A stretch of DNA of 64,000 bases from assembly GCF_037042905.1 (NCBI RefSeq), contig NC_087245.1, forward strand, positions 9,550,001 through 9,614,000, given 5' to 3'. Below the pieces are notes generated by a model, which was not told the origin of the DNA, searched no databases, and saw only the letters and a list, made by a program, of their open reading frames with translations. A program made the position numbers and the translations under genes. Positions 1-64,000 of this stretch are shown here, piece by piece. How positions within the stretch are numbered: position 1 is the first letter of the stretch; each line of letters starts with the position of its first letter. The stretch is from Lytechinus pictus (Eukaryota).

Positions 1-268
1 TCGTAAATGAAAATGAAAATCCATATTTTGTTCGAAATAGACATGAAATGAAATACTCAAAAATTTGCTTTGCCCAATTGATCGTGGGCCCGGCAGCCGC
101 TGTGCATTGCCAGATCGACGAGGCTCTATCCCTTTAATCGTTGAACGCCAAACAGGGTAGCAGCAACTCCCATCTTTTAACGTCTTTTTGGTCTGACGCG
201 GCCGGGGTTTGAACCCCCGACCTCCCGGTTGTGGGACGGACGCTCTACCAACTGAGCCAACACACCGG
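1..268 (-). mobile_element. tRNA-derived SINE (tRNA-Val-like head, V-SINE-like core)
   Basis: A box TGGCTCAGTTGG, B box GGTTCAAACCC, followed by non-tRNA body and (TTTCAT)n tail. Confidence 0.78.
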
Positions 269-2063
269 TAAAATGGTGCCCTGTTCAGCCGAGAGAAAGA
301 AAATATTTTTTTTTTTTAATTTACTTCACATTAAAAGTTCGTCTCATAAATGGACCTTTTGAGTCAACACCAATTTGCCACCAATCTTAAACCTCCATCA
401 TTAACCAACTCAGCACTCTACTTATATAGTCGTTATCACCACCCAGCTGGTATCATCTCAGCGACCTAGGGTTAACTCGTCACTTTTCACTTTATCTCGC
501 TCATCATCCACTCATAAATCAAAAATTTTCTTCCATTTTTGCCATTCTCAGCTCTCCTGTTTCTCACTCACTCTCTCGCCATTCATCACCTCAAAAATTA
601 CTTATTTCTCTAGCACAAACGCACACACACTCTTTAATGAACTTGTTAATAACCTGTCATTTTACTGTCACTCGGTCCATCCGTCACCTATTATTCCGGC
701 ATGCCATGCACCCTTTTGAAATAGCCCAGACCATAACATAGGCACATTGGCCAATCCATTGCCACTGGCCATTCACGTTTTACCCCTACTATAGTCACCT
801 CATCAATCGACAGCATCTTCGTCACCCTATTGTTATTAATGTATCATTCCAATCTTTGGCCAGAATTTCAACTCGTCATCCTATCACGCATACTTTCCAA
901 CACGTCACGCGTAGAATTTGGCAACTTTACTCATCAATCTCGACAGTCATGACTCATGTGTCATTAACCGACTGACAACTTCTCATCTCATCCCACTCGT
1001 CACCCTTGTCATCTTTCAACTCATCAATACATTGTCAACACTAACCCTTCGTCACACATGTCACCCACTTTGCCACTACACTTGGCATTTATTCTTGCTA
1101 TCACCTATCGTTGACAAATCGCCACTTTACTATCGTGACTATCGTCACCATTCGTGTCATCCAAATTAATCAACCAACTTTTCTCATTACACCTGCCACC
1201 AAACCTGTCTCCACGTTCGTCATCCGACCCACGACCACATTTCCTTTCAACCATTTTAGCCACAAGGGTTTCATCAAATATTTCCAAAATCTCATCACCC
1301 TCACATGACGGCACGCTCACAGTCGCCTTGTAATCATTCCTGCCCGCAAACCTGTTACGTCAACCCAACTCAACTTAACCTGAACTTCAAATATACTTAT
1401 CAACACGCTCTTCACTCTAATCACATCATACCCCGGCATTATACCCTCATAGCCCTATAGCAATCATTACAATCGTCATCTGATGGAGCTTTTCAGGAAA
1501 CTTGCGTTCAATTTCAAATCAGGTGTATGTCCCAGAATCAGGCTACGTCCTGTGATTACATGCATTTTTTATCAACATTATTTCTGATTTAGGGACTTAC
1601 GATTGATTTGCAATTGATCGTAGGTTTCTTGCAACACCCCCATCAGGGTGTCATTGCACTCGTCACTGACTACACTACTCGTTCATTCGTACCGTAATCA
1701 TCACTCCAATCGCTATCATTCTTCGTCATAATTCACTTACTTCACTTATCATTCCAATCTTTATTTTACTTGTGACTTCACTAGGCACTTATACCCAACT
1801 TATATCACTCTTACTCACCCTCACATATCACTACCTTTGACTGTCACCCACCTCATCATGTCATTCAATCTGTCACCACCCTTAATCACTTGTCACTACC
1901 CTTGATACTTTACTTTTCATCCAACCCATCAAAAAATACTTGTCACTAACTCGTCACCCACATTCGTCACTGACTCACAATCCCAACGTCACAGCCAAAA
2001 CCCAACTCATCACTATATTCATCGACCACAATCTCATTACCCCCTTTAAGACATTTCACTATA

Positions 2064-2398
2064 GGCCTTGTGGTATGCGCCTGTAATCCTGCCATAGTGG
2101 GGAAGTTACAAATTGATGCAGAGGTTCGAAGTTCGAGCCCTGCATGGGGAGTGTTTCAAGAAAGGATTTGTCGAACGTTTTATCCGACAAGTCCAGTTTG
2201 ACCCGACCGTTGTCATAGTTACAGGGCTTCTAATCAAATCAAAATGAAGGAAAGCCGTCAGATCTGACAAGTTGACGGACAAAGTGTTGATGAAACTCTC
2301 CCCAGGTCATGTCTTTCGGATGGTGACGTTAAATGTCGGCCCAGACGTAATCTTATCTGATTGATACACGTCTGTTAGAAAAAACTTAAACACACACA
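2064..2398 (+). mobile_element. SINE-like element with 7SL/Alu-like 5' end, interrupted by a MITE
   Basis: GGCCTTGTGGTATGCGCCTGTAATCC head, B box GTTCGAGCCC, core TTCGGATGGTGACGTTAAA, (AC)n tail. Confidence 0.55.
2146..2303. mobile_element. Small MITE
   Basis: TIRs GGGGAGTGTTTCA / TGAAACTCTCCCC. Confidence 0.7.
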
Positions 2399-2483
2399 TC
2401 TCACCAAACTAGATAATTTAGACCCATATATATATATATAATGTATATTCCCTTCAATATTTGCATTCTAAAGACTTTCTAAC

Positions 2484-2649
2484 CTGCCCACGAGCATAAG
2501 TTCCCTGACGCCTGGATCTTTCTTGCTGAATTTCTTTCTCAAGTACGTCCATACATCGATGGTGAATAGAGTACTTGTTGAGTTAAAGATAGATGTTAGA
2601 TCACTCATCAGAGCAGCCAACATCACAGCAAGCATTATACCACGAAGGC
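2484..2649 (-). CDS. SLC5A3-like exon 11 ([34 protein letters not shown]...RELMLVGR)
   Basis: 166 bp, AATAG/GTTAGA boundaries, AALMSDL as in SMIT1. Confidence 0.95.
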
Positions 2650-5600
2650 CTATTAATAAGGAAAGATATACTTGACTAAACTATAAAAAAAATAACTTTG
2701 AACAATTAAGAGTCAACGCGTTGATTGTCCACTCTTTAAAATCCACTTTAAAACAAATTCTCAAATACCACACTGCCTCTATAACTTAGACCGATACATT
2801 AAATCCTTATATTTCGTGAAATGATACATTTACTATAGCTTACCAATCAAGTTGATCCTCCAATAACCCATGTAATTACTTTTTAATATTTATTTATTTA
2901 TTTATTTATTCAGTCTTATTTAAAAACAGGGTAATCCTTTCAGAGCCAAGAGGCCTGCTTTTCAAAAGAGCCCTGTTACATAAAATATTACATACAAATG
3001 AGAACTTATAATGTACAAAACCATAGAAATAGGACTACACAAAATAATACAACACATATGTAATTAAACTAAATTGAACTAAAATGAACTAAACTGAACT
3101 AAACTAGACTAAACTAAACTAAAAAAACTTAGCTAAAAGCATAACAAAACAAGACATGAAAAAGGAAAAGGAAACCGATAACCAGCACGACATAAAAAGT
3201 TTGACTTCTATTAGTATGATTATAACAGAAAATGAACCAGCAATTTCCTGCATTATTTTAACAATGACAGGTTGATTGTGCGTATTTGGGTCTTAAAAGA
3301 ATTGAGTGTAGTTGCCGTACGAATATATGTTGGTAGTTTGTTGTAGATACTGGGGGCTACGAATGAAAATGACCGTTTTTTAAATTCAGTACTGGGTTTT
3401 GGTATGAACAGTGGGTTTAATGTAGAATGGCGGGTGACATAATAGATAGGACGTTTTGTAGCAAGACCATTCAAGTAATAGGGTGCTAAGTCATGAAGTA
3501 TTTTAAAGACAGAAATACAATACTGATAGTTAATTCTACTGTCAACGCTTTGCCATCCGAGACTATTAAGTAGAGTTTCTGTGGTAGTTGTGTTGTCTGC
3601 GTTGAGAACTAGTCTTGCATATCTGTTCTGGGTACGTTGCAGTTTTATCAAGTCCGTTTTGTTACATTTTCCCCAAACCACCGAACAATAGTCTATGTGG
3701 GGTAGAATAAACGAGTAATACAGCTGTGCAAGGATTTTCTCTGTTAAAAATGACTTTATCCTCCTAATGCACCCTATTGCTCTATTTATCTTTCTAATTG
3801 TATTCGATATATGTAATGACCAGTTTAGACTTTGGTCAAGAGTTATACCAAGGTAGTTAGTATGAGTTACATTCTCGAGGTAATCTTCCCCGTGAGAAAT
3901 TCTGAGAATCTGATTTTTTACTTTACGTTTGGTGCCAAATACCATTACTTTTGTTTTGGTAGCATTTATTTCCATTAGATTAATTTTGAACCATTGACGC
4001 AATAAATCGTATTCCTTTTGCAGGATCGTTTGGCTGCTCAAAATATTATTTCCTTTGCAAAACAATGCCGTGTCATCGGCGTAGAGGGCAATTTTTGTTT
4101 CATTTTCAAATTGTAAATTACACATATCATTTATGGATAGACAAAAAAGTAAGGGCCCCAGAATGGACCCTTGTGGGACTCCAGAAGAAACATTCTCAAA
4201 ATCACTCAGGGCACCTTGGAAAGAAACGCATTGCTGTCTCTTACAAAGGTAAGAAGCAAACCATTCTAGTTCAGTTGTTTTTATACCATAAAAAGGCAAT
4301 TTTGATAAGAGAATTTCATGCGATATAATATCAAAGGCCTTTTTTAAATCTAGAAAAATTGCCCCTGTTATAAGACCAGAATCAAGATTATTTGACAGAA
4401 AGTCAGTAATTTCAACTAAACATGTGGCTGTTGAATGCTTAGGGCGAAAGCCTGATTGCCTGTGTGACAGTAATTCAAATTTTTGTAAGTATTCGTAAAG
4501 CTGCATGTGCACCGCCCTTTCGAGAATCTTAGATACACAAGATAACAATGATATTGGACGAAAGTTGTTCAATACACCTGAATCACCACCTTTCGGTACA
4601 GGAACTATCTTAGCCTTTTTAAAGTCGCTCGGGAAACATCCCGAATTTAAAGATTTGTTTAAAATATGTGTGAGTGGTTCCGCAATGCACACAGCTGCGG
4701 ATTTCAGTAGCTTAGGATGCAAGTCATCTAAACCAGCGGCTTTATTAACATCTATTTTTTGCAATTCTTTTTTTACAAATTCCGTCTTGATTTCTTCAAA
4801 CTTAAAAGTAGAATTTACTTGGGACAACGTATTCAGGGAATTAAAATTCTTGTGTCCGGAACGAGTAATACAATTTCCAACGTTGACAAACATTTCATTG
4901 AATGCTTTCGCGATTTGCGATTTATCTGAAATCATATCAGTGCCTATTTTAATATTCGAATTGATTGTGGCCCTTTTCTTTGGAAGTAAGCCTTTCAATA
5001 CTTTCCATGAGTTCTGCATGTTGTTGCCACACCGTTGCAATTTAGAATAAAAATATTCCTTCTTAAGTTTCTTATTCAAATTATTTGCTTTGATTCTGAG
5101 ATATTTGTATTTTTCCCAGACTTCATTTATATGCCCTTCCTCTGTTTGACACGTTTGAACATTCTTAATCGATTTTTTCTTCAGTTGAATAAACTTTTTC
5201 TTATAATAATCACGGTCTCTGGCTATGGCGAGATATCTATTTGTAATCCATGGGGCACCACGCAGCTTTTTACGAACAGAGACAAAGGGAGCATGTTTAA
5301 GTGACAAAGAAGAAAAGATTTCTTTAAACTTGGCCAAGCTAGTCTCTACATCATCACTCTCAGTGATAAGACTATTCCACTGAACATTTGAAAGGTCTTT
5401 TAGAAAATCTTCTTCAACAAAGTGTCTGAAAGACCTGAAAGAAAAGATTTCAGGCTGGGATTTTGGCAGACTATACATAAGAATTAAATAGACGAGGGAG
5501 TGGTCACTAAATCCAACAGATTCTGTTCCAGATTTCTTTGTGATCTCCACCATTGGATCTGACACACAAATAACATCAATTAATGTGGTACTATAGGGGG

Positions 5601-8600
5601 TTATTCTAGTTGGCTCCTGAATAAGTTGAGTTAAGTGAAAAATTGAACACAGTTCGTTAACCTTGTTTGACAAAGAGTTTTTTGAAAGCATGTTGCAGTT
5701 CATTTCATGTTTGATAACAGGAGATGCACAATGATTGAGACAACGGGTCATGTCTGGTTCATGCCTAATTCCAACAAATGGGCAGGACATATATTTCACT
5801 ATAAACAGGCAATACGAGCAATGTTACGCCCTCGGTCGAAAATGAATTTGCATGAAGCCCTCCTGTGCATTGTCGCTATAAGTTGTTTATATTTGTACAG
5901 CTCGTCCCAAAAAAATGTCCCTCTGACATAGGGCTCAATTAATTCTAAAACGTGGTAGTATTCTCAAATAAATGTTGATGAGTAGAAAGCTCATTTCATG
6001 ATCTAACTTCAATGAACATTTTATTGGTCGCGCTTCAATGGTTTGAATACCCACTCTGCTACGTAACAGTGGTGCATTTTAGGCCATTCCAAGTTTGCAG
6101 CATTGATGCATTTCTGCATTGTCTATGGCATGTTAACCCCCATTTTTACATCCAGGATCTGAGCAGGGACATTTCCCTAATCATATCCAGGCTCATCAAA
6201 TCATAAACTTTGGCATGTTCAGAAGGACAAGAAACATAAAAATAAGGTTTTTTTGATGATTGATAAGGGGAATCAGTGTACCAACTTGAAAGAAAATGTG
6301 AATGATGGATGAGTAAAATAAGCTGAAAAATAAAGGAGAATCCACAAGTTAATCACCCTTTGCGAAAAGAAACTTTACCAGAGAAAATTTTAACTTTCTT
6401 TCAGTTTCTTTCAAACAGTTACAACTTGAATTCAGTAGCTTATTAACTAAAAAATAAGGAATGAAAACAAAAATGCAGTATTGTTGGAATTAGGCATGAA
6501 CCAGACATGACCCGTTGTCTCAATCATTGTGCATCTCCTGTTATCAAACATGAAATGAACTGTCAAATATTGTTTTTGCCCTTCTGACTGGGCCTTCTGA
6601 ACATGCTCAAGGTTGTGATTTGATGAGCCTGGTTAGATCATGGAGATTTCCCTGGTCAGATCAGTGAATTCCTTGGTCAGAATGGTCAAAGTGGGTTGAT
6701 ATGCTAGAAAGTGCAGAACACACATGCATGCAAACTTGGAATGGGCTGAAAAGCACCACTGTTACATAATAGACTGTGTATTCAAAACCACTGAAGCGAG
6801 ACCGATGAAATTTTTGTAGAAATTAGAACATGAGATAAGCTTCCTAGTTCCATACATTTCTATGAGAATTATTCTTAGTTTTGGAAGTAATTTAGCCGCA
6901 TATAAGAGGGACATTTTTTTGGGAAGCGCTGTACTGGCCAACTAAATTGTACATTTTTCTTTACTACATTGAACTGTTTATGGTATGTGGTGATGCCAAC
7001 AAATTAATGAATTAATATTGCTCCGAATAAACATACTTGAAATTATGACATCCTTAATTTGGCGACACCCATCTAATAAAGCTCGCTTCATAATCTTTGC
7101 CACCGTATCAACTTTTATGTATTTTGCCCCCATAATGTACTTTATTTCAAAATAATACCAACCAGTAGGAAGTACGGCCATGACCAATCTAGGATACGCA
7201 ATATTGGTACATCCCGTAGTACTACCACATACCTCCATGCATGTTTCAGCAGTAGAACAGGCTACTTCATCTAAACAAAGAAGAAAGGGAAATGTTTTAA
7301 AAAAATCTCTAGGATTAAAGCCGAGACGAATAGTTTCGTTTTCGGCATATGTAAAAGAAAGGGATCAGCACAATATTTAGGGATTAGACAGGGTGATAAA
7401 TCAATTTAGTTAGGTTGAATGGATTGAAATTGGTCATCATGAAATGTACTTTTAAAATGTCATTATAAAAAGTTATTGAATGAAATTATGTTTAAATACA
7501 GAATCATCAATGATAATCTAATCTCTATTTAGAGAGTCAATATTCGCTTTTCATTTCATTTATTGGTTTTGCAACATTTTTCATAACAGAGATCTCGAAA
7601 AGAAAATGCATATCTACAATATGACATAAATTTGTTTAATTCAATTAACATTACATGACATATATTCCTGTTTTCATTAATGGAATTAACATAACATATA
7701 TCCCTATTTTCTTTAATAGAATTAACATAACATAAATTATATCCCCATTTTCATAAATGGAATGTCCACATTATCATACCTGGGAACATGATCCTGCTGA
7801 TCATTCCGGGAAGTACCATTAAGAACATAGGGAGAAATTTGATATATCCAGCGAGGATGCAACCACCCTGGGCATGAGACAGACTTTTCGATGCCAGTGC
7901 TCTCTGCACCATCATCTACAAAATGAGATTGTTAATTTATAAAATATAGACAGCGTTAATCATAGCTTCTTTTATGGGGGATGAATAGCCAGTAAAAATA
8001 TGTAATACTTTGAAATTTACTAAAATCAGTAATCTATCGATCCCCTTTCACCCGCCTCCCCATTATAATATCCCCATTTATAGTCATTATTTCTTTTAAA
8101 TTCATGTTATTCTTTTCGCCCTTCTCCTAGCCCTGGTTCATCCTTCAATAATTCTGAGCGAAGTTGGCTAAGTCGGTAAAGCGTCTGCTTGTCGAACCAA
8201 AGATTCGTGGGTTCGAGTCCACCCCCGGCGGATGACTGAAACTAGTGCGTTGTGTGTAAACGTCTCTCCCCTGTTCCATATAGATGCAGGCTATGTTACA
8301 GTGGAAAACAATCCGTCCCTCGGATAGGACGGTAAATGGAGGCCCCGTGTAGAGGAGAGTCGCCACCTTTGCACGTTAAGAACCCACTGCACTATTTGTA
8401 TAGGAGTAGGGGGAATCCTAGTGTAGTGGTCCATACCTGCACTCCCCCCAATCGGTTATATCGGGAGGAGAGACATGCGGGGCAGTGATTCGCCAGTTCA
8501 CTTTTCGCCTCCCAGGTACAGGTGACGCCAAACAAAGATAATAATAATAGTAGTAGCAGTAGTAGTAATAATGATAATGATAATAGCGATAACAATAATA

Positions 8601-11600
8601 ATAATAATAATAACAATCCCTTCCTTCCTACCTTTTCTATTGCATTTTCTGCAGTGTATAGTATCATCAATGTAAATATTTATATGCCCAATACTGTATG
8701 TCTAATTCATTATCTATTACCTTGTTCAAAAATAAACTAAAAACCTACCTTTTTCAAGAGAGTATCAATAAATAAGTATCTTTTTTTTAATATAATTTGT
8801 AGAGAAAGTATGCATCCCTTATCAAGTAATTAGAACTATCATACTTTTGTGTATTTATCTTGCGAACTATTTTACCTTTTATTATTGTAATGCGCAGTTG
8901 AGCATAGAAATTGCGCGATATAAAATGTAAAACTATTATTATTATTATTATCATTATTATCATTATTATTATTATTATCGTTATTATTATTATTATCATT
9001 ATTATCATTATTATTATTATTATCGTTATTATTATTATTATTACTACTACTGTTGTTATTTTGGGGGGGCCCTGTTACCTGATCCGTACACCAATACCAA
9101 ATAGAAGCTGGTGTCTGACCGAAGAGAAAACCGGCCCAGGGCATGTCAGAGTTAGTTGGGTGACGTAACATTTGGAATGAATCTTCCCTCGGATATCCGC
9201 ATGAAGTATCCGGATTATAAATTGTCGTGTTTGGTATAGCATTCATGTACTTCACCCGTAACTGATCATAACCACCGATGCGAACAAAACCTGGATGTTG
9301 AATTTATTTAAAAAAATCTAATAAGAATTTGAAATGAAATATCTAAATATCATTTAGCTCTTTCTTAAATATATATTGACTATAGTAGTTTGTTAGTTCT
9401 TGTTAGAAAACATTCTTCCAGGTTTACAAACTTTATAAACCTTCATAATCAACATGATTAAAACACAAATTCAACGAAAAGAGACGTTATTCAACAAAAT
9501 TTCATTTTTATACGACCTATCAGACGAAATATAACTTTTTATATCATCTTTACCTTTCAAGCTCATACAGACTTACGGCGGTTCACTTTGTCCAAACTTT
9601 GGTTCTTGTCAACAAATCGGTCGACCACTGGGTCAGTTTTGATTCCTTGAGAATTCGACAAACAAAGGAAGGTATTAGTTTTAAAAAAGTCTACTTGCTC
9701 TCTTTTTGCAAAACTATAGTTTATATAGCCCTGCTATTCATATTTTTAACTCAATATTTGGTTATGATTGCTTTAAGTTTAGTTCTTACTCATGATCATG
9801 AGAATAGAAGCTCCGATAATCATGATGAAGAATTGAAGAGTGTCTGTGTAGATAACAGCAGCCAGACCACCTAAGGGCAACCAAACAAAAGCAATTAAAT
9901 ATCAACCAAAAAATAAAACATGACATTAATCATGTGCATGTTCATATCCAGCTAAAACGAACAGTTATTTTGAACGATGGGAGAGTAGTTCCAATTAGAT
10001 TTAACAATTCGTCTTTGCAAAGACCATGGTCGATTGTGGACTGTGTCATAAAATTGGTTTATGTCTATTTGAAGACTCTTTCATTTTATATGAATTCTTG
10101 TGGGTTCCGATATCACTCGTAAAATTTCAAACTGCAAAGACACCACCTGACTCTGTCTAAACTGAAAATTATTTTTTAAAGATATTATGGACATTGGGGT
10201 GGTTTATGCAATAAAATTAAATCTTAGCACGAACATATATTTTACAGATTATAGAAAGATTACAATTGTACCATCAGGTCATAGTGATTAAGTTTGCTCT
10301 CCTCTTCCCTGGCCACCAACTAATGCACTGGGCAAACTGCTATCAAATATTGCACGTACCTGCATAATATTTGATGTCATTTTATGTAATGATTGATATT
10401 GCTTTTGTAATCTTGAATATGTTTGAAGTGCCGAATAAATAATAAATAAATACACAGATCATACAATCATCATTTTGTAAACACATATAAAAGCAAACAA
10501 ATCGTCAAGTATAAAGAAAGACTAGTAAATGCTCATTACAATATATTAACTTTACACCAACTATTATTAACTGTCGGGCATAAAATAATGTTATGGGTTT
10601 AGAACGAACCTGTAACTGTGCATACTGCAGTCAAGGCAAGAAGTAATATAATGGAAAGGTATAGATTCCAATGAAGTGCTTCTTGAATGAAGAGTGCTCC
10701 TGAGTAAAGATCGACCTGGTATTCAAATTTTAAACAGTTTGGTAACAACATAAAATAATATGTTCATTATTTTCATCTTTGTCATTATCGTTATTGTTAT
10801 CATTACTATGATTATATAATTTTTATCATTGTTATCATCTATCATCATCATCATCATTATAATTATCATTCTATCATTATTACCATATTAATTATCACAA
10901 ACATCAACATCATCATCGTCGTCATTATCATAATGATAATGACAATGATGATATTACAATTAAAAAGTTCATAATCGAAGAAATTTCTACATTTGCGCGG
11001 TTGATTAAGTGATCTGAGGCATTTTCAATTCTATTACAGTTCTTTAAGTGCTTCGTTTAGAGTGTTGTCAACTTACTCAAGATTGATTCTCGAATCTAAC
11101 CAATCATTCTTTTTTCTTTGTAAAATCTCAATATAAAATCTAACTTTGTTCTTATTTCTCAATCGTGGGGTCACTCATATCATTGGCATACCTTTTCACA
11201 AAGATCTCAATTTCCTTCCGCGTACTAAAAAACCTTTTACCATTTTCGTATAAATCTGTCGTAAGGAAAGTTTCCCAAAATGTTGTACTTTGTTTTTAAC
11301 TTTCATTCACTTTAGGTATGTTATTGAAAATTTGGTGCATCGTTTCTCATAGTTTTTACTCATTATTTGCTTTATGAAGGCCATTGAAAATGTATCGTTT
11401 CTCCTTTGTAGGCCTATGCACTTTCGGGGTCATCAAAACTTTAATGTTACATTAATTATCTGTGAAAAGTATAGCATAACATGAGAAAAGAAATCTGATA
11501 TATGCTAATGAATGAATAATCCTAGCTGCACGAGAATTGTTTGAAAGTGGACGAAATCACATTGGGTGTTTTGTTCAATGTTAAAAATAAATTCCTTACT

Positions 11601-14600
11601 ATTATTAAAGGGTCTATTTGAAATTCATTCCTCGATGAAAGAGCTTGTTTAGTAAACAGATAGCGTTTTACAGTAAACCTGGCCAAATTAGCCAAAGGCG
11701 TTTTTATTTGCTGCACAGTGGATGTTGATCAAACAGAAACGGGATAAAACATAAAGAATTTCATTTCTTCTTTAATCACGAACTTTGATCTCGTGAAACC
11801 TTATTCAAATATATGATATAAGAAAATAAAAGTTGAATCTAAAACGACGACGAGGAGGGTATATTGGTAACCCACAGGAGTAACAAAAGTCAGTTAGCAG
11901 TGTTAAATACTGATACCAAATATTGGAGAATTATTCTGACATGTTCAGACTCAAGGCGAAGTCTTTAGACAAAAATAATATAACTAGGGGATAGAGCGAA
12001 ATTCCGAATGAAATAAAAAATAAGATCATAACTTCATATTTAGAAAAATTTTCATTTCAAAGAATATTTTTCTCATAGCTGTTGCCCCTTAGGCTACCTG
12101 TCTTATTATTAACATTTTACTCTGGATTATCTTTTGATAATTGCCAATACTTTACACAGAATATATCTCCTCAAAAAAGTTTGGAAATCTGACTTTGATC
12201 GATAAATTCTCCTTAGTATTAGTAAATATCAATGTGCAATTAATAGCAATGAATAGAGCATTTAATTATCTTTGAAATGATACCCTACATGATATGATTA
12301 TGGTTCACATGGAGGTGCAGTGCCTTGAAATGTGGGGCAAGATCAAAATTCCAAAGTTGCAAAATGACACAATATTGAAAATCACTGTTCTTTTTTCCAT
12401 GGTGATGAGTGAGTTTCTCAGCAGGTTTTTTTTTTTACTTTGATCGATAATTCCTCATTGGTTTTAGTAAATATCAATGTGTAATTGATATCAATGAATA
12501 AATCATTTAATTTTCTATAAATGATACTTTACATTATATGATTATCGTTCACATGGAGGTGCAGTGTCTTGAAATGTGGGGCAAGGTCAAAATTCACCGT
12601 TCTTTTTTCAGTGGTGATGAGTATGTTTCCCCTTGCGGTTTCATGCACCTTAACATCAACATTAACATGGAATCAAACATACCTCTGCACAAGCAAAAAC
12701 ATAACAAACAAACAAACAGCATGTGTATTTCAAACCACGACTCAAACCATGTTTACTCACAGAACCATCACTACAGAAGCAGGGGCTTGATTTGAATGGA
12801 TTTTCATCTCTATTGACACAGACAAAAGAATCATGTTCTGTATTGACCCTTCATGACTATTTCTGCTCGTTTTGCAACTTTTCAATTCAGACCTCATCCA
12901 ACACTTTTAAATCCTGCTCTTTTCGTGATGGCATGATCATAACAAGCATGGTATCATTTTAAAGAAAAAATTGAATGATCTTTTGAATGATATAAAAAAT
13001 TCATTGTGTAAAATTTGGAGTTGGGAGAAATTAAAGGTCAAACTCAGATTTTCAAACCTTTTTTGCTCGTTTTGCAGCTTTTCAATTCAGACCTCATCCA
13101 ACACTTTCGAATCCTGCTCTTTTCGTGAAAACATGATCATATATAACAACAATGGTATAATTTTAAAGAGAATTAAATGATCTTTTGAATGATGTAAAAT
13201 ATGCATTGTGTAAAATTGGGAGTTGGGAGAAATTAATGGCCAAACACAGATTTCCAAACTTTTTTTGAGGGGTTTATATATTTGTTCAACAACCGGCCTT
13301 ACCAGGATTCTTAATAATTATTATAGTGACGATAAAATAAAAATGTTATTGCTCTTTAAAATAGTATAGTCTATGCAGCATCCAATATTTTTTACGCTAT
13401 CTTACTGATCTTGATAAGTGTTTAGGTGTGTGTGTGTGTGTGTGGGTGAGGGAGTGTATGTAGGTGTGTGTGTGTGTGTGTGTGGGTTTGAGCCAGGTGT
13501 CAGCGTATCAAACGAACTTAAGGTCATCGTGGCAAGTGGGCGTTCCACTTATTCGAGGGGTACAGCGTGTGTTTGATTCCCGCTTTATTAGACCCTGAAA
13601 GGTATACTCGTAAACCTAAAATGAGTGTATCTGAAATAGGAATACAATTGAGATTTTGTTTTTTACGGTTCATCCGTGTTCTGATGTCTATGGAATAAAC
13701 GAATGGTGTAGTATGCGGTACAATGATAGTAACTATAACATACCGATATCTTGGTAAAAATGTAGAGGATTAGTGAGAGGATCGCCAAATAGACTCGAAT
13801 GCGACTGCCTCCAAATCTTTTTGTCATATATTCGGGCAAGGTTGATACCTAAAAAAAAAAAAAAAATGACAGTGGATGAAAGTCAGTAATTATATATATA
13901 TGTACATATCAGCAAACTTATATTGATCGTAACACATGCACGAGTTCGATGAGAAAGATCGTGTTACTGTTAAATAGTAGAGCAAAATAGTGTTGGGATA
14001 CGCAGTAAGAGGAGTGGACGGAGATATGAAACAGAAATTAGCCTTATAATTTAAGTATGTATAGTCACTATTTATGGAAGACTTTTTTCTAGATAAGTTC
14101 TTGTTAATGCATGTGAATAGGCCTACATTCAAATGCAAGGTTCAATCAATGCATCAAAAAGATTTGCAGCTCAAGGTATGATAAACCATCCTTTTTTTGG
14201 GGGGGGGGGTGGGGGGAGTCAAGTGAATTCAATATTATGATTATTCTTACCCCGCTTGCAATGTAAACTGGAAGAAATACCCAGCCTAGCAGCTGGACCA
14301 AAAGACAGGCCTAAAAGTAAATGAGACATGATTTTCATTTTTATTTGTGTTTCGTTAACAACCATAAACCATGATTAAACTGGTCTATTGATGTTTATAT
14401 GAAAATACATTTTTTTAAACAGTGGCATACGGAGATGTGAACCTCTTAATTTTGAAAACTACCGAAGTATCGATTTATCTTAATAAATCTACCGTGTTTA
14501 TTCAGTTAAGTGAGATGTAAAACATGCTTGGTTTAATCTCTCTTTTTATAATATTTCTCCGTTTGGATTATTAGAAAATTTGATTTTTAAAGTCAACATG

Positions 14601-16111
14601 AATTATATTAGAATATGCAAATTTCTTAAAATAAAAAAGAAACCTTACATTGAATTCAAATGCTGCTACCCCTATGCCTGCTGCTGCCCCAGATCCTGCC
14701 AGCCCAACAAAATGCTCACTTCCAATGTTGCTAGCAAACAGCGATGCTCCCACCTAAAAGACCATCACAAGGGGATTAAAATAATATTGTCAATCTCTAA
14801 GAGTATAACTGCACCGTTTATATATATAGCAAAAAAAAAGAAGATCGGAATCAATAAAATAACAGCTAGTATGAATATCGAAATGACATTGACAGATGTG
14901 TAATCACTAATTAATGATTTAGCATTATGGATGAAAATATTTTCTCACAAAACTCATGGCCTAATCTACATGATTTAAGTACATTTTTTTTAATAGTAGT
15001 ACCGTACATCTTCTACATAGCGTACATAAATGATAAACTATTAATGACATCGGATTGGAGTGTGCGGTGGTGATTGAGGGTTTAGGTGTGGTTGTGTGTT
15101 TGTGAGGTGTGAGTACATGTGGATGTGCGTGCGGGCGAGGAGGTGTGTGAAAGTATGTAAACAGCAAAGGATATCAGGTGATATTGTTGAGGGTGCATGT
15201 GCGTGACGAAGATTGATTATAGGCCCACGGTTTGGGTGTGTGGGTGTGGAGGCATTAATATATTTTTTAAATTAAATTATCTTGTTGATGGTGTGTGAAG
15301 TGGATAGTTTACGATTGTATGTGTTTTGGTGCGTGGAGGGTATCTGTGAGTGTGTGTGAGTGTTTTTGGAGTTCTGAGTGGATATGAAACGGGTATAAAA
15401 TGGATAATCGTTGAGGGTGTGCATGGTGATGGATCATGGGGATTATGATTTTCAGATGTGAGTGTGTGGGGGGCCCGGGGATATGTGGGTATGCGGAGTT
15501 GTGGTGTGAGGTATACAACTTTGCGTCTTGTATCTGGGGGCTTTTGACAAATATCAACGTATATGAACTTAATTGGTTGTGTGGTGATAGGCCTATAGTT
15601 GAAGGTTTGGGTCAGTGTGCGTGCTATAGTGTGTGTGTGTGTGGGGGGGGGGATCACCAACTTACTGGCAGCCATGTCATATATCTTCCAGCAAGGAAAT
15701 ACCCGCTCACTGTCCCTCGGTTCGATCTGCATAACGACTGAAACGACAGAAATAATCATATCATTAATGAACCATTGTTTAACTTTGTTTAAGGAGAATG
15801 AAACACATTGAATTTTGTGTCAATGTCATATTTCTTAGTAATTCGCGCGTTGATTCTTCAACATCATGGAACATTATACAGTGATTATGACATACTCTAC
15901 ATCAGCTTTAGGCCACAAGCCAACACATAAACCATGGCAATTAATTGGCCTGTTATATTATATACCATTATCAATGAAAATATTTTTGAAGCATTTTACA
16001 GAACAAAGTCACAACTATTCAATCACTTACATAGAGACCAACGACGAGTACGAGAACGAAGTAGACGACGATCGCCACATAATCCCAGGCACCTAGTAGC
16101 GTTTCTGTCAT
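2484..16111 (-). CDS. SLC5 family sodium/solute symporter, SMIT1/SLC5A3-like (Na+/myo-inositol cotransporter-like); coding exons 1-11, gene continues left of the window
   Basis: Eleven GT-AG exons with compatible phases read by hand: 16031-16111, 15666-15737, 14649-14753, 14251-14310, 13744-13848, 10610-10715, 9790-9870, 9079-9290, 7780-7915, 7163-7270, 2484-2649. Translation has SLC5 motifs [67 protein letters not shown]. Confidence 0.95.
2886..5700 (-). mobile_element. 5'-truncated CR1-group (L2/Crack-like) LINE in SLC5 intron 10
   Basis: Uninterrupted ORF to stop at 3253; 3' UTR ending in stem-loop-like GGGCTC...GAAAAGCAG...TTACCCTG and a (TAAA)n tail. Confidence 0.92.
3253..5700 (-). CDS. 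LINE ORF2: C-terminal part of APE endonuclease plus reverse transcriptase
   Basis: APE motifs PTR..TLID, SDH; RT motifs [45 protein letters not shown]. About the first 33 aa of the 848-aa track ORF are non-LINE sequence. Confidence 0.93.
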   Translation of the reverse strand, partial: NCNMLSKNSLSNKVNELCSIFHLTQLIQEPTRITPYSTTLIDVICVSDPMVEITKKSGTESVGFSDHSLVYLILMYSLPKSQPEIFSFRSFRHFVEEDFLKDLSNVQWNSLITESDDVETSLAKFKEIFSSLSLKHAPFVSVRKKLRGAPWITNRYLAIARDRDYYKKKFIQLKKKSIKNVQTCQTEEGHINEVWEKYKYLRIKANNLNKKLKKEYFYSKLQRCGNNMQNSWKVLKGLLPKKRATINSNIKIGTDMISDKSQIAKAFNEMFVNVGNCITRSGHKNFNSLNTLSQVNSTFKFEEIKTEFVKKELQKIDVNKAAGLDDLHPKLLKSAAVCIAEPLTHILNKSLNSGCFPSDFKKAKIVPVPKGGDSGVLNNFRPISLLSCVSKILERAVHMQLYEYLQKFELLSHRQSGFRPKHSTATCLVEITDFLSNNLDSGLITGAIFLDLKKAFDIISHEILLSKLPFYGIKTTELEWFASYLCKRQQCVSFQGALSDFENVSSGVPQGSILGPLLFCLSINDMCNLQFENETKIALYADDTALFCKGNNILSSQTILQKEYDLLRQWFKINLMEINATKTKVMVFGTKRKVKNQILRISHGEDYLENVTHTNYLGITLDQSLNWSLHISNTIRKINRAIGCIRRIKSFLTEKILAQLYYSFILPHIDYCSVVWGKCNKTDLIKLQRTQNRYARLVLNADNTTTTETLLNSLGWQSVDSRINYQYCISVFKILHDLAPYYLNGLATKRPIYYVTRHSTLNPLFIPKPSTEFKKRSFSFVAPSIYNKLPTYIRTATTLNSFKTQIRTINLSLLK
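5898..6931. mobile_element. Tc1/mariner-like MITE with long imperfect inverted arms
   Basis: TA-flanked CAGCTCGTCCCAAAAAAATGTCCCTCT / AGAGGGACATTTTTTTGGGAAGCGCTG; about 340-bp degenerate arms. Confidence 0.8.
7163..7270 (-). CDS. SLC5A3-like exon 10 ([36 protein letters not shown])
   Basis: 108 bp, TTTAG/GTTGGT boundaries, Cys-rich extracellular loop and GCTNIAYP. Confidence 0.95.
7780..7915 (-). CDS. SLC5A3-like exon 9 ([45 protein letters not shown])
   Basis: 136 bp, TGTAG/GTATGA boundaries, PGMISR motif. Confidence 0.95.
8156..8615 (+). mobile_element. tRNA-derived SINE with Meta/MESC-like core and (AAT)n tail
   Basis: A box TGGCTAAGTCGG, B box GGTTCGAGTCC, core GGACGGTAAATGGAGGCCCCGTG...GCACGTTAAGAACCC. 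Confidence 0.75.
8933..9060. repeat. (ATT)n microsatellite
   Basis: Direct reading. Confidence 0.95.
9079..9290 (-). CDS. SLC5A3-like exon 8 ([20 protein letters not shown]...[23 protein letters not shown])
   Basis: 212 bp, TCCAG/GTAAC boundaries; GQTPASxWYWC resembles SMIT1. Confidence 0.95.
9790..9870 (-). CDS. SLC5A3-like exon 7 ([27 protein letters not shown])
   Basis: 81 bp, CCTTAG/GTAAGA boundaries, SSF signature GGLxAVIYTD. Confidence 0.96.
10610..10715 (-). CDS. SLC5A3-like exon 6 ([35 protein letters not shown])
   Basis: 106 bp, ACCAG acceptor, GTTCGT donor, phase 0 to 1. Confidence 0.93.
13744..13848 (-). CDS. SLC5A3-like exon 5 ([35 protein letters not shown])
   Basis: 105 bp, poly-T-AG acceptor, GTATGT donor, PEYxxKRFGG motif. 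Confidence 0.95.
14251..14310 (-). CDS. SLC5A3-like exon 4 ([20 protein letters not shown])
   Basis: 60 bp, TTTTAG/GTAAGA boundaries, LGWxFxPxY motif. Confidence 0.93.
14649..14753 (-). CDS. SLC5A3-like exon 3 ([35 protein letters not shown])
   Basis: 105 bp, TTTTAG/GTAAGG boundaries, SNIGSEHF signature. Confidence 0.96.
15666..15737 (-). CDS. SLC5A3-like exon 2 ([24 protein letters not shown])
   Basis: 72 bp, TTTCAG acceptor, GTAAGT donor, GYFLAGR motif. Confidence 0.95.
16031..16111 (-). CDS. SLC5A3-like coding exon 1 ([27 protein letters not shown])
   Basis: ATG at 16111 with an upstream in-frame TAG; first TM helix; donor GTAAGT; phase 0. Confidence 0.85.
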
Positions 16112-17478
16112 ATTCGGGTTGACAAAACACACGATAACGACCTACTACATCTGAATTCCCAACTTCTCTTCCAACATAATAACCATGCGAAGCACCGGCG
16201 AAGCATATGTGGGAAACAACTCGGAAAAAACTTTTTATTTGTCATTCAGCGCGACCTACAGTTTGTCTTCTTTGTTTACTCACAATAGAGAGCGGCAGCG
16301 CGTCTAATCGAACAAAATGAAATGTGGTTTTATGTAATTTTGAAACATGAATACAAGCAATACATGTATTTATTACAGTAAGAAATCATTGTTGATGAAT
16401 TGCTTCACGTCATACGGTCAGAAGTTTCAGCATGGAAAACGAGTGAAATGAAAGAATGAAAATTTCATTCTAAACGCTTTTTATGTCCAAATATTCATTC
16501 AGTAATTGAATTGCCAAGGATCTCCATATAGAATCGATTCTTCTGTTGAATTTTTTTTTTGATCTTGAATAAAAAAAATATCCCTAATGACAGTTCATTA
16601 AATTTTGGTTTCTAAACATTTTACACATTTCATCATGTATGACAAAAAACACTTTAATAAAGATAATGATAATAATTAATCATCTTTGGTATTGTTCCGC
16701 CGATGAAAATCGTTCTGTTTAATGTGTGATCATTTCAATAAAAGTGACAATCTAGATTTTGTTCAACAAGTTGAAAGGTTGATGATCGTGGTGTGGTTTC
16801 AGCAAGAGTACGCTTCATCATTACCATTTCCACAGATCGTTATTTTTTTAATCAAAATTCGAACAGATTAATTCTGTGCTTACGATTTATGTAAGCAGAG
16901 GTGGAGCCAGTGTATTTTGAAAGGGCAAGAAAACGTGAAGATGACGTCGTTTATATTTTTAATGGATTAACAGAGGTAGAATGGAGTGACATCATGATGG
17001 TCACAATCTCTGTTTAGACACTTTGCTTTCTTCTGTCTTTCTTCCCTACCTCTCATTTCCCCCCCTTTTCACTACTTAAAAAATATCGGGGGCGCTTGCA
17101 CCCTACCTCTCCCCACCCGTGACGCAAGCCCAACGAGAAACCACTTGCATAGTTATTTGAAAAAAAAAAAATTTAATAGGACAATAGATGAAAGGCAATG
17201 CCACTTTTATTTCATATGAAAAATAAAAGGCCTATATACCCAAGGAAACCAACTGTCATTCCAGTAAACCAAAAAAAAAATTACGTTAATAAATGCTGTG
17301 ACATAAAATCATATGACTTCTTTCGCAACAAAAGTAGGCATATATAACAGTTAAGTACTTATATTCAGAGCCGCACTCGCCAATCGGGAAATGTAAGATT
17401 GCGATAACTTGTCTCATAATGAAGATTGTTTTTTTACAATCAATGTGCAATATGCTTTCATATCATTTTCTACTTGCC

Positions 17479-18400
17479 TCAGGGGCGGCGATCCTGGGGG
17501 GAACCGGGGGCACAGTGCCCCCCCCCCCCCCAACTTTTTGAAGCACTGAAAAAGTGCCCTTTTTTACGCCAGAAAAATGCCCCCTCATGAACGTGCAGTG
17601 CCCCTTTCATCGGAAGAGAACCCGTTTAGGTGTTTCCAAGTGCCATTTCTCGTATAGTTTTTCACCAAAAAAATTCCCCTCACGATCGTGTCCTGTGCCC
17701 CTTTCACCAGAGAAGGACCCATTTTATGTCCGAGCAAGTGCATTTTGCCATCTGTTTTTTTATGTTATTAGGAACTCGGCAGAACAGCTTTTTCTTTTTG
17801 CTGGTAAACGCCAAGCTGGTATCCAATTATTTGTAGAAAACATTTTACGTCTAGGTTAATCAGTCGAGCGGCCGACTTTATAGACGACAGATAATACTCT
17901 CAAGTCTTTTTATCAAATTAGAAACAATGGCAGAGGTTGGATTCGAACTCAGTGACGTTGTGATTATGCTCTAACCACTAGACCACACGAAATTTTCTCG
18001 TATATCAGTGTCCCTTTTTACCCAAGAAAAACGCCCCTCAAGAACATGATGTCCTGTGCCCCTTTCACCTTAGAAGGATCCGTTTTATGCCGTTAGCAAA
18101 TGCCCTTTTGCCATCGTATTACTATATAGGTGCCCTTTCTCGTATCAGTGCCTCTATTTACCCAAGAAAAGTGCTCTTCACGAACATGTCCCTTTCACCT
18201 GAGGAGGATCCGTTTTATGTCATTAGCGAGTGCCCTTTTGCCTTCTTGTAGGTGCCCTTTCTCGTATCAGTATCCCTTTTTACCTAACAGATGTGCCCCA
18301 TGAACGTGTTCTGTGCCCCTTTCACATGAGAAGGACCTGTTTTATGTGTTAACGAGTGCCCCTTTGCCTTCCCATAAGTGCCTATTCTTCATATCAGTTA
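17479..18400. repeat. Truncated TIR-element with about 125-bp GTGCCC-rich tandem units
   Basis: Begins CAGGGGCGGCGATCC plus G/C tracts; repeated GTGCCCCTTTCACC..AGAAGGA units; no second end seen. Confidence 0.55.
17860..17990 (-). mobile_element. Degenerate tRNA-derived SINE fragment
   Basis: Minus strand TGGTCTAGTGGTTAGAGC (A box) and GAGTTCGAATCC (B box). Confidence 0.5.
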
Positions 18401-19696
18401 AGTTGTCCTGAAAAAAAAACCCAAACACTCTGTTCGTGCCCAATGAGCGCCCGGTTTCTTCATTTAGCACCGTTCTGCTTCCTTCTGCAAGTGCATTTCA
18501 TTTTCATTTCATTTTCAACAAAATATAAATCAAATAAATACAATCATAACAAGACATCATCATAAAAAATATACCAAGGTCATTAAATCAATTTGAAAAA
18601 GACATGTTATAAGAAAGTTACATACAAATTAATCATGTGTAAAGGATTTGTGATTTAAAATTTTAAAAAGCAAAGCTTGTATATTGTATATTGCATAATC
18701 AGCAGCGCTTCTCAACCGGCGCTTCTCAGCCTACTGGTGGGCCGCGAGAAGCTCCAGAGAAGGAAAAAAAAAATAGGGGGGAAATTATGGTATATTTAAC
18801 ATGTTCTATTTAATGTCCGAAAATAGTATGTTTGATCGGTCTCCGTGGGTCAAACAAAGCTAAAGGCACGCCTATACAGGTAGCATGTTGTGATATATAC
18901 ATACACATTGTATGACGGTTTCGATCTAACTTTGATGTGAACCTCAGGCCTCGTGTATGCATATTTTGTATGTAGTTAATTATTATCGCCCATTCACCGG
19001 ACCTTTGCAAATGCATTTATTTCTTAAACTGATTGCCTCGAATGTGCTTATATAAGAGCCTTATATGTTCAAATTTCATGAAACATACTTTCATCAAAAT
19101 GGACCGTGTTTTAAAGCGAAAGGGTGAGGGAGGAAACAAATCTACTGTTGAAAAGTCTTCAGAAGGTAACTAAGAAAATATGACCCTGAATACATTAAAT
19201 TTGGATTTATCATAACTGTGCAGTGATGCAAAACCAAAAGCAATGTGCGTCGAATGTGCTGAAGTTATTGTCAAATAAGGCGCTTAAACCGTCAGAGCTT
19301 CAGAGACACCTAAACACAAAACATCCGAAGAGGGCAGGAAAGCCATGCAAGAGAGTGTTTCGGTAGGAAAAAGGCTGGATTCAATTCACAGCAGAACACT
19401 TACGTACAGATAGGGGGGCTCTTGGCCCAAAATATTTCATGACCAAGAAAAAAAAAGAGAAAAGGAAAGAAAAGGGATAGGGGTGAAATATAATATTATT
19501 TTTTTAATATCGTGTAAAAATCTTTCACAAACTTGGATTTTTGTAATAAAAATGTCGAATTTTTTTATTGCTCGCCATGCTCTCTCGCAACATTTTATCA
19601 ATTGTACGATACGCCATCAAAGCCCCCTCAATTTTTTGCAACGGCTCAGCCACTGCAGCAGAAGATCATTAAGTTACGCACTACCTATGCTCTTTA

Positions 19697-22573
19697 ATGT
19701 ACGAGATATTGAAGAGATGGAAAAAAAAAAAAAAAAAAATATGAGTTAGATGCCTGGTATAAATATAAATGTAAAGGTGCGTTTGTGAGATCTAGGGATA
19801 AATGGCTAGAGCATGGTGAAAAGTGCACGAAATATTTTTTACAGTTGGAAAAAAGAAGAAGTGTTAAAAAAGAAATAAATTGTGTAGAAGTTAAAGGTAA
19901 AATAGTACATGACGGTAAAAAAGTTTTAGAACATATATTAAATTATTATGAAAATCTGTATAAAGGGGATTGCAATCAAGATCAAGAGTTCGATGAATAT
20001 TTTACAGGATTAAAATTAAACACTTTATCAGAAGAGCAAGCAAATTTATGTGAAGGTTTATTAACGGAAAGGGAGTGTTTTTATATACTCATGTCAATGA
20101 ACACGAACAAAGCCCCAGGTAGCGATGGCCTGAGTGCAGAGTTTTACAGGTGCTTTTGGAATGATTTAAAAGATATGTTAATTAGTAGTTTAAATACTGG
20201 TTATGAGGAGAAAAAAATGTCATCCTCCCAAAGTCAAGCTGTTCTCACATTGTTATATAAAAAGGGTAATAAAGCTTTATTAGAAAATTGGAGACCAATA
20301 TCACTCCTTAACATTGATTATAAAATAGCTGCAGGTGCATTGGCAAAAAGAATGAAACAAATTATTCCGCATATTATTTCGGATGATCAATCGGGATTTA
20401 GGAAACATAGGTCGGCATTAGAGAATGTGCGACTTGTACAAGACGTTATTGACTATTGTAAAATGAATAATCAATCAAGTGTTATCATGTACATAGATTT
20501 TCAAAAAGCGTTTGATAACGTTAGACACGATTTTCTGTTCACTACTTTACGTAAGATGCAATTTAAAGAGTCATTTATTCATTGGATACAAACGTTTTAC
20601 ACAAATGCAAATGGTAATGTCTTGAACAATGGTTGGTTGTCACAAAAATTTTATTTTAATCGAGGTTTAAGGCAGGGATGCCCGTTGTCGGCTCTATTGT
20701 TCTTGGTAATTTCTGAAATATTAGCTCAAAAAATTAAACAAAATCCATTGATTACAGGTATAGCTGTACCAACTAAAGAAATATCTCTAGCCCAGTACGC
20801 CGATGATACTATAGTATTCGCCAATGGAACAAATTCTGTACAAAATATAATGACTGAGATTAATAGATTTGGAAATATAGCAGGGCCGAAAGTCAATTGG
20901 TCTAAATCTAAAATAATGAAGTTAGATGAAAATATAGAGTTAAATGACCTAGAATGCACGGTCGATCCAGTAAAATGTCTTGGAATATATGTTGGTAAAA
21001 ACCATGTCGATGTAGAAAAAAGAAATTGGGAAGGGAGACTTGGAAAAGTCGAAAATATACTTAATTTATGGAAAATGAGAAATCTGACTTACTTTGGAAA
21101 AATATCTGTCATTAAGATTTTAATAGCATCACAATTTGTTTATGTTGCTTCGGCAGTTCCTGTGCCCGATTATATTTCAAAGGCATTGAATAAAAAATTA
21201 TATACATTTTTATGGAATTCCAAAAAAAATAAAGTTAAGAGAAATGTATGTTTAAACAAAGAAATTGATGGTGGGTTAAACATGGTTGATATGAAAGCCA
21301 AATTTTCATCACTTCGATTAGCATGGATTTATAAATATATGGATGAAATAAAGGGAGCATGGAAAACTCTTTTTACCTATTGGACAAATAAGATTGGTGG
21401 TTTTCCATTATGTTTACATTATAATTGTAATAGTGTAGACATTGTTAATTTAGGGAAAAGGTATAATCTACCCTCCTTTTATATCGATTTTCTATATGTT
21501 TGGGCAAATTTGAGATACCAGAATTTTTTAAAAATTACTGATATTCCAAAACAAGTTTTATGGAATAACAGTAATATAAAAATACAAAATGAAACACTAA
21601 ATTTTAATAAATGGAGGAAATCTGGTGTATTGATGGTAAATCATGTTATAAAAGAAGGTAAATGGAAAAACCTCAATACGGTATTTGATGATTTTGAAAA
21701 CAGAAAATTATTATACAATTTTGAACTACAAAAGTTGAAGAAAGCATTTCCCAACACCTGGCTGGAAAATAGATCAAATGCACAACAAAAGGAAATAACG
21801 ATTATACCTAATCTTATTGAAATATCGAATGGTGATTTAATTGATGTAAATATCTTGAAAGCTAGGCATTATTATCATTATTATTTAGAACATAACAAAA
21901 CAGAAGCATCTTTCTTTATGTTTTGGCAAAATTATTTGGGACTTCAGATAGAAATAAATTGGGACAAAGTCCTGTATTTTAAACTTAGACAAATAAAAGA
22001 TAACAAGGTTAGAGAATTTAATTTTAAGCTCCTGCATAAAATACTTCCGTCCCAATCAAATTTATTTAAATGGAGTTTAAAAAATGATGATAAATGTAAT
22101 CTTTGTTTACTTAAGGGAACAATTATGCATATGTTGATAAAATGTGAGAATATAAAACCTCTATGGAAAATGGTAGAAGACACAATTCTTTCTGTTTCTA
22201 AAGTACAGGTCTGTGTTAATGAAAATATAGTAATTTTAGGTTGGAATATACAAGAACCGAAATACTGGTTAATTAATATCATTTTGAATTTTACTCAATA
22301 CACCATTTACAGAAATTATATTGAAACGAGTATGAAAAAAGGTTATTACTTTGTTAATGTAAATAGATTATGGATGAATTTGAAAATGAAACAGAGATGG
22401 TATTTAAGTTCAAAATATGTTACCAAAAATAAGAATACAAAAGAAATTGACAAATTGCTGGAACTCATTTATTGATTGATTAACTTGATTACTGTATATA
22501 CTTTGTGATTTGTAAACTGTATTATAGAGATGTAAATAAAGTCCCTCGAAAGAGGTTTAAAGAGAAAAAAAAA
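19697..22573 (+). mobile_element. 5'-truncated L1/Tx1-group LINE with poly(A) tail and TSD
   Basis: TSD ATGCTCTTTA at 19687-19696 and 22574-22583; AATAAA near 22534 then A-tail; inserted inside a Charlie-like hAT. Confidence 0.93.
19785..22475 (+). CDS. L1/Tx1 ORF2 reverse transcriptase with C-terminal CCHC zinc motif (endonuclease lost)
   Basis: RSRxKWxExGEK..KYF, KAPGSDG, NWRPISLLNxDYK, DFQKAFD, GLRQGCPLS, QYADD, GGL, CxxC..H..C; 896 codons without a stop. Confidence 0.94.
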   Translation: MRSRDKWLEHGEKCTKYFLQLEKRRSVKKEINCVEVKGKIVHDGKKVLEHILNYYENLYKGDCNQDQEFDEYFTGLKLNTLSEEQANLCEGLLTERECFYILMSMNTNKAPGSDGLSAEFYRCFWNDLKDMLISSLNTGYEEKKMSSSQSQAVLTLLYKKGNKALLENWRPISLLNIDYKIAAGALAKRMKQIIPHIISDDQSGFRKHRSALENVRLVQDVIDYCKMNNQSSVIMYIDFQKAFDNVRHDFLFTTLRKMQFKESFIHWIQTFYTNANGNVLNNGWLSQKFYFNRGLRQGCPLSALLFLVISEILAQKIKQNPLITGIAVPTKEISLAQYADDTIVFANGTNSVQNIMTEINRFGNIAGPKVNWSKSKIMKLDENIELNDLECTVDPVKCLGIYVGKNHVDVEKRNWEGRLGKVENILNLWKMRNLTYFGKISVIKILIASQFVYVASAVPVPDYISKALNKKLYTFLWNSKKNKVKRNVCLNKEIDGGLNMVDMKAKFSSLRLAWIYKYMDEIKGAWKTLFTYWTNKIGGFPLCLHYNCNSVDIVNLGKRYNLPSFYIDFLYVWANLRYQNFLKITDIPKQVLWNNSNIKIQNETLNFNKWRKSGVLMVNHVIKEGKWKNLNTVFDDFENRKLLYNFELQKLKKAFPNTWLENRSNAQQKEITIIPNLIEISNGDLIDVNILKARHYYHYYLEHNKTEASFFMFWQNYLGLQIEINWDKVLYFKLRQIKDNKVREFNFKLLHKILPSQSNLFKWSLKNDDKCNLCLLKGTIMHMLIKCENIKPLWKMVEDTILSVSKVQVCVNENIVILGWNIQEPKYWLINIILNFTQYTIYRNYIETSMKKGYYFVNVNRLWMNLKMKQRWYLSSKYVTKNKNTKEIDKLLELIY

Positions 22574-22829
22574 ATGCTCTTTATAATTGTCGAGACAATC
22601 TTTGAGTCGAGACAAGTGGTCATATCCTTTTTTTCTTTTTTTTAGTAGCTGGGCCTCGAAAAAAATCTGAGAGTCAAAGTGGTCCTCGAGTAAAAAAAGG
22701 TTGAGGTTGAGAAGCACTGCCGTAGGTAGCCTCTTGTCGAGGCCCTGTCGGCTGCTTTTCGAGCGAACATGGCGAAGCAAGGGAGAGAGCGAAGCAGATC
22801 GCGTCGCCGCGAGACAGGCCATGCAGGCC

Positions 22830-25151
<2,322 letters not shown>

Positions 25152-25718
25152 TGCAGGCCATAATTCGATAAGAAATCCCTCGCTTCGCTCGGGAAGCAGC
25201 CGCCAGGGCCTCGACAAGAGGCTATGCCGTAGGGTACCCATGCGCCAATCGGCTCCTCCTTCCCAGCCGCCGCCTGCGAATATTTTTTCCGTACATGGAA
25301 ACGCTATGGTACATGAATTATTCATAAGTTGAGCTAAAAATCTGAAGTGCGCAGGCGCATGGACTAAACTAGTTCTGTAACTTCATCAATTTGTACATGA
25401 ACGAATGGACGAGCACACTCTTCCATCCCAATCTCCCCGCTTTCTCAAGTTTCGATTATCTTCCCTTATCTCCTGCAATCTCTCTCACTTCCTCTCTTTC
25501 ACACTGAATGTCCTCGCCACCCCTCCAATCTAAATTTCTGTTCCTTTCTCTAGTCAATTTCTCTGTCTCTTTTTTCTCCCCCTTGCATGCAATCTCTCTC
25601 TCTCCCCCTCTGTTTCTTTATGAAACATGACTGAATCGACTCCCATAATGTCCTCGCCACCCCCTCCTCTCCATCTATATAGTTTCACTCTCTCTCTCTC
25701 TCTCTTGCAATCTCTCCC

Positions 25719-26269
25719 CCCGGGGGGGCCACTTCCATTCACGAGTGGATACCATGCGCGACCATGGGGTCTCGAAAAACACCCTAAACACGTAATTTCC
25801 ATATTCTGAAAATGCGCCCCTTAACAAGTATTGGCGTGTGAAACCCTACCCTTAACAAGTATTGGTAACAAAACGATACTCTTGGCAAATGTTCCCTGAA
25901 ATGAACCCCTAAACAAGTACAGGAATGTTTTATTGTTACGGGTCCTTCGGTCGTCGGCTTTACCTTATTTGGTTTAGTACGACCCCACCTTCTACACCTC
26001 GCGCAAATCGGACTCTAAACACGAAGTGTTGGGGCAAAAAGGACATCCTTTATAAAACATTTTAATTTTGTTTTATCATCCCCGCGAATTCGACCCTAAA
26101 CACGTAACTTTCCTAGCGAAATAGATACCCTTTTTTCATTATTTTTGTGTTTTTGACACCCTTATCACGTTACGTACGTAACGTGCCCTATCGTGAAAAA
26201 GACATCCTTTTTACGTGTTTTTTTGGTCGCGCATGGTATCCACTCGTCAATGTAAGTGGCCCCCCCGGG
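25719..26269. mobile_element. MITE with CCCGGG termini and 8-bp TSD
   Basis: About 45-bp TIRs CCCGGGGGGGCCACTT..GAGTGGATACCATGCGCGACC; TSD TCTCTCCC; partial second copy at about 48145-48315. Confidence 0.85.
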
Positions 26270-26857
26270 TCTCTCCCCTTCTATCCCATCTCGCCTTTTC
26301 CCTCAATCCACCCTCGCGCCCCGCTCAAATGTGTCGATATACTCTTAATATACAGCTAAATATTCGCACAGCTGAAGTTTTCCTCAACTGTCAAGAAAAC
26401 CACGGGTTTCTCATGCACTCTGGTTATTATTTTCCATCGCTATATTGGTTACACAATCTGACTCTATCACGTTGTTCGATTTGTTTTTCATATTCAATAA
26501 AAAGGTTATTGTGCAAATCTAAACCTACACAAGTCACATAATATTATACGCTATACTTGCACGCAGTTTAAGTCGTGTAATCTTCCAGGTATGAAGCCCT
26601 TTTCATTCATTTTGCTTTTACATGACGTAGTTGATTAATTTGTCATCCTTAACTCCAAGTGCTACCATTAGATTTTACTTTTTATTGAAAATTATAAGTA
26701 GTCTTCGTGATTTTTATTTTGTCTTTTTGAAAAATTATAGGCCTATTTTTTGTATCGTTCTATTTTTTGTTGTCCTTTGTTTTTTGTATTTGTGGACATG
26801 TAACAGGGCCCTATAGGTGAACAGTCTGCAGGCTATATACCCTGTATAAACAGGACT

Positions 26858-26868
26858 TGATAATAATG

Positions 26869-26914
<46 letters not shown>

Positions 26915-27005
26915 TAATAACAATGATAATAATGATAACGATAATGATAATAATAATAATGATAATAATAATAGTAACAACGATAACAATATCAATAATA
27001 ATAAC
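26858..27005. repeat. (AAT)n microsatellite
   Basis: Direct reading. Confidence 0.95.
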
Positions 27006-27163
27006 AAGAAGAAGAAGAATATGGATGATAGCCAAAAAATAATAGTGCACTACTGATAATGTAGGGATGTATTTTCATTCTTGGGGGCATGTGGGGGGGG
27101 GGTCGTTTCACATGTAGGCCCCCAACTGACTATCTGCTGACCAAGTGAAGAAATAATTGTTCC

Positions 27164-27939
27164 CAGTGGAGGCACCAGGATTTTCATACGGGGGGGGGGG
27201 GGGCAAAGGCGGTCATGAATTTTTTTTGCCTGTTTCACAAAATCGTGAGCGCGCGCGAAGCATGCACTAGCTAACATTTCTAATATAGGCACTACTGACT
27301 GGAAAATGGACATGTTAAGAACTGTAAAGATGATATCTCTCCAATATATAATGCGAGTGCCAAGCGCTTGCTAAAAAAGATCCTGATATGATAACTTGAC
27401 TTTATTTAAGCACTTTTTGCAACCATGATCAGGATGGGTATCTCACTAAACAATGGATGCCAGCGCGTAGCTGAAAATGTTTAACATTCACTTCAGCAAT
27501 TTGTTTTTAATTATGAACATGCAGGATGCCTATCTTGCTAAAACAACTAATAAAAACTCGAATCTCTAGAGAAAGAATTTGTGCAAATCGACTTGAAAAC
27601 TGGATTTAAAGTCCCATGTTATCCTATTGAGCGCATTTATTTATCTCAATCGACAGCCACTGCGAGCGCGAAGCGCGACGAAATTTTGAATTTTATATAA
27701 TGACCTGAAAGATTTGTGTTTAATAGAGACTAATCTTGTTGGGAGCTATCAGTGGCATGATGACAAAATTTCAATATTTGAAGGGTAAAAAATGTTGCTT
27801 TTGGAGCACTTTGTAGCTTGAGTATATGATGTTTATGATAGCATTTACTTCATTTTTTCTCCAGTTTTCCCAAATTTAGGGGGAGGGGCAACGATCTTGA
27901 CTTGGGGGCAAATGCCCCCCCCCCTTGGTACCGCCACTG
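27164..27939. mobile_element. hAT-like MITE
   Basis: Ends CAGTGGAGGCACCA / TGGTACCGCCACTG; imperfect TSD ATTGTTCC/ATTGTTTT. Confidence 0.65.
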
Positions 27940-29070
27940 ATTGTTTTACTGATAAAGTGGTTGGTTATATCAAATAGCTATACCAAAATCACAAAAGTTT
28001 AACAACAGGGACAGATATAGCCTGCCCTTTATATAAAGGATAGACCTAGCAAGCCTTCTTTTATAAAACTAAAACAATATTAAGTTTAATAAACACCCCC
28101 CCCGAAAAAAAACCAAACAAACAAATAAACAAACAAAAACAATCCATAATGGCTTTACAGTAGGTCTTTATTATGATGGACGTTTTTATGTTACGCAATG
28201 TCCAATATAATTATAAAAATTCGCAAGTTCATTATCATTTTGGTTGTAACTATTCAGAGAACCTTTAATTCCTCACTCAGTCTTTGACAGAAAATGACTT
28301 CACACTTTTTATCATTTTTGATATCGATATGATCAGAGGTTAATTTCAAGCCTTGCCATGTTTTAGGATATTATATCTTCATGAATTTTATCTGGCAAAT
28401 AGCTCTAAAATTTTGTATGCAATATCTCAAGCATTCAATTTATGCAATGGATGGTTTTGCAATAATTATGTATATATTGTTATTTCATGTTAACAGGACC
28501 ATGCTGAAAAACAGTCATTCTGAGCTTGTTATCCTGTATAAAGATATTTTGATAAATAAATGAATAAATTCTGATTGTTTTTATTCTTATTTTGGTCCAA
28601 CAATTTACATAATTTCTACAGGCATAGACGAAATAAGAATATCAAGTTTCATTAACTGATAGGTTCAGAGATAACGCTCTAGCAATGTTGTCTCTCCTGT
28701 CTAGCTCATGTTTTGTCTTTCCTCTCTCACCATGCATAGTAACCATACACACTTAAAATGTTGGGCAACATACTGTCCGCTGTGTTGGGTAATGTGTGTT
28801 GGTAAAAAATATTCTGGGCAATTATTATCTAACTGAACACAATTATTACCCAATTATTAGTTTTTATTACCCATTCGACATTGAAGCTTCCATCCTTTTT
28901 TTGGGGGGGGGGTGTGCATGGGCACCGCTGTTGCTCCTTGGGATAGCTTTTGACATATTTAGTGTGGTATGTCACTGACACAGCTTCCGTAGGACTTTCG
29001 TGCCAAAATTGATTTTTTTTTGTTTTGGCTTCAATAGGGTCCCTTTAGACCAAAAATGATGGGGTTCAAA

Positions 29071-32000
29071 TTTCAGACCCCTCCTTCGCTTCGTGGGGGT
29101 CCTTTTTGGCGCCATATTGGCCTGTACAAAGCCCATTATAGGATAATCCATTGTTTTCAACCTTATATCTCACTTTTCTTCGCCAATTTTATTTTTAAGT
29201 TGTCTGAGGTGTATAAGAATGAATATTTGATGATGTTGTGGTGTCAATGTTTTTTCACTTTTACCATATGGGGCGGAATTTGCGAAAAATGCCCCAAAAT
29301 TGTAAAATATAACCCCCAAAATGTTATTTTCCCCTTTTTTCGGCACTAGAATTAGGACAAAAGGATTACAAAATGAAATGAATATGTCTTGTTATACAAT
29401 CCAATAACAAAGGAATATATCACATGTAATTTACGTCATTATTTTTGGTCAATTGATGTAAAAATCAACCCCATTTCAGGATTTTATGCAGTGAAAACCT
29501 TATTACAACACTAGATGGCGCCATAAGTTATTATAAGCACTTCCCTTAAAAAATATCGAATTCTAGGCACTGTAATTTTTTCAATGAATTTGAAAGCTGA
29601 CACATTTCAAGAGCAATTATTTCCAATGCCATTTTATACTATGGGCATTTAATTTGTTTTGATTCTAACCCCCAGCCCCCCCCCCCTGGGGGCACCCAAA
29701 TTGGCTGCTTAGGCTAAAAATCCACGATTCATTTTTCTTCCTGACTTAAGTGGCCTTAATTTGGTTTCTATTCAAAGGTTTTTAAGGGTGAAGAAGTATA
29801 TCCGGAAAAGTTACAAGGACAGCAAGTGGTCTCGTGAGCCCAGAAATCCAAGATGGCTTCCAAAAATGGAGTTTAAAATGGCTGTTGATACTTTAAATGG
29901 ATATAGCACATTTTATATCAACCTGAGATAAATGGAATTGGTGTCTAGACCATGGTTTCAATGATCAATATTGGGACAAGTTACAAGGGCAGTCAGTGGT
30001 TCGGTATGTTGAAAAATCCAAGATGGCTTCCAAAAATGGAGTTTGAAATTGCTGTTGCTGCTTTAAAAAACCGATATAGTTTATTAAATATCCGGGAATA
30101 TGATTTGTTGTGTCTACCATGGTTAAATGGGTCAAATAAGACATTAGAATAAGTTACAAGGAGAGTCGTTGGTCAAGTATGTTAAACAATGGAGTATAAA
30201 ATAGCTACTGTTATTTACAAATTGACATGCAATATCCATCAAGGATATGGTTTTGATGTCTAAACCATGATTTTTTAAAGTCAGAAAATTAGTTACAAGC
30301 GTTGGAGCTAGGCCCAGTGGATTAGTCTTCTGACTTTGAAACAGAGGGTCGTGGGTTCGAATCCAGCCATGGCATAATTTCCTTCTGCAAGAAATCTATC
30401 CACATTGTACTGCACTCAATCCAGGTGAGGTAAATGGGTACCCGGTAGGAATAAATTCATTGAATGCTTGAGCGCCTAGGCAGCCCATCTAAAGCATGGG
30501 TAATAATAATAGCAGGGCCCGCTGGGAGAACAGTTTTCAGAACTGAAGTGGCTTCCTTAGGTAAATATACCTATATTATTTATATTATTATATTGTAACA
30601 AGGACAGTCAGTGGTCTTTGTCGAAAAATCCAAGATGGCGTCAAGAAATCTGAGTCTAAAGTGACTACTGTTATTTAAAAATGGACATAGTTTTTTTATA
30701 ATCCACCAAGGACATATGATTTTGGTGTCCACTCAATGGTTTCATGATTAAAATGATACATGTTACTTTCGACTGGTTACAAAGATTATGCACTTGTTTT
30801 GCCTAAAAATCCAAGAGAGTTTTCAAAATGGCATCTAAAACGACTCCTATCACTCAATAATGGTCAGAGTTTATACAATATTAATCTGTGAGAAATAATG
30901 TTTGTGTCTACATGGTGGTATAAAGGGTCAGATAATACAGTCGACAAGTAACAAGGATATTTAGTTGTCCATTTCGTCCAAAAATCCGTGGTAGATTAAA
31001 AGAATTCATCAAATTGGTGCTGTTACAAACTCATGAATCAATATGATAACTTATCTCATACATTTAAGTGTAGGTACCAAAATATTTCTCATAGTTGGAT
31101 ATTGTATGAATATATATCCACTTTTAAGTAACAATAGTCATTTTTAGAACCCATTTTTGGAAGCCAACTTGGATTTCAAGGCAAAATGGATAACTGCATA
31201 ATCATTGTAACCAGTCCTTAAGTATTTTTAACCCTTGAAATACTAGTGTAGACACCAAAATAATATCCCCAGGTGTATGTTTAATGTTCTACATCCACTT
31301 CTAATAACAGCAGTCATTTAAGACCCCATTCTTTAAAGCAATCTTGGATGTTTGGACAAACTTGACACTCGACTGTTCTTTCAACTTGACACAATATATT
31401 ACTTGATCCTTTAAACTCTAGTGTAGACACCAAAATCAAATCCACAATGTGCATTTTTAATGAAATATGTCTACTTTTAAGAACCACATTCAATTTAGAC
31501 CCTGCATTTTGGAGGCCATATCGCATTTTTTGACATACCAGACCACTGACTGCCCCTATTAACTTGTCCTAATGTATAATTTGACCCTTAAAACCAGTGG
31601 TTTAGACACCAACATGACATCTCCCAGCCCGATATGAAATGAACTATGTCCGCTTCAAGTATCAGCAGCCATTTTAAGATCAATTTTTGGAATTCATCTT
31701 GGATTTATGGACATACTAGACCACTGACTGTCCTTGTAACATATCCTTATGTATTACTTGACCCTTGAAACCAGAGGTTTAAAGTTAAACATCGAAATCA
31801 CATTTCCCTGGTCGATATGCAATCAGCTATGTCTGATTTAAGTTTTAGCAGCCATTTCAGAATAAATTTTGTTGAATCCATCATGGATTTTTGGACCCAC
31901 CAGACCACTCACTGTCCTTGTAACTTTTTCCAATTTACTACTTCACCCTTAAAATCATTGAATTGAAACCAAATTGTGGATTTTTAGCACACGCCAGCCA

Positions 32001-33573
32001 TTTTTGATGCCATCTTGGATTTTCCAGGTACACTGGAGTCCTTATATTCACTCTACCCCGTATCAACAAATTATTTTACCTCCTAGACCATGGAGTATGA
32101 AACCAAATAGGATTCGAAGGTGGATAATGAGTGAGTCGTATTCATTAATTTTCAGTGAATGGTGGCCATCTTGGATGCTATCTTAAAAATAACCACTTTC
32201 CCTGATGCGGATTTTGGTAGATTTGTAGTATATTATTCCTGAGGTCAAATAGTACTAAAAACTGTTGAAAAACAATTTGTTGCATTTTTTCCGGGTAAGG
32301 GTATTTTTGGATGCTATCTTGAAAATAACCACTTTCCCTGATGCAGATTTTGGTAGATTTTTTGTATATTATTCCTGAGGTCAAATAGTACTAAACACTG
32401 TTAAAAACAATTTGTTGCACTTATTCCGGGTAAATGTATTTTTGGTCGTACATGTACTTTGAATGGTCTATAGGCCTAGCTACCTTACAAATTGAGGCAC
32501 AAAGCAAGTGTGTAAGTTCGGAAGTTCTCTAAATCTTGTGAAGGTCAATGAATAAAACATTAAATATTATTTCAATACAATATTATGTGCATGTGTGTGT
32601 GGGGGGAGCCATAAAAATATGGTTTATGTAATTCTTTCTATCTATCAGTAATTGGAAATGAGCCGAGAAGTAATTGAGTCCTTGTATCGTAAATTGTACT
32701 CTACTGGTACGAGTGGCCGAATGGTGAAAGTTGCATATGCCAGTCAGTGGGGAGGGGGGGGGGTGGGGATACGGTTGGTAGGATGGTCATCTAACTGGAA
32801 GTCTTCAGATATAAGCATCCTAGCTGTCTAGGGATGATAAAATACCACAAAACAATTCAATTTTTTTAACCAGGCGAAAAATTGCTTATACACCTGATTT
32901 TAGGGGGTCTTGATATAGGTGATCCCCCCCCCCCCCTCAGGCAGTGGGTGAGGGTCGGGAAAATTTAAACTCTATCACTTCTTGATAGATTGGACCCAAG
33001 TGAATTTAAAAAAAAATCGTTTTGGCACAAGAGTACAGGAGCTGTGTCATGACGCATACCGTACCACACCAAATCATCATGATAAGTTATGGCGCCATCT
33101 AGTGTTGTAGTAAGGTTTTCACATAGAGATGTATACATCTCTATGGGTTTTCACTGCATAAAATCCTGAAATCGGGTTGATTTTTACATCAATTGACCAA
33201 GAATAATCATATAAATTACATGTGATGTATTCTTCTGTTATTGGACTGTATAACAAGACATGTGCATTTCATTTTGTAATCTTTTTGTCCTAATTCTAGT
33301 GCCAAAAATAGGGAAAATTACAATTTTGGGGTAATATATTTTACAATTTTGGGGCATTTTTCGCAAAATCCGCCCCATTTGGTAATAGTGAAAAAACATT
33401 GACATCACAACATCATCAAATATTCATTCTTTTACACCTCAGACAACTTAAAAATAAAATTGGCGAAGAAAAGTGAGATATAAGGTTGAAAACAATGGAT
33501 TATCCTATTGGGCTTTGTACAGGCCAATATGGCACCAAAAAGGACCCCCACGAAGCGAAGGAGGGGTCTGAAA
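29071..33573. repeat. Foldback-like structure: about 460-bp inverted arms enclosing oppositely oriented tandem arrays
   Basis: 29071-29530 is the reverse complement of 33083-33573; internal about 165-bp units with AAATCCAAGATGG (29700-31000) face inverted units (31100-32000). Confidence 0.8.
30300..30593 (+). mobile_element. tRNA-derived SINE (tRNA-Gln-like head, CR1-group-like tail)
   Basis: A box, TTG anticodon loop, B box GGTTCGAATCC; interrupts a tandem unit of the foldback array. Confidence 0.8.
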
Positions 33574-34069
33574 ATATTAACTAATGGTAAAAATAGCGGT
33601 GTACTGAGATGGACGAACGCGTGGTGTCGATCAAAAACAAAAATTCATTTTCCAAAGACACTAAAATCATATCTTTGAAAGAGAAAGAGGAAGGCAATTC
33701 AGAGAACTTTACTTGGCTGACACGTTAGAGCATGGACCTATAGGTCCATGGTTAGAGTAAGGAACAGATATTTAGATGGGGGGTGTGGCGAGGACATTAT
33801 GCGCGTCAATTCGTTCATGGTTCATAAAGAAACAGAGAGAGTGTGATAAGAGATAGGAAGTGAGAGATTGCAAGAGAGAAGGATATCGAAACTTGAGAAA
33901 GCGGGGAGATTGGGATGGAAGAGTGTGCTCGTCCATTCGTTCATGTACAAATTGATGAAGTTACAGAACTAGTCAATGCGCCTGCGCACTTCAGTTTTTT
34001 AGCTCAACTTATGAATAATTCATATACCGGTACCATAGCGTTTCCATATGTACGGAAAAAAATTGGGGG

Positions 34070-36066
34070 CCCGCCCGCGAAATTATTTTTCCCACCGAGT
34101 TCTGGACCAACATATGAATATTCATGACTTGCGTCTTCGGATTGAGAGTACGCATGAATTAGCATCGTCAAATTACCGGTACCCTTAGCCTTATAGGCTT
34201 AGATCTATATATACATCCAATTCTTAAACACTTATCAAACTAGCTGCCATTAATGGCAAGACATGTGCTAGGGTAGGGCTAGCTTAGGCTAGCGCATTAA
34301 CTTTACCTCAAATCTGGACCTGTATAATGCATAATACTAATAGGAATAGCCGACTAATGCCATGGTTAACTTAGAACTTGTTAATTCCGAACTTTAATTG
34401 ATTAGATTCCTATCCTGTTCATATTCTTTATAAGGCGCTATGAATGTCCAGTTGTTAGGTTGGAAAATAAAAAACTTTCAGCTCCCGCTTCGCGCTCGCA
34501 TTCATTGTTTAGATTCTTATTCCGTTCATTATTAAGTGCTAAGAATTTCCAGTTTTTAGGTTGGAAATCAAAAGCTTTCAGCTCGCGCTTCACGCTCGCA
34601 TTAATTGTTTAGTTTCCTATCTTGTTCATATTCTTTTTAAAGTGCTATGAATGTCCAGTATTTAGGCTGGAAAATAAAAAACTTTCAGCTCGCGCTCGCA
34701 TCTATTATTTAGTTAAATTCCTATTCTGTTCATGATTTGAAAAAGTGTTACAAATGTTCAGTTTTTAGATACTTCCTATCCTGTTCTTAATTTGAAAAAT
34801 CGTTACGAATGTCCAGTTTTTAGGTTGGAAAATAAATATTAGCTTATTTGCCATGGTTTAATAATTATGTCTAGTCCGTATACTAAACCAGTCCTAGATC
34901 TAAAATTTTTTTATCTTAGTTCTAGTCTAGTCTCTATATCTAGACTCTGAGTACGCTGTATCAGCATGGAACCACTAGTGTACCAATGGGGGGGGGGGGG
35001 GGAGACTGTCCCTCTGACGAGTCACAACTGACTCAGGGGACGTGCCCCCTTTGAGATGCCAAATTAATAATTTGTAATGTAAAAATGCAATGAAAAAGAC
35101 GTATGTCCCCTTTTTTTAACGTGAAGATCTTTTTTTTTTTTTTTTGCTTGTCAATTTTTTTTTCAGCTAAGACATCCATAATTTGGGGTGAAGATCCTTT
35201 TTTTTGGGGGGGGGGCTTGTCACATTTTTTCGCGGACGAAATATCCTCTAAAAAATTTGCCCCCTTTTGGAAAATCCTAGGTACACCAGTGCGTGCATGG
35301 AACGTATTCTAACGTCAGGCACAAATTAACGTCAGTGATCTTGATCCCCGTCTTCACCCAAAATTAAGGATTTCGTAGCTGAAAAAATTTTGACAAGAAA
35401 AAAAAAAGATCTTCACGTTCAAAAGAGGGGACATACGTCTTTTACATTACAAATTATTAATTTGGCTTCTCAAGGGGGGGGCACGTCCCCTGGATCAGTT
35501 GTGACTCGTCAGGGGGGCAGTCTGCCCCCCCCCCCCTTTGGTACACTAGTGGTTCCATGCTGATAGCGCGTAGATCAGAGTCTAGATCTAGAGACTAGAC
35601 TAGAACTAAGATATTTATTTTAGATCTAGGACTGGTTCTGTATACGGACTAGACATATTAAACCATGGTAAATAAGCTAATATTGGTCCAAACCTAATCA
35701 AACGTAAAGTTCGGAATTAACAAGTTCGAAGTTAACCATGGCATTAGTCGGCTATTCCTATTAGTATTAGGCATAAGACAGGTCCAGATTTGAGGTAAAG
35801 TTAATGCGCTAGCCTAAGCTAGCCCTACCCTAGCACATGTCTTGCCATTAATGGCAGCAAGTTTGATGTGTTTAAGAATTTGATGTAAATATAGATCTAA
35901 GCCTATAAGGCCTATGTAACTATGTAAGGGTACCGGTAATTTGACGATGCTAATTCATTCTGAGCAACGTGAAGTCCACGCGCATGCGTACTCTCAATCC
36001 GAAGACGCAAGTCATGAATATTCATATGTTGGTCCAGAACTCGGTGGGAAAAATAATTTCGCGGCC
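34070..36066. repeat. About 2-kb imperfect inverted duplication
   Basis: 34075-34396 pairs with 35706-36062 and 34836-35195 pairs with 35350-35683; left arm has an extra repeat block 34397-34835. Confidence 0.85.
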
Positions 36067-36382
36067 CGCCCCGCCCGGTGCTTGTGGGCGCAAGCCCGCC
36101 GCGGCGCGCCGGCCGACTATATACGGTTCGCGTGTTCGGGTTAGAATAGTGCCGCAACGCAGAACAACTGAGCTGAGCTCATGCAGAGAAAAAGAAGAAA
36201 CGACGTCAGAAGTCTAACGACAAAGTTTAATAATATTCAGATTTTGAAGGCAAAACATTGACACGGCAATTGAATAAGGAACACTCCATTTGTATGATTC
36301 TGCTGCTAGTTTATGTTTGACAGGCAGTTTCAAGTGTTGTTTTATTTCTCCAGCTCCGAGTTTTTTGTAACTACCGGTAAGT
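36060..36382 (+). promoter_or_regulatory. Candidate promoter / non-coding first exon of the ACOT/BAAT-like gene
   Basis: CpG-rich GC boxes (CCCGCCCC), CRE-like GACGTCA near 36202, consensus donor G|GTAAGT at 36376/36377; the first coding exon has an acceptor upstream of its ATG, so a 5' exon is expected. Confidence 0.35.
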
Positions 36383-36844
36383 CGAAGTCCGAACTTAAAC
36401 TTTAAAGTTAAAATCGAAATCACTAACCCAGACTCGGATCAGAAAGGATACTTTGCTTTGCAATGCTGCGAAGTATGATGAATATGACTTCGAGTTTGTG
36501 GGATAGAGGTGTCGATTTTGATGCGGTTTTTTTTTAATGTGTGTTTTTTAAAAGCACATTTGCTCTAACAAAAGTGCTGATAATTTGAAACAACCCCCAA
36601 TTTTTACTGTGCACACCTAACTTAGTTAGCCTTGGCTTGAAGTTGAGATATTTTTTAATAATTTGACATATACTCAGGGCTCCACACTAACCCTTTTTTT
36701 CTACAGGTCCAACCTATTCATGTCGGACCAGTTTTTTACTGGTCCGAAAGCAAGTCCGAACCTAAATTCTACTGGTCCCAAAAAATAAAGAAAACATTTA
36801 AAAAAGGCGCGAGTTTATTTTGCTGTCCTTGTTACCCCCCCCCC

Positions 36845-37420
36845 AAAAAAAAAAAAAAAATGAAGGAATGAAAGACAAAAAGAAAGCAAGACAGAAAGAA
36901 AGAAAAGAAGGAAGAAAAAAGAAAATATAAAGAAAGGATAGATGTGAAGGAAGAAAAAAAAGAAAGAACTAAAGAAGGAAAGGAAAGAATTAAAGAACAA
37001 AAATAAGAAAGAAAGAAATGAAGCCAGCAATAAAGAAAGAAAGAACAAAAGACAGAAAGTAGTGAAGGAAAGAAAGAAGAAGCAATAAAAAAGGAAGGGT
37101 AAAAGGAGAGATGGAAAGAAGGAAAAAAGAAAGAGAGGAAGGAAGAAAGGAATTAAAGAAGAAATAAAGAAAAGGTAAAATTATAGATAGAAGGAAAAAA
37201 GAATGAAGGAAAGAAATAAATAAAGTAGGATGGGAAGGAAGGAAGCAATATAAAAAATAAAGAAAAGGTAAAAGAATAGATGAAAGGAAGAAAAAAAAGA
37301 CTTGAGAGACAAAGAAAGGAATTAATTAAGGAAAGAAAGAACGAAAGAAGAAAGGAGAGAAAGTAAGCAAGCAGTTAAAAAAAAGAAAGAAGGAAAAGGT
37401 ATAAGGATAGATTGAATGAA
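36845..37420. repeat. Polypurine (A/G) low-complexity tract
   Basis: Almost exclusively A/G on the plus strand. Confidence 0.9.
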
Positions 37421-37745
37421 GCCTAATGCGTATAAAGGGATAAAAATTCACTATAAATGGTAAAAATGAGACGTTTCTTACCAGACCGATCTCTTGTAGA
37501 TCCCTCGATCCGTTTGTCAACAAAGCAAATACAATAGACCTGACCCTTGAACCGCTTCGTTATGACGTACATCCGATTTGCGATGCCGTTTTGAAAAACA
37601 ATTTATAGATAAAAATTATTATTTCACAAATACTAAAATTTAATACGTGATTATAAATAATTAGTAGTGTTATACTAATTATTTATAATCACGTATTAAA
37701 TTTTAGTATATATTTTTTTGTCTAATAATAATTTTTATCTATATG

Positions 37746-38205
37746 ATGGTGGTCCCTAAGTCTGCGCACCTAACGATTTGAGTTAAGATTTAACATGAAT
37801 TTCTTGTTATTTCACAAAATCTTTCAGTTAATAATGTTCCTCATATCATTATGAGTAAGTGTACCAAATATCTCATAAAAATTTGAAAGAAATATAGGAT
37901 TTTCTTGGAAAAAACCTTGGGCAGTCATTTTCACATTGAAAAAAAAAATGGTATCCCATGTCTGCGCACCCATTTGCTTTGCACACGATTCAGGTATTTT
38001 GATGAGAAAGGCTGCATTTTCAGGTTGTCACATGAAATGCCAAAAATTCATTAATTTTCCACCATTTTGAGATTTTTTAATGAATATCTGTCTATGTGTT
38101 GCATGTGTAAAGTTTGTGCTCATTGCGTATCTTCTTTTACTAGAATCGCGCAGATACGCGTGTGCGCAGACAAGGGGTACTGCGCAGACTTGGAGGAACT
38201 TGCCA
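37746..38205. mobile_element. Degenerate MITE
   Basis: Imperfect inverted ends ..CCCTAAGTCTGCGCAC / GCGCAGACTTGGAGG..; repeated GTCTGCGCA motif. Confidence 0.5.
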
Positions 38206-38445
38206 TAAATTTTTTTTCAAAACGGCATTGCTAATCGGATGCAGGCGCGGATCCAAGGGGGGTCCGAGCCGGTCCCCCTTATTTTTTGGCTACCAAAAAA
38301 AAGTCCTTTTATCTTGAGAGAAACACTGAAAAACAGAAAGAAAAATACGCAGGAGGTATTATTTATACCCATGTTTAATTTACAGCCTCGTAACGGCCGG
38401 CCCGATCTCGACAGGCCGGCCTACTTGCAGTGGCATCGCATGCTG

Positions 38446-38620
38446 CGACAATAAATGAATGACACTTCACTCACAATAGTTGAATAATTGTACCTTAATT
38501 TATTAGGCAGTTCATGTCTTCAACCGCGGCGCCGTCAAGGGGCGAATTACCGTCGTTGCATTAACACTGAAACTACTCCACCACAAGGTGGTGCTATAAC
38601 ACAAACAACAAACATTGGCG
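38446..38620 (-). repeat. 3' LTR
   Basis: Near-identical (about 5 substitutions) to 45779-45953. Confidence 0.9.
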
Positions 38621-38648
38621 TGACCACTTTGTCATTTCCCTTCCCACT

Positions 38649-39533
38649 AGGCGGTGCTGCACCATCCCGAGTTTGCTCAATCTCGAGATTCTAGCCCGAT
38701 CGGCCCACTTCGCGATTAATCTCGAGATTCAAGAAACCCCGTCTGCACCATCGCAAGAAGAGCGATTCCTGCTCGAGCGAGGCAACAAGCCCGATATTAC
38801 GAGCATGCGCACTTTCGGATCTTGGAGTTTCAACGGCCCGCGCTTTTGAATAACTTCCCGCGATATGCAAGCAATGTACTCCTTTCACTAGCACTTTCGC
38901 CGAATTCAACCGGTGTTATGCAACAATCCTCTCAGCTCAGCGAGTGAAGAAGTGATGTATTCTTCGTTAAATATGATGGCGGAGTAGGAGGCAACGACAG
39001 AGAGAGAGAGAGAGAGAGAGGGAGAGAAGGAGGAAAGAAATGCTATTTGCTCACATTTTGCGAAGGAATAAGACAACACTGCTGTCAGTGTTGTTATTGA
39101 ATATGACCATCGTCGATGAGCGCCTCCCCCTTCGGTCTGGTCTCTCCCAAAATCCATTCACTGGTGGGACACCATCGTTGCTTATGAACGCTATTCGCAT
39201 GTATAAAGTTGACTTTCGCACGTGTTTATGTTTTGACCAAGGCGGAAGTGGAACGCGAATTGCATTATCGACTGACGTCATGAATAAATTACCCCGAGTC
39301 CAATCTCGAGTGCGTCTGCACCGACGAATTAGCGGGATAATTCGTAAAATAGCGCGCTATTTTGCAAATAAACCCGAGTTGACTTGGGATTGCAATCTCG
39401 AGATTAATCCTACGAACTAGCGCGATAATTGCGTCTGCACCGCCAACTATCTCGAGATTTTTCAGATCGGGATAATTTGCCGGATCAGAAATAGCGCGCT
39501 AATTTGAAAACTCGGGATGGTGCAGACGGCCCT
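38649..39533. mobile_element. Harbinger/PIF-like MITE in LTR element
   Basis: TIRs ...CTGCACCATCCCGAGTTT / AAACTCGGGATGGTGCAG...; 3-bp TSD ACT. Confidence 0.8.
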
Positions 39534-41435
39534 ACTGTTACAAAAGTATAAGGATTGATAATTACAAATCATTAAAAAAGGAACAAAGTATACAACTTCT
39601 TATTTTATGTGAAAAGATACAATAAGTTACAAAACAATGCAATATCCCTAACAAATATCTATCATCTTTTAAAGGGTATACCTCTTCCGCTTAACATCAA
39701 ATAATGCTTACTAGGAAACAAACTTTCTGATTATTCTTAATACGATTATCAAACCCTTATACTAATGTTGACAACCTACACTTACTAATAAAAATCAAAG
39801 CATCTCATCTTCACCCGTCAGCAAAACTATACTTAATAAACATCACAACTACCTATATGCACCTTCCTAAAAAAATATAACAATACATAAGATTGCATAA
39901 AATGTGCAACATACTGCCAGGGGCACTAAAATACTCTCTTAATTAAAACTATAAAATGTGAAGTCCTACATCACAATACATGTACATCCGTTGCTATCTT
40001 CAACATCTCACTAAAATCAAGCATTCTGAAAAAGGCTGTAACTTGTACCATCAACACCAAATCAAGTGTCATTTCAAATCAGCTAAAAAAAACAAATGTC
40101 ATCCAAACAATAACACTGTCAATGTTAGATCTTTAAAAAAACCAAACAATCAATGTCTTTAAGTGCAATTCATATGTAAAAAAAAAACTAGTCCACTCGT
40201 GCTCATTAACAGGATTAATAACACCATGTAAAGGCAAACCCCAAAACAGCAATACATTTTATACCAAACATTACGCAAACATGCCTGTAGTGCATCCTGC
40301 GAATAAAAAGAATGTTAAAAAAAACATACCTGTTAAACGAAAGCGCGAATACAGGAATGGAAACCATAAACCCCAAACAGGAAAAAAAAAGGATGCATAT
40401 TAATTGCAAACATTACTATTCAAGTCCTATGTCATCTGACCTAAAAACAATAAACTAATTAAATATTATTATATTAAAATGCATTAGTAAAATATTTTTC
40501 TCATCAAACCAAAACACAATTAAAAAATAAGGTAAATGCACTAGTAAACCAATGACTGTATAACCACTTCCTAAATAAACAGGGACATTCTATACGCAAA
40601 ACATACGCAAAGCAATAAATCATTAACTTCACAAACATTAAAATGAACCCTTCCTTGACACTGCTGACACACTGGATACCACATTAGTTATGCAAATCAA
40701 ATTGAAAACAACGTCCCGTAAATAACAATCAAAAGCTCAGGTAAAAGGCATACATATACATCCATAAAAGGTGTTTGGTGAAAATAAACATGTGAAACAC
40801 AGCAAATAATGCAGAAATCTTGACACACATCCTGAAAAAATGATGTTAGACATACCAAACACAAATCAAATAAAATGGATAAGGATAAAATTTACATGTC
40901 ACCTCCCTTCAACATATACTAAATGTAGCACACACACAGCCAGGAAACATCTCAAATGTAAAAACAAACAACACAACTCTGCCAGTCCATGAAGCTAAAT
41001 TAAACGGCATATTGATATTGATTACCTGTGCACATCAAAATATCAGACACAACCAGCTGCGCCACTCAGACGTTTTAATAGGCTAATAAGGGGAAATGTG
41101 CATGGTAAATAGTCTACAGTGTACAAACATACCTTCAAAGAAAAATGTGGCATAAGTATCAGTAAAAAGGAAATAAGACAGAATAAAAACAAGACATCTT
41201 GCATAACATGTAAAGGATAAAAACAAGGACAAAACAAAAACAATCATAATGTACATTTTAAGAAATAACATAATGTATGCAATAAAAATACATCAAACAC
41301 GCAATTAAAAGTATCCATAGTATGCTGCATCATAACAATTCATAAACAAAAGATGTAGAACACCAGCAGTCTGAATAACATTTCAATGCAAGCTCGCGAA
41401 GGTCCAGTTCCCAGAGTCAAAGGGACCATGAAAGT

Positions 41436-44400
41436 CTATTGGTAAATCAGGACAATGTCTGGAGGCCGGCCAGGAGGGCGTCCTACGAACAACCAAAATG
41501 TAGAGAGGCCTGGTCGCTGTTGCGAAGGAGCCTTGCTTGCGGACGACAGTCTACGACCAAGGAGATGAGTCATAAGAACTGCTCCATGGGATGGGATGAG
41601 AGGAACAGTCACGAAAACAAAGGAAGCACAATGTCCATTGCTGACATCTGGTGGGCGACCTGGGGGGTCTATCACCTCTGTGGTGAAGTCATCACGGGTG
41701 GGGCTACTGCGCCCTCCGCGAACATATTGAGGGCGATTTGGTTGGTCCATGTCCTCTATGGTCAGGTCATTACCAGTGGGGTCACAATGCTGGTCAAAAT
41801 GGATCAAGCACTCAACAATGAGCGAGGAAACTCTCTCGACGGGATCAGAATTGAAGGCAGTGTCCAACGAAAACTTGTCCAACAAAAACGTCCGTATGCT
41901 GTAGACATCCGGATTGGCTGAAGAGGTCAACTGGTGTGATGTTAGGTTGGACGCCTATACCAATATCCTCAACGGGACCAGCGGTTGGTAGTTTCACATC
42001 ATAGTGAGGAACAGAGACCAGCTCGGACTGAAGTTGCTGGCATGTAGCTACATCGTTCTGGGTAGTGGTGACTATGGCTGAAAACGAGCTGCCATTTGCT
42101 CTGGTAAAAGCAGTGCCTGATGATGAGGGGTCACAAGAGGGCGTTACGACATAATGCGCGTGTGGTAGTGTTTCAGTACCACCGAGCACGTGCGGAACGA
42201 TGGGAGGTATGCATGGCAATTTGTTGGTGTTATCAAGCATATGCGAGATGATAGAAGGTACACGTGGTAATTTTTCGGTGCCAGCGGACATATGCGGAAC
42301 GATAGAAGACGCACGCAGCAAGTCCTCAGTGCCTACTGACATACACGGAATAGAAGGTACATGAGGCAATTGTTCGTTGCCATCGGATACATTCGAAACA
42401 TGATCATGCGAATTAATATCGTGCACTGACAGCGAAGGATCAGGACCATAAGCGTACGACGGTCCATCACCTATGGCAAGGCTCCACATTAACTTTTTTT
42501 GGTGGTGGCCCGTTCGGGCCACCAAAACCATCAAATAATTTTTTTTGGTGGCCCGATATTAAAGTTTGGTGGCCCGAAAAATATAAGGAAAAACATTAAA
42601 AATGAATAAAACAAACTTCTGAAATATTAATTCTGCAGCCACTACCACTAAGTTACTTTCACTTTATACTTCTTGTATGTAAACCTTGTTTGCTGTTATT
42701 TACTTTGCTAATTGATAATTGTTTCTATCGTTGTAAAAATGAAATGATTGAAAGTGAATAAAATGAATTGTATTGTTCGCAGGTTGTGTGGACTTTTTTT
42801 TAAATCTCTGTATAGAGATAATGGTAAAGTAAATAAATAGTGCATAGCAAACTCAGATAGATGTACAAAACAATGTTTTTTCCTTCCTTCCTCTTTGAAT
42901 CCTAAAACCTAGATTATGCATGCCCCAAATCCAGTTTATTTCTGTTTTCTCTTTTGCAGCATATTATAGAAGGAGAAAATCACAGAAAAATATGCTGCAA
43001 AATTAGAACAATGCATAAAAGGGGGAAACAAACGAAAATAATTTTCAAAAAGTATATAACAAAAATAAAAAAAAATAATAAAAGAAATTAGTGAAATAAA
43101 ACAAAAGAAAGAAAATGAAGAAAGAAAAAAACAAAGAACAGGGGAAAAAAGAAAAAAATTAGAGAGAAAAAAGAAAAGAAAATGAAAGAAAAAGTAATAA
43201 AACAAAGTTAATATAAAAATGGGGAAAAGGGGAAAATTAAGAAGCCATTACATATATTTTTAACAGCTGTGGCAACAGTCTATTCTGACTGGAATATAAT
43301 TAAAAGCCAAGCAAATAATTTTCACTTACCTTTTGGGAATGGCACATTTCTACTTTTATATCCTTTAGTTTGTATTATTTAATTTTCAGTAGAAACATAT
43401 TTTTTAATCAGGCATATTCAATGGGAAGGGGTATAAATGGTTTAACCACTGTCAAAACAAAATTAAAGAAAAAAAAAAGAAAACGGCAAAAAGTATATCT
43501 GGAAAAAGTGTGAGAAAGGTCCTTCCCTATATTTGCCAAAATGTTGGAAAAAAAAATCACATTTCATATCAATGAAATGCCTTCCCAAAGTATTTACTTT
43601 CTCAAGAGTGGTTTAAGAAGTCATTTATAAACAAGAAAGAAATAAACTGTCTGTCTGTTTAAGGCTAGAAAATACACAGCTTCGAAAGAAACCAAGTATC
43701 AACATACATACAAATGCACACGTGGGACTGTGATGTACTTGCCTATGTGTTTTTATGTGTATTAATTCATGTGGAAATCGGTCTTTTTGAGTCAAAAGAG
43801 AGGCCATAATTCCTCTTCTTAATACTTGCAAATAATCAGGGTACACCAGATTTTCGTAATATAGACTGTAGAATTGCATTTCATTGGTGTAAAAGGTGAC
43901 TTTGACTTAGATTTTCAAAGTTCTGTGGAAGATTTCTCAGCAGCAACATTTTTTATCGCAGCTCCCTGAGTCTGAATGGGCTGAGCTAGATCTAGAGCAC
44001 AGCTGTATGCAGTGGCTTCATGCAAAGCTCACGCCAGCCGGCCGGCGCGGCTGGCTGGATAATAGCTACTGTATGCTATAGCTGTAGGCCTAATATGCAA
44101 ACTTTGTGTGTGTGTATTTGTGTGTAGATCAACAAAAAGGGCGCATGACAGGCTTGCAATTTGAGCTGTAGAAAGTTGAAAAATGCGTGCAAAATTGGGA
44201 GAAAAATTGCGCTACTTTGAAAATTATTGGTTGCCCGATTCGGGCCACCAAAACTTAACATTTTTTCAATAATGGTTGCCCGAGGTGAATTTTTGGTGGC
44301 CCCGGGCCACCGGGCCACCGCTAATGTCGAGCCTTGCCTATGGTGATGCTGCGCTTCGCAGGACGGATAGTAATGTCATGCAATTCAATGAACGGAATTC

Positions 44401-45617
44401 CTGCATGTACTTGAATATGTGGCGAGTCTACAACATACGCTTCGAAAAGGAGGTCTTTCCCATTCCTTGTTAAGATTAGACTTGTCGTACCGATAACAGG
44501 AAGACACAAGGACTGGTTAGCATAACCGTAACTCACCGACTGATAAGTGTCACTAGGCCTTACGACACCACCAAGATTCTGAACACTGGAAACACCAATG
44601 AGGTTATGTGCTGAACCGCTTACAAGAGTAACTTGAACACGCTGTTGACCATGGAAAAGATTAATACTTGGAGATGGAGAGGAAAGACTGGCCACTGACG
44701 ACTGTGGCGAATGTGTTGCCTGTACCTGGGAGTTGTACTCAACTGACTCTGATGAGCCACTCATTCCATCGCCGAAAGAATCTCCATGGACTTCATGCGG
44801 TCTGCCTGACTCTGGCAAGACCTCGGCACAACCAAAGTAACAGTCTGCTACACCTGCTCTACCAGGCAAAAGATTTCCACCATATGAAATACGAGAATGA
44901 TCATTACAATACTCATTACTCTCAGATAAATCAGAATCTAAAGCCTCACAATAACCATCATGATAGTCATCACTAACTTCCAATTGATAGACAAACCTTG
45001 CAGTATTCTGGCAGGCATCATGACCATCAACATTGCTTTCAGACTCTTGAGAGAGTGAAAACTACTCTTGTGTTGACTGGGTGGATGACACAAAAGGTGT
45101 TGGAACCAGTGTTTGAGACCCTACGGTCATAAGACTCATCAAAACTACTTGTAGACCTAGTAACGTTCGACCTAATACTAGATCTCGATTTGACGTCTTT
45201 GTTGATGTCATTGGTTAGTTTGTCTTGTTGAATATGTGTTGTAACATGTAATTGTACTGCCCTACTACTACTACTGGCTTTGGCACAGGGTTGATTAGGA
45301 GACCCAGGCTCATCATCAATACAGATGTCAACATCAACTTCATAGTCATACTCATATTCATAATCATCTTTCATTTTCGAATCATTCAAATCAAGATTGT
45401 CACAATCACTCACACTCATATCATTTCCGTTATCCCTGCTGATTTGGATTAATGTGGAATTATCATTATCAGTTTGGTAATGTTGGTGTATATGCTGGGT
45501 ATGGACAAAGTCTCGCTCTTGAGCAAGATAATGGCCTCTCTCTTGGGCATGATACTGGCGGCCGCTCTCTCGGGCCTGGGGAAGGTATCGGTATATGTAC
45601 CGGGGATAAGCCATCAT
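41436..45617 (-). pseudogene. Decayed long ORF of the LTR element (no recognisable Gag/Pol motifs)
   Basis: Four colinear minus-strand ORFs; removing the insertion 42477-44336 and one TSD joins ...KRSITIG to DGPSYAYG... in frame; apparent frameshifts near 45060 and 41900. Confidence 0.6.
42477..44336. mobile_element. P-element-like non-autonomous DNA transposon
   Basis: TIRs CAAGGCTCCACATTA / TAATGTCGAGCCTTG; perfect 7-bp TSD CCTATGG; subterminal GGTGGCCC repeats. Confidence 0.85.
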
Positions 45618-45778
45618 GAAAGGCTATGTGTGGGGATAGCCGTGGCGTGAGAAGACATGATTGACAATGAACTACAACTACCTATCACGAAACATGATGC
45701 TTTTCGACCGAATGAATGCTAGTGTAGCAGTGGCCATCCTATTGTGTGGATAGACAGGGATCGAACCTGCTGCCACCA

Positions 45779-45953
45779 CGACAATAAATGAATGACACTT
45801 CACTCACAATAGTATAATAATTGTACCTTAATTTATTAGGCAGTTCATGTCTTCAACCGCGGCGCTGTCAAGGGGCGAATTACCGTCGTTGCATTAACAC
45901 TGAAACTACTCCACCACAAGGTGGCGCTATAACACAAACAACAAACATTGTCG
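45779..45953 (-). repeat. 5' LTR
   Basis: Near-identical to 38446-38620; adjacent PBS at about 45767-45778. Confidence 0.9.
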
Positions 45954-48900
45954 CTGTTAGTTCACATGTAGGTAAACCACGCTACCGCAACTGCGCGCAT
46001 CAATGAAAGACATTCTCCTGCACACGGGTTTCTTGCACTCTATCAACGGCCGATTAGCTCTGCATAGGAGGATTACCATATAGTGTGCACAAGTAGGCCG
46101 TAAAACAATATGTAAAAAATGCTTAAAATGTCCGGTTTTCAGGCCGATCTCGAGGTCTTATTAATATTAGATCATGAGTTCCTAATAATGAAATTGTCCC
46201 TTTTTCAGAATAGAATATCGATATCGAAAAGTTTCATCTCGCGCTTAGGAAGAGGAATAGGAAAATAGTCATTTTCATATGATGACAAAATGTCCTTACA
46301 ATTTCCCCGCTTGCTTAGTCTAGATTTCTAAACAAAAAATTTTTTTAAATGGCTAGCGCTTCGCGCTCGTATCGTTTGTAGAGTACGATTCATATCCACT
46401 TCAGGTAACAGTTTCATGAGTTCCTAATAATGAAATTGTCCCTTTTTCAGAATAGAATATCGATATCGAAAAGTTTCATCTCGCGCTTAGGAAGAGGAAT
46501 AGGAAAATAGTCAATTTCATATGATGACAAAATTTCCTTACAATTTCCCCGCTTGCTTAGTCTAAATATCTAAATAATAATTTTTACAAAATGGCTCGCG
46601 CTCGCATCGTTTGTGGAGTATGATTTATATCCACTTGACAATCCTACGATGCTTAAAACAGTGCTTAAATTTACCGTTTAGATCGCCATCAATTTTTTCA
46701 GCTTGCGCTTTATTGATTTTCATAGTAAAAGAAATGTATCTAGAATGCCCAAATTCTAGGTCTAAATCTCCAAAACATGCAGTTTGTTCTTCATTCAAAA
46801 CGTGCTTAATTGAATTATCCAGTTTCATATCAGAATAGTGCATATCGCTCGCATTATTAATGTAAGAAGATACCCAATTAGTCATCCTTTTCGTGATTAA
46901 CGAAACATGAATAGTGTGCCCCGTTTTTAGGTGTAAATCTTTTTTTTTTGCTCGCGCTTCGCGCTCGCATGAAATGTTTAGTTATATACCTATCCTGTAA
47001 ATGATTACAAAAAGTGCTTAGAATGTCCAATTTATAGGTCAAAATGTCAACAAATTTTCAGCTCGCGCTTCGCGCTCGCATTATTTGATTATTAAAATAT
47101 ATTGTTTTCATTGGTATAACTGCAAACAGTCCTTACGGTCTGTTTTCCATCAGGCCAGAACGTATATTAACAATTTCTGCTCGCGATTCGCGCTCGCAAT
47201 AATTATTTAGTTACATACACATCGTTCACGATCACAATCATTGCTCGAGAATGTTCAATTTTTTAGGACAAAATATATGTTATTTCCTTTAAAAAATAGC
47301 TCACGCTCGTACTATTTAATTAGGGTTTATATGACATTATTTATTTATGTTTTATGAGAATAAAGCTAAGAAGTGACTGTTAGGACTACCCCTTCAAAAT
47401 AACAAATAAAAATCAACTTTGAGCAGCCGATCAGGGAAAGTATGGGTAAAAAAAAAATTTCGGCCCCCCCCCCCCTATTGGTGAAAGCTGGATCCGCCCC
47501 TGGGATGTACGTCATAACGAAGCGGTTCAAGGGTCAGGTCTATTGTATTTGCTTTGTTGACAAACGGATTGAGGGATCTACACGAGATCGGTCTGGTAAG
47601 AAACGTATCATTTTTACCATTTATAGTGAAATAATTTTTATCCCTTTATACGCATTAGGCGCATGAAGGTTCATAGATAAATAAAATTCACCCCTACAAA
47701 CCGATTTCACCCTCTAACTATGGATTTCCTAGGGAAATCCATCCGGGTGTGTAGGTCACTGCAGCGTCTATGGAAAGAGTGTCAAGGCTCCATGTCTGAA
47801 GAAGTATATGTCAAAATATTAAAAAATATCAGACATGGAGTCCTCAAGGCTAGTTCACACCTCTTTTACTACAGAGGTGTGAACATTAAAAATTGGGGGT
47901 TCATGTGCTTGTACTAATAGTAGGGATGCCACCCCAAAAAATTGAAGTGTTGTAAATCTAGTTTAAAATAGTTTAACTGGAATAAGCTCTGAAACACGAG
48001 TAAAATGACCCCAAGATCATCAAAATTGGACCAGGGGTTGCCGAGATATGGCCAATTCAAATTTTGAAAAAAGGCAGATTTTCTGCAAAAAAGTGGTAAA
48101 AATGGCAAAAATGTGTTTTTATACCCTCGCAAATATGTAAGCATGTAGTTTTCCTAGCGAAATATATACCCTTTTTTCATTATTTTATTGTTATGACACC
48201 CTCATTACATTATGTACGTAACATGCCCTATCTTTAAAAAGATATATTTTTACGTGTTTTGTTTGGTCATGCATGTTATCCACTCGTCAATGGAAGTGCC
48301 CCCCCCCCCCCTGGGAAGTGGTCATGCACGACAGAGAGAGACTCGAGTCCCAAGACTCCCAACTTATTTTTTTAATTATTTACATACATGCAGACCCTAG
48401 TCTAGTTCAAACTTTTATTAGATGTACACTTGCAAGTCCAGTAAATGTTTTCATCCCAGGATAGCTTAGAAGCTGCTGAAAGGGATTACACTTCAAGGTT
48501 CGAGGTAGCGGTGGGGGGGGGGGGGGTGCATTGGATGCGTAATTGTTTTCTCAATATTTATCTAATATATTTATTCACTTTTATTTTGTTAAAAACCATT
48601 AATACATTTAATTTGTCTTTTACGGTAATCCCTGTTTGTATTGATCAGTCTGTAGACTTTTAACTAGGAAGTTTGCAATGAACTCAAATGAAATTGAAAA
48701 TGAATGAATAAATATGTGAATGGCCCTCCTGAATAGCGATATTTGCCAATAATTTGGCATGTCTGACTTCTAATGCCCAACCAGGATTGAATGAAATTGA
48801 ATATTGCTTGTAAACTGTTTTACTTGTCTGGAGTCAGGACTCACAACACACCTTCATCTGCGCGCAGTACTGCATATAACGATGTGCTCAAAACTGTGAT

Positions 48901-49231
48901 TTGCTTGATCTAAAAGATTAGCTGGCAAAGGTCTGTACATGTATACTTTGTGCAATGTTTGCAAACCAAATTACCGTCATGTATTTTAATAGGCAGGAAT
49001 AACCATCATTTCTAGGGATACATTTAAGCATTTCTTACATTTTACTATCAATAGTGAGTGGAGCCAACGTAGTTCAGCAGAACAAAGACTGTACAGAGAC
49101 TGAAGCTGTTGGTCTAGTATTTTAATTACTCAATCTGTTTGATATTTCACTTACATTTGACTTTTGCAACTGTTCATTTTCTTATTTTCTTGCTGTTTTA
49201 GCATCCCAAAGTTTGCTTTTGACCATACCAC

Positions 49232-49547
49232 ATGGCTGCCTTTACCAGGCTGCAGACTATCTTGAGGATATTTGCTGGTAGGAATACTACCTATTCATCA
49301 CCATGTCAACCAAGCTGCATCCTCCCTAGAGTAGCATCCTCCAGATACAACAGTACTGAAGCCAATAATCCTACATTGAGTGTACATCCACAGACCAGCT
49401 TATGTGATGAGGCTGTCGACATCAAGGCAAGTGGGTTATCACCAGGACAACTAGTCACTTTAAAAACTCAAGTCTACACAGAGAATGGAAAATATAGATT
49501 TGAATCAAAGGCTCAATACAAAGCTGATACAGAAGGAGAAGTAAGAG
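49232..49547 (+). CDS. ACOT/BAAT-like first coding exon with putative mitochondrial presequence
   Basis: Acceptor TTTTAG ends at 49201, ATG 49232; the only phase-1 donor is G|GTGTGT at 49547/49548, giving EGEVRVQKDPSLGGS, colinear with the ACOT family. Confidence 0.85.
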
Positions 49548-52500
49548 GTGTGTAAGTTTATTTGTGATAATCTTGCCTGAGCAATAATGTTGTTTTTTTC
49601 TCACTGGCTATTTTTCTTCTTAAAAATAACTGAATGAGACAAGTAAATTTTCAGTAAATAGACAGTGCCACTATTGGACGGCCCCAGCTGGTGCTGGTGG
49701 GATAGGAAGAAGTTAAAATTCATTATAAGGAATGAAAAGAAAGAAGAGAAAGAAGTAGAAAAAACAGGAGGATCTGAGTAGTTGAGAAAACATTAAAACA
49801 AAACCTATATGATAAATTCATTTTTTCGAAATTCTGAAATTGCATTTTTTGTGTGAACTTTTTAAGAGTTTCATGAAAAATTGCCCTGAACAAAGCTACT
49901 CTCAAGATTTTTTTTTCAAAGATATTGGATATGCTTTTTTCATCTGACTTATTATCCTTTACATCTTAAATCCATTTCTTGTTAAAGTTCAAAAGGATCC
50001 ATCACTTGGAGGAAGCTATGAGGGTGTTGAACCAATGGGCCCGATCCTGTCCTTGGAACCAATCCCAGAGATTGCTCATAAGTACCCTCGATTTGTCAAA
50101 TGGGATGTTACAAAGCCTTTCAATTATACACTCCAACTTATTGAAGATGGTGAAGATCAGACGAAAGTCATTGCCTCTACATCAATGGAAAAGAATTTCT
50201 TGGCAGACTATGTTGAAAGGATACCAGTCACGATGGGAGGGGCAGAAGGGGTGTTATTCTTGCCAAAACAAAGGGGTAAGCTCTCCACTTTTTATTATCA
50301 CTCTCAAAGAAAAACTGCTCATTTTAGAAGGTAACTCATGTCTATTGTCTTTTAATAGATACATTGTGTGTGGGATTTCATAAACAAAATTTTAGTCCTG
50401 AGTGGTCTTTTGACTATCCAATGAAAAAATTGAGAGGATCAGAAGAATAGAAAAACCAAATGAGATTCCTGCTTTAATACAAGGCTAAAAGTGGCTCAAA
50501 ATTAAATTAAGGTGCCTTATATGGCACTTTGTATGCTTTCTATAATATATATCCTGAGCAAATATTTTCTCTGTCAATTCATATGAATGTATATTAACAA
50601 GCTTTTGTGGTGAATAATTGTTCTGGTAAATTACACCGCTGCCACCCAAATTACAGTAGTAGCAAAATGAGACTTAAGTGTGTGTGTTGCTGAATATAAA
50701 GTGAAATTTACATTCTGCCAGAGATATTGCATTTCTGCATTATATTTTTAATTGATTCTTGAATTTATTAATCTTGACTCAAAACAATTGCTGTTAAGCT
50801 GAAAACATTTAATCATTATTCTTGCTCATCAATGTTTTAATGCAGTACGTGGTCAGGAATTATACTTATACATTATTTCATGATAGTTGAGGAAACTCTA
50901 GCAATTAAAAAAATAATTGAATAATTCTTGTTATCACATGCTTTTCTTGGGAGCCATGCAGTGGAAAATCAAAAGGGCTTAATTTCACGAAATTATAGAA
51001 ATGTGTTACTTTATACTACAAGAACTTTATTATGTCTGTGTCAGTTGTTCATTGTTTAATTTTTGCCTCTCTCTGAAATTAAGATACTATCCTTCAAATG
51101 TGTTTTTGGTATCATTCGTTCAAATTGTTTTCGCTCATACCATATGAGTGGTATCAAATGATGTAAGGAAGATCTGAGCATTTCTCACAATCATCTAATA
51201 AATTACTTATGATTGTGATTGTATAATATGCAGTGCTTTCCACTTTACATGCCCGAAGCGCTTTACATTAAACAAATAATGATAAAACATAAGTCATTCT
51301 GTTTTGTTTTTCTGGGATGTAGTGTACTCCCTGCTGTTAATAATTCTCTTTTTATTTCTATCATAGGATCATCTGATCCACTTCCCTTCATCATTGACAT
51401 CAGAGGTCTACTCACTAATCTAGTAGTAGACCGTGCAGCTACTCTAGCTTCTCATGGGTTTGCCGTCTTTGCCTATGATTACTTTTTGCCTGTCAGACGC
51501 AAAAGTCAAGAAAAGTTTGTGTACATTGATGCTCAATCCTTCATAGTGAGTTTGTCATTACATCAAATCCCTAGTCATATTCCCCCTCAATACTGTATTG
51601 TTCTGGCATGATTATTCTTGTTACCAAGGGAACCTGTACAGAATTGTACTTATGAAACCGATTCCTTGCTCAGCAGTATTCTAGCTAGATACTTCTTATC
51701 GGTGGTCGCAATTTTATGGCAATAGAAAGTTTTTCGGCCAAGTTAGTTGTCTTAAATCCGAAAGTGAATGAACATCATGTAATACATGTAAGTATCTGAC
51801 ATTGGCAAAATGCTGAAAATAAAATCAAATTAAAAAAAAATTAGAATGCTTATTGTGTGCATAGAAAACAAGATTGAAAATGGAAAGTATTAACCTAAGT
51901 ACTATTCTCTTTGCAAGGGGTGGTGTTTGAAACAATTTTTATTTGCAAATAGTGGCAGTCAGAAGCAGTGTTTGTCATGATGAGTGGTGGTCTGAAATAT
52001 TATTTGCTGGTTGGGCCCGACCACTGCTGAATATCGTAGCTATAGCTCTGCTGCTCAGATAAGCTCCTTTCCTCCTTAAAAGATTCTTCTTGAGATCATA
52101 TACCGGTAGTCAATGAATGTAATGATTACACATTTTGTCCATTCTGTCTTCATTCACATGCCTCAGAATAGTTTGACTGAAATGATATTGCAATGCAAGA
52201 AATTATCCTTTTTATTGTTATTAATGTTTTTGTTGTTGCTCTTATTTTTTATTATTAGGTAATTGTTATCATTATATGGATTGTGAGTATGGTCACTGGG
52301 TATTTACTTCCCTTTTAAATGGGATCCCCAATGAAGAAAAACATATTGATACTATGATAAAATAGAATTCTAAAAACAATAACATTAAAAAGTTGATAAC
52401 TTCCAGTTATTCTTCACCCTGTCAAGTTTTCTATAAAAAAAAAATCAGTACAACATGTAAATATGGTAACCTGTCTATGTAAAGCATTTGCAGTATATCA

Positions 52501-55500
52501 AGGACTGTTATCATAGCATTATGAGATCTAACAATTGTATTCTTTACCAATGTGATAAAAAAGAATCATGTTGACAAAGTGACATGAATGTAAGCTTGTT
52601 ACCATCCATTAGGGCTGAACTCGAAGAAAAAATATTGCATTCATGTCACTTTGGCTACTATTGTTTCCAACCAGAACTTCTAACATTCCTTGAATATTTG
52701 GACAAATTTGTATACAATGTTTCGGGCATTGTATATTTCAGGACATTGTAGACTTTGTAAAGGAACATCCACGACTGGATGAGAACAGAATAGGAATGAC
52801 TAGTTCCTGCTATGGAGGAGCAATAATGCTTAATGTTGCTACTAGACTTGATTTACCAATCAAGTGCATGGTTGGTGCTGGTTTTGTTGATTTACTTTGC
52901 GTGAACGTTGGATTGAAAAACCTGGATGGGAGTCTACTTCATCCTTTCAGGTAGGTCTCATAAAAAATAAAGCCACAGATATTTGTATAATATATTTTGG
53001 GAATTATATTTCAGGACATTGTAGACTTTGTAAAGGAACATCCACGGCTAGATGAAAACAGAATAGGAATGACCAGTTCCTGTTATGGAGGTGCAATGAT
53101 GCTTAATGCTGTTACTAGGTTTGATCTCCCTGTCAAGTGCATGGTTGCTGCTGGTTTCCTCGATTTTCTTTGTGTAAATGTTGGATTGAAAAACCTGGAT
53201 GGGAGTCTACTTCATCCAGTAGGGTAGGTCCCATAGGAAAGAATGCCCCTCCCCCTTTCCTACTACTCATATTTGATCAATGTTCATCGAGAATTTATTA
53301 AAGTTAACATACATTTACATGTAACATTGTATTCATCGGAATATTCTACCTTTTGATATATAAAAGTGGTTTTCTCTTTGCTACATATTCAGAGTTGTGA
53401 TTTTACAGGACCTCAGTTGAGAGATCATCAATCATTTGAACAAAAAGCACTTTTCCTCATTTGATAATATAGTGTCATACCAGCAATAATGTTTTAAAAC
53501 TGTACATGTGATTATCATTCAATTGCAGTGACCCAAGCGAATACATTAATACATGGACAGATGAACATGGAAGGAGCTGGATGTCACTTGGAAGTAAGCT
53601 GAAGGACTCTGTTGTTCATAAAGCATTAGAATCCCCGGATGCCACTTTTTGTCTGGTAATTTAATTACTGTTGCTATGAATGTCCTTAGTTTTGTAATGG
53701 TGTGACAATGCTACTGCAGTTAAAGTAAACATCTACTGCAAACTACATGATGATTGATCAATGTACTGACCGACTTTTTGAGGAAAGTGTTATTTATATA
53801 CTTCTTTTTATACGCCCGTCCTAGATGGGACGTATTATGGTATCACCACGTTCGGTGTCCGTCCATCTGTCTGTCCGTCTGTTAACTTTTCCTTGTAAAT
53901 GCGATAACTTAAAGGGAAATGAAACCTTTGGAACAGGTAGGCTTCTGTCGAAACAGAAAAATCAAAGAATAAGAACAAAGAAAGTTTGAGAAAAATCGGA
54001 CAAATAATGAGAAAGTTGTGAGCATTTGAATATTGCAATCACTAATGCTATGGAGATCCTCACATTAGCAATGCAATAAGTATGTGTGATGTCACATGTG
54101 AACAACTTTCCCTTTGATGGACTATAAAATACCCTCAAAATGTCTCTGTTTGCTTTTTCTTATGGTGATACAAACTCTTTATCCATGATGCATTCTTTAA
54201 ACATCTGTATTACATGCCCTCCTATAGAAAGAACACATGATCTACTGATAGATGTGATAAATGAGGCAATTTAAGTGAAATATATACTTAAGTAATGGGG
54301 AGAGTTGTTCACAAGTGACATCACACATCTTTGTTGCATTGCCAATTTGAGGATCTCCATAGCATTAGTGATGGCAATATTCAAATGCTCATAACTTTCT
54401 CATTATTTGTCCGATTTTTCTCAAACTTTCGTTGATCTTCTTCTTTAATTTTTCTGTTTTCACACAAGCTATCTTGTTCCAAAGGTTTCATTCTCCTTTA
54501 AGTTTGGCTTAACCTAGACTCATATAATTTGGTGTGTATGATACTAGCATGGATCCCAGGAAGCCTATTGATTTTGAGGTCAAAGGTCAAGGTCACAGTG
54601 ACATGTTTTCATCTTACCCTTCTGAAGTCTTCGCAAACGTGATAACTTCAGTTTAACTAAACCTAGGCTTATGTAATTTGGTGTGTATAATACTAGCATG
54701 GATTCCAGGAAGCCTATTGATTTTTAGGTCAAAAGGTTCAAGATCACAGTAACATGTTTTCATCTTACCCTTCTGAAGTCCTTGTTAACTTGATAACTTT
54801 AGTTGAACTTAACCTAGACTCATATAATTTGGTGTGTATGATACTAGCATAGATCCCAGCAATTCTATTGATTTTGAGGTCAGAAGGTCAAAGGCGAAGT
54901 TGCCACCTTCCACTTTTCTTGCTTGACCAATAACTCCATTTTCTGTGTTACAGGCGGGCGTTATGTGCTCACCCTTAGAGACATTCTTATTAAGAATATC
55001 AAATAATCCAATAATCTGATTGGTGAAAAGTGCGGACTTGTCTTTAAGCATTCCTGCAAAACATTGAATTTTTGACTAAAGGGACAAAAACTGGTTTAAA
55101 GCAATGGAATCACTCAAGCATGCTGACTAGTACATGTATCTAAGTTCAAAAAAGGGAAAATCACATGCCTTAGCAACATTTCTGAAGAGAGAACTGGATT
55201 GTGTTGAATTTAGCAGGATTGTTTATTGTTTTATGCATTTAATCGTTCATTTGTTAATTTTTTGAAGTAAAAGCAAGTTTATTTCAAATTGGACTTAAAT
55301 TCATTGAGTTCTGCCTTATGATGCCAGCAAGTGTATTGTTTTTAAATCATGAAAAATTCTTACTATTTTTCCAATTTTACCCTGACATTGTCACAGTTGA
55401 TAGATTGCTATTAAAGATTGTAGTCACTAATTGGTCAAAATTACATCATGTAATTGAGGTGCAAATCTGTCTATCACTGTTTCACAGTTTTAACTTGCTT

Positions 55501-58500
55501 TCAATTTCCTCTATCAAGCCCTGTTATAGAACACATAACCCCTGAGGCCTGCAGTCAACAGTGCATTGGCCATGCTTAGCCTCATGTGACCAGCAGCAGT
55601 GCTGTTCCTTAAAGTGATTTAGCCAATCAACTTAAAATTAGAATTACATTAAATGGTCCTTAAATTGGTACCAGTAACACTTGGATTTAGAGATTAATGT
55701 GATTAATAATTAGGTGTACAGTATATAACAGATATGGACTAGGCCCGTTTTGAAATTCCATTTTTGATGCACGTGTACACGTCATGTTTTTCGGTCGTGT
55801 ACACGTTGTAAACACTGAGAGCGAGTTATGTTTTCAGTGTTTCCGACATTTCGACAGGACCCGCATCAACATGTCAATGTTACATAAAAAGGGGTCTATA
55901 TAGCCCTAGTCACGGTTTTAAAGCTTACCTGAGAAGTTAGAAGTATCAATCCACAAAAATTGATGCAATTAAAAAGTTTACTCAGCTTAGCAGCGCATTA
56001 AATTAATAAAGAATGCAAAAGAAAATCAGTGCACGGCCCTAGCTAGCGCCGACATTCGTTGGATGCGCATTTTGCATACTGTACCGTATATGCATGCACA
56101 GATCGCTGCAGAATTAAGTGTAACTGAAGTTATCGATTGATTTTCATTATTTTATTGCCAATTTGAGGAGCGTTTGTTCGTAGGCTTGTAGCACATGTGT
56201 ACGAGCGTATAACACGTAACTGTAGCAATGATCGCTGTCGCAATTGGTGATGCTCCAGGGACTCTGTTTTATAATTATAAGGGGAGCAATAAAAAGCTCT
56301 CCTAGAACTTTTAAGGAGAGCGGTAGAGGAGCACTTCAAAAAGCTCTTCTTCAACATACAAGGGGAGCTTTTTGCCCAATTAACAAAATGGATGGAGGAA
56401 ATGTATGTACTATAAAATTACAATCAACAACCAAAGGAAGTATTTATAATTGTTTTACAATGTATTGTACTTAGATTGTGTGTTGTAAAACCTGTTTTAG
56501 TTAGGTTTTGACTTTGGCTAAAAGTTAAGTCACTGACAATTTTTTTTTTTTTTCGGGGGCTCCATTTTAATTTTTTGGTCAAATTTCGGGGGCTCTTTTT
56601 AAATGCTACTTTTTTGTATTTTGAGGAATACCTGTTCACTTATTAAGGAATTATTACTTTTTGTTTAATATTGTATGATTTTTAAAGTTATTTATCATGT
56701 TTAGAATCTTGGATGTGGGTGTGTGTGGATGGGTGGGTGTGTGCGTGTGTGTGTGACTGTGAGTTGGACTTGGATATAAATGAATTCAATACCGGTATCT
56801 AATTTCTACTCCATTTATTCCAGTACAATACCCTAGTCAGCCATGTACATGTAATAAAGGCCCACTTACCCTAACTTTTCCTGAAGTTCTTTGAAAACGC
56901 AGATCTCCATGAAAATTTAATTTCTCTATGGGGGAGTCTAAATTTGGTGAGAATGTATTCATTAAGAACTTAAATATACATGACAATGAAGAAATCATCA
57001 AACTTTATTGGCAGTTTTGAATAATATTCCTGAAATGTAAACTCTGTCTGAAACAGAAAATCACCATCATTGAGGCCTTTACTGAGCGAATTGTCCCCCA
57101 GAGCTCTGGCAGAGAGACAGAGCTCCAACTGGCTAGCTAGTAAAAGCGCCAATGCGTGAGCCTGCCGCCGTCCTTGTAAAAAAGATGGAGCTTTGTTTGA
57201 TGATTTATTGTCTGATATAATACCTCATCCCCTAGAAAAAGATAACAAATGATTTTTTAGTTATAATTGATAAATTAGATAACTTATTTTGGAAGTTAAT
57301 AAGCCGTTTTGAAAAGCAAAGCCGAATGACAACTCACCAATGCTAGGTCACTAGACTCTGGGATTTATTTCCTGTGTAATTCAAATTATTTTATCACAGA
57401 ATTGTGATATCTGTAGGGGAAACATGTGCATTCGAAATGGCACACGGTGGTAGTCATAATGGACCCCTATACATGCAACTCTTTCCCGACCGTACGCGTT
57501 GCGTTGATTTTTTTTCCATACCTGGTACCATGTGTATGGAAATACGTGGTACAGAAAAAATAACGCAACTTCGGAATTTGAAACTGCGCTACTCGCTACT
57601 TTTAAGGCTTATTCGTGATTTTGAGTGTGGATTTTGGATGGTTTTTAAATGGTAAGCGGAGCTCGAGCATATGGCACTAGTGGGCCGTTGAGTTGTTATC
57701 ACTCGGCAATAATTTCAGGGGCGACATTCAGATTTTATGTCGCCCCCGAAAGCATGATTTTGGGTGATTTCGAGGGCGACTTTAGGCATTTTCGCGCAGG
57801 TCAGCTATCGCGAGGAGCTGGAGCGCTATTAATCGCGCTACCAAAAATGGATTAAGGCGCGCATGTAGCGCGCGATCGCTCTCGCGCGCCTTAAAATCGA
57901 GTCCCTGATGCTCAAATTGGCTCTGAGTGTGATTGAGCAACGCTTTCGAGCTTTCGAGACCGGAGCAGACCCATTTCGTGGTACAAAACTTGAGTCTCCA
58001 GAATGAATGTGGATTAAATGGGCGATTTTGGAAGTAAACTCACTCTAGGTTAATTGAAATATATTGACATATTAGTGATTAAAACATGTGCAGTTTCTGA
58101 GAACTAAGAATTAATGTGAGGCTGTGAGCTTGTTCACTGACTTTACAGTCCCATGCAAGCTTTATGCAGATGCTACCGTGTACACGGTGATGGAATTTAG
58201 TACACGTGCACTGACTTGACCGTGCGTGTACACGTGTACCCGAAACGGGACTAATATGGACTGGTCTGTATTCGGATGATGATGGATGCCATCACTCCCT
58301 TGAGCTTGGTGCTTTTAGCTCTTTACACTATAATCCAGTTGTGACTTATTAGTAATTGTGTGGTGGGGGTCATAGATATTCTGATGCAAATAACCAAATA
58401 GCTGCGCTGTGTCTTTTGCCAAGAAACCTGCTATAGAGATGCTGAGTGGCTTGCTTTCCTACATTCCCCAATCATCTACTAATATGATAGAATTTGAGGA

Positions 58501-61240
58501 TGAGCAATGAAAAGACACTTGCGAATTCCTATTTGGAAAGATATGGATCTGACATTTGGTAACGTGCATAAATCCATTTTTGTTTTCTTTCCAACAGGAG
58601 GAAAATGTAAATTGTCCCTTGCTATTGTTTTTACATGAAGACGATCAGCACATCCCATCTCAAGCAGCAACCAAACATGTAAGAGTCTTTTATCTACTCT
58701 GACGTACTAGTCCAGCGCTTTTCATCCTATGGGCCACGAGAAGCTCCAGAGGGAGAAAAATAGCTGAAAAACTGTAGTATATTTCACAGACCTGTCCGAA
58801 CATATTATGTCCGATCAGTCTACGTGGGTGAAACAAAACTAAAGCTAGGGTTACACCAAACACAAATTCTCCTGAATAATTTCTGACCGGATCAGAGGTG
58901 AATCGGTCCCGAATCAGAGCACAATTGCCAATAATTGACTTCCAAGAATTGCCCAAATGCCTCCTGGAACATGCAGAATCCAACCAAATTCTTTCCCAAT
59001 ACATCTCGAATTTGGCCTGAATGAGATTTGTCATGGTCACATTCTGGGTATTTTGAAGGGTATTCGGCTGGCATTCGAGGAGGGAGAACAGAAACCTCCT
59101 GAATCCTCCCGATTTGATTCGGGAGCTCCTGAATCAGACACGAATAGGTTTCGAATCCACCAAATCCATCCGACTTCGGCCAAATTTGGCTCAATTCGGT
59201 CTGAATTTATTCAGGAGAATTCCGTTTTGGTGTAACCCTGGCTTTAATCACGCATGCACATGCACACTATGGTGGTTTCAATCTAACTTTGATGTGAACC
59301 TCATGTGCATGCATGTAGTTTAGTTACTTATCGCCCTTTGGGAATGCAGATTAGTTCTCAAACTGTTTGGCCCAAATTCACAAAGGTGGTTTCAAAAACT
59401 ATTGGTTGAACCTGTGGTTTATGCAGATTTCCTGCATAAATCACGCTTGAATACCTTGTATATTAGAAATGTTCAATGCTGATGCGCGCTTTGTCACAGT
59501 GCGCCGAATTGACACCTGTTGCCATGGTTAATTACGCTATTTTATTCATGAGTCCACTGTTTTGAATTAAGGAGTCCACTCTTCAAACAGTGAACTCATG
59601 AATAAAATAACGTATTTAACCATGACAACAGGCGTCAATTTGGCGCACTGTGACAAAAGCGCGCATCAGCATTGGACATTTTTAATATATGCGGCATGTA
59701 AGTGTAATTTATAAAGGAGATCTGTGTAAACCATGGGTTCAACCGATGGTTTTTAAAACCACCTTTGTGAATTCGGCCTTTGTTTCCAATGAGCTATGTA
59801 TTGAAATTTCACGAAACATTTTTTCATCAAAATTGACGTTTTCTTAAAATTTTGGTAGGTGGGACTCGAAAAAAATCTGAGAGTCAAAGTGGTCCTTGAG
59901 TCAAGAAAGGTTGAGAAGTGCTGTACTAGTCATTCACCTTGAGTAATTAAGAATTATTGGATTTAAACCTTAACACAAAATGAATTTGGATAAGAAGGTA
60001 AATAATGAAGGTTTTGTCATAGTAATAGCTTAAAGGGGTATTCCAGGCTGAAAATAATATGATTTGAACAGATAAAGAAATACCAGACAATCCAAATACT
60101 GAAAAATTGATCAAAATCAGACAAGGAATAACAAAAGTTATAGCATTTTAAATATTTGCATTATTTCAATAGAACATTTCTATACATGTCTTCATGAACA
60201 TTCATTGAGGAAACTGATGATGTTATCCCATCTTGCTCTTTTAATTGTGTGGTAATATCATATTGGAGGATTTTATTAGTACTGTGCATGTTGAAACAAG
60301 AATGTACTTAAAGGTCAAGTCCACCCCAGAAAAATGTTGATTTGAATAAATAGAGAAAAATCAAACTAGCATAACACTGAAAATTTCATCAAAATCGGAT
60401 GTAAAATAAGAAAGTTATGACATTTTAAAGTTTCGCTTATTTTTCACAAAACAGTAATATGTACAACTCAGTATCATGCGAATGAGTCAGAAGATGATGT
60501 CCATCACTCACTATTTCTTTTGATTTTTATTGTTTGAATTATACAATATTTCATTTTTTACAGATTTGACAATAAGGACCAAGTTGACTAAATCATATAG
60601 TATTAAACAATGCTAATTCCACATGTTCAGGGAGGAATTAATCGTTGTTTCCCTTGACACTGAGGAGAAAATTAGAATATTTCATATTTCATATAATAAA
60701 ATACAAAAGAAATAGTGAGTGGATGACATCATCAGTCTCCTCATTTGCATACCGACCTGGATGTGCATATAACTGTTTTGTAAAATTAAGCGAACTTTAA
60801 AATGTCATAGCTTTCTTATTTTACATCCGATTTTGATGAAATTTTCAGTGTTATTCGTATTGGATTTTTCTCTTTTTATTCAAATCAACTTTCTGTCGGG
60901 GTGGACTTGTCCTTTAAAAAAAGACATGATACCAATATATATATATATATATAATGTGATGACAAGTTTACTTGTACCAAACGCTCTTGAGGTGTGAGTA
61001 TGAAACATATTGTGATGAGGCCAACTCAAAAGATGACGCAGGACACCATTTTAGCTTTAGTCTTTAATAATAAGACTTCGTCAGAAGCGTCTGTAATTAC
61101 AGACTATTATGGTCAGGATGCCTACCGTATTATCCTGACCATAATAGTCTGTAATTACAGACGCCTCTGACAAAGTCTTACAAAAGACGAAAGCTAAAGC
61201 TAAAATGGTGTCCTGCATCATCTTTTGAGTTGGCCTCATC

Positions 61241-61278
<38 letters not shown>

Positions 61279-62591
61279 TATATATATATGCATAAAAACT
61301 ACCTAAAGGAGACAAGGAAAATTATTGTTATATGGGTAAGTAGATGCTCTAAAATGATATTAAGATATTTCTGACAGGTGAATTGTAGATATTGTCACTT
61401 TATTCGGTGATTTGAAAAGTCAATCATTATTTGGGTGATGTAGGATATATTTTATTATCATCTATATACAGTGTTTTGTCATAGTAATAGCTTAAAGGGG
61501 TATTCCAGGCTGAAAATAATATGATTTGAACAGATAAAGAAATACCAGACAATCCAAATACTGAAAAATTGATCAAAATCAGACAAGGAATAACAAAAGT
61601 TATAGCATTTTAAATATTTGCATTATTTCAATAGAACATTTCTATACATGTCTTCATGAACATTCATTGAGGAAACTGATGATGTTATCACATCTTGCTC
61701 TTTTAATTGTATTTTATTACATAAATTATGTTTATTAAAATTTTTTCTCCAAGAGCTAAAAAAAAATTGATCGAAAATTGAGTTGATGCATTAGATATTC
61801 ATTGCTTCAACTTATTTCAATTTAAGGGCAACATGTTATCCACAAATGTATGTAAAAATGAAGTAATTATGATTTCATGTAATAATATACAAAATGGGAA
61901 AGTGGGAATGTGACACCATCAACCCGCCTAATGAATATTCATGATGATGTGCATATAACTTTTCACAAAATATTGCTAAACTTGAAATTCAATATTCAAT
62001 AACTTTGTAATTTTTTTTCATATTTTGATGAAATTTTCAGCATTTATTTGCTTTTTTTATCTAGATATATATTTATTATCAGCCTGGAGTACCCCTTTTA
62101 AATCAAAGTTTGATTACATTTGTACAATATTGATGGCAGATGAATTCCTAATGACTTGCAAATCAATGTTCTGCTATTACATATGATTTTAAAAAATGAA
62201 TTACTTATCTCAGTTTTATTTTTCATTTTGAGAGCTGTACATGATTTTTTTTCAAATTTCCATTGTTGGACAAGATGAAACAGCAACAAATAAGTGGGAT
62301 TATAATAAAGCTGGTGTCATTTTCTTCCCAGTTATTTTGTCCTAATTCACACTTCATTTATGTTCCGAAATTTATAACATACTCAAATAATTCCAGTTTC
62401 TACAATAAAGAGGAATGTCTTTGAAACCTTTCTGTCTTTGCAGCTACGTGATCGCTTGAAGAGAGCTGGCAAGGGTCATTTGTTGGAGTTTGTGACCCTA
62501 CCTGGAACAGGTCATTTTTTGGAGGTCCCTTATCAACCTATCAACCTGGTTTCAAGTCTCTATGACCCAACTGTACTCCAAACTCCTAAAT
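49232..62591 (+). CDS. Acyl-CoA thioesterase / bile acid-CoA:amino acid N-acyltransferase (ACOT/BAAT) family protein; last exon(s) probably right of the window
   Basis: Phase-compatible exons 49232-49547, 49988-50275, 51367-51545, [52742-52950 or 53015-53223], 53529-53655, 58598-58678, 62444-62591. Motifs YKAD..GEV, PSLGGSYEGVEPMG, IIDIRG..RA..LASHGFAV, nucleophile SSCYGG, LLLFLHEDD (Asp), LPGTGHFLEVPY (His). Confidence 0.92.
49988..50275 (+). CDS. ACOT/BAAT-like coding exon 2
   Basis: TTAAAG acceptor, QKDPSLGGSYEGVEPMGPILSLEP...GVLFLP, GTAAGC donor, phase 1-1. Confidence 0.92.
51367..51545 (+). CDS. ACOT/BAAT-like coding exon 3
   Basis: CATAG acceptor, GSSDPLPFIIDIRGLLTNLVVDRAATLASHGFAVFAYDYF, GTGAGT donor, phase 1-0. 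Confidence 0.92.
52742..52950 (+). CDS. ACOT/BAAT-like exon 4a (nucleophile exon, alternative copy A)
   Basis: 209 bp, TTTCAG/GTAGGT, open frame DIVDFVKEHPRLDENRIGMTSSCYGGAIMLNVATRLDLPIKCMVGAGFVDLLCVNVGLKNLDGSLLHPF. Confidence 0.88.
53015..53223 (+). CDS. ACOT/BAAT-like exon 4b (nucleophile exon, alternative copy B)
   Basis: 209 bp, TTTCAG/GTAGGT, open frame DIVDFVKEHPRLDENRIGMTSSCYGGAMMLNAVTRFDLPVKCMVAAGFLDFLCVNVGLKNLDGSLLHPV. Confidence 0.88.
53529..53655 (+). CDS. ACOT/BAAT-like coding exon 5
   Basis: TTGCAG acceptor, phase 2 start matches exon 4, open frame DPSEYINTWTDEHGRSW...PDATFCL, GTAATT donor phase 0. Confidence 0.8.
53805..54988 (+). mobile_element. Helentron-associated (HINE/DINE-1-like) non-autonomous element
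   Basis: Starts TTTTTATACGCCCGTC, GTCY microsatellite, tandem about 150-bp central units, 3' subterminal inverted GGCGGGCGTTAT. Confidence 0.72.
53913..54497. mobile_element. Kolobok/T2-like palindromic MITE
   Basis: TTAA TSD; TIRs AGGGAAATGAAACCTTTGGAACA; long inverted arms. Confidence 0.85.
55740..58253. mobile_element. hAT-like non-autonomous element
   Basis: TIRs TAGGCCCGTTT / AAACGGGACTA; perfect 8-bp TSD ATATGGAC; subterminal CGTGTACACG palindromes at both ends. Confidence 0.85.
58598..58678 (+). CDS. ACOT/BAAT-like coding exon 6 (EENVNCPLLLFLHEDDQHIPSQAATKH; catalytic Asp)
   Basis: Polypyrimidine tract plus CAACAG, 81 bp, GTAAGA donor; aligns with the family LFLVGxDD motif. Confidence 0.88.
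58843..59243. mobile_element. Harbinger/PIF-like MITE nested in hAT
   Basis: TIRs AGCTAGGGTTACACCAAA / TTTGGTGTAACCCTGGCT; TAA/TTA flanks. Confidence 0.7.
59369..59778. mobile_element. Fully palindromic MITE nested in hAT
   Basis: GGCCCAAATTCACAAAGGTGG ... CCACCTTTGTGAATTCGGCC with about 200-bp arms; TTT flanks. Confidence 0.8.
60312..60913. mobile_element. Kolobok/T2-like MITE
   Basis: TTAA TSD; AGGTCAAGTCCACCCC / GGGGTGGACTTGTCCT. Confidence 0.85.
61011..61243. mobile_element. Hairpin MITE with TGT...ACA ends and ATAT TSD (Ginger-like)
   Basis: About 110-bp near-perfect arms; ATAT on both sides. Confidence 0.75.
61496..62096. mobile_element. Kolobok/T2-like MITE
   Basis: TTAA-flanked AGGGGTATTCCAGGCTG / CAGCCTGGAGTACCCCT. 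Confidence 0.8.
62444..62591 (+). CDS. ACOT/BAAT-like coding exon 7 (catalytic His, LPGTGHFLEVPYQP)
   Basis: TTTGCAG acceptor, GTAAGT donor; matches family YPGxGHxIEPPY motif. Confidence 0.92.
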
Positions 62592-63052
62592 GTAAGTATA
62601 TGATTTCTTTCATTTTTCTGTGGCATGGACCTGGCCACTGAGGATTGTGTATTGTCACTGGGGTTGCTGTGACAATACTCAACACCCCCAGTAACAATAG
62701 AATAATCCTCCATGGACAGAGCCCTGCTCTGTTGGTGAGATTTGTTTGCTCGAAGGAAAGGAGGCAAATAAAATGTAATGAGAAAAATCTTTAAATCCCT
62801 CTGATGTTAACACAAATTCAAGTTTTATTTTTTCATTAGTTCTCAAGACAAATAGCAATAAATAGCATTTGTGTGAAATCGGAAATGTTTGCTGCGTGGG
62901 CAATGTCATAGGCTTCATTGATTTGTTCAATACTGGCACATCCTCTTGCATTGGAAATGACATCAAATTTTCCTTATTTTTTTTCTTATCATATTTTATG
63001 CATAGTTGCTAGCATTCAGTGTTAAAAGCTACTGCAAAAGAATATCGTTTAA

Positions 63053-63384
63053 CCCTAAAAGGACTGGGGGGGGGGGGCCCGATTACAATAAATCCGCCGC
63101 ACGGAATTTTTCAACCGTGCCGCTCGCTTACTTTTTACTTTCAAATCTCGCACAACTTTTGAGACAGAATTTGCAATGCCCGGTTACGGGGTTACGAAAT
63201 TCTGCAACATTATGTAATTGCATGTCAGACTCAAAACTGCTCAAAAACGTTAATTTATGTACAAATCCAATGCAAATTGTGTATTTAGCCAAAATTCAAA
63301 AACGTATCATTATTTCTACTTCTACTGATTAAACTTAAACCCCCCGGCTGTTAGATTGGTCCAAATAACCCGGCTCTTTTAGGG
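63053..63384. mobile_element. piggyBac-like MITE
   Basis: TTAA-CCCTAAAAG ... CTTTTAGGG-TTAA. Confidence 0.75.
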
Positions 63385-64000
63385 TTAAAATGTACCGCAC
63401 ATATGCCTTGTTGTTTCTTCAGGGGGGTATAGCATAAAGTCGAGCTGTGACTTTGGACGACTAGTTATAAATATCTTGACGCAGATAAATCATGAGCCAG
63501 TTACTAGACGAGTTGCTGTTTGACCAACCAACTGTTCAATCTGAATTTAATAAAGAAATCAAACATAAACGTACCAATACCCAATGAATGTAAACATCAC
63601 CGATGTCAGTATTACATGAAACAAATTTCTTGCAAGATGTAATTAAATGTATAAATCCTTATCTTTGATCTGTTTTTTAAGCTCATTTTAATTATCAAGG
63701 AATCTGCATAAATTTTCTGAACTGTTCATAAAAACAGCAATCAACAAAACAAATTATTGTAGGGCTCTAATTCTCCCACACACAATCAATGTCACTATTT
63801 ACATCTAACTAATTACATGTATATAGAGAAAGATAGCATGAAGTTTTCAACAATTATTGTTTAGCCTATCAATAAAAAATCATAGATCTACATCAGCTTT
63901 ATCTTTCATTTAGTGTACCAAACACTCCCTTCAGCACTTTCAGTGTAAATATAGTAATTAAAACACCTTTGCATTAAACACAGAACTAATTCTTAACCTA

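Follow-up and report, generated by a model that had tools for sequence, protein, structure and literature searches.

Several systems have been described in which one of two neighboring exons is spliced to the exclusion of the other. In alpha-tropomyosin, Smith and Nadal-Ginard reportedly found in 1989 that exons 2 and 3 are kept apart by steric hindrance, the branch point lying too near the upstream donor. For exons IIIb and IIIc of FGFR2, nonsense-mediated decay reinforces the exclusive choice (Jones et al., 2001, cited in the sections of PMC6071210 consulted), and Dscam, MRP and ATE1 are RNA-structure systems with docking sites and selectors (excerpts of PMC6071210 and PMC7797038). Pairs of mutually exclusive exons that arose by tandem exon duplication form a known class (Kondrashov and Koonin, 2001; Letunic et al., 2002), with criteria given by Pillmann et al., 2011 (cited in the same sections of PMC6071210). 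Here we analyze such a pair, exons 4a and 4b, in a gene of the sea urchin Lytechinus pictus. It is a genuine mutually exclusive exon pair produced by tandem exon duplication, a standard outcome of the textbook kind, and it is already in the public annotation as RefSeq isoforms X1 and X2. A literature search, conducted outside subscription journals, found no description in print of this gene's exon pair.

Anatomy of the duplicated exon

The window (the whole 64,000-nt stretch of L. pictus DNA that was analyzed) encodes, exon for exon by tblastn, the L. pictus proteins XP_063951482 (isoform X1, with exon 4b) and XP_063951489 (isoform X2, with exon 4a). These isoforms, each 495 aa long, differ in exon 4 alone, at ten residues that closely follow the nucleophile cysteine. 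Identity to the RefSeq proteins is 100% for exons 1 and 3 and for the core of exon 5, and the remaining exon matches fall short only at their margins, where the local alignment spills over into intron. Loose RNA read ends before 51369 carry the end of exon 2, and those behind 53656 read AGGAAAATGTAAATTG, the start of exon 6. No match to the last coding exon, which holds residues 453-495, turned up within the window. The features are as follows:

49232..49547, + strand: exon 1, carrying the start codon and coding for an N-terminal extension and the first part of the Bile_Hydr_Trans-type N-domain (tblastn residues 1-105, 100%; donor read)
49988..50275, + strand: exon 2 (tblastn residues 104-202, 99%; splice sites read)
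51367..51545, + strand: exon 3, ending in phase 0 (...SFI, then a GTGAGT donor; tblastn 100%)
52732..53247, + strand: duplicated unit in two copies with a period of 273 nt, each the exon plus some intron on both flanks
52742..52950, + strand: exon 4a, 209 nt, encoding DIVDF...SSCYGG...HPF; the version in L. pictus isoform X2 and L. variegatus X1
52951..53014, + strand: spacer intron between 4a and 4b, 64 nt, with GTAGGT as the donor of 4a and ...TATATTTCAG as the acceptor of 4b
53015..53223, + strand: exon 4b, 209 nt; the version in L. pictus isoform X1 and L. variegatus X2
53529..53655, + strand: exon 5, whose first base, T, completes the split codon; in phase 0 it starts TGA
58598..58678, + strand: exon 6, with the catalytic Asp motif LHEDDQH (tblastn; aligns to ACOT2 GQDDHN)
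62444..62591, + strand: exon 7, with the catalytic His motif PGTGHF (tblastn; aligns to ACOT2 PETGHY)

Exons 4a and 4b are adjacent, homologous and equal in length, both run from phase 0 to 2, and each translates into 69 residues free of stops. Both are preceded by ...TATATTTCAG, the acceptor ending TTTCAG, and followed by GTAGGT. In the exon alignment 182 of the 209 nt are identical (87%). A repeat search returned the direct repeat 52732-52974 / 53005-53247 (243 nt, 87%, spacing 273), whose gapless copies extend past the exon by about 10 nt on its upstream side and 24 nt on its downstream side. This repeat is far beyond chance, because positions 50000-56000 hold just two repeat families of at least 40 nt, of which it is one.

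If the duplicate were an artefact of assembly or of haplotypes, a short tandem repeat such as this one of 273 bp would be expected, but we otherwise found no support for that explanation. The copies differ at 27 of the 209 exon bases and at more in the flanks; both appear in RNA contigs or reads from three further studies under the same species label; and both, with the same copy-specific residues, are present in an independently annotated second species. We consider this explanation refuted.

The two exons agree fully over their first 32 nt, and the six differences in codons 1-27 (at codons 11, 12, 14, 20, 23 and 26) are all synonymous. Nine amino-acid differences follow at codons 28, 32, 33, 36, 40, 45, 49, 51 and 69, and the tenth falls in the split last codon, where AG plus T gives Ser and GG plus T gives Gly. 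The ten changes (I/M, V/A, A/V, L/F, I/V, G/A, V/L, L/F, F/V and S/G) all lie downstream of the Cys of SSCYGG (codon 23) and are all conservative, nine of them being hydrophobic swaps.

When exons were joined in silico, the frame stayed open in 3-4a-5 and in 3-4b-5. Joining 3-4a-4b-5 gave ...HPF RTL* (AGG ACA TTG TAG), which ends translation at the fourth codon of 4b, and joining 3-5 with both copies skipped gave ...SFI* (TGA), which ends it at the first codon of exon 5; both products are without the catalytic Asp and His. Exclusivity is thus guaranteed at the protein level, because an exon of 209 nt (3n+2) leads to a stop when both copies or neither are used. The original prediction had anticipated two 209-bp exons with intact splice sites and open frames 64 bp apart, a stop from both together (AG plus G ACA TTG TAG), a TGA opening exon 5 from neither, 27 initial residues kept the same over six silent changes, and ten substitutions all after the nucleophile; reading of the sequence, in silico joining and codon comparison bore it out at each of these points.

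At the RNA level, nonsense-mediated decay would probably clear the double-inclusion and double-skip products. Direct splicing of 4a to 4b is probably blocked sterically by the 64-nt spacer, because a branch point placed 18-40 nt before the 4b acceptor would lie at most 46 nt from the 4a donor; the sole strict yTnAy motif in the spacer is 10 nt from that donor. Positions 51546-53528 contain 11 inverted repeats (12-38 nt, short and AT-rich), among which we found no convincing docking site paired with the flanks of both exons. The two that reach with one arm into the intron following 4b, I5 and I7, are disrupted in the second species, where deletions hit them. Another, I2 (52570-52658, 31-nt arms), lies outside the duplicated unit.

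Selection on the two copies and their use in transcripts

Between 4a and 4b we obtained a dS of 0.44, a dN of 0.069 and a dN/dS (omega) of 0.157 (Fisher p = 5e-6), and the finding that six of six changes in the first 27 codons are synonymous would have a P of about 1e-4 under neutrality. With dN/dS at 0.16 for a dS of 0.44, the duplication is old and both copies are constrained, in agreement with the purifying selection on both exons that had been proposed from the sequence.

The second species is L. variegatus, for which XP_041474212 and XP_041474221 form an annotated pair with one 4a-type and one 4b-type exon. Both exons are intact there, in the annotated isoforms and in the contigs of RNA run X9, so the conservation expected in a relative was found. 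In both species, exon 4a has kept an open frame and its AG/GT sites. Their 4b peptides are the same, their 4a peptides differ by three residues, and seven of the ten differences between the copies are common to both species. Compared with outgroups, derived residues are similarly numerous in 4a and 4b. The 3' part of L. pictus 4a equals that of 4b and has Leu58 where L. variegatus 4a keeps the Trp of the outgroups; judged from these sequences, this identity suggests exchange between the copies rather than divergence.

We examined four RNA runs: X19, consisting of raw stranded reads, and X2, X9 and X15, consisting of contigs, with X9 coming from the second species. In X19, exon 3 is joined to 4b by seven reads (51545>53015) and 4b to exon 5 by eight (53222>53528). 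Read depth in this run is 10-16 over 4b, 2.2-2.7 over 4a (about one fifth), 10-14 over exon 3, 6-10 over exon 5 and about zero over the introns. Its reads over 4a carry the 4a-specific letters at 52836 and 52853, and its 4a junction reads fell below the three-read threshold for listing a joint. In X2, the contig pieces of 4a and 4b have depths of 25.1 and 18.1, whereas exons 3 and 5 reach 52.1 and 56.1. In X9, contig 17 (796 nt, depth 22) reads exon 3-4a-exon 5, and another contig (depth 5.4) reads exon 3-4b and runs on into a retained intron.

Two joints were counted for neither exon. One is 51545>52742 in X2, with 30 nt on the exon side, and the other is 51545>53015 in X15, with 29 nt on that side; both stay inside the first 32 nt that the copies share.

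Neither a 4a>4b (52950>53015) nor a 3>5 joint was listed in the four runs, a result that covers some 15 junction reads from the one raw run together with contigs, from which rare variants are lost, and in which rare double or skip forms may be missed at low depth. The joins seen (3-4b, 4b-5 and 3-4a-5) agree with the claim that each transcript uses exactly one copy, and the X1/X2 pairs of RefSeq, which in two Lytechinus species differ only here, with the claim that 4a and 4b are alternatives of one gene. The proposed check by junction reads succeeded in part: it yielded both 4b joints (X19) and the complete 3-4a-5 path (the X9 contig), but no 4a-discriminating junction was listed in L. pictus. 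The 4a:4b ratio varies between samples, and the choice may be regulated, although the word depth of contigs reflects expression poorly and such differences in ratio are only suggestive.

The low share of 4a in X19, the sole raw RNA run, could be taken to mean that 4a is a decaying or noise-level pseudo-exon and that functional protein comes from 4b alone, and the three residues changed in 4a between the Lytechinus species, against none in 4b, point the same way. However, 4a is open with its AG/GT sites intact in both species, the 3-4a-5 contig in X9 is the deeper one (22 vs 5.4), and in X2 the depth of 4a (25.1) is at least level with that of 4b (18.1). Moreover, a pairwise omega of 0.157 is too low for neutral evolution of one lineage, and the two copies have accumulated derived residues in similar number relative to outgroups. 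We regard a pseudo-exon as very improbable.

It is highly probable, in our assessment, that a 273-bp tandem duplication copied exon 4 with its splice sites in a gene that is single-copy in Lytechinus, that both copies were retained, and that each mRNA would use exactly one of them to give two 495-aa isoforms.

Enzyme family and placement of the differing residues

In precomputed Pfam matches, the full-length isoforms combine an N-terminal PF04775 (Bile_Hydr_Trans) with a C-terminal PF08840 (BAAT_C) domain; against a BAAT_C cut-off of 20.9 bits, exon 4a on its own reaches 25.6 bits and exon 4b on its own 19.6 bits, just under. Human ACOT2 (3HLK) matches over residues 48-483 with E = 2.8e-42. 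In this alignment Cys284 stands opposite the nucleophile Ser of ACOT2 GISKGG, EDDQH opposite QDDHN, and GTGHF opposite ETGHY, and none of C284, D388/D389 and H424 varies across 16 echinoid sequences. By sequence, the product belongs to the type-I ACOT/BAAT family of alpha/beta-hydrolases and has a Cys-Asp-His triad. Neither this triad nor SSCYGG changes between the 4a and 4b versions.

The ten differing residues were placed on an AlphaFold model built from a 16-sequence alignment, whose mean pLDDT is 61 overall and 66-91 over the exon 4 part. In this mediocre model, four lie in or adjoining the helix after the nucleophile, two in the next strand (beta6) and four in loops. The helix after the nucleophile and strand beta6 usually serve in core packing, and the edge of the sheet is where the active sites of alpha/beta-hydrolases lie.

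The altered pocket residues that the original prediction proposed are hypothetical. There is close to an even chance, if slightly less, that the splicing is real but the isoforms are biochemically equivalent; the duplicate would then persist through a neutral partitioning of splicing, each copy having become the standard choice in certain tissues or stages, and not through any difference between the enzymes. In favor of equivalence, all ten substitutions are conservative, they fall in the model in the parts just named, with six in or beside elements usually given to core packing, the triad and SSCYGG are untouched, and the 3' part of L. pictus 4a equals that of 4b (Leu58 vs Trp), suggesting exchange between the copies. 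Against this, an omega of 0.16 over a dS of 0.44 means that both copies have long been maintained; the 4b protein is the same in both species and seven of ten copy differences are shared, which fits two maintained versions; and residues 310 and 312 lie just past beta6, at the edge of the sheet where active sites lie in this fold.

A more far-reaching reading is tentative and less likely than not. Exon duplication in Lytechinus may have solved what gene duplication did in Strongylocentrotus, Diadema and mammals, giving two BAAT-like acyltransferase isoenzymes. The nucleophile module (the helix after the Cys, beta6 and the following loop) would be swapped in a regulated, sample-dependent way that alters acyl-CoA or acceptor preference, and partial gene conversion would keep the exon ends identical, perhaps preserving splicing signals.

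The genome holds one such gene and three distant paralogues, at which we found no exon duplicate within 1.5 kb on either side. The proteins of S. purpuratus and Diadema show a single exon version and come from several separate genes. In mammals, BAAT, BAATP1 and Acnat1-2 originated by tandem gene duplication (sections of PMC6934887), as the original prediction had held for this family. According to the same sections, the nucleophile is Ser in ACNAT1/2 and Cys in BAAT, and Cys versus Ser is a poor predictor of specificity.

One family thus offers a natural experiment in exon versus gene duplication, with two versions from one gene in Lytechinus and one version from each of several genes in S. 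purpuratus and Diadema. If the isoforms differ in specificity, ten residues would pinpoint its determinants near the active site, in a family for which the rules of specificity are acknowledged to be poorly understood, mammals included (PMC6934887, in part). Otherwise, the pair is of use mainly as a well-behaved example of frame-enforced and short-spacer mechanisms in a deuterostome invertebrate.

Comparison with known enzymes and exclusive exons

Human BAAT, ACOT2 and ACOT4 have the two-domain architecture PF04775 + PF08840 in common with the Lytechinus protein. ACOT2 is about 30% identical to it, as read off the printed alignment. As for BAAT-type acyl transfer from CoA to an amino acid, the Cys nucleophile is the only feature shared with human BAAT (triad Cys235/Asp328/His362; sections of PMC6934887). 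Mammals and the other echinoids examined show gene duplication in this family; in Lytechinus, an exon was duplicated instead.

The intron between the alternatives is very short in alpha-tropomyosin, as is the 64-nt spacer in Lytechinus, and the likeness is one of intron length. Because exons 2 and 3 of alpha-tropomyosin are a multiple of three in length, sterics alone must act there; the Lytechinus exons have 209 nt. The likeness to FGFR2 IIIb/IIIc is one of reading frame, since in both genes the use of both exons or neither leads to a premature stop, which leaves mRNAs with a single copy as the productive ones. Flanking intron was duplicated together with the exon in Lytechinus, which is the precondition of the Ivanov-Pervouchine model for docking/selector systems. 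In contrast to those systems, we found no convincing competing pairing among the 11 Lytechinus inverted repeats. The closest correspondence is with tandem-duplicated exclusive exons, which, like 4a and 4b, are neighboring homologues of equal length and phase with intact sites, used one per transcript, and whose length, not a multiple of three, lets the frame enforce exclusivity. The Lytechinus pair is alike in kind to these known pairs, and what is particular to it is the ACOT/BAAT host gene, the nucleophile-bearing exon and the lineage.

Anatomy and host gene of the duplicated exon

Exon 4 of this ACOT/BAAT-family gene is present in two 209-nt copies, 4a and 4b, which are a textbook mutually exclusive pair from tandem exon duplication. 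The copies are separated by a 64-nt spacer; each is preceded by a pyrimidine-poor acceptor (...TATATTTCAG) and followed by a GTAGGT donor. A repeat search grouped the copies into a single direct-repeat family (243 nt, 87%, period 273), one of only two families of at least 40 nt between 50000 and 56000. The original prediction had described the coordinates, lengths, spacer, frames and synonymous and amino-acid differences of this pair, all of which match the re-read DNA and our in-silico joins. Residues 1–27 of the two peptides, including GMTSSCYGG, are identical, and the six positions at which the DNA of these codons differs are all synonymous; the ten amino-acid differences comprise nine later codons and the split last codon (Ser vs Gly).

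Coding exons of the gene (4a and 4b read from the sequence, the others placed by tblastn)
49232-49547, + strand, exon 1
49988-50275, + strand, exon 2
51367-51545, + strand, exon 3
52742-52950, + strand, exon 4a, 209 nt
53015-53223, + strand, exon 4b, 209 nt
53529-53655, + strand, exon 5
58598-58678, + strand, exon 6
62444-62591, + strand, exon 7

Because each copy is 3n+2 nucleotides long, the frame is kept by single inclusion only. Joining exons 3 and 5 through either 4a or 4b leaves an open frame, whereas including both produces a stop at AGG ACA TTG TAG and including neither a stop at TGA, in both cases upstream of the catalytic Asp and His. Mutual exclusion is imposed by the reading frame, probably with help from the short spacer.

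Both isoforms are already in automated public annotation for two species: RefSeq holds two 495-aa isoforms from L. pictus, XP_063951482 (X1) and XP_063951489 (X2), and two from L. variegatus, XP_041474212 (X1) and XP_041474221 (X2). When aligned, the two isoforms of a species are identical outside the segment that exon 4 encodes. With the L. pictus isoforms as queries, tblastn placed seven of eight coding exon positions (counting 4a and 4b as one) and did not find the last coding exon within the window; exons 1, 3 and the core of exon 5 are 100% identical, and the remaining matches are lower solely where the local alignment overruns an exon edge. An older L. pictus RefSeq model (P0008, XP_054749419) uses 4b and has a different C-terminus over its last 43 residues, which may represent alternative use of a 3' exon or an earlier error of prediction.

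Pfam BAAT_C scores 25.6 bits on 4a and 19.6 on 4b against a cut-off of 20.9, and a protein search with the 4a peptide returned two clusters, Lytechinus and Strongylocentrotus. Among solved structures, human mitochondrial ACOT2 is the nearest (3HLK, E = 2.8e-42). Cys284 aligns with its nucleophile Ser, its Asp and His motifs pair with EDDQH and GTGHF, and the aligned triad residues are invariant across 16 echinoid relatives. The isoforms also carry an Arg-rich N-terminal extension of ~45 residues (window 49232-49370, residues 1-45), predicted as a helix at low confidence in an AlphaFold model, missing from a shorter S. purpuratus form (P0004) and present in another database protein, P0010. Its appearance would fit a mitochondrial presequence such as that of ACOT2, and at the C-terminus (…DWISS) there appears to be no obvious peroxisomal signal.

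RNA evidence for exon choice

Four RNA-derived runs were mapped over 51300-53700, three labelled as the window's species (X19, raw stranded reads; X2, contigs; X15) and one from a second species (X9, contigs). The original prediction had called for junction reads from both copies. For 4b these were found on both sides in X19 (51545>53015, seven reads; 53222>53528, eight reads), and in X9 a 796-nt contig of depth 22 joins exon 3, 4a and exon 5, but in the window's own species no junction could be assigned directly to 4a, since the first 32 nt of 4a and 4b are identical and the contig joints of X2 (side 30) and X15 (side 29) cannot tell the copies apart. Use of 4a in this species rests on exon-level depth, 4a-specific reads free of intron signal, and the RefSeq model. 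X19 depth was 10-14 on exon 3, 10-16 on 4b, 6-10 on exon 5, 2.2-2.7 on 4a and essentially zero in introns. The few reads on 4a carry 4a letters at 52836 and 52853 and so are not misplaced 4b reads; first mates were on the minus strand in all reads, which fits a plus-strand mRNA under the usual stranded protocol. In X2, the variable parts form separate 193-nt pieces at depths 25.1 (4a) and 18.1 (4b), together roughly the whole depth of the shared exons (52.1 for exon 3, 56.1 for exon 5), contigs being a poor gauge of expression level that lose rare forms.

In 4a, X9 has 52836 T>C and 52914 T>G, which encode Ala32 and Trp58 as in the 4a-type isoform of L. variegatus; another X9 contig (depth 5.4) joins exon 3 to 4b and continues into the retained downstream intron. 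Neither 52950>53015 (both exons) nor 51545>53529 (neither exon) was listed in the four runs at a threshold of three reads, with ~15 junction reads in total in the sole raw run.

At three positions all or most of the RNA-derived data labelled as this species depart from the reference, in X19 reads at 53176 (A>G, 13/13), 51527 (T>C, 10/10) and 51428 (A>C, 8/14); these are ordinary polymorphisms, and G at 53176 lowers by one the 27 differences that separate 4a from 4b. Within intron 3, the stretch 51950-52030 draws contigs whose flanks are unrelated, in several runs and in both species; depth there spikes to 12.7-16.1, and loose ends fall at 51958-52030. This is presumably a dispersed, transcribed repeat.

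Selection and duplication history

Purifying selection on both copies had been proposed, and the comparison of copies and species bears this out. By the Nei-Gojobori method, 4a and 4b differ by 15.5 synonymous and 10.5 nonsynonymous changes (dS 0.44, dN 0.069, omega 0.157; Fisher p = 5e-6 for the synonymous excess); under neutrality, finding all six changes in the first 27 codons to be synonymous has P ~1e-4. Isoforms of both types occur in L. variegatus, where the 4b peptide is identical to that of L. pictus and the 4a peptide differs at three residues. Over 207 nt of 4a the second-species contigs carry seven other letters; 4b has two listed differences, one of which, 53176 A>G, is shared by all three runs of the window's species. 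We consider it very likely that 4a and 4b are genuinely mutually exclusive and have been kept as a pair by selection.

A maximum-likelihood tree of the 70-residue segment, which is short and leaves none of these branches at the strong-support threshold, groups Lytechinus 4a and 4b (81/84) with S. purpuratus and Diadema outside, and groups the two 4a orthologues (83/85). Relative to these outgroups, I28, I40 and G45 are derived in 4a, and F36, L49, F51 and L58 in 4b. Taken at face value, the duplication would postdate the Strongylocentrotus split and well predate that of the two Lytechinus species. Conversion between the copies would likewise make 4a and 4b cluster. The exon ends contain difference-free runs (1-32 and 166-203; joint P ~0.005 by permutation), and residue 58 of 4a is Leu in L. 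pictus, as in 4b, with the outgroup Trp retained in L. variegatus 4a. These patterns may reflect partial gene conversion, or splicing signals that constrain the exon ends.

Residue changes, exclusivity and known systems

The original prediction that the ten changes alter pocket residues stands as a hypothesis on a model built from 16 sequences (mean pLDDT 61; 66-91 over residues 262-331). All ten are conservative and nine are hydrophobic swaps. In the alpha/beta-hydrolase fold, the loop after beta6 is found on the edge of the sheet where the active site lies. We think it possible, but rather unlikely, that the two isoenzymes have different functions and that the choice between them is regulated.

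Positions of the ten changes in the AlphaFold model
Residues 289, 293, 294: helix after the nucleophile (H286-296)
Residue 297: just behind that helix
Residues 301, 306: next strand (E301-307)
Residues 310, 312: loop after that strand
Residues 330, 331: loop at the end of the exon

Premature stops from double or no inclusion would lie at least three junctions upstream of the end, so these mRNAs are expected to be NMD substrates. The 64-nt spacer would leave at most 46 nt from the 4a donor to a branch point 18-40 nt upstream of the 4b acceptor; within it, a strict yTnAy motif occurs just once, 10 nt from the 4a donor. This geometry may resemble the steric arrangement known for the mutually exclusive exons of alpha-tropomyosin. 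A search for docking/selector pairings, of the kind covered in a review (PMC6071210), found only short AT-rich complements, two of them broken by indels in the second species. An imperfect hairpin at 52570-52658 (31-nt arms, 81% complementary, 27-nt loop) lies 84-170 nt upstream of 4a, a little beyond the edge of the duplicated unit; it may be a short inverted-repeat element or a structure relevant to splicing. In the 4.9-kb intron that separates exons 5 and 6, a ~150-nt unit is repeated three times in tandem at 54433-54883 (66-85% identical), probably a satellite or transposon fragment.

Particular to this case are the ACOT/BAAT host family and a duplicated exon that bears the catalytic nucleophile; we found no printed report in the open literature of mutually exclusive exons in ACOT/BAAT genes or in Lytechinus. 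Human BAAT also has a Cys nucleophile (Cys235/Asp328/His362), and ACNAT1/2 have Ser (PMC6934887, PMC10470208). The whole genome contains no second gene of this subfamily and only three paralogues (35-47% identity), none with an exon duplicate. At least two genes of S. purpuratus are closely related and have the same exon 4 peptide except at its first residue, and Diadema has several of the family, both judged from annotated proteins, in which an unannotated second exon could be missed. Where related echinoids and mammals (PMC6934887) diversified this family through gene duplication, in Lytechinus an exon was duplicated.
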